NCBI GenBank assembly: GCA_964649265.1
Contig: CAZYPB010000002.1
Span: 1 to 46,037, forward strand
DNA: 46,037 nucleotides
DNA from: Candidatus Micrarchaeota archaeon
GTDB taxonomy: Archaea; Micrarchaeota; Micrarchaeia; Burarchaeales; JAKAKT01
Direction of reading: 5' to 3'
The notes beneath the pieces are model-generated. The model was not told the origin of the DNA, did not search any database, and saw only the letters and a list, made by a program, of their open reading frames with translations. Within the stretch, counting starts at the first letter, position 1. Every line of letters begins with the position of its first letter. The position numbers and the translations under genes are program-made. Positions 1 to 46,037 of this stretch are shown here, piece by piece.

Positions 1-303
1 AGATCCATTTGTATCGAGCTTGTTACTCAGACCAAGGTCCTTAACTCTTGTAAGGAAATAACCGATATCCTTCTGCATAAGCGGCTCTCCACCAGTAAGG
101 GTGACTCCATCAATAAGATTCTTTCTTGTCTCTATCTTCTCTAAAACAGTCTCAATGTCTATATCCTTTACTTCATGGCTTCTAAGAACAAGATCCGGGT
201 TCTGGCAGAAAGGGCACCTATAGTTGCATCCTCCTGTGAACACAGTTATGCAGATATTATCAGGATAGTCTATTACAGAAGTCTGAAATCCTTTTATGTG
301 CAA
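1..303 (-). CDS. nrdG: Anaerobic ribonucleotide reductase activating protein (radical SAM), first 101 codons; runs off the window
   Basis: Not in the ORF track because it is open at the window edge. My minus-strand translation from TTG at 303 reads LHIKGFQTSVIDYPDNICITVFTGGCNYRCPFCQNPDLV...GVTLTGGEPLMQKDIGYFLTRVKDLGLSNKLDTNGS. It has the CxxxCxxC radical-SAM motif (CNYRCPFC) and a GGEP motif. It starts 5 nt after the nrdD stop. Confidence 0.8.
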   Translation of the reverse strand, partial: MHIKGFQTSVIDYPDNICITVFTGGCNYRCPFCQNPDLVLRSHEVKDIDIETVLEKIETRKNLIDGVTLTGGEPLMQKDIGYFLTRVKDLGLSNKLDTNGS

Positions 304-308
304 CGAAT

Positions 309-2468
309 CTACCTTACGGTTACCCTTGCTCCGTATTTACTTGCAACTGAAGCGACTTCCCGATATTCCTTCCTGTCACTGAACTCCTGCTTCTTCCCGA
401 GGTTCCAGTTCTGCACTGGTCTGAAATAACCAACAACTCTACTATATACTTCACAGCTCCTATTGCAGTTATCAGAGCCTCCGTTCTTAGGTTTTGGGCA
501 ATTGAAGTGCCTTCCAGATACATATCCGTGTTCTGGACAAACACTGAATGTTGGGGTTATTGTGTAGTATGGGAGCCTGAAGTTGTGGGCTATCCTCTTT
601 ACTAGCTTTCCACATGCTTCTGGGCTACTTATCTTCTCACCGACAAATCCATGGAAAACTGTTCCTCCTGTGTACTTTGTCTGAAGTTCGTCCTGATGCT
701 CAAGTGCTTCAAACAGATCGTCAGTGTATCCTACTGGAAGTTGCGTTGAATTGGTGTAATATGGTGAAGCTCCGTTTCTGAACGCCTCTTCATTGGAGGT
801 TATTATATCCTTGTATTTGAGCTTGTCTATCTTTGCAAACCTGTAGCTTGTCCCTTCAGCAGGGGTTGCCTCTAGGTTGTAAAGGACACCTGTTCTGTCT
901 TGGAATTCTCTGAATTTTTCCCTCATATGATCAAGAACCCGCAGTGTGAACGATCTTCCCTCCTTCGTTGCTATTCCTGCTTGCATAAAGTTTAGAAGTG
1001 CCTCATTCATTCCGTTAATTCCTATTGTTGAGAAATGGTTGTTCAAGTTGCGCATGTACCTCTTTGAATAAGGCATAAGTCCGTTGTCTATGTTTCGCTG
1101 GACAACATCCCTCTTTATCTCAAGCGATCTACTTGCGAGTTCCATAAGCCTATCCAGTTGCTCAAGGAATTGGTTTTCGTTCTTTGAGAGATATCCTATA
1201 CGGGCCAGATTTATTGTTACAACACCCACTGATCCAGTCATCTCACCAGCACCGAACAATCCTCCTCCTCTGCTCTTCAGCTCCCTTGTATCTAATTGCA
1301 GTCTGCAACACATACTTCTAACATCACTTGGCTTCAGAGAACTGTTTACAAAGTTTTGGAAATATGGAAGACCGTATTTTGCAGTCACATCAAAAAGAAG
1401 GTGCGCGTTTTCATCATCCCAATCGAAATCCCTTGTTATATTGTATGTTGGTATTGGGAATGTGAACGCCCTTCCATTTGCATCTCCCTCAGTCATTACC
1501 TCTATGAATGCTTTGTTTAGCAGTGCCATCTCATCGACACAATCACCATATGTAAAATTCTGTTCCTTTCCGCCAACAACCGCTTTCCTGCTTTCCATAT
1601 CATCCGGAACAGTCCAATCAATGGTTATGTTGGAGAACGGAGTTTGGCCTCCCCACCTACTTGGGACATTCATGTTAAACACATATCCCTGTAGCGCCTG
1701 TTTGATTTTTTTGTATTCTAGGTTATCTGATTTTATGAACGGGGCAAGGTAAGTATCAAACGAACTGAAAGCCTGTGCGCCTGCCCATTCATTCTGCAGT
1801 GTACCCATGAAGTTTATCATCTGCCAGAGTGTAGAGTTAAGGTGTTTTGGGGGCTTTGAATCTATCTTCCCAGGAACCCCATTGAATCCTTCGGTTACAA
1901 GCTGTCTAAGGCTCCATCCTGCGCAGTAACCTGAAATACCCATTGAAAGATCATGTATATGTATATCTCCGTTTTTGTGCGCCTCACTTATCTCAGGAGG
2001 ATATATGTTGCTCAGTGTATAGTTTGCAACAACAGTGCCTGCTGCGTGCATAAGAAGGCCTGAAAGAGAATATGCGGAGTTGCTGTTCTCATTAACTCTC
2101 CAATCACTCCTTCTAAGATAGCTGTCTATGGTCCTGTCAATATAATCCACGACCATTTTGGTTTCCCTTATCTTCGCTCTCTGGTCCCTGTAAAGTATGT
2201 ATGCTTTGGCTGTCTTCGCATGCCCTTCCTCTATGAGCACTTTTTCCACAATATCCTGTACATCCTCAATCTCCGGCACTTCCCAGCTCTTAAATTTCCT
2301 CTCAAGGGCAATCAGAACTTTGTCAGCTAGGTAATCTGCAAGTTTTCTATCGCTCCCTCCAACTGCCTTGGCTGCTTTGAATATAGCATTGGATATCTTT
2401 ATCTGGTCAAACTCAACAACGCGTCCATCCCGTTTACGCAATTTCTTTATTTTTGAGTTGAAGGGCAT
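309..2468 (-). CDS. nrdD: Anaerobic (class III) ribonucleoside-triphosphate reductase with N-terminal ATP-cone
   Basis: 719-aa ORF. ATP-cone-like N-terminus (KRDGRVVEFDQIKISNAIFKAAKAVGG). C-terminal Cys cluster (CPEHG..CPKP..CNRSC) followed by the glycyl-radical motif RVVGYFRP. SD-like GAGGTGA lies on the minus strand at 2475-2481. nrdG follows immediately. Confidence 0.95.
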   Translation of the reverse strand: MPFNSKIKKLRKRDGRVVEFDQIKISNAIFKAAKAVGGSDRKLADYLADKVLIALERKFKSWEVPEIEDVQDIVEKVLIEEGHAKTAKAYILYRDQRAKIRETKMVVDYIDRTIDSYLRRSDWRVNENSNSAYSLSGLLMHAAGTVVANYTLSNIYPPEISEAHKNGDIHIHDLSMGISGYCAGWSLRQLVTEGFNGVPGKIDSKPPKHLNSTLWQMINFMGTLQNEWAGAQAFSSFDTYLAPFIKSDNLEYKKIKQALQGYVFNMNVPSRWGGQTPFSNITIDWTVPDDMESRKAVVGGKEQNFTYGDCVDEMALLNKAFIEVMTEGDANGRAFTFPIPTYNITRDFDWDDENAHLLFDVTAKYGLPYFQNFVNSSLKPSDVRSMCCRLQLDTRELKSRGGGLFGAGEMTGSVGVVTINLARIGYLSKNENQFLEQLDRLMELASRSLEIKRDVVQRNIDNGLMPYSKRYMRNLNNHFSTIGINGMNEALLNFMQAGIATKEGRSFTLRVLDHMREKFREFQDRTGVLYNLEATPAEGTSYRFAKIDKLKYKDIITSNEEAFRNGASPYYTNSTQLPVGYTDDLFEALEHQDELQTKYTGGTVFHGFVGEKISSPEACGKLVKRIAHNFRLPYYTITPTFSVCPEHGYVSGRHFNCPKPKNGGSDNCNRSCEVYSRVVGYFRPVQNWNLGKKQEFSDRKEYREVASVASKYGARVTVR

Positions 2469-2499
2469 ATATACTCACCTCGTTATTTTTTTGTGCGTT

Positions 2500-2540
2500 G
2501 ACATACTACCTGTTGTGGTCTTGCGCAGATAGACATACTA
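2500..2540 (-). promoter_or_regulatory. Direct repeat GACATACTA x2 (32-nt spacing) upstream of nrdD
   Basis: Copies at 2500-2508 and 2532-2540. TATA-like TTTATAGGGTTTATAAA sits at 2541-2557, immediately distal to the second copy. The nrdD ATG is at 2468. Confidence 0.3.
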
Positions 2541-2858
2541 TTTATAGGGTTTATAAACCTTTTGCTTGAAATACACGTTCACTCCGAAAGCAAGAGAAAG
2601 TTCGCTTTTTCTTAGTGTTTTTGAAACCTATTCTACGAGGTTATTTTCCGCTTTCAGGCATAAAAAGAGCCCATGGGGAGGCTACACTTTTCTTTTATCT
2701 TTTAAAACCCTAAAAAAGAAAAGAATCCTTTTTTTTAGATAAAAAAACACCATACGTCTTTTTTCAGCTGAAAAAGCCTTTTATTATCTCTTTTTACCCG
2801 TATCTTCCCTAAAATCTCTTTTTTTATTTTCTATTACCTTTTTCAACTGACATTTTAG

Positions 2859-4013
2859 CTATTTTTTCCTTTTGTTTTTGTCTAAACGAGTTTTAATCCC
2901 CATTATTTTTTCCAATTCAACGCTCATTTTTTCAGCATTAAAATCAGTATACGTTCCCTCAAGTTTCTTTTTTTTCTCGTATGATAGTGCCGCCCGTTCC
3001 AGATCCTCATATTCCTCGTGAGGCACCTCACAGACCTTACTCACCTTTTTCTCCACCTCCGAATTCTTTGATGCACGAACAGCATCCATTATCTTGTTCT
3101 TTCTCTTTTCATTGCCCATATCGAAGACAAGAAACTCGCTGTTTTCCAACTCTGATACCGACCTAAGCCAATCGATATTCTCACTCACAAGCCTTCTGAA
3201 GAGGTGCTGATCCTTTACCTTTCTCTTAAGCAGTTTCATCTCCATGTCTGCCATCTCAAGAATCTCCTCCGGCTGCTCCTTCAATCCGGAGATCTTAAGA
3301 AAATCTTCGAATTCATCAAAAGAAAGCATATCCTTTGGTTTTGGAAAACCAAGCTCAAACAACCCGGGGTCAGAAGAGCTAACAGATACAAGTTTCAGTG
3401 CTGGCGTTTTCTTTAGTTTTGAAATTTGCTCTTCTCTCCAGCTACTATAAACATTTAGCAAAGAGGTTATCTCATCGTATCTCTTCTTTTTTTTCTCAAG
3501 GTCATCTATGCTTCGAATTTCCTTAAGTTCATAAATACTATCCTTTAGTGAATCTATTTTCGTGTCAATAACCTTTTCTATTTCATTTAGTTGATCATCT
3601 ATTCTGGCCATCTCTGAGAAGAGGGTCTCAAGTTCTTTAAGTTCTCCCAGAACTGATTTCGCTTCTCTGAATTTCTTTACCTTTATGTGTTCCATTGCTT
3701 TTCCGAGAATTTTGGAATGGCTCTCCTGGAGCTCCTTTTTCTCATAGAGTCCGTTTATCTCATTGACAATTCTCCAGAATTCCCTTCCAACCTTCTTTAC
3801 CTTTCTTGAGAATTTTATCTTTGTTGCTATGTCTCCCTTTTCAACGTCTTCAGTTCTTCCATCAAGTGTTTCCATATTTCCTATTAGTTCCCTTATCCTT
3901 CTACAGATATCAAGTGCTTTGTAGGCCTTACTCCCCCCGGTCTCCTCTATCCGTTTCTCAAGCGCAGACTTATCATTAATCAGTCTATCTACTTTTGTCT
4001 TAAGCTCATCCAT
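2859..4013 (-). CDS. Hypothetical K/E-rich coiled-coil protein (384 aa), last gene of the folate operon
   Basis: Long ORF with heptad-like charged composition and no motif I recognise. Its start is 8 nt after the purN stop on the same strand. Plus-strand ORFs in this span are short shadows. Confidence 0.6.
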   Translation of the reverse strand: MDELKTKVDRLINDKSALEKRIEETGGSKAYKALDICRRIRELIGNMETLDGRTEDVEKGDIATKIKFSRKVKKVGREFWRIVNEINGLYEKKELQESHSKILGKAMEHIKVKKFREAKSVLGELKELETLFSEMARIDDQLNEIEKVIDTKIDSLKDSIYELKEIRSIDDLEKKKKRYDEITSLLNVYSSWREEQISKLKKTPALKLVSVSSSDPGLFELGFPKPKDMLSFDEFEDFLKISGLKEQPEEILEMADMEMKLLKRKVKDQHLFRRLVSENIDWLRSVSELENSEFLVFDMGNEKRKNKIMDAVRASKNSEVEKKVSKVCEVPHEEYEDLERAALSYEKKKKLEGTYTDFNAEKMSVELEKIMGIKTRLDKNKRKK

Positions 4014-4021
4014 CCAATCCC

Positions 4022-4633
4022 CTAATATTTTTTGTAAGACACTTTTCTTCCATTGATCTCATATTTGCCCTTAGAAAACGAGTCAACGACAAGAGGGAGT
4101 CCAATATGTTCTCTTTCAAGTATTTTCAGTGAAACCTCTTCTCCAGTACTACAATCACTTATGTCAACAGCCTCTTGGTATATAACAGCTCCTCCATCCA
4201 GGCTGTCATCAACAAAATGTATAGTATAACCGGAAACAATCGTACCGTATTCAAACGCATCCTTCTGTGCATGCGCTCCTGGGAAAGCCGGAAGCAATGA
4301 AGGGTGTATGTTTATCATCTTTCCCCTGTAGGATCCTAGTAAACCTTTGTCCTTTATTATCCTCATATATCCTGCAAGGACAACAAGATCAACATTGAGT
4401 GAATTCAATTCTTTCATAATTCCCCTATCGTGTTCCAAGCGGTCAGCATAATCTTTAGGGTCTATGACCTTCTTAGGTATCCCATGGTCCTCTGCCCTTT
4501 TCAGTGCCTTTGCATCGGGATTATCCGTTATCAAGATAACTATTTTGGCATCAACACGCCCGCTTTCTACTCCGTCAATTATGGACTGAAAATCCGTACC
4601 TCTGCCACTGGCGAGAACAGCGATGTTTATCAT
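4022..4633 (-). CDS. purN: Phosphoribosylglycinamide formyltransferase (GAR transformylase)
   Basis: MINIAVLASGRGTDFQSII N-terminus and the INIHPSLLPAFPG formyltransferase motif. 203 aa, typical PurN length. Confidence 0.9.
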   Translation of the reverse strand: MINIAVLASGRGTDFQSIIDGVESGRVDAKIVILITDNPDAKALKRAEDHGIPKKVIDPKDYADRLEHDRGIMKELNSLNVDLVVLAGYMRIIKDKGLLGSYRGKMINIHPSLLPAFPGAHAQKDAFEYGTIVSGYTIHFVDDSLDGGAVIYQEAVDISDCSTGEEVSLKILEREHIGLPLVVDSFSKGKYEINGRKVSYKKY

Positions 4634-4641
4634 GATCAGAT

Positions 4642-5217
4642 TTAGATTCTAATATTAAAAACGTTTATCACTCGTTTTTCAGTTATAACCACATCTATAG
4701 GTACGTCATGGGGAAGGGTAGGAATAGAGTCTATTATTTGAAAATCAAACCCAAGCGCTATTTTTGGGCACTCTACGTGCTTCAGTAGCCTATCAAAAAA
4801 AGCGCCCCCCCTCCCTAGCCTATGGCCGCGCTCATCAAATGCAATCCCAGGTATTACAGCTAAATCGATTCCAGATGTAGGAAATACTTCTGGCTTCCCT
4901 ATTGGTTCGAGTATTCCAATATACCCCGGGCTGAGTTCCTCAAGGTGGGATATTCTGTGAAGAGTCATAATCTTTGTTTTGTGATTGACCTTTGGAACAA
5001 CAACCGATTTTCCATCAGAAATAGCCTCAGCTATTATCTCTCTTGTAGATACCTCTTTCTCAATAGAGACATAAAATAGGATTGTTTTCGCATCTTTGTA
5101 TTCCCCAAGCTTCTTAAGGGAGTTCCTTATCCTTTCGCTTTTTTCACGTATATCAGATTCTGTCTGTTTTGAAAGAAGCTCTTTCATATGTTTACGTATC
5201 TCTTTTTTTGGACTCAT
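4642..5217 (-). CDS. 5-formyltetrahydrofolate cyclo-ligase (MTHFS)
   Basis: 191 aa. GIAFDERGHRLGRGGAFFDRLL matches the G-x-G-G-x-[FY]-[FY]-D-R signature of the family as I recall it. Its start overlaps the folC stop by 4 nt (ATGA). Confidence 0.85.
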   Translation of the reverse strand: MSPKKEIRKHMKELLSKQTESDIREKSERIRNSLKKLGEYKDAKTILFYVSIEKEVSTREIIAEAISDGKSVVVPKVNHKTKIMTLHRISHLEELSPGYIGILEPIGKPEVFPTSGIDLAVIPGIAFDERGHRLGRGGAFFDRLLKHVECPKIALGFDFQIIDSIPTLPHDVPIDVVITEKRVINVFNIRI

Positions 5218-6482
5218 TGCGTTATCACCGGAGGATTTCCTCGAGCTTCAGCAAGCATATATATTGAACCAGCAATACATATTAAATCATCACTACTGGA
5301 GATCTTTTCTGCCATCTCCAGAGAGCACATGACATCCCTAACTGAAATCACTTTCCTACAATACTTCTTTGCAATACAAAAGAGACCTGCAGAGCTAAAC
5401 GCTCTCCCAACCTTGGGTTGATTTGTTATAATAATATCTGCATCCCCTCCTAGATTTCTTATGAACCCTTCGTGGTTTTTGTCTGCCATCATTCCAATAA
5501 CAAGGACAAGGTTGTTGTAATCAAAAAGTTTTAATGAGTCAGAAAGCGCAGCTGCAGCATCTGGGTTATGTGCACAATCCATCAGGATCCTAGGTTTTTT
5601 AGAGGTCACCTCTGTTCTGCATGGAAGTACTGCTTCTCCAACTCCCTTTTCAATGCACTCTGAATCAACACCGATCTCCTCAGCAAGTCCGACTGCAACA
5701 GCAGCGTTTCTTCCCTGGTGTCTCCCTAACATGGATGAGGAGATTTCGTATGCAGTTTTGACCCCTGAGATAAGAAACCTATTCACGTTATCCGTGCATT
5801 CGATTTCCTGGAGCTTGATATCCTTTCCAACTATCCTGAGATCCGAGTTCCTTTGTTTGCAAACAGTCTTTATCTGTCCAAGCGGCACAGGCTTTTTTTC
5901 AGCAGTTATAATAACACTGTTTCTCCTAACAATCCCAGCCTTTTCAGCAGCAATATCCTTCAAACCCGTCCCAAGAACATCCGTGTGATCCAACCCAACA
6001 GAGGTTATTGCACCGATAGAAGATTGTGCAATATTTGTTGCATCCAGCCTTCCCCCTAAACCTGCTTCAAGAACAGCATAATCAACCTCTTCTTCATGGA
6101 AATACACGAAAGACATGCATGTTACAAACTCAAAAAAGGTTACAGCTTCTCTCCCCATTGCTTTGCTTACTGTTTCATAGAGTTCAGCTATTCTTCCTTT
6201 GCTAATCTCCTTGTCATTAATACACATTCTTTCACTGAACCTATCTATATGGGGCGATAGGTATCTCCCAGTTCTAAAACCTCCTCTCTTAAGCGCAGAA
6301 GAGGTCATGGCAACAACAGATCCCTTGCCATTGGTTCCTGAAACCAGCACCGAGCTGAAGCTCTTCTGCGGGTTGTTTAGTTTTTTAAGAAGCTTCTCCA
6401 TTCCCTTGAGATATTGTCTGGGAGCCATCCTACTTCCAAGAGAACATATGCTATCCAATGCCTCATTATAAGAGAGGGCCAT
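5214..6482 (-). CDS. folC: Folylpolyglutamate synthase / dihydrofolate synthase
   Basis: 422 aa with the Mur-ligase/FPGS P-loop VSGTNGKGSV. Its ATG lies 1 nt after the folD stop. Confidence 0.9.
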   Translation of the reverse strand: MALSYNEALDSICSLGSRMAPRQYLKGMEKLLKKLNNPQKSFSSVLVSGTNGKGSVVAMTSSALKRGGFRTGRYLSPHIDRFSERMCINDKEISKGRIAELYETVSKAMGREAVTFFEFVTCMSFVYFHEEEVDYAVLEAGLGGRLDATNIAQSSIGAITSVGLDHTDVLGTGLKDIAAEKAGIVRRNSVIITAEKKPVPLGQIKTVCKQRNSDLRIVGKDIKLQEIECTDNVNRFLISGVKTAYEISSSMLGRHQGRNAAVAVGLAEEIGVDSECIEKGVGEAVLPCRTEVTSKKPRILMDCAHNPDAAAALSDSLKLFDYNNLVLVIGMMADKNHEGFIRNLGGDADIIITNQPKVGRAFSSAGLFCIAKKYCRKVISVRDVMCSLEMAEKISSSDDLICIAGSIYMLAEARGNPPVITQ

Positions 6483-6483
6483 C

Positions 6484-7311
6484 CTACTTACCAGCTTTGC
6501 ATGCGGAAAGGGTGTTCTTCATGAGCATTGCGACAGTCATGGGTCCAACCCCGCCCGGAACGGGTGTTATGTATGATGTTTTGTCCCTTACATTCTGGAA
6601 ATCAACATCTCCAATGAGCTTTCCATCAACCCTGCTTATACCGACATCGATAACAACCGCGTTTTCCTTTACCATATCTGCAGTTATGGTCTTAGGTTTG
6701 CCGATTGCAATAACCAGTATATCTGCTCTGCTTGTGTGTTCTTTCAGATCTGTTGTTTTGGAATGACAGAGCGTCACCGTTGCATTCCTATGCATCAGAA
6801 GCATTGCCACTGGCTTTCCAACGATGTTGCTTCTCCCTACAACAACTACATGTTTTCCACTTATTTCTATGCCATAGTATTCAAGAAGTTTGATTATTCC
6901 CTTTGGAGTGCACGGGACAATCCCTTCTTTCCCGGAAAGAAGCTTCCCAAGGTTCTCAGGATGTATCCCATCAACATCCTTTGAAGGATCAATGGAATGT
7001 ATTATTATATCCTGGTCGATGTGCTCCGGTAATGGGAGTTGGACAAGTATCCCATGGTCTTCCCCACAGTTCAATTCGCCTATGAGTTTAAGAAGTTCCT
7101 TCTGAGTTGTTTCCTCTGGGAGCATATGGTTGTCAGTATATATGCCGACCTTCTCACATGCCCTCTCCTTTAGCCCAAGGTATACTTTTGAGGCCTCGTC
7201 TTCACCAACTCTAACTAGAGCAAGTCTTGGGCGCAAGCCGGATCTCTTTATCTCTTCAGAAATGTCCCCCAATATCCTGTTTGAAACTTCCTTTCCATCC
7301 ATCACTTTCAT
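6484..7311 (-). CDS. folD: Bifunctional methylene-THF dehydrogenase / methenyl-THF cyclohydrolase
   Basis: FolD-like throughout (MDGKEVSNRI..., VVVVGRSNIVGKPVAMLL, ITPVPGGVGPMTVAML). The ORF track starts at 7335, but that overlaps glyA by 14 nt. I prefer the ATG at 7311 (MKVMDGK); 7302 is also possible. Confidence 0.9.
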   Translation of the reverse strand: MKVMDGKEVSNRILGDISEEIKRSGLRPRLALVRVGEDEASKVYLGLKERACEKVGIYTDNHMLPEETTQKELLKLIGELNCGEDHGILVQLPLPEHIDQDIIIHSIDPSKDVDGIHPENLGKLLSGKEGIVPCTPKGIIKLLEYYGIEISGKHVVVVGRSNIVGKPVAMLLMHRNATVTLCHSKTTDLKEHTSRADILVIAIGKPKTITADMVKENAVVIDVGISRVDGKLIGDVDFQNVRDKTSYITPVPGGVGPMTVAMLMKNTLSACKAGK

Positions 7312-7321
7312 AAAATACAAC

Positions 7322-8557
7322 TCAAAGATCCTCATAAACCGGGAACTTACTGCAGAGCTCAGTTACCTCTGTTCTAACTTCCCTTATTTTTTCTACATTC
7401 TGTACATCTGAAAGTACTTTATCGATCAGACCTGCAACAAAGACCATGTCGTTCTCAACCATGCCTCTTGTTGTGAGAACCGGTGTTCCTATTCTAAGTC
7501 CGCTTGTAACAAACGGAGAGCGCGTATCCTTTGGAACCATGTTCTTGTTAACCACGATCCCAGCTGCCTCAAGTGCGTTCTGGGCATCCTTTCCAGACAT
7601 GTTCTTTTTTGTTAGATCCATGAGTATTAGGTGGTTGTCAGTGCCCCCAGTAACAAGATCGTATCCTTTTCCTAAAAGCTCTTCAGAAAGCGCTTTTGCA
7701 TTCCTTACTATCTGCTCAGCATACTTCTTGAATTCAGGTTTCATTGCCTCTCCAAAACACACTGCTTTTGCTGCAATGGAGTGATCAAAAGGTCCTCCCT
7801 GCAACCCTGGGAAAACTGCTTTGTTAATGTCTTTCGCATACTCCTCTCTAGAGAGTATTAGGGCGCCTCTAGGGCCCCGCAGTGTTTTATGTGTGGTTGT
7901 TGTAACCACATCTGCAAACGGGTTTGGAGCAGGATGTGCGCCACCAGCAATAAGGCCAGCTATATGGGCAATGTCTGCCACCATATAAGCACCAACAGAA
8001 TCCGCAATCTCTCTGAACCTTTTGAAATCTATCTCTCTTGGGTAGGCAGTATAACCGCAAAGTAGAAGTTTTGGCTTCTCTTTTTTAGCAACCATTTCAA
8101 TTGAATCATAGTCAAGCAAGGAGGTCTCTGGATCTAATTCATAATGACAAACATTGTACCACTTTCCTGAGAAATTAACTCCCGACCCATGTGTAAGATG
8201 TCCCCCCTGTGGAAGGCTCAGCGCCATCATTTTTTCTCCCAATTTAAGCAGAGCAAAATAAACGGCCATGTTTGCTATTGCCCCTGCATGGGGTTGAACA
8301 TTCGCATGTTCGGCGCCGAAAAGTTGCTTTGCTCTTTCAATGGCAAGTGACTCTATCTCATCTACAACCTCGTTTCCAGCGTAGTATCTTTTGTGTGGAT
8401 ATCCTTCGGAATATTTGTTTGAAAGAACAGATCCCTGGGCTTCAAGCACTGCTTTGGAACAGTAGTTTTCACTTGCAATCATTCCGAGTGTGCTCTGCTG
8501 CCTCTCAACTTCCTTTCTAACAAGTTTTGCTACTTCAGGATCAGTATCTATTGCCAT
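7322..8557 (-). CDS. glyA: Serine hydroxymethyltransferase
   Basis: 411 aa with the PLP-lysine motif TTTTHKTLRGPRG and SHMT-like sequence over the full length. Confidence 0.95.
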   Translation of the reverse strand: MAIDTDPEVAKLVRKEVERQQSTLGMIASENYCSKAVLEAQGSVLSNKYSEGYPHKRYYAGNEVVDEIESLAIERAKQLFGAEHANVQPHAGAIANMAVYFALLKLGEKMMALSLPQGGHLTHGSGVNFSGKWYNVCHYELDPETSLLDYDSIEMVAKKEKPKLLLCGYTAYPREIDFKRFREIADSVGAYMVADIAHIAGLIAGGAHPAPNPFADVVTTTTHKTLRGPRGALILSREEYAKDINKAVFPGLQGGPFDHSIAAKAVCFGEAMKPEFKKYAEQIVRNAKALSEELLGKGYDLVTGGTDNHLILMDLTKKNMSGKDAQNALEAAGIVVNKNMVPKDTRSPFVTSGLRIGTPVLTTRGMVENDMVFVAGLIDKVLSDVQNVEKIREVRTEVTELCSKFPVYEDL

Positions 8558-8599
8558 GAATTAACCTATTGTTAAACAAGTAATATAAACTCTGTCAAG

Positions 8600-8851
8600 T
8601 CATGTCAGGAGCTTCTTTCCCTTCTCAGTTAATAGATAGACTTTACCCAGATTGTCCTCCTCAACCATGGATGGGCAAGAGGCACAGGAATCTCCTCTCC
8701 CAGGACATCCCCCCTCCAGTTTAAGGTAACCTTTCATGCACAATTCCTCAAGAGCTCCCTCAACAGCAGATGGTTCCATTCCCAGTTGCTGCGCTATCTC
8801 ATTTTCGTTGCAGAACCCCTCTCCTATAAGTTTGATTATCCTTTTCAGCAT
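8600..8851 (-). CDS. Small FeoC-like winged-helix protein with Cys cluster
   Basis: 83 aa. An HTH-like segment (NENEIAQQLGMEPSAVEGALEELCMKGYL) is followed by GGCPGRGDSCASCP. This is the same layout as FeoC (wHTH plus a C..SC.SCP cluster) as I remember it. It lies 42 nt upstream of glyA on the same strand. Confidence 0.55.
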   Translation of the reverse strand: MLKRIIKLIGEGFCNENEIAQQLGMEPSAVEGALEELCMKGYLKLEGGCPGRGDSCASCPSMVEEDNLGKVYLLTEKGKKLLT

Positions 8852-8903
8852 AGAATCAATTTTCTATCAAAACAAGCATATAAAAAACTATAGCATGGTT
8901 GCT

Positions 8904-9455
8904 CTACTGCTCAACAGTTTTCTTTTTAAAAAGTCCGACAACTGTCTCAACAGTCACTCTATCGAATGTTCTATTAAGCCTTATTCCATCATTTGTTACA
9001 ACCCCAAAGGGATTCGTAGTAGTTACGAGAATTATGCCTCCCAGGCTCTTCAATATATCTCGTATGTCTGGAACCTCTGGACTCTTCAATATCTCAACAG
9101 CTTGTTTGCATATCCTTATTATAAAGACAGCATATCCTCGTTGCACCTGTATCTGAATCAATGTTTACGCCATTATCTGATACCTTTATCTCAAGAAGAA
9201 CTGAGAGATTGTTTAGTTCCACACGCATGTATTCACCCGGGACCCGTTCCTAAGAGCATCTTCAACAGTCGTATATCCCCTCCCCATCTTCTCTTTGTCA
9301 TTCCCCAACAGCATATCCCCAACTGCCCCCCTAAGATGCACAATTGTCAGGGGGGTTTCCTTTGGTTTTTTGAGGGCGAACCTTCTACAACCAGCCTTAT
9401 TCTGCTCTCTTACCTGGGTAGTAATTATCCTCTTTTTATCTACAACAGTAGGCAT
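8904..9455 (-). pseudogene. Probable decayed or frameshifted gene (two 80-85-aa fragments in different frames); original family uncertain
   Basis: Minus-strand ORFs 9213-9455 and 8904-9161 are separated by stops, and the piece between reads in a third frame. C6 (9326-9331) and G6 (9350-9355) homopolymers sit in the first fragment. The second fragment (GYAVFII..VEILKSPEVPDI..TTTNPFGVV) faintly resembles the archaeal adenosine-specific-kinase-like family (PF04008) from memory; this is very tentative. Confidence 0.3.
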
Positions 9456-9520
9456 TTTGACACCAGAATAAGAAATATATTATAGATTTTCCGATATTTA
9501 AAACAATAGGGGTGGTGATA

Positions 9521-9928
9521 ATGGACTGCATTTTCTGTAAAATAGTGAAAAAGGAGATTCCTGCCTTGGTTTTATACGAAACAGAGAGTGTACTCGCGTT
9601 CCTTGATATAAATCCACTTAATAAGGGACACTCACTTGTAATACCTAAGAAGCATTTTGAAACAATCCACAATACTCCGGAATCCGAACTCCCTGAGCTC
9701 TTGAAATCAGTGAAGATACTTGCGAATGCAATAGAAAAAACTACTGGCTGCGATGGGGTAAACATAATACAGAACAATGGGAAGGCAGCTGAGCAACTGG
9801 TTCCACACATGCACTTTCACGTGATCCCACGGTTCCAAGGGGATGGACTTGTTTCTAAGTGGGAAACAAAGAACTATGGGGAGGGAGAAGCTGAAAAACT
9901 AACAAAAGAAATAGTATCCAATCTTTAG
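9521..9928 (+). CDS. HIT-family (histidine triad) nucleotide hydrolase
   Basis: Histidine triad HMHFHVIP and an N-terminus CIFCKIVKKEIPA typical of Hint proteins. The ATG at 9521 is preceded by SD-like GGGGTGGTGA. The ORF track uses the GTG at 9512. Confidence 0.9.
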   Translation: MDCIFCKIVKKEIPALVLYETESVLAFLDINPLNKGHSLVIPKKHFETIHNTPESELPELLKSVKILANAIEKTTGCDGVNIIQNNGKAAEQLVPHMHFHVIPRFQGDGLVSKWETKNYGEGEAEKLTKEIVSNL

Positions 9929-10278
9929 AACTCAATAGTATCTCCTGCAGCCACATCGTACTTTTTTACATCTCCGGAATCCATTTCAATTAGGTATTTC
10001 GTTCTCTTCTTTGGCTCAAGGTATGGCGTGAAAGGCCTTACATTCTCAAAAATATCTACAACAACCTTGTTTTCGTCTAAATAGATAGCATCAAATGGGA
10101 AGAACACGAAAAACGAGTGTATTGAATTCCTTTTTGGTGCAGTGTCATCAAAGAAGAACAGTATTGGTTTTGGGAATTTGGATCTGAACATAAGGCCCCT
10201 GAGGCGGGAAAAGAACGAGTTGGCTATAAGGGGCCCTTCTGCTAAAACACTGCCATTCCGTTTGTTGATTACCTTCAT
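9925..10278 (-). CDS. DUF192 (COG1430) family protein
   Basis: 117 aa. NSFFSRLRGLMFR near the N-terminus, IHSFFVFFPFDAIYLD and YLIEMDSG match my recollection of DUF192. Its start overlaps the uppS stop by 4 nt. Confidence 0.7.
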   Translation of the reverse strand: MKVINKRNGSVLAEGPLIANSFFSRLRGLMFRSKFPKPILFFFDDTAPKRNSIHSFFVFFPFDAIYLDENKVVVDIFENVRPFTPYLEPKKRTKYLIEMDSGDVKKYDVAAGDTIEF

Positions 10279-10976
10279 CTTCCAAAGCGCCTCTTTCTTT
10301 GGTTGTAATCTTCCAGCGCGTTTGTCATCTCATTCTTATCAAATTCCGGCCACATATACTGTGAGAAATACAATTCACTGTATGCGCTGTGCCAAGGCAG
10401 GAAACCAGAAAGTCTCCTTTCCCCAGATGTCCTTATTATAAGATCAGGGTCAGTCAGATTTCCGGTTGTAAGGTACTTTGAGAAGCTTCTCTCATCCACG
10501 CCTTCCACCTTTCCTGTCTTGTAATCCTGAATAACAGCATTGCAGGCATCTATCAGTTCCTGCCTCCCACCATAACCAAGAAGAACATTGACAAAGTAAT
10601 TCGAATAGTCCTTGGTCGATCTCTCAAGTTCAAGCATGTAGTCATTTATCCTTTCAGTGAATATGTTTCTTTTACCGAATATTCTTAGCCTTATTTTGTT
10701 TTCATGGAATTCATTTCTATCTATGGCTTCCTTGAATTTCATTTCGAAAAGATGCATCAGGGTATCCAATTCCCTTTTATCTCTAGAGAGGTTCTCAATT
10801 GAAAGCCCCCAGAAGGTTAATGACCTGAGTCCGAGCTCCCGGCTCCATGTGAGTACGTCCCCTATCTTATCAATTCCTGCCATATAACCTTGAACAAGGG
10901 TTTTTCCATTCTTTTTAGCCCATCTCCTGTTTCCATCAGGTATTATGGCTATGTGTTCTGGGTTCATAGCTACCAC
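10275..10976 (-). CDS. uppS: cis-prenyltransferase (undecaprenyl/dolichyl diphosphate synthase family)
   Basis: HIAIIPDGNRRWAKK and RTSGERRLSGFLPW motifs. GTG start at 10976 (or ATG at 10967), overlapping the stop of the upstream GGR-family gene by 1 nt. Confidence 0.9.
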   Translation of the reverse strand: MVAMNPEHIAIIPDGNRRWAKKNGKTLVQGYMAGIDKIGDVLTWSRELGLRSLTFWGLSIENLSRDKRELDTLMHLFEMKFKEAIDRNEFHENKIRLRIFGKRNIFTERINDYMLELERSTKDYSNYFVNVLLGYGGRQELIDACNAVIQDYKTGKVEGVDERSFSKYLTTGNLTDPDLIIRTSGERRLSGFLPWHSAYSELYFSQYMWPEFDKNEMTNALEDYNQRKRRFGR

Positions 10977-12088
10977 TAAATGATACTTGAAATTACAGTG
11001 TAAATTGTATTAAAACGTTTGCTTAGATAAGACATTGAATCATCTCTCATTGCTCTAGCTATTTGTGTTGGTCGGTCCATATCTCCATAACGGACAAGGA
11101 AATTCTCTGCTCCTAAGAACTTACTTGCATATGCAACTGTTCCAGTTACCTCTCCAGGGAAGGCATCCAGAGCGTTTCTTATAAACCCGTGAATTCGCAT
11201 GTCTCTGCTTAACTTTCTTCTCCAGACTCTTTCGTATAGCAAGAGGTCATTCTTATTAAGTGCAGCCACTTTCCCAGCAATAGAAGCACAGGTGCATCCG
11301 AAATAGATTCCGCCCCCAGAAACTGCCTTAACCTGACCGGCTGCATCCCCAACAAGCATTACATTTCCCTTAACTGTCCTGTTTCTTGGCGCAAGTGGAA
11401 TACATCCCCCAAGCCAGGATTCTCTTTTCGCATTCTTCAGAACATTTTTCCCAAGTGTTTTCCTGAACCCATTGAAATATTCTCTGGGGTTTTTCCCAAA
11501 GGAGACTCCAAGCCCAACCCTAACTCTCTCCTCGTTTATTGGGATAACCCAACCAAAAAAACCAGGAAAATTATTTCTTGATATATACACTGAAACCATA
11601 TTGTTCTCAGTAGGAGTCGCTTTTGCAAACTCTTCCTGGTAGCACGAGACAACTTTCTTAAAATCAGGGAATCCGTTTTCCCTTGCTGTTCTTGAGAAAA
11701 CACCGTCAGCTCCAATAATGACATCTTCCTGTCCGCTCCCTGCACGCGAAACCCCAGTCTTTATATCCACGCCTTCACTAATCGCAGCATCAGCACAAAG
11801 ACAATCGAACACAGACCTATCTATAACATAGGCTTTTGTTTCAGGCGACTCCACCCTAAGAGAGACGCCCGGGAAATGGAGATGTGAACCATTTATTCTG
11901 TTTAATATCGATTTTGAGTAATCTATACCTAATGAATCAAGGCCCTTCTTTGAAACAAGACCAGAGCATTGGATGGGTTTTCCTATTTCTCCATGCTCTT
12001 CATAAAGGACAGTCCTTTGCCCGCTCTTAGCTGAATGCATTGAAGCAAAACATCCGGCAGGTCCTCCTCCTAAAACAATTGTTACCAT
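10976..12088 (-). CDS. Geranylgeranyl-reductase-family FAD-dependent oxidoreductase
   Basis: 370 aa. The N-terminal dinucleotide fold VTIVLGGGPAGCFAS, IGADG and LVGDAAG motifs are typical of archaeal GGR/ChlP-type reductases. Confidence 0.85.
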   Translation of the reverse strand: MVTIVLGGGPAGCFASMHSAKSGQRTVLYEEHGEIGKPIQCSGLVSKKGLDSLGIDYSKSILNRINGSHLHFPGVSLRVESPETKAYVIDRSVFDCLCADAAISEGVDIKTGVSRAGSGQEDVIIGADGVFSRTARENGFPDFKKVVSCYQEEFAKATPTENNMVSVYISRNNFPGFFGWVIPINEERVRVGLGVSFGKNPREYFNGFRKTLGKNVLKNAKRESWLGGCIPLAPRNRTVKGNVMLVGDAAGQVKAVSGGGIYFGCTCASIAGKVAALNKNDLLLYERVWRRKLSRDMRIHGFIRNALDAFPGEVTGTVAYASKFLGAENFLVRYGDMDRPTQIARAMRDDSMSYLSKRFNTIYTVISSII

Positions 12089-12103
12089 CGAATCACAGAT
12101 CAG

Positions 12104-12130
12104 TATATATATACTTTAATATACTTTATC
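12104..12130. promoter_or_regulatory. Divergent promoter region (tandem ATACTTTA(A/T) TATA-like boxes) between the GGR-uppS operon and aglB
   Basis: TATATATATACTTTAATATACTTTATC. The tandem 10-nt units at 12111-20 and 12121-30 lie 20-45 nt from both start codons. Confidence 0.35.
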
Positions 12131-12169
12131 GCCCGAACTATTGAACGTATTCTCAAATGGGGGATTTAT

Positions 12170-14854
12170 TTGGGCGTTTCAGAGTTTATCTATGCAGCTA
12201 TACCTATATTCCTTTCGATAATGATACCTGGCCTTGCCATAGCCTATCCACTACTGAAAAGAACAAAGCTCTCTATGTTTGAGATCACCTGCTTCGGTTT
12301 TTCCATAGGCCTCGTCATCCCTCCGACAGTTTCATTTATAGCGAATATTATTGGAATTCCATATTCATTTGAACTCTTTCTCGCAAGCCTGTTTCTGTCA
12401 ACACTCGGCGGAATTCTATGGTTTGCATACGAGTATTCAAGAAACCCGGAAAAATTCGGAATAGCTGTACCAGAGGTATGGTTCTCTCCGATGAGGGATG
12501 CAGTCCCGTTAGTACTATTGTTCATAATGGTAACCGCATTCTTTTTGAGAATACAGAGCATAGGTCCGATATTCTATGAATTCGATCCTTACTATTACAT
12601 ATACATAGCAAGACAGCTCCTTGTGTTAGGCTATGTTCCTACAGTTGATTGGATGGCATGGTACCCGAATCCATCCGGCCATGGGAACATACTTTTAACC
12701 GGATATCTTGAAGCAGGATGGTACCACATATACACTGGCGGAACTGGCGTGTATGACAATATACTTCTCTCAACAATAGCGAACGTATATCCTCCAGTTG
12801 TTGCAACACTTGTGTGCTTTTTTGTCTACATACTGTTGAAAGAGGAATATGGAAAGATAACTGGCCTTGTGGGAGCGGGCCTTATTGCAATAACTCCGAG
12901 ACTCATAGAGAAAACAGTTGCAGGAGAAGCCGAGATCATGCCTTGGGGTATATTCTCAACATTCTTTTTCCTTGCAGCATATGCAATTGCAATAAAGAGA
13001 CACAACCACTGGCTTTCAATTCTTGCAGGAATAGCATACCTGTCAACAGTTCTTGGCTCTGCATACGTTATGGTGGTTACACTTGTTCTTGTCGGATATT
13101 CCATGTTTGAAACACTCAAGTATTATCTTAAGGGGAAATCACTCAAATTCCTTCTAGAAACTAATGCGATTGTTGTAGCATTTGGTGTGTTCTCATACAT
13201 AATACAAGTACTCGGTTATTCAAGGCATTGGGATGTGCTCAGCCTTGTCACTTCAAAGGGATTCTTCCCGGGACTCACATGGGTTCTTATGCTCATTACA
13301 ATGATTGTTGGTATGGGGGCACTATATTATGTTGAGCTGAATTCCAAGAAAAAAGAGACACGCTATAATGTTCTTGTGGCATTGGCTATTGTTTCCCTAT
13401 TCATATTTCTCCTTAGTCCGCTGTCCTCGCTTTTCCTATCATATCTAACCAATGCAATAAGCTTCGCAAAGCCTACATCAGCGCTGATGCAGACAGTTGC
13501 AGAGGAACACAAACTAAGTCCGGCAGAGTTCCAAGGGCTGGCAAAGCCCTCATATGGTCTACTTGGGGATTTGGTTTCAATGGGAATTCCAGGGGTTTCT
13601 GAGGCAACAGGAGTCCATGTTCCAGTACTTCTGGTTATGGCCCTCATATGGCTTCTTTATGCATACTTCTCAAGATGGAGCAACCTTGCATTGCTTTTCA
13701 TGGTAGCCATATTCCCAATAGCATATGTGGGTGTACAGAAAAGCAAATACACTGTCCAGTTTGGGTTTGTTCTTGTTATTGCAACAGCCGTTGTGCTAGG
13801 AGAGCTTTATCTTCTGTTCCGCTCATTCATAAATGAAAAGGAGAAAAAGTCAAAATCAGATGATAGAAACCTATCCATAGCATACTCTGGTTTAGCGTGC
13901 CTTCTTCTTCTTGCAGCAGCATCGATTCCATTCTCAGATGTACTTCCAACAGCACTTACATTCGAGCAACCAGACTGCAATGACATATACAAAGACATTG
14001 TTGACGGAAAGGACAGGAGGCTCAGCTACTACATATACTGCAGCAGAATCCCAGCGTACTGGTTGGATTCAATGGAATGGATAAGTGAGAACGTAGGACA
14101 AAACAGTAGGGTAATCTCATGGTGGGATTACGGCCACTGGATAAACTTTTTCGGAGACAGGCCATGCATTACACGAAACGAGCACGCTTTCTCACACATG
14201 GACCTGGAAGTTGCAAACTCATTTGTAAGTGCTCCACCGGAGGGATTGAAACAATACATGGTAGAACACAATGCAACTCATGCACTTTTCGATATGGATC
14301 TTGTTGGGAAATGGGGAGCACTGAAATACCTCTCATGTGTCTACAGCAACCAGACAAACATGTCTCAGGGTCCTGCAGTATCAGATTGTGATGCACTTTA
14401 TGATTTTGAATACGTGTTCATACCAATCCAGCCTACACTTGAGGAACGCTGCATAATTAAGGATCAGCCCCAGAATGCGCTTGCGCTTGCATTCTCTTCG
14501 TTTGGAAATGTTTATTGCGTTGCTGAAACTCAGATAAACGGCGAGGTTGTCCCCATAATGTACAACGCAGGCGAGACAAACCCACCAAATAATTTTGATC
14601 TTTCAAAGGCAACAATAAACAGAGGAACACTCATATTGGCGCAGGGAACGAACATTCAGGGAAGACAGTTCGCAAGATTTATGGTTCTATACACCGGGGA
14701 TGGATTCGAGGACAGAAAGGGAAAGGGATACGACTCCAATTTCTATAAAGGATTCTTCCTTGGAGAATTAGATGGATTTGAACTTGTCTATCCAGAAAAC
14801 GACAGACCCGGATGGAGAAATGTTCCAGTTAGGATATTTGAGATCAAAGAGTAG
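12170..14854 (+). CDS. aglB: Archaeal oligosaccharyltransferase (STT3 family)
   Basis: 894 aa. The N-terminal half has many TM segments and the C-terminal domain is soluble. The catalytic WWDYGHW motif is at 14120-14140. TTG start is preceded by SD-like GGGGGA. Confidence 0.95.
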   Translation: MGVSEFIYAAIPIFLSIMIPGLAIAYPLLKRTKLSMFEITCFGFSIGLVIPPTVSFIANIIGIPYSFELFLASLFLSTLGGILWFAYEYSRNPEKFGIAVPEVWFSPMRDAVPLVLLFIMVTAFFLRIQSIGPIFYEFDPYYYIYIARQLLVLGYVPTVDWMAWYPNPSGHGNILLTGYLEAGWYHIYTGGTGVYDNILLSTIANVYPPVVATLVCFFVYILLKEEYGKITGLVGAGLIAITPRLIEKTVAGEAEIMPWGIFSTFFFLAAYAIAIKRHNHWLSILAGIAYLSTVLGSAYVMVVTLVLVGYSMFETLKYYLKGKSLKFLLETNAIVVAFGVFSYIIQVLGYSRHWDVLSLVTSKGFFPGLTWVLMLITMIVGMGALYYVELNSKKKETRYNVLVALAIVSLFIFLLSPLSSLFLSYLTNAISFAKPTSALMQTVAEEHKLSPAEFQGLAKPSYGLLGDLVSMGIPGVSEATGVHVPVLLVMALIWLLYAYFSRWSNLALLFMVAIFPIAYVGVQKSKYTVQFGFVLVIATAVVLGELYLLFRSFINEKEKKSKSDDRNLSIAYSGLACLLLLAAASIPFSDVLPTALTFEQPDCNDIYKDIVDGKDRRLSYYIYCSRIPAYWLDSMEWISENVGQNSRVISWWDYGHWINFFGDRPCITRNEHAFSHMDLEVANSFVSAPPEGLKQYMVEHNATHALFDMDLVGKWGALKYLSCVYSNQTNMSQGPAVSDCDALYDFEYVFIPIQPTLEERCIIKDQPQNALALAFSSFGNVYCVAETQINGEVVPIMYNAGETNPPNNFDLSKATINRGTLILAQGTNIQGRQFARFMVLYTGDGFEDRKGKGYDSNFYKGFFLGELDGFELVYPENDRPGWRNVPVRIFEIKE

Positions 14855-15767
14855 AGAGCCAATCAATGTACTTCTGAATTCCCTCAGATGATGAGACCTC
14901 TGGTTCCCAACCCAATCGTTTTATCTTCTTAACAGAGAGCCTCATTCTGTTTACGTCCCCAACCCAGCCTCTTTTTCCTCCAGTGTATGTGTATTTTGGG
15001 TTCAGATTCATTATCCCACTTATTTCATCAGCGATCTGATCTACACTAATTGTTTTGTCACTGCCTACATTAAATACATCAAAAACAAGTTTCTGTTTTC
15101 TTGGTGCAAGAAGAGTTGCATCAACACAGTCATCTACATACAGGTATGATTTGCTTTGCTTTCCGTCACCTAATATGGTAAGTTCCCTTGGATTCTTTTT
15201 TAGTTTGAAATAGAAGTCATGCATAACTCCATGGGTCGACCCTGGCCCATAGACATTCGCATATCTGAAAACAGTTGACTTTATTCCATACGAATTCGCA
15301 TAGGATGAGACATATGCCTCAGCAGCTATTTTTGATGCGGCGTAATTACTTATCGGCACAGTTGGGTGTACTTCCGGTGTTGGGAATATCCTTGCATCAC
15401 CATATACTGCAGACGTTGATGTAAACACAATGCGTTCAATATCATTTTCCCTAGCAGCTTCAAGTACGTTTAGCGTTCCCCTTACATTTATGTCAAAACT
15501 CAGAACAGGCCTCTCAACACTTTCCTTTACAAGAGGATCCGCGGCAAGGTGAAAAATAACATCGATATTCTTCATTGCACTTCTAATCCCGTTTTTGTTC
15601 CTCACATCCAGCTTCCTGAATGAGAACGCTTTGCTTTTTTTTGGAAGCGTTTCTCTGTCCCCTGCAGTCAGATTGTCTATACCTAAAACAGCGTGTCCGT
15701 TTTTAATTAGTTTGTCCGTTAGATGACTTCCTATGAAGCCTGCAGCTCCCGTGACCAATGCTTTCAT
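14844..15767 (-). CDS. NAD-dependent sugar-nucleotide epimerase/dehydratase (extended SDR)
   Basis: MKALVTGAAGFIGSHL Rossmann motif and YAASK catalytic motif. 307 aa. Convergent with aglB, overlapping it by 11 nt. Confidence 0.85.
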   Translation of the reverse strand: MKALVTGAAGFIGSHLTDKLIKNGHAVLGIDNLTAGDRETLPKKSKAFSFRKLDVRNKNGIRSAMKNIDVIFHLAADPLVKESVERPVLSFDINVRGTLNVLEAARENDIERIVFTSTSAVYGDARIFPTPEVHPTVPISNYAASKIAAEAYVSSYANSYGIKSTVFRYANVYGPGSTHGVMHDFYFKLKKNPRELTILGDGKQSKSYLYVDDCVDATLLAPRKQKLVFDVFNVGSDKTISVDQIADEISGIMNLNPKYTYTGGKRGWVGDVNRMRLSVKKIKRLGWEPEVSSSEGIQKYIDWLSTL

Positions 15768-15786
15768 GCATTCGCTTTCTCATGAT

Positions 15787-16449
15787 TCATTTATCTTTTT
15801 TGTGGTTGCTCTTGCAGATCACATTATCGAGAATTCCGTAAGTCTTAAGTGAATCTTCGCGTGAGACAATTAGTACAGTGTCAGTATAACAGGAATAGAA
15901 TTCTATGAGGTTTATTTTTTTCCTCAAGAGCAAACCAGTTATGTATGCAACAAAACCGGGAACAGATTTTATGTTCTTTCCAGAATTAAGATATATTGCG
16001 TGGAGGTTCTTTCTTAGTTCTATAATGTTATTTCTTCCTATCGTTGCTATGATCTCCCGGACATTCTGATCTCCAGTTATTATGGTTATCGCCTGACTGG
16101 AGCTTATTATGTTCATCTCGTCTCCCATCCGCTTGAACGCAGCCTGGAGTTTTGATAAGACAGACCTCTCTTTGAAAGCCTGTATGACAGATATATTGCT
16201 TTTAAGAGAAAACTCAGTATTTCTAAGAAGTTTCTCTAACTCCTTATCCGAGTCTTCCAAATCACTCTCTGCAACATACCTTCTAACAGCAGCCCTAACA
16301 GCTTCCTTTGTTGAGTCTGGAACACAATCCTTCCTTATTTTAGAAGATAGTGCGGAAAGGTTTGCAATTCCAAGTTCAATTGATTTGCGTAGATACACAT
16401 CCTCATCTAGTGCATCATAGACTCTTGATACAACGGATGTCTTTTCCAT
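15787..16449 (-). CDS. ACT-domain protein, predicted amino-acid-responsive regulator (paralogue A)
   Basis: 220 aa with an HTH-like N-terminus (LGIANLSALSSKIRK). The C-terminus VPGFVAYITGLLLRKKINLIEFYSCYTDTVLIV looks like an ACT fold. Clear paralogue of 19188-19853. Divergent from argG. Confidence 0.6.
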   Translation of the reverse strand: MEKTSVVSRVYDALDEDVYLRKSIELGIANLSALSSKIRKDCVPDSTKEAVRAAVRRYVAESDLEDSDKELEKLLRNTEFSLKSNISVIQAFKERSVLSKLQAAFKRMGDEMNIISSSQAITIITGDQNVREIIATIGRNNIIELRKNLHAIYLNSGKNIKSVPGFVAYITGLLLRKKINLIEFYSCYTDTVLIVSREDSLKTYGILDNVICKSNHKKDK

Positions 16450-16463
16450 GGTCTCACCAATTT

Positions 16464-16540
16464 TGGTTTATTATATAATATAATGGTTATATTTGGCCGA
16501 AAATGGTTTAAATAACTTTCGCCTAAACTACCCTATGGTT
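16464..16540. promoter_or_regulatory. Phased TGGTT(T/A) repeat array in the divergent ACT-gene/argG promoter region
   Basis: TGGTT occurs at 16464, 16484, 16504 (exact 20-nt spacing) and 16536, each in an A/T context (TTTTGGTTTA, TAATGGTTAT, AAATGGTTTA, CTATGGTTTT). Confidence 0.35.
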
Positions 16541-16601
16541 TTTTTCAAGAACTTGATAAGAGCAAGGCTGTTTCTCTAGATCTGTCTAGTGAGGTGTGTT
16601 T

Positions 16602-17861
16602 ATGGGTCTTATGGATGATATAAAAAACAATGTAGATCTATCGCGTTATAGCGATATACAAAAGGTCGTACTTGCATATTCTGGGGGAGTGGACACTTCT
16701 ATTATGATAAAGCTTCTCAATGAGGTGTGCGACGCAGAGGTTATAGCAGTAACAGTCGATTTGGGACAGTCCGAATACACTCAACACAAAAAGGATAAGA
16801 TAAAATCAAAAGCAGAAGAACTTGGCGCAAAGCACTATTTCATAGATGCTAAAAAGGAGTTTGTTGAGGATTACCTTTGGAAAGGGGTTAAAGCAAACTG
16901 CATGTATCAATCCGCTTATCCGAACTCAACAGCCCTGGGCCGTCCACTAATAGCCAAGTATCTTGTATCCGTATGTGAAAAAGAAGGGGCATCTGCAATT
17001 GCCCATGGTTCAACTGGAAAAGGAAATGACCAAGTACGTTTCGATGTATCCATAGCAGCCCTTTCTCCAGAAGCAAATATAATAGCACCAATAAGGGACT
17101 GGAACCTTTCGCGAGATTCCGAGATAGAATATGCGAAGGAGAAGGAAATCCCCCTACCTGTTAAGGAAACATCTCCTTATTCGGTTGATGCAAACCTATG
17201 GGGCCGGTCAATAGAGTGCGGGGTTCTCGAGGATCCAAGTAAAGAGCCGCCTGATGATGTTTTCGAATGGGTCAAGCCCCCAGAGGTTTCTGCAGACACT
17301 CCAACGGAGATAGTAATACATTTCTCCGGGGGGGTACCTGAAAAAATTGAAACTCAGGGAAATACAATAACCGATCCAATTGAGATGGTATCCACGCTTA
17401 ACAATATAGCGGGAGAAAACGGAGTAGGCATAATAGACCACATGGAAGACCGTACTGTTGGTTTAAAATCAAGGGAGATATACGAGTGCCCCGCAGCAGT
17501 ATCGTTCCTCACCGCACATGCGGATCTTGAGAAATATGTTTTGACGCGAGAGGAGAACGAATTCAAACAGATTGTTGATAAAACATGGTCTGAGCTTGTT
17601 TACAAGGGACTGTGGTTTTCCCCGTTGATGGGATCCCTTAATGCATATCTGGATCATTCGCAGAAAAATGTTACTGGGTGGGTCAAGCTTAAACTATACA
17701 AAGGAAGTCTGCGAGTAGTAGGAAGGGATTCAGAAAATGCGATATACGATAAACTACTTGCAACATACGATAAGCATACCACATTCAACCAGAGAGACTC
17801 TATAGGTTTTATAAAACTCTGGGGCCTGAATACCGTCATTGCCAACAAGGTGCGTAAATGA
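16602..17861 (+). CDS. argG: Argininosuccinate synthase
   Basis: AYSGGVDTS PP-loop and GSTGKGNDQVRF motifs. The ATG at 16602 follows SD GAGGTG (16591-16596). The ORF track starts 6 nt earlier at a GTG. Confidence 0.95.
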   Translation: MGLMDDIKNNVDLSRYSDIQKVVLAYSGGVDTSIMIKLLNEVCDAEVIAVTVDLGQSEYTQHKKDKIKSKAEELGAKHYFIDAKKEFVEDYLWKGVKANCMYQSAYPNSTALGRPLIAKYLVSVCEKEGASAIAHGSTGKGNDQVRFDVSIAALSPEANIIAPIRDWNLSRDSEIEYAKEKEIPLPVKETSPYSVDANLWGRSIECGVLEDPSKEPPDDVFEWVKPPEVSADTPTEIVIHFSGGVPEKIETQGNTITDPIEMVSTLNNIAGENGVGIIDHMEDRTVGLKSREIYECPAAVSFLTAHADLEKYVLTREENEFKQIVDKTWSELVYKGLWFSPLMGSLNAYLDHSQKNVTGWVKLKLYKGSLRVVGRDSENAIYDKLLATYDKHTTFNQRDSIGFIKLWGLNTVIANKVRK

Positions 17862-19204
17862 AAATATGGAGCAAAAAGGGAGAGGACGTGATACCGGAGG
17901 TTGAGGAGTACCTCTGTAGTTCAGACATCTCCTGTGATACCGAACTTGTTTTTTGGGATGTTGTTGGTTCAATTGCCCACACGTATGCACTGGAAAGCGC
18001 AGGTGTCTTGAACAAAAAAGAAGCTGCTAAGATTTCCTCTTCATTGAAAAAGCTGATATCCATGAACGGGAAGGGCGAGTTCTCCCTGGATGAATCACTT
18101 GAGGATGTTCATTCGAACGTAGAGAGTTGGCTTACAAATGATCTCGGGGAACTTGGAAAGAAAATACACGCAGGTCGCTCGAGAAATGACCAAGCAGCTT
18201 TAGACATTCTGCTCTATTCAAAATTCAACATGCTTTTGCTACATTCAAAACTCTCCTTCCTATGTAAAGAAATATCAAAGAAGGCCTCAGAACACGATTG
18301 CCCCATGCCAGGTTATACACATTCAAAAAAGGCAATGATAACCACTTTTGAACACTGGGTTCTCGCATATTGCGAGCTCCTTATAAACGATCTCCAGTTC
18401 CTCCTATCAGTTGTTGAACTTATCGATAAGTCTCCACTTGGCGCAGCAGCGGGTTATGGTTCTCTTCTAAATATGCCTCGAGAGAAAACGGCATATAAAC
18501 TTGGTTTTTCGGGAACCCACGTAAACACACTATCAGCAATAGGTTCACGCTCAAAAACCAATTATCTAGTCATGTCTGTTCTTGGGTCTGTAATGCAGAA
18601 CCTCGCTTCCCTTTCATCCGACCTTATACGCGCATCTGAGAAAGGTCTTGTTGTATTGCCAAAAAGTTACTGCACTGGGAGCAGCATAATGCCGCACAAA
18701 AATAACCCCGATGTTCTTGAGATAATACGTGCACGAAATGCCAAGGTATTCGGTCTGAGCATGGGAATACGGGCAACAGGTTTGTCACTTCCACTTGGCT
18801 ACCACCGCGATGTGCAGGAGACAAAGGGTTCATTAATGGAGGCTTTCGATATAACTTTGAAATCTGTTTCCATCATAACCGGACTTGTCTCTGGGATAAA
18901 ACCAAACAAGGAGGTATGCTTAGGGGAGTGTACTCCTGAGATGTGCCTTGCTGACTTCGCAACAATTCAAGCAAAGAAAGGACAACCGTTCCGAGATTCC
19001 TACAGGAACCCAGAAGCCAATCAAAACCTGTCCAACCCGAAAAATAACGTCTCTGCTAAAACTCACCTGGGCGCCCCAGGGGACAAGGATATGAAGAAAA
19101 ACTTACTAAAAAAATTGAACAAATCCATAAAAAAATCCGATAAAAAGAAAAAGACTTTTTCCATGGCGATGAAAAGGCTATCCGGAGTCACTCTTGAGTT
19201 TTGA
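17858..19204 (+). CDS. argH: Argininosuccinate lyase
   Basis: Fumarate-lyase signature GSSIMPHKNNPDVLE. Its start overlaps the argG stop by 4 nt (ATGA). The C-terminal domain looks shortened and ends in a Lys-rich tail. Confidence 0.9.
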   Translation: MKIWSKKGEDVIPEVEEYLCSSDISCDTELVFWDVVGSIAHTYALESAGVLNKKEAAKISSSLKKLISMNGKGEFSLDESLEDVHSNVESWLTNDLGELGKKIHAGRSRNDQAALDILLYSKFNMLLLHSKLSFLCKEISKKASEHDCPMPGYTHSKKAMITTFEHWVLAYCELLINDLQFLLSVVELIDKSPLGAAAGYGSLLNMPREKTAYKLGFSGTHVNTLSAIGSRSKTNYLVMSVLGSVMQNLASLSSDLIRASEKGLVVLPKSYCTGSSIMPHKNNPDVLEIIRARNAKVFGLSMGIRATGLSLPLGYHRDVQETKGSLMEAFDITLKSVSIITGLVSGIKPNKEVCLGECTPEMCLADFATIQAKKGQPFRDSYRNPEANQNLSNPKNNVSAKTHLGAPGDKDMKKNLLKKLNKSIKKSDKKKKTFSMAMKRLSGVTLEF

Positions 19205-19853
19205 AAAGAGAGTGAAGTACATCGTATGCCTTTGTTATCTGCCCATTGTTTATAACAAGAGTGAGCTCTGTCAGAGTTGAGACCATCTCTATTATGTTTA
19301 TATTATGCCATGAGAGTTCATTTGTCACAAGTGCAAAAAAACCCGGGGTTTGAACTAACTTAAGGGGAAACTTAAGTGAAAGGCTTGATAGTCCTCTTAT
19401 CTTTTTTACCTTCTGCTCTCCTCTCATCTCCTTCTCAAACATATCTGTGTATTTCCTGCTTGCGATTATGGTTATCTCATAGTTTCCCTGTATTACGTTG
19501 AATATATCTCCCGAAGCAAAATCAACAGTGCCATATAACTTCCTTATCTTCTCAAATGATTTTGGAGACTTCACTATTGTTATCTCATCTATATCTGACC
19601 GGATACTTATCTCAACCTCTTTTAGTGAACCCCTGCTAATATCCCGATACCCATGCTGCTGCAATTTCTCAGATAGACGCGTAAGTGCCATAACAACTGC
19701 CCCGTGTTTAACTGCTCTTCCCAATTCCTTTTCGATCTTAGGTTCAAGATAGGTGGCAAGTTTCGCGTAACTTATTATCTCTTTTCCAACTGCATATTCG
19801 AGATAAGGTTCATCCCTAATAATCTTCTCTACAACGTGCGCAATTGTTACCAT
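19188..19853 (-). CDS. ACT-domain protein, predicted amino-acid-responsive regulator (paralogue B)
   Basis: Aligns by eye with 15787-16449 at both ends (IAHVVEKIIRDEPYLEYAVGKEIISYAKLA vs VVSRVYDALDEDVYLRKSIELGIANLSALS; TPGFFALVTNELSWHNINIIEMVS vs VPGFVAYITGLLLRKKINLIEFYS). I prefer the ATG at 19853 (MVTIAHVV); the ORF track extends to 19910. Confidence 0.6.
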   Translation of the reverse strand: MVTIAHVVEKIIRDEPYLEYAVGKEIISYAKLATYLEPKIEKELGRAVKHGAVVMALTRLSEKLQQHGYRDISRGSLKEVEISIRSDIDEITIVKSPKSFEKIRKLYGTVDFASGDIFNVIQGNYEITIIASRKYTDMFEKEMRGEQKVKKIRGLSSLSLKFPLKLVQTPGFFALVTNELSWHNINIIEMVSTLTELTLVINNGQITKAYDVLHSLFKTQE

Positions 19854-19950
19854 TATATCACAACAATTCCTTTTTGTTAATATTATAACATAAAGTTTAT
19901 ATAAATACATCTAGTTATATTCTGCCTACAAATAAATGGGAGGGCTCACT

Positions 19951-20562
19951 ATGCAAAAAAGCGTAAGAACAAACATTGATTCTAAAAGCAATTTCAGGAA
20001 CGGAGATGATTTCAGGAAGATGGTCTCTGCTGTTGATAAGTTTGGAACAGATAGAGAGAGAATCAGAGGAGTTATCGCTCCAATTGTAGGCGAGGGGAAC
20101 GTGGACGATGTGGTCAATGGGTGCTGGAATGGTGGAAAGCCAAACAGCGCAAATGTCACTTTCAGTGTAGCTGCAAAAACACTTGGAGTGGTAGAGGCAT
20201 TCAGCATCATGGCCACTGCTTCTGATAGTGATCAGGCAACAAGGGCAACGTATAACCACCTTCTAAGGGTCGAACGTTCACAGCACCAGCACGCTGCCTA
20301 CCCTGTGAAGGAAACAATCGAGATCGCAGGAATTGCAATGGAAAAGGATGAGCTATTCAGAACAATGCTTGATATAACAAAAACAAGAGAGGACCTGCCG
20401 GGTGCAGAACATAATGCAATAGAGCAAACAGGAAGGATTCTCTCAACTGCGCAGTCAGTATGGGGAAAGGATACGGCCAATGAGGTAGCTAACCGGGTAC
20501 TGGGTTCTGCAAAAGCAACTGTAGTTAGGGACAGAATGAACTGCTACTACTCAACCCCTTAA
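19951..20562 (+). CDS. Hypothetical soluble protein, no recognisable family (203 aa)
   Basis: The ATG at 19951 is preceded by SD-like GGGAGGG (19938-19944); an alternative ATG is at 19936. Composition is protein-like (A/G/V/T/D rich, no TM segment). The opposite strand is also open for about 100 codons, so the strand call rests on composition and the SD. Confidence 0.5.
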   Translation: MQKSVRTNIDSKSNFRNGDDFRKMVSAVDKFGTDRERIRGVIAPIVGEGNVDDVVNGCWNGGKPNSANVTFSVAAKTLGVVEAFSIMATASDSDQATRATYNHLLRVERSQHQHAAYPVKETIEIAGIAMEKDELFRTMLDITKTREDLPGAEHNAIEQTGRILSTAQSVWGKDTANEVANRVLGSAKATVVRDRMNCYYSTP

Positions 20563-21310
20563 TCTCTTTTGTTATATACCTTCCCACAGCCTTGCCCATA
20601 TCTATAGCCTTTAGGCCATTTCTTTCAAGAAAAAGTAGTTTTCCTTTAGCGCCTAGCACATTTCCGGACAGTTTATCATCCAATGCAGGTTTGACATTTA
20701 TCCTGGGATAGTTTTCAGAGAGCCTGATTATTTTTCCAATCTCAATTCCCGGAAAACCATCTATTTCCGCAAGTGAATTTTCAAGAACCTTAAGCGAATC
20801 CCGCAAATCCGAACCAAGGAGCTTGAACTTCTCAGAAGTTCTAAGTGAATTCTTGAATCCAAACTGGTGTTGTACAAGTGCTTCCAGTGTCCGTGCTTCC
20901 ATTCCATCGGAGGTCAGCCCAATGGAGACTCCCAGATCAGCGCCCTGTTCAACAAGCCTATCATTTAACCTCTCTTTTTTTGTTACGCCTGCTTTCACTA
21001 TTTTTCCGAAAGCTGCAAGATAGACATGGTGTTCCCCCAGGAGACAATCCGATCCAAAAATACACTCATCACCCCTGCATGCTGCACAGGACATCTCAAG
21101 CTTTCTGCACCTAGGACATTTTGAAGAATTTGAGACAGCCTCATCCGGGCATCGATAACCTTTACCAAACCTATTGTAACCAGTGCAATATCTATTAAAA
21201 GAGGTATCAATATCTATCTCTCCTCTTACTTCCATCTCTTCAACATCTCCGTTTTCCCTCATAACAAGTTTTGGAACTGAGTGACTGTAGAAGCTTATTA
21301 TGTGTCGCAT
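20525..21310 (-). CDS. Cys-rich zinc-ribbon protein, DUF2797-like
   Basis: 261 aa. Cys cluster (CPDEAVSNSSKCPRCRKLEMSCAACRGDEC) is followed by HHVYLAAFGKIVKAGVTKKERLNDRLVEQGADLG...GMEARTLEAL. This matches my memory of the DUF2797 core (VYLA..KVGvT...R..dQGA). Tentative. Confidence 0.45.
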   Translation of the reverse strand: MRHIISFYSHSVPKLVMRENGDVEEMEVRGEIDIDTSFNRYCTGYNRFGKGYRCPDEAVSNSSKCPRCRKLEMSCAACRGDECIFGSDCLLGEHHVYLAAFGKIVKAGVTKKERLNDRLVEQGADLGVSIGLTSDGMEARTLEALVQHQFGFKNSLRTSEKFKLLGSDLRDSLKVLENSLAEIDGFPGIEIGKIIRLSENYPRINVKPALDDKLSGNVLGAKGKLLFLERNGLKAIDMGKAVGRYITKEIKGLSSSSSFCP

Positions 21311-21438
21311 AGGTAGACGTTCTGCTTTAAGAATTATATAGTTAGTGAGAGTTATTTTCCATTGTAGCGGTAGTTATAAAAGGATAACCAAAGAATTACC
21401 CTATGACGTTCTACTTTACAAAAAAGGAGGTTGAGCTT

Positions 21439-23184
21439 ATGGCTGAAGAACATAAAATTAAATATGAAACTTTCAAAAAGGATAAACTCGGGTTCACACC
21501 AAATTTACAGAATTACGATGAGACATACAAAACTTTCAAATGGGAGGACCACTATGATGAGATAGGTTGGAAACCGGGTGAACCACTCAACGCAGCTTAT
21601 GTTGCAGTTGACAGACATGCTCAGGGTCCAAATGCGGATAAGGTTGCATTCATTTATCTTGGAGCAAACGGGGAGGAGGAGAAGTACACATACAAGCAGC
21701 TAAGCCTTCTATCAAACAAGTTTGCTAATATACTTAAGAAAAACGGAATAAAGAAAGGAGACAGGGTCTTTCTATTCATATCCCGGGTACCTGCAGTGTA
21801 CGTTGCTTTCCTGGGGATTCTTAAGGTTGGAGCAATTGCAAGCACTCTTTTTGGAGCATTCGGTCCACAAGCAGTGAAGGACAGAGTAGGTAATGCAGAA
21901 GGAGCAATGGTGATAACAAACTCAAAACTTAAGGATAGAGTAGATTCGATAAAATCAGAGATGCCTGCGCTCAAACATGTGATGGTTGTTGGAACAACAG
22001 AGGTTTCCGGAGAAGATCTCAGTTATGAGAAAGAGATGGAGGGTGCTTCAGAGGAATTCGACATCGAGAAAACTGATTCGGAGGATCACTGCTTTATGCT
22101 TTACACTTCAGGAACAACCGGAAAACCAAAGGGAGTCCTGCATGCGCACATGGCGATATTGCATCAACACATGACCTGTAAATGGGTTCTGGATCTGAGA
22201 CCTGACGATGTGTACTGGTGCACAGCTGACCACGGTTGGGTAACTGGAATTGCCTATGGTATCCTCGGTCCGCTCTCCATTGGAACAACATTGATTCAGT
22301 TTGAAGGAAGGTTCTCAGCTGAGAAATGGTATGAGACAATACAAAAATACAATGTGACTGTTTGGTACACTGCTCCAACAGCAATAAGGATGCTTATGAA
22401 GACCGGAAAGGAAAGTGCAAAGAACTATGACTTCAGTTCGCTCAGAGTAACATATTCTGTTGGAGAACCTCTGAACCCGGAGGCAATTGTCGAAGGACTT
22501 GAGCTTTTCAAAAAACCATTCCATGATACGTGGTGGCAGACAGAAACAGGCGGAATGCTTATTGTAAACTATCCGTGCATGGACATTCGATACGGTTCAA
22601 TGGGCAAACCATTCCCGGGAGTTCAAGCAGGAATCATTGATGATGATGGAAATGAGCTTGGACCTGGAAAAGAGGGAAACCTTGCTATAAGGCCCGGTTG
22701 GCCATCCATGATGAGAACAATATGGAAGAACAAGGAAAAATACGACAGTTATTTTGTAAACGGATGGTATACTGCTGGGGACAAGGCATGGGTGGATGAG
22801 GATGGTTACTTCTGGTTTATCGGCAGATCGGACGATGTGATAAAGACAGCCGGTGAGAGGGTCGGCCCATTCGAGGTAGAAAGCGCACTCATAGAACACC
22901 CTGCGATTGCAGAGGCAGGGGTAATAGGAAAACCCGATCCAGTAAGAGGAGCCATCATAAAGGCTTTCGTTACACTGAACAAGGGCTACGAACCATCAGA
23001 CAAACTTAAAGAAGAGGTACAGCAGTTTGTTAAAAAGAGAATGGCAGCCCATGCATTCCCAAGGGAAATCGATTTTGTTGACTCTCTCCCAAAGACAAGA
23101 AGCGGAAAGATAATGAGAAGGGTTCTCAAAGCAAAGGAACTTGGGGAAGATATTGGAGACACATCAACTTTGGAAGACGACTAG
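21439..23184 (+). CDS. acs: AMP-forming acetyl/acyl-CoA synthetase
   Basis: AMP-binding motif YTSGTTGKPKGV, YWCTADHGWVTG, and C-terminal SLPKTRSGKIMRR. The ATG at 21439 follows SD AAGGAGGT (21424-21431). The ORF track starts at 21403. Confidence 0.9.
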   Translation: MAEEHKIKYETFKKDKLGFTPNLQNYDETYKTFKWEDHYDEIGWKPGEPLNAAYVAVDRHAQGPNADKVAFIYLGANGEEEKYTYKQLSLLSNKFANILKKNGIKKGDRVFLFISRVPAVYVAFLGILKVGAIASTLFGAFGPQAVKDRVGNAEGAMVITNSKLKDRVDSIKSEMPALKHVMVVGTTEVSGEDLSYEKEMEGASEEFDIEKTDSEDHCFMLYTSGTTGKPKGVLHAHMAILHQHMTCKWVLDLRPDDVYWCTADHGWVTGIAYGILGPLSIGTTLIQFEGRFSAEKWYETIQKYNVTVWYTAPTAIRMLMKTGKESAKNYDFSSLRVTYSVGEPLNPEAIVEGLELFKKPFHDTWWQTETGGMLIVNYPCMDIRYGSMGKPFPGVQAGIIDDDGNELGPGKEGNLAIRPGWPSMMRTIWKNKEKYDSYFVNGWYTAGDKAWVDEDGYFWFIGRSDDVIKTAGERVGPFEVESALIEHPAIAEAGVIGKPDPVRGAIIKAFVTLNKGYEPSDKLKEEVQQFVKKRMAAHAFPREIDFVDSLPKTRSGKIMRRVLKAKELGEDIGDTSTLEDD

Positions 23185-23421
23185 CTTCCTCCTTCTTTTT
23201 CTTCTTATCTTTTTGTCAGTTCTCCTATCCTCTACCATGGTTGCTGCATCCCAGCATAGTGCGCATCCAAAGGATCCAAACAGAGTTCCCGAGACAAGGA
23301 GAACAAAAACACCCCAAACAGGATGATCGTAGGCAGCAATGAATGGGTATGGTATCCCTAGAAGTAAGTATATTCCAAGTGCGATGAATAACACTCCTAC
23401 GGAGAAAGTCACTATGTGCAT
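23164..23421 (-). CDS. Small membrane protein (2 predicted TM helices, Arg/Lys-rich tail)
   Basis: 85 aa with two hydrophobic stretches (VGVLFIALGIYLLLGI; VWGVFVLLVSGTLFGSFG) and a basic C-terminus. Its 3' end overlaps the acs 3' end by 21 nt. Confidence 0.4.
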   Translation of the reverse strand: MHIVTFSVGVLFIALGIYLLLGIPYPFIAAYDHPVWGVFVLLVSGTLFGSFGCALCWDAATMVEDRRTDKKIRRKRRRKLVVFQS

Positions 23422-23459
23422 CTATGGTCGCCACACCCATTTTCATTTTTCCAGTATAA

Positions 23460-23482
23460 AAACCTTTCAGTTGAAAAGGTTT
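23460..23482. promoter_or_regulatory. Perfect 8-bp inverted repeat (AAACCTTT-N7-AAAGGTTT) between divergent small genes, flanked by TATA-like boxes
   Basis: Read directly from the sequence. TATAAAA lies on the left flank and TTTAAAT on the right flank, about 25-40 nt from the two start codons (23421 and 23508). Confidence 0.4.
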
Positions 23483-23507
23483 AAATCCAAGAAACCAATT
23501 ACTTTTC

Positions 23508-23726
23508 ATGGACCACTACAAAACAACCGCTCTGATAGTCTGTTCGCTTCTCTTTTTAGGTTGTTCTAGTACTTCTGAGTGTGAGAGTATTCAGAAACCC
23601 GAATGGAGGGATAAGTGCTATTGGGATAAGGCAGTAGAGAAAAAGGATCCTTCCATGTGTAATTTCATAGTATATGGAGAATGGAGAGGTACATGCCTAC
23701 AGAGCCTTAATGATACAGCTTCTTAG
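23508..23726 (+). CDS. Small secreted Cys-rich lipoprotein-like protein
   Basis: 72 aa. Signal-like N-terminus with a lipobox-like LFLGCSS, then 5 further Cys residues. A TATA-like TTTAAAT lies about 25 nt upstream. Confidence 0.4.
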   Translation: MDHYKTTALIVCSLLFLGCSSTSECESIQKPEWRDKCYWDKAVEKKDPSMCNFIVYGEWRGTCLQSLNDTAS

Positions 23727-24657
23727 TATACCACTCAACAGATCTACCTATTCCTTCTTCTATATCAACAGAAGGTTTGTAACCAAGCACATCGCTTGCC
23801 TTCTTTATATCTGCCTGATATCTGACTACCTCTCCAGTTCTATTGTGTTCCACATGTATCTTTCCTTTTCCGCCCATCCGTTTCTGAACAATCTTTGCAA
23901 CATCAACCAGCTGTGTGGCCTTTCCTGATGCAATATTGTAGATGTCGTTTTTCACTTTATGAAAATTCTCCACTGCTGAGACAACTCCAGACACAGCATC
24001 ATCTATATATGTGAAATCCAGTTCCTTCTCTTTTCCATAAACCACAAGATCCTTCCCCTCATTTGTTAATTTTATGAAAACAGGAATAAGCCTGTCGCTC
24101 TCATCATACATTCCATATACATTGGAGAATCGCACTATAACAAAATCGATTTTGTAGCATCTCATGTATGCTTGCGCAAGAGCTTCTCCACTTATTTTTG
24201 AGGCAGTATATGGGCTCTCGCAGTTTTCAACCCTAAGCTTGTCTTCTGAGCGCACAATGTCCTCTATGTTTCCATAGACCTCTCTGCTTGAGGCAAAAAA
24301 GAATTTCTTTATCCGGTTGTTTCTGCAGAACTCTAGTGAATTGAAAGTTGTCTGTATGTTCTCTCTTGCCAATTCCGGATCAAGAACAGAATTATATATT
24401 CTCACATTCGCTGCAAGGTGCATGAAGAGGTGTGCATCCCTTGGTATGTCATCGAATGTCTTACTTTTTAGAAGGTTGCCCACAACTGTTATTCTGCTTA
24501 CTGCTTTGCTCCACTTGTTTGGGACCCTATCCACTCCAACAACATCATATCCTTTCTCAAGAAGGGTTTCACACAATCTTGTACCAATGGTTCCACTGCT
24601 TCCTGTAACTACGATCTTCTTTATTCTCATGGCATCACGAAATGTTCTGCGCATCAA
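23707..24657 (-). CDS. NAD-dependent sugar-nucleotide epimerase/dehydratase (extended SDR), second copy
   Basis: KIVVTGSSGTIGTRL Rossmann motif and YTASK catalytic motif. 316 aa. Confidence 0.85.
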   Translation of the reverse strand: MMRRTFRDAMRIKKIVVTGSSGTIGTRLCETLLEKGYDVVGVDRVPNKWSKAVSRITVVGNLLKSKTFDDIPRDAHLFMHLAANVRIYNSVLDPELARENIQTTFNSLEFCRNNRIKKFFFASSREVYGNIEDIVRSEDKLRVENCESPYTASKISGEALAQAYMRCYKIDFVIVRFSNVYGMYDESDRLIPVFIKLTNEGKDLVVYGKEKELDFTYIDDAVSGVVSAVENFHKVKNDIYNIASGKATQLVDVAKIVQKRMGGKGKIHVEHNRTGEVVRYQADIKKASDVLGYKPSVDIEEGIGRSVEWYTKKLYH

Positions 24658-24669
24658 ATATTAAAAAAG

Positions 24670-25191
24670 TCATCTCCTTGCGATCTCCCCATGCCCTGGG
24701 CAAAGGGTCTCCCACCCAAGACCAGCTATGCTCTTCAATGACTTTTCCATGAGCTTGTAATCTCCTCCAAGATCTGTTCTACCTGTTCCTTCTGCAAACA
24801 GGGTGTCTCCTGAGAAAAGTATCCTCCTTTTTCTATCGTAAAGACATATTGAACCCATTGTATGCCCCGGAGTGTGAAGTATTTCCAGCAGGTATTCGCC
24901 CCACTTAATTTCCTTGAAATCTATGGGTTTTGCGTTTTCTGGCACATTGAAATATGGTCCTCCGCTAAAATCATTCTCATGCAAATAGACATTCTTCCAG
25001 TTGCCATTAACTCCTCCAGTATGGTCATAATGCGCATGGGTCAAAACAAGCATCTCGGGCTCCTTCCCAATAACTTTTGAGGCCCCTGAATCTATGGCAA
25101 GTGTCCCCTCTTTTCCTTGAATGAGAAATACGTTTGAGCTCAGCCCCTCCCCGTATATAACATCCAAATCATCAAGAATACTCTCAACCAT
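24670..25191 (-). CDS. Metallo-beta-lactamase-fold hydrolase (short, glyoxalase-II-like)
   Basis: HxHxDH motif LTHAHYDHTGG, a downstream HTPGHT, and DTLF. Confidence 0.85.
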   Translation of the reverse strand: MVESILDDLDVIYGEGLSSNVFLIQGKEGTLAIDSGASKVIGKEPEMLVLTHAHYDHTGGVNGNWKNVYLHENDFSGGPYFNVPENAKPIDFKEIKWGEYLLEILHTPGHTMGSICLYDRKRRILFSGDTLFAEGTGRTDLGGDYKLMEKSLKSIAGLGWETLCPGHGEIARR

Positions 25192-25241
25192 GATTCATGT
25201 ACCCTGTTGTCTTTAAATAACATTTCGCTGAAAATATCTTC

Positions 25242-26297
25242 ATGGCGGAACCAACAGAAGAACTGAGAACCGAACTCCTGAAGCAGATACCGGAAGAGAA
25301 ACTGGAGTCCCTAATAAAAGAAAAAAGCGAGAGATTTCACGGACTACTCACAAAAGAGGCAGTTCTTTTTTCAATATCCAAAGATCTTGGAATAAAGGAG
25401 AAACCAAAAGACCCAGTTGCTGTTTCTGAATTCGATGAAAGTAAAAAAAGGACCCCGGTTTTCGGAGAAGTCAGACGTATATTCCAAGTTTATAACTATG
25501 AGAAGAACGGAAGAAAAGGAAAGTTATGCAGGTTCTTTCTAGGAGATAAAGATGTTGAGAAAACAGTAGTCCTCTGGAATGACTATGTCGACTATATAGA
25601 GTCCGGAAAAATATCCAAAGGAGATTCAATAGAGATAAGCGGAGCTTACATCAAGGCAGATGAAATACATTTGGGATATGGTGGGAAGATACACATTAAG
25701 AACAAGGTACACAGGAAGAAGATATCCGAACTTTCTCAGGGAGATACAGTTTCTCTTTCAGCTGAGATCCTTGAGAACGATGGAGCAAGAAAGTACGAAA
25801 GGGATGGCTCCATGCACCAGATGGTTTCATTTACAGTGGACGATGGAAGCAGTCCTGCAAGACTTGTTGTATGGGAGCCAAATGCAAGTACATTGGAAAA
25901 TGCAGAGCCGGGGGACTCGGTAACAGTTGAAAATGCATTCTTTAAGAACAATGAGATCCACGCTGGAAGTTTAAGCCGGGTCACACTTTCAAGAAAACCA
26001 ATAAAACCAGACCAACTAACTGCGGATTTCAGGGGAGATATAGAGGGAGAGGTAAAAAGTATACAGGCTGACAAAGAGGGGGTATCAGTTATTTTGGAAG
26101 AAGATGCAGAACTGCGCCTCTCCAGGGATCTTTCACTAAAGCTTCTTGAACTAAAGTCTCTTCCAGATGACATAAGATTTGAGACGCTTGTGTCAATAAA
26201 GAAGGACAGGTTTATAGGTAAGAGGATATGTGCAAGTGGCAGCTCTTCTGTAGAGAACAGCCGCGTCGTTTTCGTGGTTAACAAACTAAACCATTAG
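25242..26297 (+). CDS. rpa: Replication protein A-like ssDNA-binding protein (multiple OB folds)
   Basis: The N-terminal helical segment (LTKEAVLFSISKDLGI) is typical of archaeal RPA. It is followed by repeated OB-like units (VFGEVRRIFQV...KLCRFFLGDKDVEKTVVLWND; VSLSAEILE...MVSFTVDDGSSPARLVVWE; IEGEVKSIQ...). No zinc finger seen. Confidence 0.7.
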   Translation: MAEPTEELRTELLKQIPEEKLESLIKEKSERFHGLLTKEAVLFSISKDLGIKEKPKDPVAVSEFDESKKRTPVFGEVRRIFQVYNYEKNGRKGKLCRFFLGDKDVEKTVVLWNDYVDYIESGKISKGDSIEISGAYIKADEIHLGYGGKIHIKNKVHRKKISELSQGDTVSLSAEILENDGARKYERDGSMHQMVSFTVDDGSSPARLVVWEPNASTLENAEPGDSVTVENAFFKNNEIHAGSLSRVTLSRKPIKPDQLTADFRGDIEGEVKSIQADKEGVSVILEEDAELRLSRDLSLKLLELKSLPDDIRFETLVSIKKDRFIGKRICASGSSSVENSRVVFVVNKLNH

Positions 26298-26382
26298 CCT
26301 TTTCTGGGTTGTCATATTTTATTAATTCGAATAAAAAGAAATCTTTACTAAACCTTACCCATCTATTTGTAGTTACTTTTAA

Positions 26383-27303
26383 ATGGATAATGCTCCAATA
26401 TCCTCAGGAATGAAAACCTACCGACTAGTAATGGCAGCACTTTTCACTGCAGTTGCAGCCATATTTCAACTAACACACAATATCCTGGGAATCCCTACGG
26501 GGTTTGGTATGACTGTTGATCTCGTCTCGCTCCCAGTTTTACTTGCGTTCTTTTTGTTTGGTTTCGATCTTGCTTTATTGGTATGTATACTTACTGCAAT
26601 AATCATTACTTTAATATCCCCGGAAACCTGGCTTGGAGCTAGCATGAAGTTTGCAGGAACACTTCCGATGATTCTATTGCCTGCTCTCTGGTTGCTTTCT
26701 GGGAAAAAGAAAACAGATCCTGGTAGGATCTCAGCAATTGTTCTTCTATCAATAACCATCTCACTTTTTCTTTTCGTTTTCTCAGGCATACTTAACACAT
26801 CATCCAATCCTATTTTTCAGGGAATGAACCAGACAATATATAACAGACCTAACCTAACTGCAGGGGGTTCTGTTCTTCTTGAAGGAGGTGCCGTAACCCC
26901 AGAAACGTTCCTCCAAGGAGTTATTCCAATACTTGGTCTTTCAGGGATTTCCTGGATAATGTTCTATCTCTGGAGAAGGTATGGAAAAGGGGTTGACATC
27001 ATATCATTGAGCAAAACAAGAAATATCCTCATAGTTACTTCACTTGCAGTGTTTGTACGCGGAATATCAATGATTGTCGCAAACTTCTACTACGCAGGAC
27101 CGGTGTTCTATGGGATATCCGCCCAAGATCTCGTAGCAGCATCCCTGCCCATTCAGGTTCCATTTCTTATGCAGGATCCCGTAAACCTTCCTCTGTGGTT
27201 TATCATTTTCTTCTGGAACGTAGTACAGGGAGTTGTTGAGATACTCTTTGCATGGACAATAGCTTTTAAGTTCAGGTTCTTCAATTATTATGGGTCTTAC
27301 TGA
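26383..27303 (+). CDS. Polytopic membrane protein, putative ECF-transporter substrate-capture (S) component, atypically large
   Basis: 306 aa with about 7 hydrophobic segments. It sits immediately upstream of ecfA; its stop TGA (27301-27303) shares one base with the ecfA ATG at 27303. No specific motif recognised. Confidence 0.5.
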   Translation: MDNAPISSGMKTYRLVMAALFTAVAAIFQLTHNILGIPTGFGMTVDLVSLPVLLAFFLFGFDLALLVCILTAIIITLISPETWLGASMKFAGTLPMILLPALWLLSGKKKTDPGRISAIVLLSITISLFLFVFSGILNTSSNPIFQGMNQTIYNRPNLTAGGSVLLEGGAVTPETFLQGVIPILGLSGISWIMFYLWRRYGKGVDIISLSKTRNILIVTSLAVFVRGISMIVANFYYAGPVFYGISAQDLVAASLPIQVPFLMQDPVNLPLWFIIFFWNVVQGVVEILFAWTIAFKFRFFNYYGSY

Positions 27304-28109
27304 TGAATGCAATTGAGATATCGGGTCTTAATTTCTCCTATTCAAAAAAACCAGTGCTGAAAGGGCTTTCACTAAATATAAAGAAAGGAGAATTTGTTGG
27401 GGTTATAGGAAAAACTGGTTGTGGAAAGAGCACACTTCTTCTTACGTTGAATGGCATTATCCCTCAAATGATAAATGGGGAATTTTCTGGAGAAGTGAAG
27501 GTACTAGGTAAGGACACGAAGGAAACGCCAGTTTCAACGCTTGCCCGAAACGTGGCATTTGTTTTTCAGGATCCAGAGGAACAGATATTCTCACTTAGTT
27601 TAGAAGATGAGGTGTTGTTTGGGCTCCATAACTTAGGTATTAATGGGAAAGAGGCTGAAAACAGAGCTTTTAATGCACTTAGAACCTTGGGCCTTGAGAA
27701 GTACTTGAAAGAAGATCCACACATCCTATCACACGGCCAGAAACAGAAACTTGCCTTTGCATGCGCAATAGCACTGGATCCGGAAATCTATGTTCTGGAC
27801 GAGCCTGTCGCAAATCTGGACTATTCAAGTGCGAATGAGATCTACTCTTTGCTAAATAAAATCAACAAGAAGGGAAAAACAATAATCTCCGTTGAACACG
27901 ATACTGAATGGCTTGTTGAGCATGCTTCAAGGATTATACTTCTTAACAACGGAGGCATAGAGGTAGATGGAAGTCCATTTGTGCTATTCGAGAGTTCAGT
28001 TAAAAAAGCAGGAATAAAACTTCCATGCACTTTAAGGATATCGCAAGAATTAGGAGAAGCATTTCTCAAACCTTCACAACTTGTCGATTACATAAAGAAA
28101 GTGAAGTAG
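27303..28109 (+). CDS. ecfA: ECF/cobalt-type ABC transporter ATPase
   Basis: Walker A GKTGCGKST, signature LSHGQKQK, Walker B IYVLDEP. 268 aa. Confidence 0.9.
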   Translation: MNAIEISGLNFSYSKKPVLKGLSLNIKKGEFVGVIGKTGCGKSTLLLTLNGIIPQMINGEFSGEVKVLGKDTKETPVSTLARNVAFVFQDPEEQIFSLSLEDEVLFGLHNLGINGKEAENRAFNALRTLGLEKYLKEDPHILSHGQKQKLAFACAIALDPEIYVLDEPVANLDYSSANEIYSLLNKINKKGKTIISVEHDTEWLVEHASRIILLNNGGIEVDGSPFVLFESSVKKAGIKLPCTLRISQELGEAFLKPSQLVDYIKKVK

Positions 28110-28111
28110 GT

Positions 28112-28792
28112 GTGTATTTGTTATCCTATGAAAAAAGGAATTCAGTGATTCACTGTCTTGACCCAAGGGTTAAGATGCTTTGGCTTGTGTTACTTCTTGC
28201 CTTTCTTTTTTCATCAAGAACAGTCCTTACTGCGGTCTCATCCGTTTTTTTCACACTTATCCTGTTCTATCTTTCTTCAATGGATCTCATTGGTTTCTAT
28301 AACAGGACAAAAGGAGTAATCCTGGTTTTGGTAGTTCCGTTTATACTGGGGGCTGTTTTCGTTTCCCCAGTGTATGGGTTTATCAATTCACTCATACTGT
28401 TTTCAGCAATTTCGATGTCTGCACTTTTTATTCTTACAACAGACCAGAAGAACATAATCGCAGCACTATGTTTTTTCAGAATTCCGAGACAGCCTGCATT
28501 CTCTCTTTCAATGTCTCTCTATTTTCTTCCGGTACTTGAGAGAAAATTCACTTCAGTTAGGTTCTCCCAAGCTGCCCGTTCTTACTCAAGCAAAAACCCG
28601 ATTCCCTTTGTGATTCCATTTTTACACTCTGTTTTCAGAAGAGCAAGAAACCTGTCAATCTCAATAGATGCAAGAGCATTCGATCCAGATAAGGCAGTCA
28701 TACCCGGGGTTCTTAAAATGAAGGCATTGGACTGGTCTGCACTGGTTATACTTATCATTCATCTAATGTACAGGATCTACACATTGATTTAG
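28112..28792 (+). CDS. ecfT: ECF transporter transmembrane (T) component (CbiQ family)
   Basis: The hydrophobic protein begins ...YLLSYEKRNSVIHCLDPRVK, typical of CbiQ/EcfT. I place the start at GTG 28112 (or TTG 28118), just after the ecfA stop. The ORF-track start at 28025 lies inside ecfA. Confidence 0.75.
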   Translation: MYLLSYEKRNSVIHCLDPRVKMLWLVLLLAFLFSSRTVLTAVSSVFFTLILFYLSSMDLIGFYNRTKGVILVLVVPFILGAVFVSPVYGFINSLILFSAISMSALFILTTDQKNIIAALCFFRIPRQPAFSLSMSLYFLPVLERKFTSVRFSQAARSYSSKNPIPFVIPFLHSVFRRARNLSISIDARAFDPDKAVIPGVLKMKALDWSALVILIIHLMYRIYTLI

Positions 28793-28793
28793 A

Positions 28794-30677
28794 CTAGCCT
28801 GCACCGCCTCCTCCTCCACCTCCCCCCCCGCCGCCTCCGCCACCGAAGCTACCGCCGCTTCCAGAGGATGAGGTGAAAGAGCCAAGTGAAGAGTTCATTG
28901 CACTGAGACCACCAAGCGACCCTATCCCCGTTGTTGAGGAGAACCAAATTGGATGGTAGTCACTTTCCTTTAGTTGCACTTTCATTGAGTTGATTACTTT
29001 ATCTGCACAACCAAGAGCAGTTGCATATGTAAGATATTTGTCCCACATTGTAACTGAGGAAGGAGGGTACTGTTTTAGAAGAGTCATGTCGGATACAAAC
29101 TTCTTGAAAGCTTGCCATTTAACATAATGCAGAGCACCCTTTGGTGTTCTCTGCTGTATTGCTTTATGTCCATATGATGCAATACCAGCACTTACAAGTA
29201 TACATATAAAGATCTCAAACATAAGAATAGGAACCAGATCTTCATCTATCCCATCAAAGAACGCTGCCGCGAACCCCATTAGAAATGGTGCGGAGAGGAG
29301 TATTAGTGGAACAGTCACATACATTGCATATTTGGCAACCTTTGATGCCTTCTCCTCATGGAAAAGGTATTGTTTTCCTTCCTCTTCAACAAGATCCTGC
29401 CATCTCTTGAAGGCAGTGCTGAATCCCCTTTTGAAATCCCAATCCCTGAGAAGCTCCCCAATGGTGACAGTTGTTTTCCTCAGATCTTCGACATCTTCTT
29501 CATCCTCGTTTCCTTCATACCCGAAAACTTTCCAAACTCCTGCCCAGAGTCCAGTTTTCTTTAGAACATAGGTGAACCTGTCTATCTTTCCGAACATAGT
29601 TTTTAGTACAACCTTCTCGTGGTTTTTTAATTCAGTATTTTCAGGCATTTTCTTTAATGAAAGTTTGATATCCTTGTCTGGTTCCAGAAATCCCAGGGGA
29701 CCTTTCTTTCTCTTTACCTCCTCTATCTTTATGTATCCCCTCTGTGCAAGGCTAATTATTGTTGCAGTGAACTGATTCATATCTGGTTTTTTGTCACTTG
29801 CATTAACAAGTGTGCCAAGTATTGCAGGGGAATAGTTGTACGGTGGTTCGTGGAAATACTTCTGTTGGAAATCAACAACTGGTTCTCTTCCATACACATA
29901 CCAAAGAACAAGCATCACAATTCCAAGAAGGGTTGGGAACAAGAGCGGAAGGAATATCGCAATACCGGAAAGAAATTCGTCCCTCTTTTTGTTCTCAAAA
30001 TCCTGTCTTTCCTCTTCCCTTATCTTTTCAAGACCGACTTCATTTTTTCTAATTGTAAATTCATCAGTCATAATATTACTTGGAAATACTATTCTGCCCT
30101 CAACAAATTTTCCTGGTTTCACATTTTTAACATCGAAAACAACAATCCCATTACCTATGCTTGTGTTTCCTGTCTCAGGTCCATGCCCCCACGCAAGTGT
30201 ATTGTCTTTGCTTGTCCCGTTTGGAAGATGCACAGCTGCCCTTACATTATTGGCCCGGACATCCCATTGGTCCCCATGGAATTTCCAATAGAAGTCAACA
30301 ACATCATTGTAAGAGATCACATGGCTCTTTACAGTGTATTTTAAAGTGAATGTTCTCTTCTCATCCGTGGCCTTGTACCTCCAAAGTATCCTCTGGTTTC
30401 CATCATCCAAACTTATCTCTGGTGAGAGCTTGTTCTGTTCACTGTACACTTGGATATTGCTTATGGTTATAGTATGCCCTGCCGGAGTTTTCAATGGAAT
30501 GTCCCTATATGCATAGCTAAATGATCCAGAGAATGAAAAGGTGAGTGCCTCAACAACATCGAATGAACCATCCTCTTTCAACCATATCTCCACATCTACG
30601 TTTTCAAGATAGTATGATTTCGCAAGCGGTGCAGATATTGTAAACAACAGAAGTGCAAGGATTATGTGAAATTTCAT
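28794..30677 (-). CDS. DUF2207-family membrane protein with C-terminal poly-Gly tail
   Basis: 627 aa. Signal-like N-terminus, beta-rich ectodomain, central and C-terminal TM segments, and a tail SSSGSGGSFGGGGGGGGGGGGGGAG characteristic of DUF2207. Its start overlaps the hjc stop (ATGA). Confidence 0.8.
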   Translation of the reverse strand: MKFHIILALLLFTISAPLAKSYYLENVDVEIWLKEDGSFDVVEALTFSFSGSFSYAYRDIPLKTPAGHTITISNIQVYSEQNKLSPEISLDDGNQRILWRYKATDEKRTFTLKYTVKSHVISYNDVVDFYWKFHGDQWDVRANNVRAAVHLPNGTSKDNTLAWGHGPETGNTSIGNGIVVFDVKNVKPGKFVEGRIVFPSNIMTDEFTIRKNEVGLEKIREEERQDFENKKRDEFLSGIAIFLPLLFPTLLGIVMLVLWYVYGREPVVDFQQKYFHEPPYNYSPAILGTLVNASDKKPDMNQFTATIISLAQRGYIKIEEVKRKKGPLGFLEPDKDIKLSLKKMPENTELKNHEKVVLKTMFGKIDRFTYVLKKTGLWAGVWKVFGYEGNEDEEDVEDLRKTTVTIGELLRDWDFKRGFSTAFKRWQDLVEEEGKQYLFHEEKASKVAKYAMYVTVPLILLSAPFLMGFAAAFFDGIDEDLVPILMFEIFICILVSAGIASYGHKAIQQRTPKGALHYVKWQAFKKFVSDMTLLKQYPPSSVTMWDKYLTYATALGCADKVINSMKVQLKESDYHPIWFSSTTGIGSLGGLSAMNSSLGSFTSSSGSGGSFGGGGGGGGGGGGGGAG

Positions 30678-31078
30678 ATGAGCTCCTCAAATGTCCTATT
30701 TATTGCAAGGGCGTTTTTCAATGTTACGGTATGGTTCTTATCCTGTTCATTAAGTTCAGCCAGGTGCATGAACCTCCAGCCAACCCTGTTTATCCTCCAG
30801 GCTATCATGGTTGTTATGCCTGTGTTCCTCTGCCATTCCTCCAGTCCTCTGAACTTCTCCTTTGCTATACCGAGGCTTCCTGAATCCCATGCCTTACATT
30901 CGAAAGCATACTGAAGTCCTTTCCTGAAAACAAGGAGATCTGGGGAAAGAGAATTGACACCGCTGCCAGCAGCACGTATAACTGAGAAGCCCTTTTCAGA
31001 GAACAAGGAGATCAGCTCCCTCTCAGTTCTTGCTCCTTTTGCATATGTCTTAAGTGCCATAATCGGTTTAAGATACAA
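30674..31078 (-). CDS. hjc: Archaeal Holliday junction resolvase
   Basis: KGARTERELISLFSEKGFSVIRAAGSG...SPDLLVFRKGLQYAFECKA carries the E..D..E.K nuclease motif layout of Hjc. TTG start at 31078, or ATG at 31060 (MALKTYAKG). Confidence 0.85.
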   Translation of the reverse strand: MYLKPIMALKTYAKGARTERELISLFSEKGFSVIRAAGSGVNSLSPDLLVFRKGLQYAFECKAWDSGSLGIAKEKFRGLEEWQRNTGITTMIAWRINRVGWRFMHLAELNEQDKNHTVTLKNALAINRTFEELI

Positions 31079-31110
31079 CTTAAATAAAGTGTTATGTATT
31101 GAATATATCC

Positions 31111-32565
31111 ATGGGAAATATTGGGAGACTTGAGCTATCTGTTTTTATTTGTGGCGCTGCACTAATGGCTGTCGAATTAGTTGGCACAAGAATTATGGCG
31201 CCATACCTTGGAGTTTCACTTTATTCATGGGCAAGTGTCATAGCAGTTGTAATGGGCTCACTAAGCGCAGGTTACTGGTACGGGGGGAGGATGGCTGATA
31301 GAAATCCATCAGAAAAGTTGTTTTTTGCAATAGTTCTTTTCTGCGGTGCGTCAGTAATACTAATACCATTCGTCTCTCCATTGGCAATGCTTGCTGCGGT
31401 TCCATTCGGTTCAAAGCATGGACCACTGGTTGCTTCAATAATCCTATTTGCACCACCGTCATTCCTTTTTGGGCTAATCTCTCCATTCGCAGTTCGCTTA
31501 AAAGCAAAGGAAATACAGAACGTAGGTGGAACAGCTGGTTCTTTGTATGCGATATCCACAATGGGGAGCATAGCCGGAACACTCGCAACTGGCTTTGTGT
31601 TCATACCTGAGATAGGAATAAAGACAACCCTGCTTATTACTTCCCTAAGTTTGATGGTCCTTGGACTCTATTTTCTTAAGAACAAGGTGATTTCATCACT
31701 GTTTATGTTGCTCTTCCTTTCCTCAGCCGTTCTCCCAGATTATACATTTGCATTCAACGGAGACATCCAATACCAAGGCGATTCTGCATATTATCACCTG
31801 GTTGTTACTGACATAAATGACTCGCGCTACCTTATGCTTGATGCGGACATACACACAGTAATAGATCTTAATGATGACAGCATGGCTGAATATGCGCGCC
31901 TTTCAGTGTTTTCCCAGGCATTCGTTGATTCTCCGGAGAAGATAGTGCTGATTGGAACGGGAGGTGGACTTATTGGAACCTATTTCCTTGAGAACACTGA
32001 TTCAGCAGTGGATGCGGTGGAAATTGACCCAGAGGTCATTGTTCTTGCAAAAGACCACTTCGGTTTTAAGGAGATTCCGGGCAGAACAAGAGTATTCATA
32101 GAGGATGCACGAGTTTTTCTGAACCAGAATCAGGATAAGTATGATATCATCTTTGTTGACGTCTTTAGTTCAAAGCACTCAATGCCCTATCACCTAACAA
32201 CTGTTGAGACTGTAAAGAGCATAAAAAGCAGTTTGAAGGATGACGGGGTTGTTGCAGTTAATGTCATATCTGCCGCTAAAGGGGAGAAATCAGCTGTTTT
32301 CAGGGCAATACACTCAACATATTCTCAAGTATTCGCAAAAACATACGTCTATTTACTGAAAAAAGACCCAGAAGAGATCCAGAATGTGATTTTCTTTGCA
32401 TGCAATAGTTGTGAGCCTGATAAAGAGGAATTGGAAAAACTTTCCTCAGAGCTTTTTCCAAAGAACAAACCAGTCTATTTCACAGAAGAAATAGGCTCAG
32501 GCATCATACTTACAGATGACCATGCGCCAATAGAAAGCCTTGTTGCGTCATCCATGATTAACTGA
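31111..32565 (+). CDS. Membrane-fused spermidine-synthase-like aminopropyl/methyltransferase
   Basis: About 200 aa of TM helices, then a SpeE-like domain (VLIGTGGGLIGTY, VDAVEIDPEV, YDIIFVDVF). ATG at 31111; the ORF track uses TTG at 31099. Confidence 0.8.
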   Translation: MGNIGRLELSVFICGAALMAVELVGTRIMAPYLGVSLYSWASVIAVVMGSLSAGYWYGGRMADRNPSEKLFFAIVLFCGASVILIPFVSPLAMLAAVPFGSKHGPLVASIILFAPPSFLFGLISPFAVRLKAKEIQNVGGTAGSLYAISTMGSIAGTLATGFVFIPEIGIKTTLLITSLSLMVLGLYFLKNKVISSLFMLLFLSSAVLPDYTFAFNGDIQYQGDSAYYHLVVTDINDSRYLMLDADIHTVIDLNDDSMAEYARLSVFSQAFVDSPEKIVLIGTGGGLIGTYFLENTDSAVDAVEIDPEVIVLAKDHFGFKEIPGRTRVFIEDARVFLNQNQDKYDIIFVDVFSSKHSMPYHLTTVETVKSIKSSLKDDGVVAVNVISAAKGEKSAVFRAIHSTYSQVFAKTYVYLLKKDPEEIQNVIFFACNSCEPDKEELEKLSSELFPKNKPVYFTEEIGSGIILTDDHAPIESLVASSMIN

Positions 32566-32637
32566 TTTTTCGTCATATGTCGTATTTTCTGGGTTCTAAT
32601 AGGGATTTAAAAGTTTTCCATTACACAATAGGTCAGT

Positions 32638-33180
32638 ATGGAAACAGATATTCGAGTAGGAGATTGCATGAGAAGGGGGGTAGTTACCCTGAAATCCACC
32701 GATGCGGCTGTGGAGGCAGCTAAACAGATGAAAAAACACAGCATTGGAAGCATCGTTGTGTCAGATAACCAGAAAGCAATTGGAATAGTCACAGAGACTG
32801 ACATTGCTTACAAGATAGTGGCAGGTGGACTTGACCCCAAAAAAACAACGCTAAAGACGATTATGAGTGCTCCGCTTAAGACAATAAGGACGGACTCAAA
32901 GATAGATGACGTGGCCCAGATTATGCGCGAACACAGGATAAAGAGAGTTCCTGTTGTTGATAATGAAGACAGGCTCGTAGGCATAGTGGCTGACGATGAT
33001 CTTATAGGGGTCTTTCCTGGCTTGCTTGAGGTTCTGAGCGAAAACAACAAGATGAGGGAATTTCTAGGGAACCAGGTTTTTGCAGGCGTATGCGAGAGAT
33101 GCGGTGCGTACTCTGAAACCCTTGAGAACTCAAGGGAGAAGCATCTCTGCGAAGAATGCAGGGAAGAGGAAGAAGTATAA
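32638..33180 (+). CDS. CBS-pair domain protein with C-terminal zinc ribbon
   Basis: Two CBS repeats (VGDCMRRGVVTL...GIVTETDI; IMSAPLKTI...GIVADDDL) and C-terminal CERCG...CEEC. Confidence 0.85.
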   Translation: METDIRVGDCMRRGVVTLKSTDAAVEAAKQMKKHSIGSIVVSDNQKAIGIVTETDIAYKIVAGGLDPKKTTLKTIMSAPLKTIRTDSKIDDVAQIMREHRIKRVPVVDNEDRLVGIVADDDLIGVFPGLLEVLSENNKMREFLGNQVFAGVCERCGAYSETLENSREKHLCEECREEEEV

Positions 33181-33319
33181 TGTTTATATTTAGCGTTTGA
33201 TAATATACATGCGCTGTGCAACGGATGGCTGCTGGAGTTTCAGCGAGCTATGAAATGCAGTCAACATTGCACAGTACACTTTCTACTCATTCTGTATTCC
33301 ATACAAGGGTGTTAAATCC

Positions 33320-33583
33320 ATGTTGCTTGAGGTAAAAGTAACTCCTAATGCAAAGAACTTCCGCCTTTTTTTTAAGGATGGCTGGAGGGCATCAGTTATC
33401 TCCCCGCCCGATAAGGGAAAAGCAAACAAAGAGCTAAAGAAACAGCTCTCGGAAATCTTTTCCTGCCAGGTTCAGGTTATAAGGGGCGCATCAAGCAGAC
33501 ATAAGGTGCTGGAGGTGGACCTTGATGAAGATGAGTTCAAAAAAAGATCGGAAACTTATGTCAAGGCTCAAGATCTTCCGTAG
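33320..33583 (+). CDS. DUF167 (YggU-like) protein
   Basis: 87 aa. LEVKVTPNAK...GKANKELKKQLSEIF...VQVIRGASSRHKVLEV matches the DUF167 pattern. Confidence 0.8.
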   Translation: MLLEVKVTPNAKNFRLFFKDGWRASVISPPDKGKANKELKKQLSEIFSCQVQVIRGASSRHKVLEVDLDEDEFKKRSETYVKAQDLP

Positions 33584-33923
33584 GGCACTTGAGGACATGG
33601 AAGGTAAGCCCATAATAGTTGAAGGAAAAAAGGACATGAATGCACTCAGGAGGTGCGGAATAAAAGAGAGGATAATCGTGCTCAAAGGAAGACCTGACGA
33701 CATATGTCGCTCACTCAGAGATAATGATGAAGCAGTGATCCTTACAGATTTCGATAAAAGGGGAGAGGAATTATCAGCAATACTCTCAGATAACCTGAGA
33801 TCATACGGAACACGTCCCAATATAGAATGTAGGAGGAGGCTGAAGTATTCGGTCGGAGTGAGGGTTTTCCAGGAACTGGACAAGAGAGTTGCAGAGTTTG
33901 AAAACGAAATCCGAACAAGGTGA
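33558..33923 (+). CDS. Small stand-alone Toprim-domain protein (COG1658-like)
   Basis: Toprim glutamate (PIIVEGKKDMNAL) and DxD (VILTDFDKRGEEL). I prefer the ATG at 33558, which overlaps the DUF167 3' end by 26 nt. The ORF track starts at 33522. Confidence 0.7.
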   Translation: MSRLKIFRRALEDMEGKPIIVEGKKDMNALRRCGIKERIIVLKGRPDDICRSLRDNDEAVILTDFDKRGEELSAILSDNLRSYGTRPNIECRRRLKYSVGVRVFQELDKRVAEFENEIRTR

Positions 33924-33927
33924 TTAT

Positions 33928-35157
33928 ATGGGAAAGACATACATAGATACTGTAAAATATTTGGTTTACGCAAATGTTGAGATCGGAGGACTTGTTGAGA
34001 AACCCGATGTTGTGGGCGCTATATTTGGTCAAACAGAGGGGCTTCTCGGCGATGAACTAGATCTAAGGGAACTGCAGAAAAACGGAAGAATAGGCAGAAT
34101 AGAAGTAGACCTTAAGGGAAAAGGAGGAAAAAGCATTGGAAAGATTCTCCTCCCGTCAAGTCTGGATATGGTAGAAACAAGCATACTTGCTGCTGCTCTT
34201 GAGACAGTTGACAGAGTAGGACCATGTGATGCTAAGATTGCAGTTGAGAAAATAGAGGACACAAGGAATCTAAAGAGGAAGACAGTTGTTGACAGGGCAA
34301 AGAACCTGCTCAAGAATCTGCTTACAAATGAGATACCTGAGAGCAAGGAGATATCCGATATAGTGAGACAGGAGGTTAAGATAGCAGAGATTAGTACATT
34401 CGGATCCGAGAAGCTTCCGTGCGGTCCACATATAGCTTCATCCGAATCAATAGTTATTGTTGAGGGAAGAGCCGATGTGCTTAATCTACTGAAGAATGAC
34501 ATAAACAATGTCATTGCAGTTGGCGGAGCAAATGTCCCGAAAGCAATAGTCGGTCTCTCAAGAGAGAAAGAGGTAACCCTGTTCCTTGATGGAGATAGGG
34601 GCGGAGACATAATCCTAAGAGAGCTCTCGGAAAATGTTGAGATCGATTTCGTGACCCGGGCACCACATGGGAGAGAGGTTGAGGAGCTATCGCGAAAAGA
34701 GATAATAAAGTCTCTAAGAAGCAGGATACCATACGAGCAGATTAATGGTTCAAGGCCAAGAAAGGACCAGCCTTCCATGAACCAGATATCCGACAGGAAC
34801 AAGAGGTTAAATGGGAATGGAAGAAAGCCTGAACCGATTGCAGAGAAGCCAAAGGCATCAAACGATGTCCCAACCAGTCCGCCCGATGCTCTTCTAAAGA
34901 GCCTTGATGAACTGGAGAACACCCTGAGGGCTAGGATATACGGTAAGGACATGAACCTTGTTGAGGAACTGCAGGTAAGGGATCTGATAAAGAAGATGGG
35001 TGAATTAAAAGAAACCCATGCAGTGGTCTTCGATGGGATAATAACCCAGAGACTTGCAGATCTTGCTGACAAGAAAGGAACCAAGATGCTCATTGGAGTA
35101 AGAAGCGGGAACCTATACAAAAGACCGGATAGGATGCTTATCTACACAAAGAAGTAG
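33928..35157 (+). CDS. dnaG: Archaeal DnaG-type primase / exosome-associated Toprim protein
   Basis: MGKTYIDTVKYLVYANVEIGGLVEKPDVVGAIFGQTEGLLG is the conserved archaeal DnaG N-terminus. Toprim motifs IVIVEGRADVLNL and LFLDGDRGGD. The ATG at 33928 follows SD AAGGTGA (33917-33923). Confidence 0.9.
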   Translation: MGKTYIDTVKYLVYANVEIGGLVEKPDVVGAIFGQTEGLLGDELDLRELQKNGRIGRIEVDLKGKGGKSIGKILLPSSLDMVETSILAAALETVDRVGPCDAKIAVEKIEDTRNLKRKTVVDRAKNLLKNLLTNEIPESKEISDIVRQEVKIAEISTFGSEKLPCGPHIASSESIVIVEGRADVLNLLKNDINNVIAVGGANVPKAIVGLSREKEVTLFLDGDRGGDIILRELSENVEIDFVTRAPHGREVEELSRKEIIKSLRSRIPYEQINGSRPRKDQPSMNQISDRNKRLNGNGRKPEPIAEKPKASNDVPTSPPDALLKSLDELENTLRARIYGKDMNLVEELQVRDLIKKMGELKETHAVVFDGIITQRLADLADKKGTKMLIGVRSGNLYKRPDRMLIYTKK

Positions 35158-35205
35158 ATAACCCCTTCCTTCTATTTTTTATTATTTCTTGATTTAAACT
35201 AGTTT

Positions 35206-36630
35206 ATGCAATTTAAAACAACCAAAGATGTAGTGCTGTCCAAAGACCCTTTAGATGCAATAATAGGTCAGGATGAGGTTGTTAAGATTGCGCGCGCAGT
35301 TTCAAAACAAAAGAGAAACCTATTACTTGTAGGCCCACCAGGAACTGGAAAGAGCATGATTGCCCAGGCAATAGCCTACTTACTTCCAAGACCAAATCAA
35401 GAGATATCCATACTGCAGAATTTCGATAATCCTGAGAGGCCGATTGTTGAGATAAGGGACAGGACAAAGATAGAGGGACAGGTCAAGAAAAAGAAGGCAT
35501 CAGGGAAGATCCTTAGTCCATCACAGGTGCCTGTTTTTGTTGCAGAGAGGCTCGGATTCAGATGCAGAAGATGCGGCAATATCTCCGATTATAAGATACA
35601 GGTTTGCTCATCATGCGGTGCTGACAAATACAGGAAAGCCTCAACACCATTCGATGATTTGCTCTTTGGTTTCCAGAGCGAGGTTCTTGAGGAGAGAGTG
35701 CACACAACCCGATCTTTTCCAGACGGAAGAGAGGAGATAATGGTCTATGAGAGAACAAAGGAGGGCAAGATCGTATCATATGATCAGCGTTCACTTAAGG
35801 ATCTGGAAAAAGGACATACCCGAAGACCAAGGAAGATAATTGTTCCACTGAACAGGAAACCATTTGTTCATGCAACTGGGGCAAGTGAGACAGAACTTCT
35901 TGGAGACATAAAACACGATCCATATGGTGGGCACCCCGAGGCAGGTATTGCTCCATATCAGCGAGTTGTACCTGGAGCAGTACATGAAGCACATGAAGGA
36001 GTTTTATTCGTAGACGAATTATCTACACTTGGGTATTTACAGCGATATCTTCTAACAGCAATGCAGGAGAAGCGCTTTTCAATAGTGGGGAGAAACCCAT
36101 CAAGCACAGGTGCTGCTGTAAAAGTAGAGAACGTCCCATGCGATTTCATTCTCATAGGCGCAATAAACACCAATGATATGCCTAACCTACTTCCGCCTCT
36201 GAGGTCCAGAATAACGGGCAATGGTTATGAGGTCCTTGTAAATACCACGATGCCCGACACTGAGAAGAACAGGGAATCCGTTATTCAGTTCATTTCTCAG
36301 GAAATAATAAAGGATGGCAAGATACCCCATGCAGACTATGAGGCAGTTCAGCTTGTAATTGCAGAATCTCGAAAACGGGCAAGAGAAATAGACAATGTTG
36401 CAGGACTAACACTTAGATTAAGGGATCTCTCTGGCATTGTTAAGCTTGCAGGAGACATGGCGTGCATAGAGGGATCAGAGACAATAACTGCAGAGTACAT
36501 AAAGGCTGCGATTAAGAAAGGAAGGACAATAGAGCAACAGATTAATGATAAATACGGAAGTTGGTACAAGGCAGAGATGAGCGATTACCATTATAAACAA
36601 AACAGTTCAGATAATAAAGAAGTCGGATAA
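35206..36630 (+). CDS. LonB-like AAA+ ATPase lacking the membrane anchor and the protease domain, with zinc-ribbon insert
   Basis: Walker A GPPGTGKS, PFVHATGASETELLGDIKHDPYGG, Walker B GVLFVDEL, LLTAMQEKRFSIVG, RSRITGNGYEV, TLRLRDLSGIVKLAGD. All are LonB-like from memory. The ORF ends where the Lon protease domain would begin. CxxC-x10-CxxC lies at 35563-35616. Confidence 0.8.
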   Translation: MQFKTTKDVVLSKDPLDAIIGQDEVVKIARAVSKQKRNLLLVGPPGTGKSMIAQAIAYLLPRPNQEISILQNFDNPERPIVEIRDRTKIEGQVKKKKASGKILSPSQVPVFVAERLGFRCRRCGNISDYKIQVCSSCGADKYRKASTPFDDLLFGFQSEVLEERVHTTRSFPDGREEIMVYERTKEGKIVSYDQRSLKDLEKGHTRRPRKIIVPLNRKPFVHATGASETELLGDIKHDPYGGHPEAGIAPYQRVVPGAVHEAHEGVLFVDELSTLGYLQRYLLTAMQEKRFSIVGRNPSSTGAAVKVENVPCDFILIGAINTNDMPNLLPPLRSRITGNGYEVLVNTTMPDTEKNRESVIQFISQEIIKDGKIPHADYEAVQLVIAESRKRAREIDNVAGLTLRLRDLSGIVKLAGDMACIEGSETITAEYIKAAIKKGRTIEQQINDKYGSWYKAEMSDYHYKQNSSDNKEVG

Positions 36631-36646
36631 GGGGCCCGTAGTCGAG

Positions 36647-36677
36647 TGTCCTTCTGTTATCCCAGGAAGACCGACAA
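36647..36677 (+). other. Non-canonical tRNA intron in the D loop (between nt 15 and 16), 31 nt, HBh'-type bulge-helix-bulge
   Basis: A 4-bp helix GTCG (36641-44) : CGAC (36672-75) is followed on each strand by a 3-nt bulge (AGT 36645-47; AAT 36676-78). The h' stem is 36648-56 : 36663-71 (9 bp, one mismatch, one GU). Cleavage 2 nt into each bulge restores the AGUGGUUUA D loop. Confidence 0.75.
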
Positions 36678-36700
36678 TGGTTTAAGACGCCACCCTTACA

Positions 36701-36778
36701 AATTGCTCCGGCAGGCGAAACTGCCTTTCAGACATCATGGACGCTGAGAGGTATCGGAACCCGCCGGAGGGTTCTGAT
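36701..36778 (+). other. tRNA intron at the canonical 37/38 position, 78 nt (junction ambiguous by 1-2 nt because of flanking A residues)
   Basis: It must be removed to join loop CTTACA to A-GGTGG. It contains a 7-bp internal helix (36706-12 : 36763-69) and an alternative GGCAG/CTGCC hairpin (36710-25). I could not draw a strict BHB by eye. Confidence 0.65.
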
Positions 36779-36817
36779 AGGTGGAGATCCGGTGTTCGAT
36801 TCACCGCGGGCCCACTG

Positions 36818-36823
36818 TTTTTT
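36818..36823 (+). terminator. Oligo-T tract, probable archaeal terminator for the tRNA
   Basis: TTTTTT begins 4 nt after the discriminator base. Confidence 0.5.
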
Positions 36824-36881
36824 CAACAACGTTAAAACACTATTTATTAATACTTAAGACGAATGTACTTTGGTGAACCTT

Positions 36882-37571
36882 ATGTCTAAAGAGGATGTAG
36901 ACTCGATGCTAATAACTGCCGCTCTTGGAGAGGAGCTCCAGATGGTTGAGACATATTCAAAGGTTAGAGATGCATCAAATGATCCAGTTGTAAAGAAGAC
37001 ACTTGATATACTAATAAATGATAGCAGAAAGCACGCAGTAATCATATCAGATCTTGTTCTAGACATCTCATCCAAATATTCATGGGAACTTGATGATATA
37101 GACAAGAAAGTCGCCCAACAGATATCCGATAGCACGCAGTTTACACTTTCAAAAGAGACAACAGAATGGTACACAAAAAAGGTGCAGGCAATAGCACTGA
37201 AGGCAAGCGAAGAGCCATTGAATGTAAGAGAGGCAAACGACCAAGCAGTTGTATCTGCCCTTGAGATGTTTATAGGTTCCGAGAGGACAGCATTCGCAAT
37301 ATACAAGGTTCTTATTTCGAAGGTAGCAGAAGAGACAAAACAGGCCATAGAAAAGATAATGGATGATGAGATAAGGCATGCAAACATGCTTAATAGACTA
37401 ATCTGGCAGGTAAAATCAGGAGAGAAGGAACCCGAGGCAGATGCAATTAAAAAAGAGGAACCATTCAACATCCTGTATTGCACAGTGTGTATGAAGGTTT
37501 ATGGAGATGACCTAAAGAAATGCAATGCCTGTGGGGGCCAAATAAAGGAACTACTTTCAGACAAGAAATAA
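36882..37571 (+). CDS. Ferritin-like/rubrerythrin-like four-helix-bundle protein with C-terminal zinc ribbon
   Basis: Two-fold internal repeat. The second half has E...DEIRH (ExxH); the first half has only E...DSRKH. C-terminal CTVC...CNAC. ATG at 36882; TATA-like TTTATTAATA at 36843-36852. The opposite-strand 209-aa ORF is Ser-rich shadow. Confidence 0.55.
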   Translation: MSKEDVDSMLITAALGEELQMVETYSKVRDASNDPVVKKTLDILINDSRKHAVIISDLVLDISSKYSWELDDIDKKVAQQISDSTQFTLSKETTEWYTKKVQAIALKASEEPLNVREANDQAVVSALEMFIGSERTAFAIYKVLISKVAEETKQAIEKIMDDEIRHANMLNRLIWQVKSGEKEPEADAIKKEEPFNILYCTVCMKVYGDDLKKCNACGGQIKELLSDKK

Positions 37572-37617
37572 ATTAAATATTTAAATCTTAATCTGATCAC
37601 TTATTCGGGGGGATTGT

Positions 37618-38700
37618 ATGGCAGGTATAGAAGATTTCACAAACCAATTTTCAACCTATCTTAATTTCGAGGTCGCGGGCAATACCGGGAACCAGTTCCT
37701 AACTGCATTTCTTGTCTTCGCAGGCCTTACTTTATTGTTCAAGATAATAAAGACAATAGTTCTCGCGAAGCTAAAGGAGCTTACAACCAAAACGGATAAC
37801 AAGTTGGACGACCTTCTGTTCTCAGTTGTAAATGAGATACCCTGGACATTCTATTCATTAATCTCAGTATATGCTGGCATTAGTTTCCTCACATTAAATG
37901 ATTTCATAAAGGATGCAGTTGGCTATGCAATAATAGTTGTTCTCACCTACTATGGAGTAAAGATAGCACAGACCATAATAGATTTCTCAAAGGATGAGGT
38001 GATACGCAAGCAGAAGAAGAAGGACAACGTGGAGGATGCGTCACTAGTCTCAACTCTCGCAGATATACTGAAGATTTCAGTGTGGGTGTTCGCGCTTATT
38101 CTGCTTCTTGCCAATTTCGGTTATGATGTCTCCGCACTTATCGCAGGTGTGGGTATCGGCGGCTTGGCAATTGCCCTGGCTGCGCAGAACATACTTTCAG
38201 ACATATTCGCTTCATTTTCGATATTCTTTGACAAGCCATTCAAAATAGAGGATTACGTTGTTGTTGGGGATGATTCAGGAACAGTGAAAAAGATAGGGAT
38301 AAAGACAACAAGAATTCAGACACTCAAAGGGGATGAGCTCGTAATATCAAACAAGGAACTAACTGAATCCCGTATCCATAATTACGGGAAGATGAAGAAG
38401 AGGAGGGTGGTTTCTCATTTTGGTGTTGTTTATGAAACAAGTTCAAAGAAACTAAAAAAGATACCTTCACTTGTAAAGGATGCCATAGACAAAGTAGACA
38501 AGGCATCCGCAGACAGGGTTCATTTCACTGATTTTGGCGATTTCTCACTTAATTTTGAAGCAGTCTACTATATAGACAGTCCAGACTATGCTCTGTTTAT
38601 GGACATACAGCAGGAGGTAAACCTTGGGATAAAGGAGAGATTTGAGAAAGAGAAAATAGAAATGGCATTCCCAACGCATACAATCTACCTCCAGAAATAG
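37618..38700 (+). CDS. mscS: Small-conductance mechanosensitive channel
   Basis: N-terminal TM helices, then the MscS beta-domain pattern ILSDIFASFSIFFDKPFKIEDYVVVGDDSGTVKKIGIKTTRIQTLKGDELVISN. Confidence 0.9.
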   Translation: MAGIEDFTNQFSTYLNFEVAGNTGNQFLTAFLVFAGLTLLFKIIKTIVLAKLKELTTKTDNKLDDLLFSVVNEIPWTFYSLISVYAGISFLTLNDFIKDAVGYAIIVVLTYYGVKIAQTIIDFSKDEVIRKQKKKDNVEDASLVSTLADILKISVWVFALILLLANFGYDVSALIAGVGIGGLAIALAAQNILSDIFASFSIFFDKPFKIEDYVVVGDDSGTVKKIGIKTTRIQTLKGDELVISNKELTESRIHNYGKMKKRRVVSHFGVVYETSSKKLKKIPSLVKDAIDKVDKASADRVHFTDFGDFSLNFEAVYYIDSPDYALFMDIQQEVNLGIKERFEKEKIEMAFPTHTIYLQK

Positions 38701-38737
38701 CAAAAGGACTTAAAGTGCAGATTCCTGAATTACAGGT

Positions 38738-39493
38738 ATGATTGATCTTAGGAAAAAAGCATATGCCCAGGTTCTTAGGCTTCTTAGAAATTGCGATGTT
38801 GCTCTTGAGGTAGTTGATTCAAGGGACATAAACGGAACAAGGATAAAAAAAATGGATGGAGAATTCAGAAGCAAGATAATAATGGTTGCAACAAAATCTG
38901 ATCTTCTCCCAGAGGATGCACGGCTCCCAAAAAGTATCTTCGGGATCCCAGTTATCCCATTCTCCTCAAGAACAAGAGGAGGACTTGAGAAAATATTTTC
39001 ATCCATAAGGAGCATGGCAAAAACAAAGAAACTAGAGGAATGCAGGGTCGTGGTATTCGGTTTGCCAAACATAGGGAAATCCACAATAATAAACATAATG
39101 AGAGGCAGGCACTCCGCAAGAACAGGCTCCAGGCCGGGGGTTACAAAGGGCCCACAATGGATTTCGCTTAAAAGCGGAATACTTCTTTACGATACTCCTG
39201 GGGTAGTTGGATTCCAAGCAAATAGGGATGATCTAGCTGTTTGGGGCGCGATAGACATAGACAAACTCAGGAACCCAGAGGATGTTGCAATAAAGATAAT
39301 AGGAAAATTCAAAGAAAATGAAAAAAATGGCTTCTTTAAATATTACAATGTTGAGAAAAAAGAGGATGATTTCGAAATACTAAGGGATGTTGCCTTGAAC
39401 AGGGGCCTTCTTCTTAAAAAGGGGGAGCCAAACATATTTGAGGCATCAAAAATGATAATACGAGATTTTCAAAAAGGCAGATTTCCAATCTAA
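38738..39493 (+). CDS. Circularly permuted ribosome-biogenesis GTPase (YlqF/RbgA-like)
   Basis: Motif order is G4 (ATKSD), then G1 (GLPNIGKST), then G3 (DTPG), which is diagnostic of cpGTPases. 251 aa. Confidence 0.8.
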   Translation: MIDLRKKAYAQVLRLLRNCDVALEVVDSRDINGTRIKKMDGEFRSKIIMVATKSDLLPEDARLPKSIFGIPVIPFSSRTRGGLEKIFSSIRSMAKTKKLEECRVVVFGLPNIGKSTIINIMRGRHSARTGSRPGVTKGPQWISLKSGILLYDTPGVVGFQANRDDLAVWGAIDIDKLRNPEDVAIKIIGKFKENEKNGFFKYYNVEKKEDDFEILRDVALNRGLLLKKGEPNIFEASKMIIRDFQKGRFPI

Positions 39494-40416
39494 AGGTTCT
39501 GCGCTACAGTTTCAATATCCTCAATTAACTTCTCAAGCCTCCCATCTCCAGCCCACCTACTCCAAGCATGGCTCTCATATTCTCCATCATCCCTTTCACG
39601 AATACCATTACCTGTAATTCCAGTTATTTCATCGGGTATCTTTACCTCTATATCATTTGCCTTTAGCCATTTTATGTAGTTTTTCGCAGAATCCCCAAGT
39701 GCACCCTCTTCTGAAGCCAATTCCCCAAGAGAGATGAATGCAACAACGCGTGCTTCGTATGTATTTGCATCAGGGATTATCCTGCTTATCTTATACGCGC
39801 CACTTGAATAGGGGTCCCCCAAAGAGTCCTCTCCATCTAATTTAGTTAATTTTTTAATTTCAATTACTGCGTCTGTTGCAACCCAAGGATTATTGGAAGT
39901 TTGTGCAATTGTCTCAAGCGCGCCCGTTTCCTCAAGTCTTCCGAGTGCCATAACAGCCGGAACACCGTCCTCATGGTCGTGGTGCAACGCTATTATCTCA
40001 AGCCCCCTTGCACACCTTATTCCCTCAAGAGATTTCACTGCCCTCTCATCAATAAGCAGATTCTCAATTTCGTTTAATGCAGAAACAATATTCTCAAAAT
40101 TTCGTTTATCCTGTTCACCCATAAAAACATCATAAAAAGAGCCATTCTCAGATGATCCTTCACTCATGCTTGCAACAATTGTCTCATGCTTCTTTTTCAG
40201 CCTCCGGTATTCACTGTTTCTAGTTACCATATCATGAATATCTCTAAGTGATTTGATGTGTATCTTTCTATCAGGATCCTTTAGTTTAGATATCTGGTAA
40301 CCGATAATCTCCTGAAACCGGCTTTCAGTTCTTTTTTTCCTAAAAACAAGTACCTTTGTGTGCAGGTCCCCTTGGGATATCTGCACAGGAACAGAATGGG
40401 AGGCCAAACTGTTCAT
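39490..40416 (-). CDS. Hypothetical protein with possible HEAT-like repeats
   Basis: 308 aa, acidic. VPAVMALGRLEETGALETIAQ resembles a PBS-lyase/HEAT-like repeat. No other motif recognised. Confidence 0.5.
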   Translation of the reverse strand: MNSLASHSVPVQISQGDLHTKVLVFRKKRTESRFQEIIGYQISKLKDPDRKIHIKSLRDIHDMVTRNSEYRRLKKKHETIVASMSEGSSENGSFYDVFMGEQDKRNFENIVSALNEIENLLIDERAVKSLEGIRCARGLEIIALHHDHEDGVPAVMALGRLEETGALETIAQTSNNPWVATDAVIEIKKLTKLDGEDSLGDPYSSGAYKISRIIPDANTYEARVVAFISLGELASEEGALGDSAKNYIKWLKANDIEVKIPDEITGITGNGIRERDDGEYESHAWSRWAGDGRLEKLIEDIETVAQNL

Positions 40417-40466
40417 GCTATGCTTTTGTTATACAATTTATAAAAACTGTTTGTTAAAAACACCGT

Positions 40467-41201
40467 ATGCAAAAACAAGAGGAAGAAAAAAAACCTGTGA
40501 AAAAGGTAGATGAAGAGGTACTCAATGTAATAGATATCTGCGAGAAGGTCTTCATTCAGTACAACGAACAGGAGATGGAGGATAACAAAGGGAAGATAAA
40601 GAAAGCACGCGGAGGAAACAAGATCCCTGTTTTTGGTCTGCTTGTTCCGGATGATTGGAAAGGGATATCCTTTGAAGACCTTGAGCACATGATGGGTATG
40701 GTTTCAGCATTACCGAAAGAACATAAAACGAAGAAGGATGTTCAGAATATCATATCTGTTTTCCCAGACAGGGTTGTTGAAGAATATGCGGACAAACTTG
40801 CAAAGCGAAAGAAAGCGCTGAAAACCCTGAAAGAGCAGTACAAGAAAGCGGATGAGAATTTCAGAAGAGAGTTTTATGAACAACTTAGAAAGGCAACTGC
40901 ATGGGGCAGGGGCTCATGGTTGGAGGGTACACTCTCAAGGGATACTGAACTGAAGCTTGAGGATGGGCAAGAGAGCATGCGCTATCCAGTTCTTGACTTC
41001 TACAGGCTCCTTCTTCTTTCATACGATGCAAAGAATCCTCCTGATGTTTTTGGTGCAACCGGGATTACGGAAGCATTCCTAAGAACAGTTGATGATTTTG
41101 TTACAGTTTGCCATAACCTTGCAATTAAATCCAATAGTTTCAAAGATTTTGATGCAAAAGTAAAGGGGATGAAATCATTTGAGATTCCTGTTGTCAAATG
41201 A
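40467..41201 (+). CDS. Hypothetical charged soluble protein (244 aa)
   Basis: Long ORF with K/E-rich N-terminal and central helices. No motif recognised. Divergent from 39490-40416. Confidence 0.5.
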   Translation: MQKQEEEKKPVKKVDEEVLNVIDICEKVFIQYNEQEMEDNKGKIKKARGGNKIPVFGLLVPDDWKGISFEDLEHMMGMVSALPKEHKTKKDVQNIISVFPDRVVEEYADKLAKRKKALKTLKEQYKKADENFRREFYEQLRKATAWGRGSWLEGTLSRDTELKLEDGQESMRYPVLDFYRLLLLSYDAKNPPDVFGATGITEAFLRTVDDFVTVCHNLAIKSNSFKDFDAKVKGMKSFEIPVVK

Positions 41202-42593
41202 TCAGAGTCCTTTTCTCTTATTTCTCCTTACAACGTAATACAGTGCTGCTGTGACTACAGCTGCCACCATTACTGGATAAAGAAGCCATTCCAGAACAGA
41301 TATGCCGGGTATCCCGGGGTCTACTTTCATCTCTTCTCTGTTTTCAAGAAGTACTTTTCTCAAAACCATGAGATCCGACATATTATGAACAATCCCAAGT
41401 TCCCTTTCAACCATTCTCATGCTCTCATAAACACCGGTTGTGTTTCTCTCAGGAGGTAGCCCTGTAAGTTCATCCCAGACTTCGTTGTAGAGAATTTTAA
41501 CAGTATCGTATTCCGCACTTATATTCGAGAGTGTTTTCTGAGTACTAACCCCCTCCTCCTCAAAGCTGTTCATAAGGGAATCAGCTTTACTGAAATTCCT
41601 GGAATTGCAGTACTGGAGTATCTGAGTTCTTGTTGAATGCATCTTCTGAATCCCTTTTTTTACTTCGCTGTAATTCACAACTGGATGTGTGCTGTTTTCG
41701 ATTTTTCCCACATACTCTAAAGTGTAGTTTTTGTACTGCAGGCATCTATCAATATTCTTCTTCAGTTCCATTCTTCTTTGGGTTTCCTCAGATATGTATT
41801 CCGCAGTGGTTTTAGCCCCAGTTACTAGTGAATACACATTCCTTATTCGAACAAGCTCTTCCCTTATTTCAAGGAGTGAATCAGTTTTGTAATCCACCTT
41901 TGGGCAGAAATAGTAACCCTTCTCCTCAATTGTCTTCATAAGCGGGTTTGTGTTAATTCCTTCAGAAACAGAGACAAGTTCATCTATAACATTTATCCCA
42001 TTGTTGAATGTGCTGACATCCTCTACAGCAACTACTTCATCCAAAACTGAGTTTAATTTCCCAGTCTTGTTATCAAGGATCTCTAATGAGATTGAGAAAT
42101 GTGCAATCGAATCTATGAATTCGCATCCTTCTCCCCCTATCTCGCATCCTGTCCCATGCTTCATATCATTGCACATCGGAGTATAACAGGAGGCAATGCA
42201 GCTCTCCCTATCATTACATGGGAACCTATCCACTCCAGTATACCGTTCACATTCCTCCTCCCCCCTTCTACTTCCCTCGAATTCCTTAATCTTACTCTTT
42301 AGTTGATCTATTGCCTGCTTATCTGGCTTTACTGCTGTAACAGAATTTGAGTACCCATTAAGAACACCCTCTATTGATTCTGGATTTTTTAGGAAAACAG
42401 CACCCTTATCACACGATGCGAGCATTGAATACTTGTCATTTATAGAAAAAAGAAAGTACTCTTTATCAAGTGTAAATGAGACGTACTTGTAATCCTCACC
42501 CGTATCGAGGTATATTTCAACAGAATTATCGCATGCCTGGGAGAACACAACCCCAATAAAAACAAGAAGGGAAACAAAAAATCCAAATCTCAT
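41202..42593 (-). CDS. Type-I membrane-anchored extracellular Cys-rich protein
   Basis: Signal-like N-terminus MRFGFFVSLLVFIGVVFSQA, Cys-dense block (CERYTGVDRFPCNDRESCIASCYTPMCNDMKHGTGCEIGGEGCEF), C-terminal TM segment VLEWLLYPVMVAAVVTAALYYVV and basic stop-transfer RRNKRKGL. Confidence 0.55.
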   Translation of the reverse strand: MRFGFFVSLLVFIGVVFSQACDNSVEIYLDTGEDYKYVSFTLDKEYFLFSINDKYSMLASCDKGAVFLKNPESIEGVLNGYSNSVTAVKPDKQAIDQLKSKIKEFEGSRRGEEECERYTGVDRFPCNDRESCIASCYTPMCNDMKHGTGCEIGGEGCEFIDSIAHFSISLEILDNKTGKLNSVLDEVVAVEDVSTFNNGINVIDELVSVSEGINTNPLMKTIEEKGYYFCPKVDYKTDSLLEIREELVRIRNVYSLVTGAKTTAEYISEETQRRMELKKNIDRCLQYKNYTLEYVGKIENSTHPVVNYSEVKKGIQKMHSTRTQILQYCNSRNFSKADSLMNSFEEEGVSTQKTLSNISAEYDTVKILYNEVWDELTGLPPERNTTGVYESMRMVERELGIVHNMSDLMVLRKVLLENREEMKVDPGIPGISVLEWLLYPVMVAAVVTAALYYVVRRNKRKGL

Positions 42594-42703
42594 ATGAATT
42601 ACCTATATTTTATTACAGTGGTGATATATATCCTTTTTACCCTACGCGTTCTCAAAAAACAAAACCTATATATTAACATCCGGACAAATACTTTTCGTCG
42701 ACA

Positions 42704-45700
42704 ATGGAAATCACTGCTCTAGTGTTACAAGGGGGCAGTAAGCTCCTAGCCTTAGCTTTGGCTATCTCTCTACTCTTCATACTGCCTTTTTCGGAGGCAG
42801 ACTCTATTTCACAGCCGAAATTCTCTCATGAACTGGACATATCCAAATATTCAGAGAAACCAGATGAAAGGATAGATTTAGACCCAAAGCTCTCATCTCT
42901 TGCCAAATACCTAAGATATGAGAACGGAATGAAGATCTCCAACGAGAAGATGACCTTCTGTTCTGCTGAAGGAGAGTGTGAAACCCAGTTCTTCATAGAG
43001 AATTCAGCAGGAACTATCTCTGATTTCGAGGTTTCTTTTGAATTGAGCTTTTCAGCTCCCCCTGAAGAAGTCACACTATGGCAATCTAAATTCCAACAAA
43101 CAAGGAGAGGCGGGTTAATTACTGATGATTTTGTGTGGGTGCCTGTTGATCAGGACCATTTCTCATTCGGAGAAAGGGAAAAGAGGTCATTCCTCTTGCG
43201 TTACAATATCCCCAGTTGCACCAATGGAACATGGAATGTTACGTACTACTCCCCCTTCGGAACAAACCATCTTACTGGGAGGTATGTGAGTTTATGCAAA
43301 AAGGAAAAACCAAAAACAGAGATAAATAATGCAATTGAAAAGAAGAGTTCTTTTGATAAGACTGTGAAAGGAGATTTAACATACAATGTTCTCCATGGTT
43401 CGCCTGTCCAGTATTTGGATGGTGAGGAATATCTCCAAATAGATACATCCGTTGAGGAGCTTGGGGAGGGTGACCCCCGTTATTCTGATGATTACAGGGC
43501 AGGTGTAAGAAAAGGAGCATACAAGGCGTTCTTCAAACCAGACATGGATTCACCATGGCCTGTTTTCGCGGAGAAGGATGAATATGTTCTTAAGATGAAG
43601 CCATTTGCTCTTGCATACTACGATGAATCATGGGGAGGCCTTTCATATATCCAACTTGCTTCCTCATCAATTGGAATTCCAAATGAGAACACAATGACAT
43701 ACGAGACAGTTTTCACAGGAACAGATATCCATTATGAATACCAGACAGGAAAATTCAAGGAAACAATAATACTGAAAGAAGAATTCAGGAACCTTGTTTC
43801 AGGTCTTTCACTTGATCCAAATACTCCGATATATTTTGTATTTGAAATGGATACTGGAGGACTTACCCCAACATCCTTTGGAGACGTTCTTCCAAATGGA
43901 GATGAAACTCGTTACAAAATAGACATTGTTGACAGTTCGGGGGAAAAAGCATATTCATTCCTCCCGCAATATGCGGAGGATTCTGGGAAAGCACTGATAG
44001 GGGAAGTGGAGATAGATTACCCTGACAGGATAGACATACAAGCAGGGTTATTTGAGTCAAATGGAAGGACATTCTATGCATCATCAATTCCACTATACTG
44101 GCTTACAAGGGCAACATACCCCGTTAAGATAGACCCGACAACCCAGTTCTCGGACGATTACTGCCTTGCCGATGTTTATGCAACTAATTTTGTATCCTAC
44201 AATGCGGAATTCCAGCTCAAATGGGACATTTCAAATATTCAGGCAGGAAACCGGATAGAGAATGCAACTCTGTGCCTATACTGCGAACATACTTCGGGGA
44301 CTCTTGATGCACAGGCAAATGTTTCTCGCATAACAAACCAGAGCTGGACCGAATCAATCAATCACACCAGTTACGCAGCACTAACCTACGCAAACAACAC
44401 AACCGCATATAATTTCAGCAACAACATAAGCGGAACCTGGCACTGCATAAACGTAACAGACATAGTGAATTCCTCTTTCAATGATGGCGAACAGAACCTT
44501 TCAATAAGGATAAACCATCCCTCCTACCAATTGGGGGTTAAGTCCCCATATCCAAGCAACCTTTATTTGGGGACATTCAACACTCCTGGAACTGCCTACA
44601 GGGAATATGAAAAGTGCGGGGACACAAACGCCCCATACCTGAACATAACAACAACAAAGGCAATAATGCCGGACATGACTGCGTTCTCAATAACCCCGCA
44701 ACCAGTTGCAAGCATATATGAGGATATAGAGATGGACATTACATGCGATGTGCCGGGAACCAGCACCCTCAATGCCTCTTACGAATGGCTTAAACTGAAT
44801 GAATCCGGAGTTGATGAATTTACTGGTGCTAGTTGCGATACTAGTTGGGTTTCATGTAATCCAAGTAATTCCTTATGTAAAAACTGTACAAATGGTTGGA
44901 AAGGATATGCAGAGGATACTTTAACAACATTTGATCCATCATCAACTGAATGGAATGTCTCAATAAACCAAAGCGGGGTTCCTGCTCCTTCGGTGGAATC
45001 AACAACAACTCCATTCGGGGTTGGTACTCTCTGGATATACAAATCATTCTATCTAGGAAACAATTCGGGAACTTATAATGTTAGTTGGAATTGGACAGGC
45101 TACAGAGTAGGCTCGGAGACTCAGTTCAACGTAACATTGTACATCTGGGAAGAAAATGTAACTCCTTGCTCCCAATTAAGACGAACTGGTTCATGTGATT
45201 TTGGAAACACAACTAATACCCTCACAAGCTTAACGAACTATCCTCAAGTTGGCATATTTGGTGAATGGACTGGCTCAAATGCATCATTCACAAATCTACA
45301 AATCTCAAACCACACAATAACAGTCGGCTTTGGAATACATGATCCAACAAATGCAGGAATGGTCAATTACAGTGTTGATAATTTCACAATCACTCCGCTT
45401 TGGGAGAACAGTTCCTACGGGGGAACAACAGCTGTAACCACGTTTGTCAGCACTAATGTGAACAACTTTTCTTCAGGAACTGCGAGCTGGAATGACACAT
45501 GGAGGGGAAGGGCGACTTGCTCAAATGGGGACATGACAACATCCGATTCAGATGAAACATACTTTGTTGAAGTTGAATGTGGGAACATCACGACAAGCAC
45601 AAGGATGTCCAAGAACCTAACAGCCAGCTCCCGATGCTTTAACATAACTGCAGACAATGTTGTTCTTGACTGCGCTGGATTCACGATAACCGGAGATGAC

Positions 45701-46037
45701 GGCGAAAACGATTATGCAGTATGGGGCGAAGGGCGAAACAACATAACAATAAAGAACTGCGTAATAGAGCGGTTCGGCAGAGGAATATACATAAACAGCG
45801 GAGTGAACAACAGCTGGTTCTCCAACAACGTGATACGGGACGCATCAGCTGCAAGCGGAACAGACAACAGATACGGAATCTCTCTTGTGCGCGGGTACAA
45901 CAACACAATTGAGAACAACTCAATACACAATCTGAGGGGGTCAAACCAGCCTGTTTCCAGTTTCAAAGGGGGCGCAGCAGGCGGGAGAGTTTACGGGATA
46001 CACTTGGAGACAGGAGGAGCGAACAACACGGTGAGAA
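42704..46037 (+). CDS. Giant secreted/surface protein, first 1111 codons (open at window end); sequon-rich, with DNRLRE-like and right-handed beta-helix (PbH1-like) regions
   Basis: Not in the ORF track because it is unterminated. I translated it by hand from the ATG at 42704 (in-frame stop at 42674-76 upstream) and met no stop to 46037. Signal-like MEITALVLQGGSKLLALALAISLLFILPFSEA. The end reads NITIKNCVIERFGRGIYINSGVNNSWFSNNVIRD...NNTIENNSIHN, a beta-helix repeat style. Confidence 0.8.
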   Translation, partial: MEITALVLQGGSKLLALALAISLLFILPFSEADSISQPKFSHELDISKYSEKPDERIDLDPKLSSLAKYLRYENGMKISNEKMTFCSAEGECETQFFIENSAGTISDFEVSFELSFSAPPEEVTLWQSKFQQTRRGGLITDDFVWVPVDQDHFSFGEREKRSFLLRYNIPSCTNGTWNVTYYSPFGTNHLTGRYVSLCKKEKPKTEINNAIEKKSSFDKTVKGDLTYNVLHGSPVQYLDGEEYLQIDTSVEELGEGDPRYSDDYRAGVRKGAYKAFFKPDMDSPWPVFAEKDEYVLKMKPFALAYYDESWGGLSYIQLASSSIGIPNENTMTYETVFTGTDIHYEYQTGKFKETIILKEEFRNLVSGLSLDPNTPIYFVFEMDTGGLTPTSFGDVLPNGDETRYKIDIVDSSGEKAYSFLPQYAEDSGKALIGEVEIDYPDRIDIQAGLFESNGRTFYASSIPLYWLTRATYPVKIDPTTQFSDDYCLADVYATNFVSYNAEFQLKWDISNIQAGNRIENATLCLYCEHTSGTLDAQANVSRITNQSWTESINHTSYAALTYANNTTAYNFSNNISGTWHCINVTDIVNSSFNDGEQNLSIRINHPSYQLGVKSPYPSNLYLGTFNTPGTAYREYEKCGDTNAPYLNITTTKAIMPDMTAFSITPQPVASIYEDIEMDITCDVPGTSTLNASYEWLKLNESGVDEFTGASCDTSWVSCNPSNSLCKNCTNGWKGYAEDTLTTFDPSSTEWNVSINQSGVPAPSVESTTTPFGVGTLWIYKSFYLGNNSGTYNVSWNWTGYRVGSETQFNVTLYIWEENVTPCSQLRRTGSCDFGNTTNTLTSLTNYPQVGIFGEWTGSNASFTNLQISNHTITVGFGIHDPTNAGMVNYSVDNFTITPLWENSSYGGTTAVTTFVSTNVNNFSSGTASWNDTWRGRATCSNGDMTTSDSDETYFVEVECGNITTSTRMSKNLTASSRCFNITADNVVLDCAGFTITGDDGENDYAVWGEGRNNITIKNCVIERFGRGIYINSGVNNSWFSNNVIRDASAASGTDNRYGISLVRGYNNTIENNSIHNLRGSNQPVSSFKGGAAGGRVYGIHLETGGANNTVR

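Follow-up and report, generated by a model that had tools for sequence, protein, structure and literature searches.

Introduction

The bacterial AAA+ unfoldase ClpX possesses a Cys4 zinc-binding N-domain and docks on the peptidase ClpP, and other AAA+ rings such as RuvBL1/RuvBL2 and ComM act on DNA. The DnaG protein of bacteria carries a zinc-binding module that is missing from archaeal DnaG, and the role of the archaeal protein is unsettled; it is discussed as a subunit of the exosome and as a possible primase. According to a recent classification, ATPase and protease domains occur in all Lons (PMC9569914). Regarding archaeal proteasomes, the Thermoplasmata are devoid of PAN and have been credited with a single proteasomal ATPase, Cdc48 (PMC3493965).

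Here, we describe a gene from a 46,037-nt stretch of DNA of a Candidatus Micrarchaeota archaeon (hereafter the window), which attracted attention in an earlier note made from the sequence alone. The gene is intact and belongs to an old archaeal family, whose members are LonB paralogues that have kept the AAA+ motor alone. The features of the locus are compiled in Table 1.

Table 1. Features of the ATPase locus, with positions counted from the first letter of the window.
Feature	Position	Strand	Evidence
Archaeal dnaG (Toprim), immediate upstream neighbour, gap of 48 nt	33889..35157	+	Toprim_4, E 1.6e-10
LonB-like AAA+ ATPase gene (no TM, no protease)	35206..36630	+	ORF listing; ATG start, 474 aa
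Walker A GPPGTGKS (residues 43-50)	35332..35355	+	read in the translation
Soluble insert (residues 75-216, ~140 aa) at the position of the LonB membrane anchor	35428..35853	+	skipped by LonB profile and PDB alignments
Predicted Cys4 zinc ribbon CRRCG-x9-CSSC (C120, C123, C134, C137)	35563..35616	+	conservation
Pore-loop-1 core HDPYGG (residues 237-242)	35914..35931	+	alignment to 3k1j
Walker B GVLFVDEL (residues 265-272)	35998..36021	+	D270/E271 conservation
TATA-like TTATAAA within the 3' coding region, 35-41 nt upstream of the 5' end of the tRNA	36591..36597	+	read in the sequence
C-terminal tail KEVG, Micrarchaeota type E-[VIT]-[AGS]	36616..36627	+	right-aligned tails of 69 Micrarchaeota proteins
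tRNA-Val(TAC) gene with D-loop intron and anticodon-loop intron	36632..36814	+	ARAGORN after intron removal

A complete AAA+ module without anchor and protease

The ORF encodes a complete LonB-type AAA+ module, which is soluble and has neither a protease domain nor a membrane anchor. All LonB ATPase motifs quoted in the earlier note are present in the translation and follow each other in the same order. K49 of Walker A, D270 and E271 of Walker B, the sensor-1 residue N321 as well as R335 and R406 are invariant in 78/78 aligned family sequences, and 77 of these 78 have Arg at the positions of R333 and R404. Read from the sequence, the residue set of an active AAA+ protein, comprising Walker A and B, sensor-1, arginine finger and sensor-2 Arg, is complete. 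Furthermore, H237, D238, P239, Y240 and G241 of pore-loop 1 do not vary in an alignment of 24 family sequences. Tyr240 occupies the position of the Phe in the HDPF motif of LonB when aligned to 3k1j; Phe216 of LonB is reportedly the pore aromatic (Cha et al. 2010).

The LonB profile TIGR00764 matched the protein with 351.7 bits, which is below the curated cut-off of 516.6, and the match was confined to profile positions of approximately 1-95 and 170-407 of 608; hence, the protease part has no counterpart in the 474 residues. Consistently, a Pfam search gave no match to the Ser-Lys protease domain Lon_C (PF05362) in this protein. The best solved structure by sequence was LonB of T. onnurineus (3k1j, E 3e-81), aligned in two stretches with the insert skipped, and LonB was likewise the top fold match of the AF2 monomer model (pLDDT 75.9). 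TM helices in the insert, for which the earlier note had left room, were not found there or anywhere else in the protein: the highest Kyte-Doolittle mean over 19 residues is 1.25 overall and 0.71 in the insert, compared to values of up to 2.56 in the N-terminal half of the canonical LonB of the same genome.

The zinc-ribbon insert

The insert consists of a helix, the Cys4 ribbon, a three-stranded beta unit and a second helix, in this order. It is hydrophilic with a net charge of +10, and basic residues flank the ribbon. The four cysteines are invariant in 78/78 aligned family members and are also retained by distant members with 36-43% identity. They form the two CxxC knuckles of the predicted zinc ribbon, on a pair of beta hairpins; when the insert was modelled alone with AF2, the pLDDT amounted to 83.4 and reached 92-95 over the zinc-ribbon part. 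The earlier note had located the motif correctly but counted ten residues between CRRCG and CSSCG, where nine (NISDYKIQV) are present; counted from CRRC, the spacing is CRRC-x10-CSSC. Its proposal that the ORF encodes a soluble Lon derivative, which lacks the protease and has a zinc ribbon in place of the membrane hairpin, is borne out by the TIGR00764 and 3k1j alignments, the hydropathy and the conservation of the cysteines.

A PDB fold search with the insert alone yielded nothing significant, the best match being RadD with E 0.03 and TM 0.19, and no OB-fold was among the matches. Pfam returned for the insert only sub-threshold matches to DUF7130 and to the TiaS zinc ribbon. Given that no fold relative is recognisable, any role ascribed to the insert is a guess.

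Distribution of the family and relation to canonical LonB

Chance can be dismissed, as a database search with an E-value limit of 1e-5 retrieved 4,903 proteins, of which the 120 with the highest scores have 448-513 aa. With the insert alone as query, one copy per genome was detected in 157/301 Micrarchaeota and in 86/201 genomes of the Thermoplasmatota side; the homologues sharing this insert have 450-510 aa. The protein of the window matches the family over its full length in one stretch, insert included, and falls into the length range of approximately 440-530 aa. Family members are also held by MAGs labelled as Thor- and Korarchaeota and by sequences labelled as Aciduliprofundum. In the phylogenetic tree, the family is monophyletic with respect to canonical LonB (SH-aLRT 99). 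The comparison with relatives suggested in the earlier note thus showed the short zinc-ribbon form to be conserved. The family is without a name in Pfam or NCBIfam, a protease-less LonB paralogue family was not found described in the literature searched, and it looks unstudied. Lon is defined as motor and protease in one chain, and a widespread archaeal lineage consisting of the motor only and equipped with a putative zinc-binding domain instead of the membrane anchor widens this picture.

The genome also encodes a canonical membrane LonB, for which the earlier note had recommended to search. Its two halves are encoded separately, on other contigs, and are joined by a split intein; the intein was recognised in the PDB sequence search, while Pfam did not detect it in the halves. 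A full-length LonB accompanies the family member in four other genomes. Every genome checked for both paralogues contains both, and their AAA+ cores are approximately 45-50% identical, which would be compatible with mixed rings of the two proteins or with a soluble competitor ring regulating the membrane LonB, the protease acting in trans. However, the genes are unlinked, the two families form clearly distinct groups in the phylogeny, and to our knowledge there is no precedent for a LonB that co-assembles with a protease-less paralogue; we consider such a partnership very unlikely. Genome-wide matches to Lon_C were restricted to contigs C7 and C40. The protein on C40 was considered as protease in trans as well, and it is an unlikely candidate with its signal peptide and C-terminal TM helix, which point to an extracellular or anchored location.

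The 3' end and the adjacent tRNA gene

The stop codon TAA (36628-36630) is followed after 1 nt by the tRNA acceptor stem GGGCCCG, exactly as the earlier note had described. ARAGORN with default settings and Rfam reported no tRNA behind the gene; ARAGORN calls tRNA-Val(TAC) once the D-loop insert is taken out, and the relative L011 has the same tRNA gene without this 32-nt insert. The TATA-like element in the coding tail, whose position had been given correctly before, is a possible tRNA promoter, with suitable spacing and with ATATAAA at the same alignment columns in L011.

The earlier note had kept a truncated gene as an alternative. The sole point in favour of a LonB gene cut short or in decay, with its 3' half lost upon arrival of the tRNA gene, is the abrupt end of the ORF in front of this tRNA. 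This explanation is ruled out: hundreds of genomes retain the same length and end regardless of whether a tRNA gene lies downstream, the C-terminal tripeptide is conserved and the catalytic residues do not vary, the short form is kept over its full length and is monophyletic, and a canonical LonB exists elsewhere in the genome. Moreover, no remnant of a protease domain is present behind the ORF, as the tRNA gene comes directly after the stop codon.

Coupling to dnaG

The homologues of the upstream dnaG begin at M-x-KTYID, so the true start of this gene is probably the ATG at 33928 (MGKTYIDTVKY). In 19/20 Thermoplasmatota loci, the ATPase gene is preceded by dnaG on the same strand, often only 2-3 nt apart or overlapping, and the same holds true for 40 of the 62 evaluable metagenome loci by a strict count and for 16 more by a loose one, Thor-like ones included. 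Among Micrarchaeota, it is immediately upstream in only 13/79 loci, i.e. the adjacency was lost in most of them. The link to dnaG suspected in the earlier note has thereby gained strength, since the gene order is strongly conserved across phyla. Judged from this gene order, the coupling of the ATPase gene to dnaG is ancestral, and the adjacency has been kept here. The gap between the two genes includes a T-rich TATA-like stretch approximately 25 nt before the ATG, hence the ATPase gene may have its own promoter rather than being part of a shared dnaG transcript. The ancient pairing offers a concrete starting point for experiments on archaeal DnaG.

This gene order across phyla also speaks for a motor acting on nucleic acids or a DnaG accessory, i.e. 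an AAA+ ring that would act on DNA or RNA jointly with DnaG, in a complex resembling a primosome or a degradosome, in which the ribbon would supply the zinc module that archaeal DnaG lacks. In line with such a role, the translation of the DnaG encoded in the window contains no CxxC motif, and the fold matches of the ATPase following LonB and LonC are the helicase ComM, RuvBL1/2 and RuvB. The positively charged zinc-ribbon insert with its basic residues beside the Cys4 ribbon, encoded in the vicinity of dnaG, is equally compatible with a role on nucleic acids. However, the TM values of ComM and RuvBL are only approximately 0.3 and reflect the shared AAA+ core, the nearest relatives by far are the protein-degrading Lon enzymes, the invariant aromatic residue of pore-loop 1 is typical of polypeptide translocases, and orthologues bear tails of the proteasome-docking type. 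We therefore regard a primary function on nucleic acids as unlikely.

Several other genes recur around the ATPase gene in Micrarchaeota, namely those for an XPF-like ERCC4-HhH protein, Hjc, NMD3, thioredoxin and a winged-helix protein, in a clade-specific manner. The thioredoxin-like and winged-helix genes abut the ATPase gene in a few loci, the others are several genes off. These neighbours were set aside as functional links, because they are clade-specific and most of them are several genes away. The absence of RNase PH genes from the genome was considered as a sign of exosome loss and then dropped; 150/151 genomes of the phylum have these genes and only the present assembly, which is 87% complete, is without them, hence their absence is best put down to assembly incompleteness.

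C-terminal tails and the proteasome

The orthologues outside Micrarchaeota end with G-Y-x or M-F-x, which resembles the HbYX motif. The penultimate residue is Tyr or Phe in 20/20 Thermoplasmatota orthologues and in 65/75 sequences of the metagenome set, which suggests docking on the 20S proteasome. If the aromatic-tailed members indeed dock on 20S, the Thermoplasmata and others would have two proteasomal ATPases, one of them of a new type. The Micrarchaeota proteins (n=69) have a tail of their own: position -3 is Glu in 57/69 with 3.27 bits, the highest value of the last 24 residues, position -2 is Thr, Val or Ile, and position -1 is Ala, Gly or Ser. The protein of the window ends with K-E-V-G and has no aromatic residue there. 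A few Micrarchaeota copies retain the aromatic residue (KEYG, RSFG). The replacement of the tail by another conserved motif makes the Micrarchaeota copy a natural contrast for experiments.

The question whether the protein is a proteasomal ATPase in this organism too, with its C-termini docking on the 20S alpha ring and feeding in unfolded substrates, is of relevance given that the genome carries 20S alpha and beta subunit genes on contigs C34 and C5 and that it lacks PAN. Together with the tails of the orthologues, KEYG and RSFG make KEVG look like a Tyr-to-Val variant, and the extreme C-terminus is the best-conserved portion of the last 24 residues. Nevertheless, the penultimate residue is Val, and peptides lacking the HbYX motif gave no stimulation of 20S (PMC3493965); moreover, the genome already encodes a Cdc48-like protein ending with SMFR. 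Canonical gate opening by the KEVG-tailed copy is doubtful because this tail differs from the aromatic HbYX-like one, and a proteasomal function in this organism appears improbable to us.

Proposed function

Taken as a whole, the data are best explained by a LonB-derived, soluble hexameric unfoldase or remodeller with a zinc-ribbon domain at its entry face, which we consider to be somewhat more likely than not. By homology, the protein would assemble into a hexameric ring, and this ring should hydrolyse ATP because all residues for nucleotide binding and hydrolysis are kept. As the tyrosine of pore-loop 1 is kept as well, the ring is expected to pull polypeptides through its central pore. The Cys4 domain of approximately 140 residues would occupy the substrate-entry face, in place of the two-helix anchor of LonB, and six such domains could make up a crown for the selection of substrates, adaptors or clients bound to nucleic acids, in analogy to the N-domain of ClpX. 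Lacking a protease part, the protein would either act as stand-alone unfoldase or remodeller or pass its substrates to a separate protease. The likeliest client or partner would be DnaG or DnaG-containing complexes, owing to the ancestral coupling of the two genes and their adjacency at this locus.

A more far-reaching and tentative proposal is that the family represents a third class of regulatory ATPases in archaea, derived from Lon, which would physically link DnaG, and thereby transactions of RNA or DNA, to the unfolding and degradation of proteins. The zinc-ribbon crown would then recognise DnaG or nucleic-acid-bound clients, and the swap of the Micrarchaeota tail to E-[VIT]-[AGS] would point to a new docking partner. 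In this full form, we think that the proposal is possible and rather unlikely to be correct in all its parts.

Comparison with known systems

With RuvBL1/RuvBL2, the protein has in common that a folded domain is situated between Walker A and Walker B. However, the similarity to these proteins and to ComM is low, with a TM of approximately 0.3 and 13-16% identity, and the insert did not match an OB-fold. PAN, Cdc48/VAT and AMA carry HbYX C-termini (PMC3493965), with which the Thermoplasmatota and Thor-like orthologues share the penultimate Tyr or Phe, making docking a prediction for these orthologues; unlike these ATPases, the family belongs to the Lon-type AAA+ proteins rather than to the classical AAA proteins, and the copy of the window has its KEVG end. 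ClpX serves as a working analogy: it is a hexameric unfoldase devoid of a protease, carries a zinc-binding domain for substrates or adaptors at its entry face and needs a separate peptidase. Nevertheless, ClpX belongs to another AAA+ lineage and did not stand out in the profile and PDB sequence searches with the 474-aa protein. Furthermore, the putative zinc module of the family lies between Walker A and Walker B instead of at the N-terminus, and IGF loops are missing.

LonC of Meiothermus taiwanensis (4fw9), the second-best fold match, is likewise a Lon derivative in which one half was lost or disabled. The two cases appear to mirror each other in sequence: LonC kept the protease and has a dead ATPase, whereas the zinc-ribbon family kept the ATPase residues and has no protease. 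The closest described system is archaeal LonB (T. onnurineus, 3k1j and 4zpx; TIGR00764; MEROPS S16.005), which is the best match by sequence as well as fold. The family differs from it by a zinc-ribbon domain instead of the two-helix anchor, by the lack of the Ser-Lys protease, by a score below the LonB family cut-off and by its separate clade. Nevertheless, the AAA+ modules of both are colinear and share the long pore-loop 1 with GD[VI][KR]HDP followed by an aromatic residue, Walker B, LLTAMQ, RSRI-G-GYE and the lid.

Domain organization of the LonB-like ATPase

All motifs that the earlier note had quoted for the LonB-like ATPase were found in the translation of the gene, in the same order. 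In the profile search, the NCBIfam LonB model TIGR00764 reached 351.7 bits (cut-off 516.6), and its match was limited to profile positions ~1-95 and 170-407 of 608, i.e. the N-terminal helix with Walker A and then the stretch from Walker B to the lid. The best solved structure, Thermococcus onnurineus LonB (3k1j, E 3e-81), also aligned in two stretches, leaving out query residues ~80-215. The profile search found no Lon_C protease domain in the protein, and TIGR00764 positions past 407 of 608 were unmatched, which bears out the view that only a LonB-type ATPase is present and the Ser-Lys protease domain is missing. The insert is hydrophilic and free of a membrane hairpin, as had been proposed: the 19-residue hydropathy mean peaked at 0.71 in the insert and at 1.25 in the whole protein, whereas in the canonical LonB encoded elsewhere in this genome two segments reached 2.56. 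The zinc ribbon lies where it had been placed, but nine residues and not ten separate CRRCG from CSSCG. The stop codon indeed ends 1 nt before tRNA-Val.

Coordinates of the features in the window and on other contigs of the same genome
Feature	Position	Strand	Remarks
Stand-alone small Toprim protein	33522-33923		133 aa; just upstream of dnaG, overlapping its annotated start
dnaG	33889-35157	+	annotated start TTG
LonB-like AAA+ ATPase gene	35206-36630	+	ATG start, 474 residues
Cys4 zinc ribbon	35563-35616	+	C120, C123, C134, C137; read in translation
Stop codon TAA	36628-36630	+	tRNA acceptor stem starts 36632
tRNA-Val(TAC)	36632-36814		two introns
Rubrerythrin- or ferritin-like protein	36870-37571		between tRNA and MscS gene; ends in CxxC-x8-CxxC zinc ribbon
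LonB N-half	L004:1492-2571 (contig C4)		359-aa ORF; Walker A, two TM helices, pore loop to HDPLQ
LonB second half	L001:1390-2286 (contig C7)		298-aa ORF; SGGLGTP, Walker B, lid
Lon_C (S16) protein without ATPase	L007:1198-2874 (contig C40)		558 aa; signal peptide, long helical region, C-terminal TM helix

The tRNA-Val gene was missed by ARAGORN at default settings and by Rfam. In the closest relative (locus L011), the same tRNA gene directly follows the stop codon and lacks the 32-nt D-loop intron, hence the two genomes differ in the presence of this intron. That locus has no rubrerythrin- or ferritin-like gene, and the MscS gene comes directly after the tRNA.

The AlphaFold2 model of the protein (24-sequence alignment) had a mean pLDDT of 75.9, and its best fold match was LonB, then LonC, followed by ComM, RuvBL1/2 and RuvB at TM ~0.3. 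Modelled alone from 43 sequences, the insert reached a pLDDT of 83.4; the predicted order is helix, zinc ribbon, three-stranded beta unit, helix, and the fold search found no significant PDB match for it.

Conservation and distribution of the family

The earlier note had considered a truncated gene as an alternative. The homology search returned 4,903 database homologues at E<=1e-5; the best 120 of these were 448-513 aa long, with full-length identities of 54-77%, and the majority were labelled Candidatus Micrarchaeota. K49 (Walker A), D270/E271 (Walker B), N321 (sensor-1), R335, R406 and the four Cys are invariant in the 24-sequence alignment and the 78-sequence set, R333 and R404 are Arg in 77/78 sequences, and Y240 is the same in all 24 aligned sequences. 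Judged from these sequences, the LonB-type AAA+ module is intact with every catalytic residue kept, and the pore-loop aromatic residue is kept as well. In the quick maximum-likelihood tree, all short forms fell on one side of the branch separating canonical LonB (SH-aLRT 99). Conservation at full length, invariant catalytic residues and a separate clade rule out truncation; the ORF is a conserved gene.

The short zinc-ribbon form is conserved in relatives: the insert alone (142 residues) was found in 157/301 genomes of the window's phylum, in exactly one copy each, with 0/74 and 0/54 in two large families and nearly all others positive. In the phylum holding Methanomassiliicoccaceae and Aciduliprofundum, 86/201 genomes were positive. 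Distant full-length members with 36-43% identity and a retained zinc ribbon were labelled Aciduliprofundum boonei, Anstonellales, Thorarchaeota and Korarchaeota. Thor- and Kor-labelled forms are deep branches in the tree, and the Thermoplasmatota clade (98) adjoins a Micrarchaeota subclade; since the backbone is weak, we draw no inference on transfer between these two groups. Two distant family members from representative genomes, P0132 and P0135, retain the zinc ribbon, but their Walker B is degenerate (GVLYISDL, GALYLPDL) and their pore loop altered; they look like catalytically inactive offshoots.

Canonical LonB and other Lon proteins of the genome

The genome assembly (1.24 Mb, 101 contigs, 87% complete) does contain LonB elsewhere, as two halves on contigs C4 and C7, both mid-contig and flanked by unrelated genes. 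The break lies within pore-loop 1, at HDPLQ / SGGLGTP. HDPLQ is followed on C4 by ~115 additional residues containing TTPEH, and SGGLGTP is preceded on C7 by an N-terminus of ~40 residues ending in LLVKN. Once joined, these two additional stretches gave a match to the M. jannaschii KlbA mini-intein (2jmz, E 5.6e-6), and this LonB looks like the carrier of a naturally split, trans-splicing intein. An N run at L001:2150-2270 disrupts the frame between lid and protease domain; what looks like a frameshift there probably stems from a gap in the assembly, not from a genuine split. Full-length LonB above cut-off is also present in four other genomes having the short form.

The Lon_C protein on C40 is predicted to be a secreted or surface-anchored Lon-type peptidase; its signal peptide and C-terminal TM helix make it an unlikely partner of a cytoplasmic ATPase. 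RNase PH genes, found in 150/151 genomes of the phylum, were not detected in this 87%-complete genome; we do not claim exosome loss, as incompleteness of the assembly accounts best for their absence.

Linkage to dnaG

In the window, 48 nt separate the end of the archaeal dnaG (Toprim) from the ATG of the ATPase gene. In a set of 79 mostly micrarchaeal loci, all taken from species-representative genomes, dnaG was the commonest conserved neighbour (21/79), and in 13 of them it was the gene immediately before the ATPase gene, on the same strand; in the Thermoplasmata and DHVE2 loci of this set, the two genes overlap or are 2-3 nt apart. Of 20 further Thermoplasmatota-side loci, 19 had dnaG directly ahead of the ATPase gene and on its strand. 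Among the 62 evaluable metagenome loci recruited with deep-branching members, dnaG was upstream in 40 by the strict criterion, Thor-like contigs included; in another 16, the alignment to DnaG was confined to its conserved N-terminal half. These counts indicate that the pairing is old and partly eroded within Micrarchaeota, and the dnaG neighbourhood pointed out previously thus represents a conserved order, which the window retains. The coupling to dnaG is ancestral.

A T-rich TATA-like stretch ~25 nt before the ATG, within the spacer, may provide the ATPase gene with its own promoter. Translation of dnaG probably begins at the ATG at 33928 and not at the annotated TTG. The order CBS protein, small Toprim protein, dnaG, LonB-like gene recurs in several Micrarchaeota loci.

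C-terminal tails and possible function

A penultimate Tyr/Phe occurs in all 20 Thermoplasmatota-side proteins (e.g. GYQ, GYE, MFH, MFN, MYN, AYQ) and in 65/75 metagenome proteins, the Thor-like tails being YFF. The window protein ends in KEVG. Of 69 right-aligned Micrarchaeota tails, 57 have Glu at position -3, which carries 3.27 bits, the highest of the last 24 positions, and is followed by Thr/Val/Ile at -2 and Ala/Gly/Ser at -1; a few copies retain the aromatic residue (KEYG, RSFG). The C-terminal tripeptide is thus conserved, and the Micrarchaeota lineage has swapped the aromatic tail for a different conserved one. The genome encodes 20S alpha and beta and three Cdc48-like proteins, one ending in SMFR; no PAN above cut-off was found in the 87%-complete assembly. 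In the paper defining the network of archaeal proteasomal ATPases, HbYX-less peptides gave no 20S stimulation, and Thermoplasmata were credited with Cdc48 only as proteasomal ATPase (PMC3493965).

We propose that the protein most likely forms a hexameric ring unfolding or remodelling proteins, in which the zinc-ribbon domains would sit as a crown on the entry face and choose the clients, with DnaG or DnaG complexes as the likeliest client or partner. The aromatic-tailed lineages might pass substrates to 20S; for the window protein, whose tail has no aromatic residue, canonical opening of the 20S gate is doubtful. The principal alternative, a nucleic-acid motor acting together with DnaG, is favoured by the basic zinc-ribbon insert and the gene order with dnaG, but the descent from Lon, the tyrosine in the pore loop and the tails of the orthologues argue against it.

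Neither the family nor its insert has a Pfam or NCBIfam model, and database names are 'ATP-binding protein', 'AAA family ATPase' or, wrongly, 'Lon protease'. The literature searched held no description of a protease-less LonB paralogue family, and a recent classification assigns ATPase and protease domains to all Lons (PMC9569914). The family departs from LonB in two respects: a soluble zinc-ribbon domain sits where LonB has its membrane anchor, and the protein has no protease.

Follow-up and report, generated by a model that had tools for sequence, protein, structure and literature searches.

The window analysed here is a stretch of 46,037 nucleotides of Micrarchaeota DNA, and its positions 36632-36814 raise the question of whether they encode a tRNA that standard tools do not see. 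In its unspliced form the window yielded no tRNA with ARAGORN run without the intron option, nor with Rfam, either at the gathering threshold or at E <= 1. When introns were allowed on the raw DNA, ARAGORN returned tRNA-Gly(ccc) with a 101-nt intron, which is a spurious call, and a scan for a T arm plus acceptor on both strands of the 46 kb window gave no further candidate tRNA. The initial annotation had proposed that the segment is a tRNA-Val(UAC) gene split by two introns. Drawing on its structure, its conservation and the published enzymology of the phylum, we consider it very probable that the segment is a valine tRNA gene with two protein-spliced introns, which would be transcribed, cut by the splicing endonuclease (EndA) and ligated to a 74-nt tRNA.

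The gene spans 36632-36814 on the forward strand, measures 183 nt in its genomic form and 74 nt once 36647-36677 and 36701-36778 are removed, and reads GGGCCCGUAGUCGAG / 31 nt / UGGUUUAAGACGCCACCCUUACA / 78 nt / AGGUGGAGAUCCGGUGUUCGAUUCACCGCGGGCCCA. It is divided as follows:

36632-36646, forward strand: exon 1, 15 nt, tRNA positions 1-15 (5' strand of the acceptor stem, U8, A9, D-stem GUCG, A14 and G15)
36647-36677, forward strand: intron 1, 31 nt, at D-loop position 15/16, of the relaxed HBh' form
36678-36700, forward strand: exon 2, 23 nt, positions 16-37 (remainder of the D loop with G18 and G19, 3' strand of the D stem and G26; in its anticodon part the 5' strand of the anticodon stem, C32, U33, U34, A35, C36 and A37)
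36701-36778, forward strand: intron 2, 78 nt, at the canonical position 37/38, with the anticodon stem as its outer helix
36779-36814, forward strand: exon 3, 36 nt, positions 38-73 (A38, 3' strand of the anticodon stem and variable loop AGAUC; then the T arm CGGUG-UUCGAUU-CACCG, 3' strand of the acceptor stem and A73)

ARAGORN called the joined exons (15 + 23 + 36 nt) as tRNA-Val(tac), which agrees with the gene, the two introns and the boundaries initially proposed. Removal of the 31-nt insert alone led to the same tRNA-Val, with the 78-nt intron placed 3' of the anticodon, and removal of the 78-nt insert alone led to no tRNA being found. The spliced tRNA-Val carries U8, A14, G18 G19, U33, A37, the T loop UUCGAUU and A73; its UAC anticodon lies in a 7-nt loop between U33 and a purine at position 37, its variable loop is short, its discriminator base is A73, and CCA is absent from the gene sequence. 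Every arm had been described as perfect, which holds for the integrity of the stems and of the universal nucleotides and has to be corrected for the D stem, made up of three Watson-Crick pairs plus G13.A22 in all orthologues. Each intron boundary can shift by 1 nt with the product unchanged (T/T for intron 1, A/A for intron 2).

A search with exon 3 in species-representative genomes gave exactly one match, in a Candidatus Micrarchaeota MAG (L001), where the exon is identical over 36/36 nt. The L001 locus is syntenic with the window, and the flanking coding DNA is approximately 75% identical. The gene upstream of the tRNA encodes a 474-aa Lon-like AAA ATPase with its best homologues in Micrarchaeota assemblies, and the other genes of the window are archaeal housekeeping genes (Hjc resolvase, DnaG-type Toprim, anaerobic ribonucleotide reductase, folate enzymes). 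The expectation that this gene serves as a lineage marker was borne out, as the proteins of the window and its synteny place it in Micrarchaeota (DPANN), a phylum for which strong disruption of tRNA genes and an epsilon2 endonuclease able to cut relaxed motifs have been published (PMC3239211, PMC4033280).

Orthologous loci were taken as the region downstream of the ATPase anchor gene in ten further lineages besides the window, and a tRNA-Val(UAC) gene follows the same ATPase gene in all of them (10/10). Application of the same cutting rule to nine sequences, the window included, gave tRNA-Val(tac) in every case (9/9). The introns found at the three sites are:

Window: 31 nt at 15/16; 78 nt at 37/38; none at 59/60
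L001: none at 15/16; 77 nt at 37/38; none at 59/60
L010: 28 nt at 15/16; 33 nt at 37/38; none at 59/60
L004-7: 44 nt at 15/16; 36 nt at 37/38; none at 59/60
L002/3: 19 nt at 15/16; none at 37/38; 45 nt at 59/60
L008: 27 nt at 15/16; none at 37/38; 33 nt at 59/60
L009: 26 nt at 15/16; none at 37/38; none at 59/60
L011: 39 nt at 15/16; none at 37/38; 28 nt at 59/60
L012: none at 15/16; none at 37/38; 30 nt at 59/60
L036/37: 45 nt at 15/16; none at 37/38; none at 59/60
L038: none at 15/16, 37/38 or 59/60

Across eleven lineages, introns have been gained or lost at three fixed sites of one orthologous gene, and only the lineage of L038 is intron-free. The initial annotation had raised the question of whether tRNA-Val genes of relatives carry introns at 15/16; an insert of 19-45 nt is present there in seven other lineages (L002/3, L004-7, L008, L009, L010, L011 and L036/37) and absent from L001, L012 and L038. 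The introns at 59/60 have strict motifs in L011 and L012, with one mismatch each in L002 and L008. Further copies of intron 1 or intron 2 were found neither in the window nor in the fetched orthologous loci. The Rfam tRNA covariance model (gathering score 29 bits), applied to the orthologues L038, L009 and L001, matched all three over their full length, with 66.2 bits for the intron-less L038, 55.8 bits for L009 (D-loop intron only) and 54.1 bits for L001 (37/38 intron only). The gene in the window combines both insert types that the model accepts singly.

The elements of the motif around intron 1 are located at:

36641-36644 with 36672-36675, forward strand: central helix GUCG:CGAC, 4/4 pairs
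36645-36647 and 36676-36678, forward strand: bulges AG|U and AA|U, 3 nt each, with the cut after the second bulge nucleotide
36648-36656 with 36663-36671, forward strand: inner stem, 3 + 5 bp around one C.A mismatch

The 4-bp GUCG:CGAC helix with its 3-nt bulges had been described initially at position 15/16, and it was recovered with 4/4 pairs in the frame check, in the precursor fold and in the orthologues. The inner stem had been given as 9 bp; the stem itself is present, and its length has to be reduced to the 3 + 5 pairs on the two sides of the mismatch. The outer helix is missing (h = 'x||xxxx'), so that intron 1 falls outside the strict hBHBh' form, and the frame check agrees with its earlier assignment to the relaxed HBh' class. 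Folding of the 183-nt precursor to its minimum free energy recovered the acceptor and anticodon stems, the T arm and, around intron 1, the GUCG:CGAC helix with the AGU bulge and the inner hairpin, with a z-score of -3.46, and none of the shuffled sequences folded as well (0/200). The relaxed helix-bulge motif is common by itself, with dozens of matches per 150 nt. As the motif is not significant alone, the weight lies on the restored cloverleaf, on exons 1 and 2 being joined exactly in an orthologue and on conservation and covariation at the site. L001 and L012, both without intron 1, read GUCGAG|UGGUU and GUCGAA|UGGU, respectively, which is exactly the junction predicted for the window. The 15:48 tertiary pair covaries, with G15:C48 in the window and L001 and A15:U48 in seven other orthologues, and since position 15 is the last nucleotide of exon 1, this covariation fits the predicted 5' cut site.

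Throughout the eight lineages that carry intron 1 (window included), the central helix is GUCG:CGAC, or has CGGC as the second strand, giving U.G, and the bulges read A-R|N and A-A/G/C|Y, with both 3-nt bulges conserved. Among six distinct orthologue sequences, pairing in the central helix reaches 100% of cells, and the first four pairs of the inner stem all show two-sided changes (G-C/A-U, C-G/U-A/A-U etc.). Overall, 93.8% of cells in the 15/16 motif are paired, and 0/500 shuffles equalled either the pairing or the covariation score. Sliding the partner strand by 1-3 columns as a control lowered the pairing from 93.8% to 14-46%. The trimmed alignments used for the pair counts were built in the motif's own frame, which biases them toward that structure; despite this trimming, the slid controls and the compensatory changes at 15/16 are still clear. 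The covariation indicates that the intron 1 motif is maintained by selection in the relatives.

Intron 2 occupies the canonical site, and its motif is arranged as follows:

36695-36698 with 36773-36776, forward strand: central helix CUUA:UCUG, with C-G and A-U at its ends and two pyrimidine mismatches between them
36699-36701 and 36777-36779, forward strand: bulges in the standard BHB frame
36702-36704 with 36770-36772, then a G bulge, then CUCCGGC 36706-36712 with GCCGGAG 36763-36769, forward strand: inner stem
36738-36778, forward strand: 3' half of the intron, strongly conserved and also found in L029

The central helix in the window consists of C32-G, U33.U, U34.C and A35-U (2/4 paired), and the order C-G, U.U, U.Y, A-U recurs in all five sequences compared (5/5), namely the four lineages with a 37/38 intron and L029, an 1818-nt metagenome contig with an 83-nt homologue of intron 2. 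Because the central helix is only 2/4 paired in every lineage, intron 2 is relaxed and not strict, which agrees with the earlier failure to fit it to a strict BHB; neither a strict BHB nor a 38/39 register yields four central-helix pairs, and both were rejected. The inner stem begins at intron nucleotide 2 in all 37/38 lineages and is 95% paired, with changes that are mostly one-sided (G-C/G-U). The homologues of this intron measure 77 nt in L001, 36 nt in L004 and 33 nt in L010; the short introns of L004 and L010 correspond approximately to the inner stem plus loop, to which an inner helix is added in the long forms (window, L001, L029). When intron 2 is folded alone, its conserved 3' end can form a local 10-bp hairpin, AUCGGAACCC/GGGUUCUGAU, in competition with the long-range inner stem, so either may be the active structure of intron 2. 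Two other identities for the inserts were considered and rejected. A C/D-box guide RNA in intron 2 would call for a C box (RUGAUGA), and inspection of the intron gave none, nor was there an Rfam match at E <= 1; CUGA is present near its 3' end. Self-splicing group I or group II introns were set aside on the size of the inserts, 31 and 78 nt, and on the lack of Rfam matches.

The origin of intron 2, as distinct from its function, can be explained in another way, which we consider unlikely: the intron would be spliced, and would have arisen from, or been spread by, an integrative element with a tRNA-Val attachment site. The idea stems from L029, in which CTTACA stands before the intron homologue and GCC-CTTACA-AGGTGGAGATCC after it, followed by a diverged T arm and acceptor; the contig is without a 5' exon, and 6 nt separate the first CTTACA from the start of a frameshifted ORF that resembles a tyrosine integrase. 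A decayed integrase ORF next to CTTACA, the intron homologue and a partial 3' part of tRNA-Val are found in succession. L029 was the only real one among 22 matches to an 18-mer from intron 2 in a scan of metagenomes, the other 21 being chance hits in unrelated, mostly GC-rich coding DNA; the same type of scan with a 26-nt T-arm/acceptor sequence gave 0 matches. In its 3' half, intron 2 of the window shares approximately 95% identity with L029 and approximately 94% with L001, the 5' half being poorly conserved, and the level of approximately 95% shared by the window, L001 and L029 compares with only 75% or so for the coding DNA flanking the gene in the window and L001. In addition, the 3' end of the tRNA recurs in L002 and L009 as a 19-nt direct repeat, located 90-125 nt downstream of the gene and resembling an integration remnant, and L001, L002 and L009 share a short TTSCGAACC tract 3' of the gene.

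Several observations speak against the involvement of an element. L029 contains an extra GCCCTTACA that is left unaccounted for by simple site-specific recombination, and the integrase assignment consists of weak, sub-threshold Pfam matches (E = 0.03-0.07), with the fragment itself as the sole match in a protein search. Viral contigs were scanned for the conserved intron 2 block, for the anticodon junction as spliced and for the 3' end of the tRNA, and none of the three scans gave a match. The downstream flank of the gene in the window looks native and matches L010, and the 33-36-nt introns of L004 and L010 fit vertical descent with internal insertion or deletion. The reading of L029 as the 3' half of a split tRNA was downgraded, given that the 5' junction of the intron is kept and the 5' exon is replaced by the integrase remnant.

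It is tempting to speculate further that the 37/38 intron, perhaps together with the 3' part of the gene, moves between Micrarchaeota genomes on integrative elements, a proposal that we hold to be somewhat more doubtful again than an element origin as such. The attachment site of the element would be an intron-bearing copy of the tRNA-Val 3' portion, and once the element had integrated site-specifically, recombination would provide the host gene with a protein-spliced intron or exchange the one already there. Such element-borne transfer would explain the approximately 95% identity of the intron 3' half against approximately 75% in the flanks, the integrase linkage in L029, the short tract shared by L001, L002 and L009 and the repeats of the tRNA 3' end in L002 and L009. 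If true, it would provide a concrete DNA-level mechanism for archaeal tRNA intron gain. The evidence suggests that integrative elements target this tRNA-Val and may carry the intron along, which is possible but unproven.

The expression signals around the gene, together with its conservation, bear on whether it is still functional. Two of them flank the gene in the window:

36591-36597, forward strand: TATA-like box TTATAAA, 35-41 nt upstream of the mature 5' end and within the last ATPase codons, a putative promoter
36818-36823, forward strand: run of six T, 4 nt after A73, a likely archaeal transcription stop

A TATA-like box lies at the same distance in seven orthologues whose tRNA abuts the ATPase gene, and in L011 and L012 such boxes are located in spacers; T-rich tracts are found 3' of the gene in L004, L008 and L010. 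Conservation of these promoter-like and terminator-like signals argues against a decaying pseudogene, that is, a former tRNA-Val with two junk insertions that is no longer processed to tRNA. This explanation would fit the failure of standard scans to call the gene and the poor central helix of intron 2, but we consider it very improbable, as every stem and universal nucleotide is intact and eight other lineages have preserved the same interrupted architecture at the syntenic locus, where the intron stem shows compensatory changes. Moreover, genomes of the phylum are small, and the published ones carry mostly disrupted yet functional tRNA genes (PMC3239211).

A tRNA-Gly(CCC) with one 101-nt intron, as reported by ARAGORN on the raw DNA, is hardly credible, since that model implies defects in the D arm, a bulge in the extra arm and an intron at a non-standard position, leaves a perfect Val anticodon arm unused and is contradicted by orthologues missing one or the other insert. 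Equally implausible is the creation of the inserts by an assembly artefact or mis-join, conceivable for a metagenome-derived contig, given that homologous inserts occur in many independent assemblies and that an independent Logan assembly (L035, SRR7048221) matches positions 34919-37080 with a sole mismatch at 35937, outside the gene.

For the valine tRNA gene with two protein-spliced introns, we propose the following pathway. Transcription would start from the TATA-type promoter located in the end of the upstream ATPase gene and would yield a precursor of 183 nt plus a short leader. In this precursor the D-stem strand GUCG would pair with CGAC, its alternative partner in intron 1, rather than with AGAC, and this pairing would create the central helix of 4 bp, flanked by the two bulges, together with an inner hairpin and no outer helix. 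Intron 2 would take up the standard frame, held by the anticodon stem on one side and its inner stem on the other, with a half-mismatched central helix. EndA would cut two nucleotides into each of the four 3-nt bulges, and an RtcB-type ligase would join the three exons to the 74-nt tRNA, to which CCA would be added later. As both substrates are relaxed, a broad-specificity enzyme would be needed, of the kind shown for Micrarchaeum (epsilon2 type). A Pfam scan of 40 ORFs in the window found no splicing endonuclease among them.

The closest known system belongs to the same phylum. In Candidatus Micrarchaeum acidiphilum ARMAN-2, 56% of tRNA genes are disrupted, including cases with non-canonical and double introns and an intron site at 59/60, as reported by Fujishima et al. 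2011 (PMC3239211). The same paper describes a three-unit epsilon2 endonuclease of ARMAN-2 that cuts strict and relaxed motifs in vitro, and assigns the relaxed HBh' form to enzymes of the (alpha-beta)2 or epsilon2 type. Multi-intron tRNAs of ARMAN-1 and ARMAN-2 are listed in a review from 2014 (PMC4033280), and for Micrarchaeota the broad-specificity epsilon2 enzyme is published for ARMAN-1/2 (PMC3239211, PMC4033280). The window resembles ARMAN-2 in its non-canonical and multiple introns and in its relaxed motifs (PMC3239211; Hirata et al. 2012, PMC3488258), and the 59/60 site of the orthologues L002, L008, L011 and L012 is the one tested in vitro for ARMAN-2 tRNA-Cys. The ARMAN-2 examples described in the text of PMC3239211 lie in the T loop and at 37/38, whereas the non-canonical intron of the window lies in the D loop at 15/16. 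We do not claim position 15/16 as new; the comparison drew on one review's non-exhaustive list of non-canonical intron positions, from which 15/16 is absent (PMC4090602).

A D-loop intron is also known from pre-tRNA-Thr(UGU) of Aeropyrum pernix, where EndA alone removes it (Hirata, Kitajima & Hori 2011, PMC3241643); the broad-specificity EndA cuts this intron and the strict enzyme of A. fulgidus hardly does (PMC3241643). A. pernix differs in being a crenarchaeon with an (alpha-beta)2 enzyme and a canonical BHB in the D loop, whereas the intron in the window is without an outer helix. Thermoproteales (Sugahara 2008; Fujishima 2010; via PMC4090602, PMC4033280) are similar in having two to three introns per gene, in the variable presence of introns among close relatives and in related intron sequences in different contexts, but they belong to another phylum, and the variation described here concerns three fixed sites of one orthologous gene. 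The tRNA-Trp intron of Haloferax volcanii, which contains a C/D-box guide RNA (via PMC4090602), is likewise long, conserved in sequence and located at 37/38; in contrast to it, intron 2 of the window has no C box and no snoRNA-type Rfam match. Archaeal tRNA genes serve as attachment sites of integrative elements, and introns have been proposed to be protective (Randau & Soll 2008, via PMC4090602, PMC4033280). Relatives of the window show features in line with this idea, namely the integrase remnant abutting a tRNA-Val anticodon-loop sequence in L029 and the 3'-end repeats of L002 and L009, whereas no element or integrase adjoins the gene in the window itself. Altogether, the gene is a well-supported new example of a kind known in Micrarchaeota since 2010-2011 and not a new type of element.

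For the organism, the tRNA-Val(UAC) encoded here may be the sole decoder of GUA codons in the genome, and automated annotation of this and related genomes will list tRNA-Val as missing, because neither ARAGORN nor Rfam sees the gene in standard mode, and a wrong tRNA-Gly call results once introns are allowed. Its two relaxed motifs predict a broad-specificity splicing endonuclease in the source organism, and the integrase-linked copy hints at a connection between tRNA introns and integrative elements. Beyond this genome, the tRNA-Val locus offers a compact natural dataset on how archaeal tRNA introns are gained and lost, and how their structure is constrained, outside Thermoproteales.

The orthologous tRNA-Val genes, which lie after the same Lon-like ATPase gene, carry at least one intron in 10 of the 11 lineages, in differing combinations. 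A third intron site was found in the T-loop at position 59/60 (L002/3, L008, L011 and L012), where introns of 28-45 nt fold as a bulge-helix-bulge, strict or with one mismatch; the tRNA-Val of the window has no intron at 59/60. In L038, the relative in which this gene is intron-less, the Rfam tRNA model also matches a 118-nt stretch about 600 nt 3' of it (3415-3532, plus strand, 55.3 bits), which is a further, intron-containing tRNA gene. Separately, the window has a weak match to the C/D-box snoRNA family snoR25 (2877-2943, minus strand; E = 0.38), whose 31.5 bits fall short of the gathering score of 50. This match is in an AT-rich region of 28% G+C, overlaps the 3' end of ORF 2859-4013 and is probably due to chance.

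A homologue of the window's 37/38 intron was located on the 1818-nt metagenome contig L029:

L029 (Ga0124853_1325401), about 227-380 in locus coordinates, minus strand: 37/38-intron homologue, 83 nt

The anticodon-loop sequence CTTACA is present twice on this contig, one copy on each side of the intron homologue. Immediately next to the homologue begins a tyrosine-integrase-like ORF that contains a frameshift. A partial, diverged 3' part of tRNA-Val comes after the homologue, and the 5' exon is absent. This arrangement looks like an integration junction within an intron-bearing tRNA-Val, although an extra GCCCTTACA is not accounted for under that reading.

In three of the relatives' loci, the 3'-terminal 19 nt of the tRNA (TCGATTCACCGCGGGCCCA) recur as a direct repeat 90-125 nt 3' of the gene:

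L002, 4670-4688: direct repeat of the tRNA 3' end (gene end 4562)
L003, 2745-2763: direct repeat of the tRNA 3' end
L009, 3097-3115: direct repeat of the tRNA 3' end (gene end 3025)

The two copies are separated in each case by sequence with a G-run/C-run hairpin, and in L002 the downstream copy is intron-less, whereas the corresponding sequence of the gene itself contains the 59/60 intron. The repeat resembles the leftover of an element once integrated at the tRNA 3' end.

On the 5' side, a putative tRNA promoter was identified:

Window, 36591-36597, and the corresponding site of the orthologues: TTATAAA, within the ATPase reading frame

The motif falls on the codons TAT AAA, which encode a conserved Tyr-Lys at the C-terminal end of the ATPase. 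As it lies within this frame and the tRNA starts only 1-2 nt past the stop codon, the ATPase coding sequence and the putative tRNA promoter overlap.
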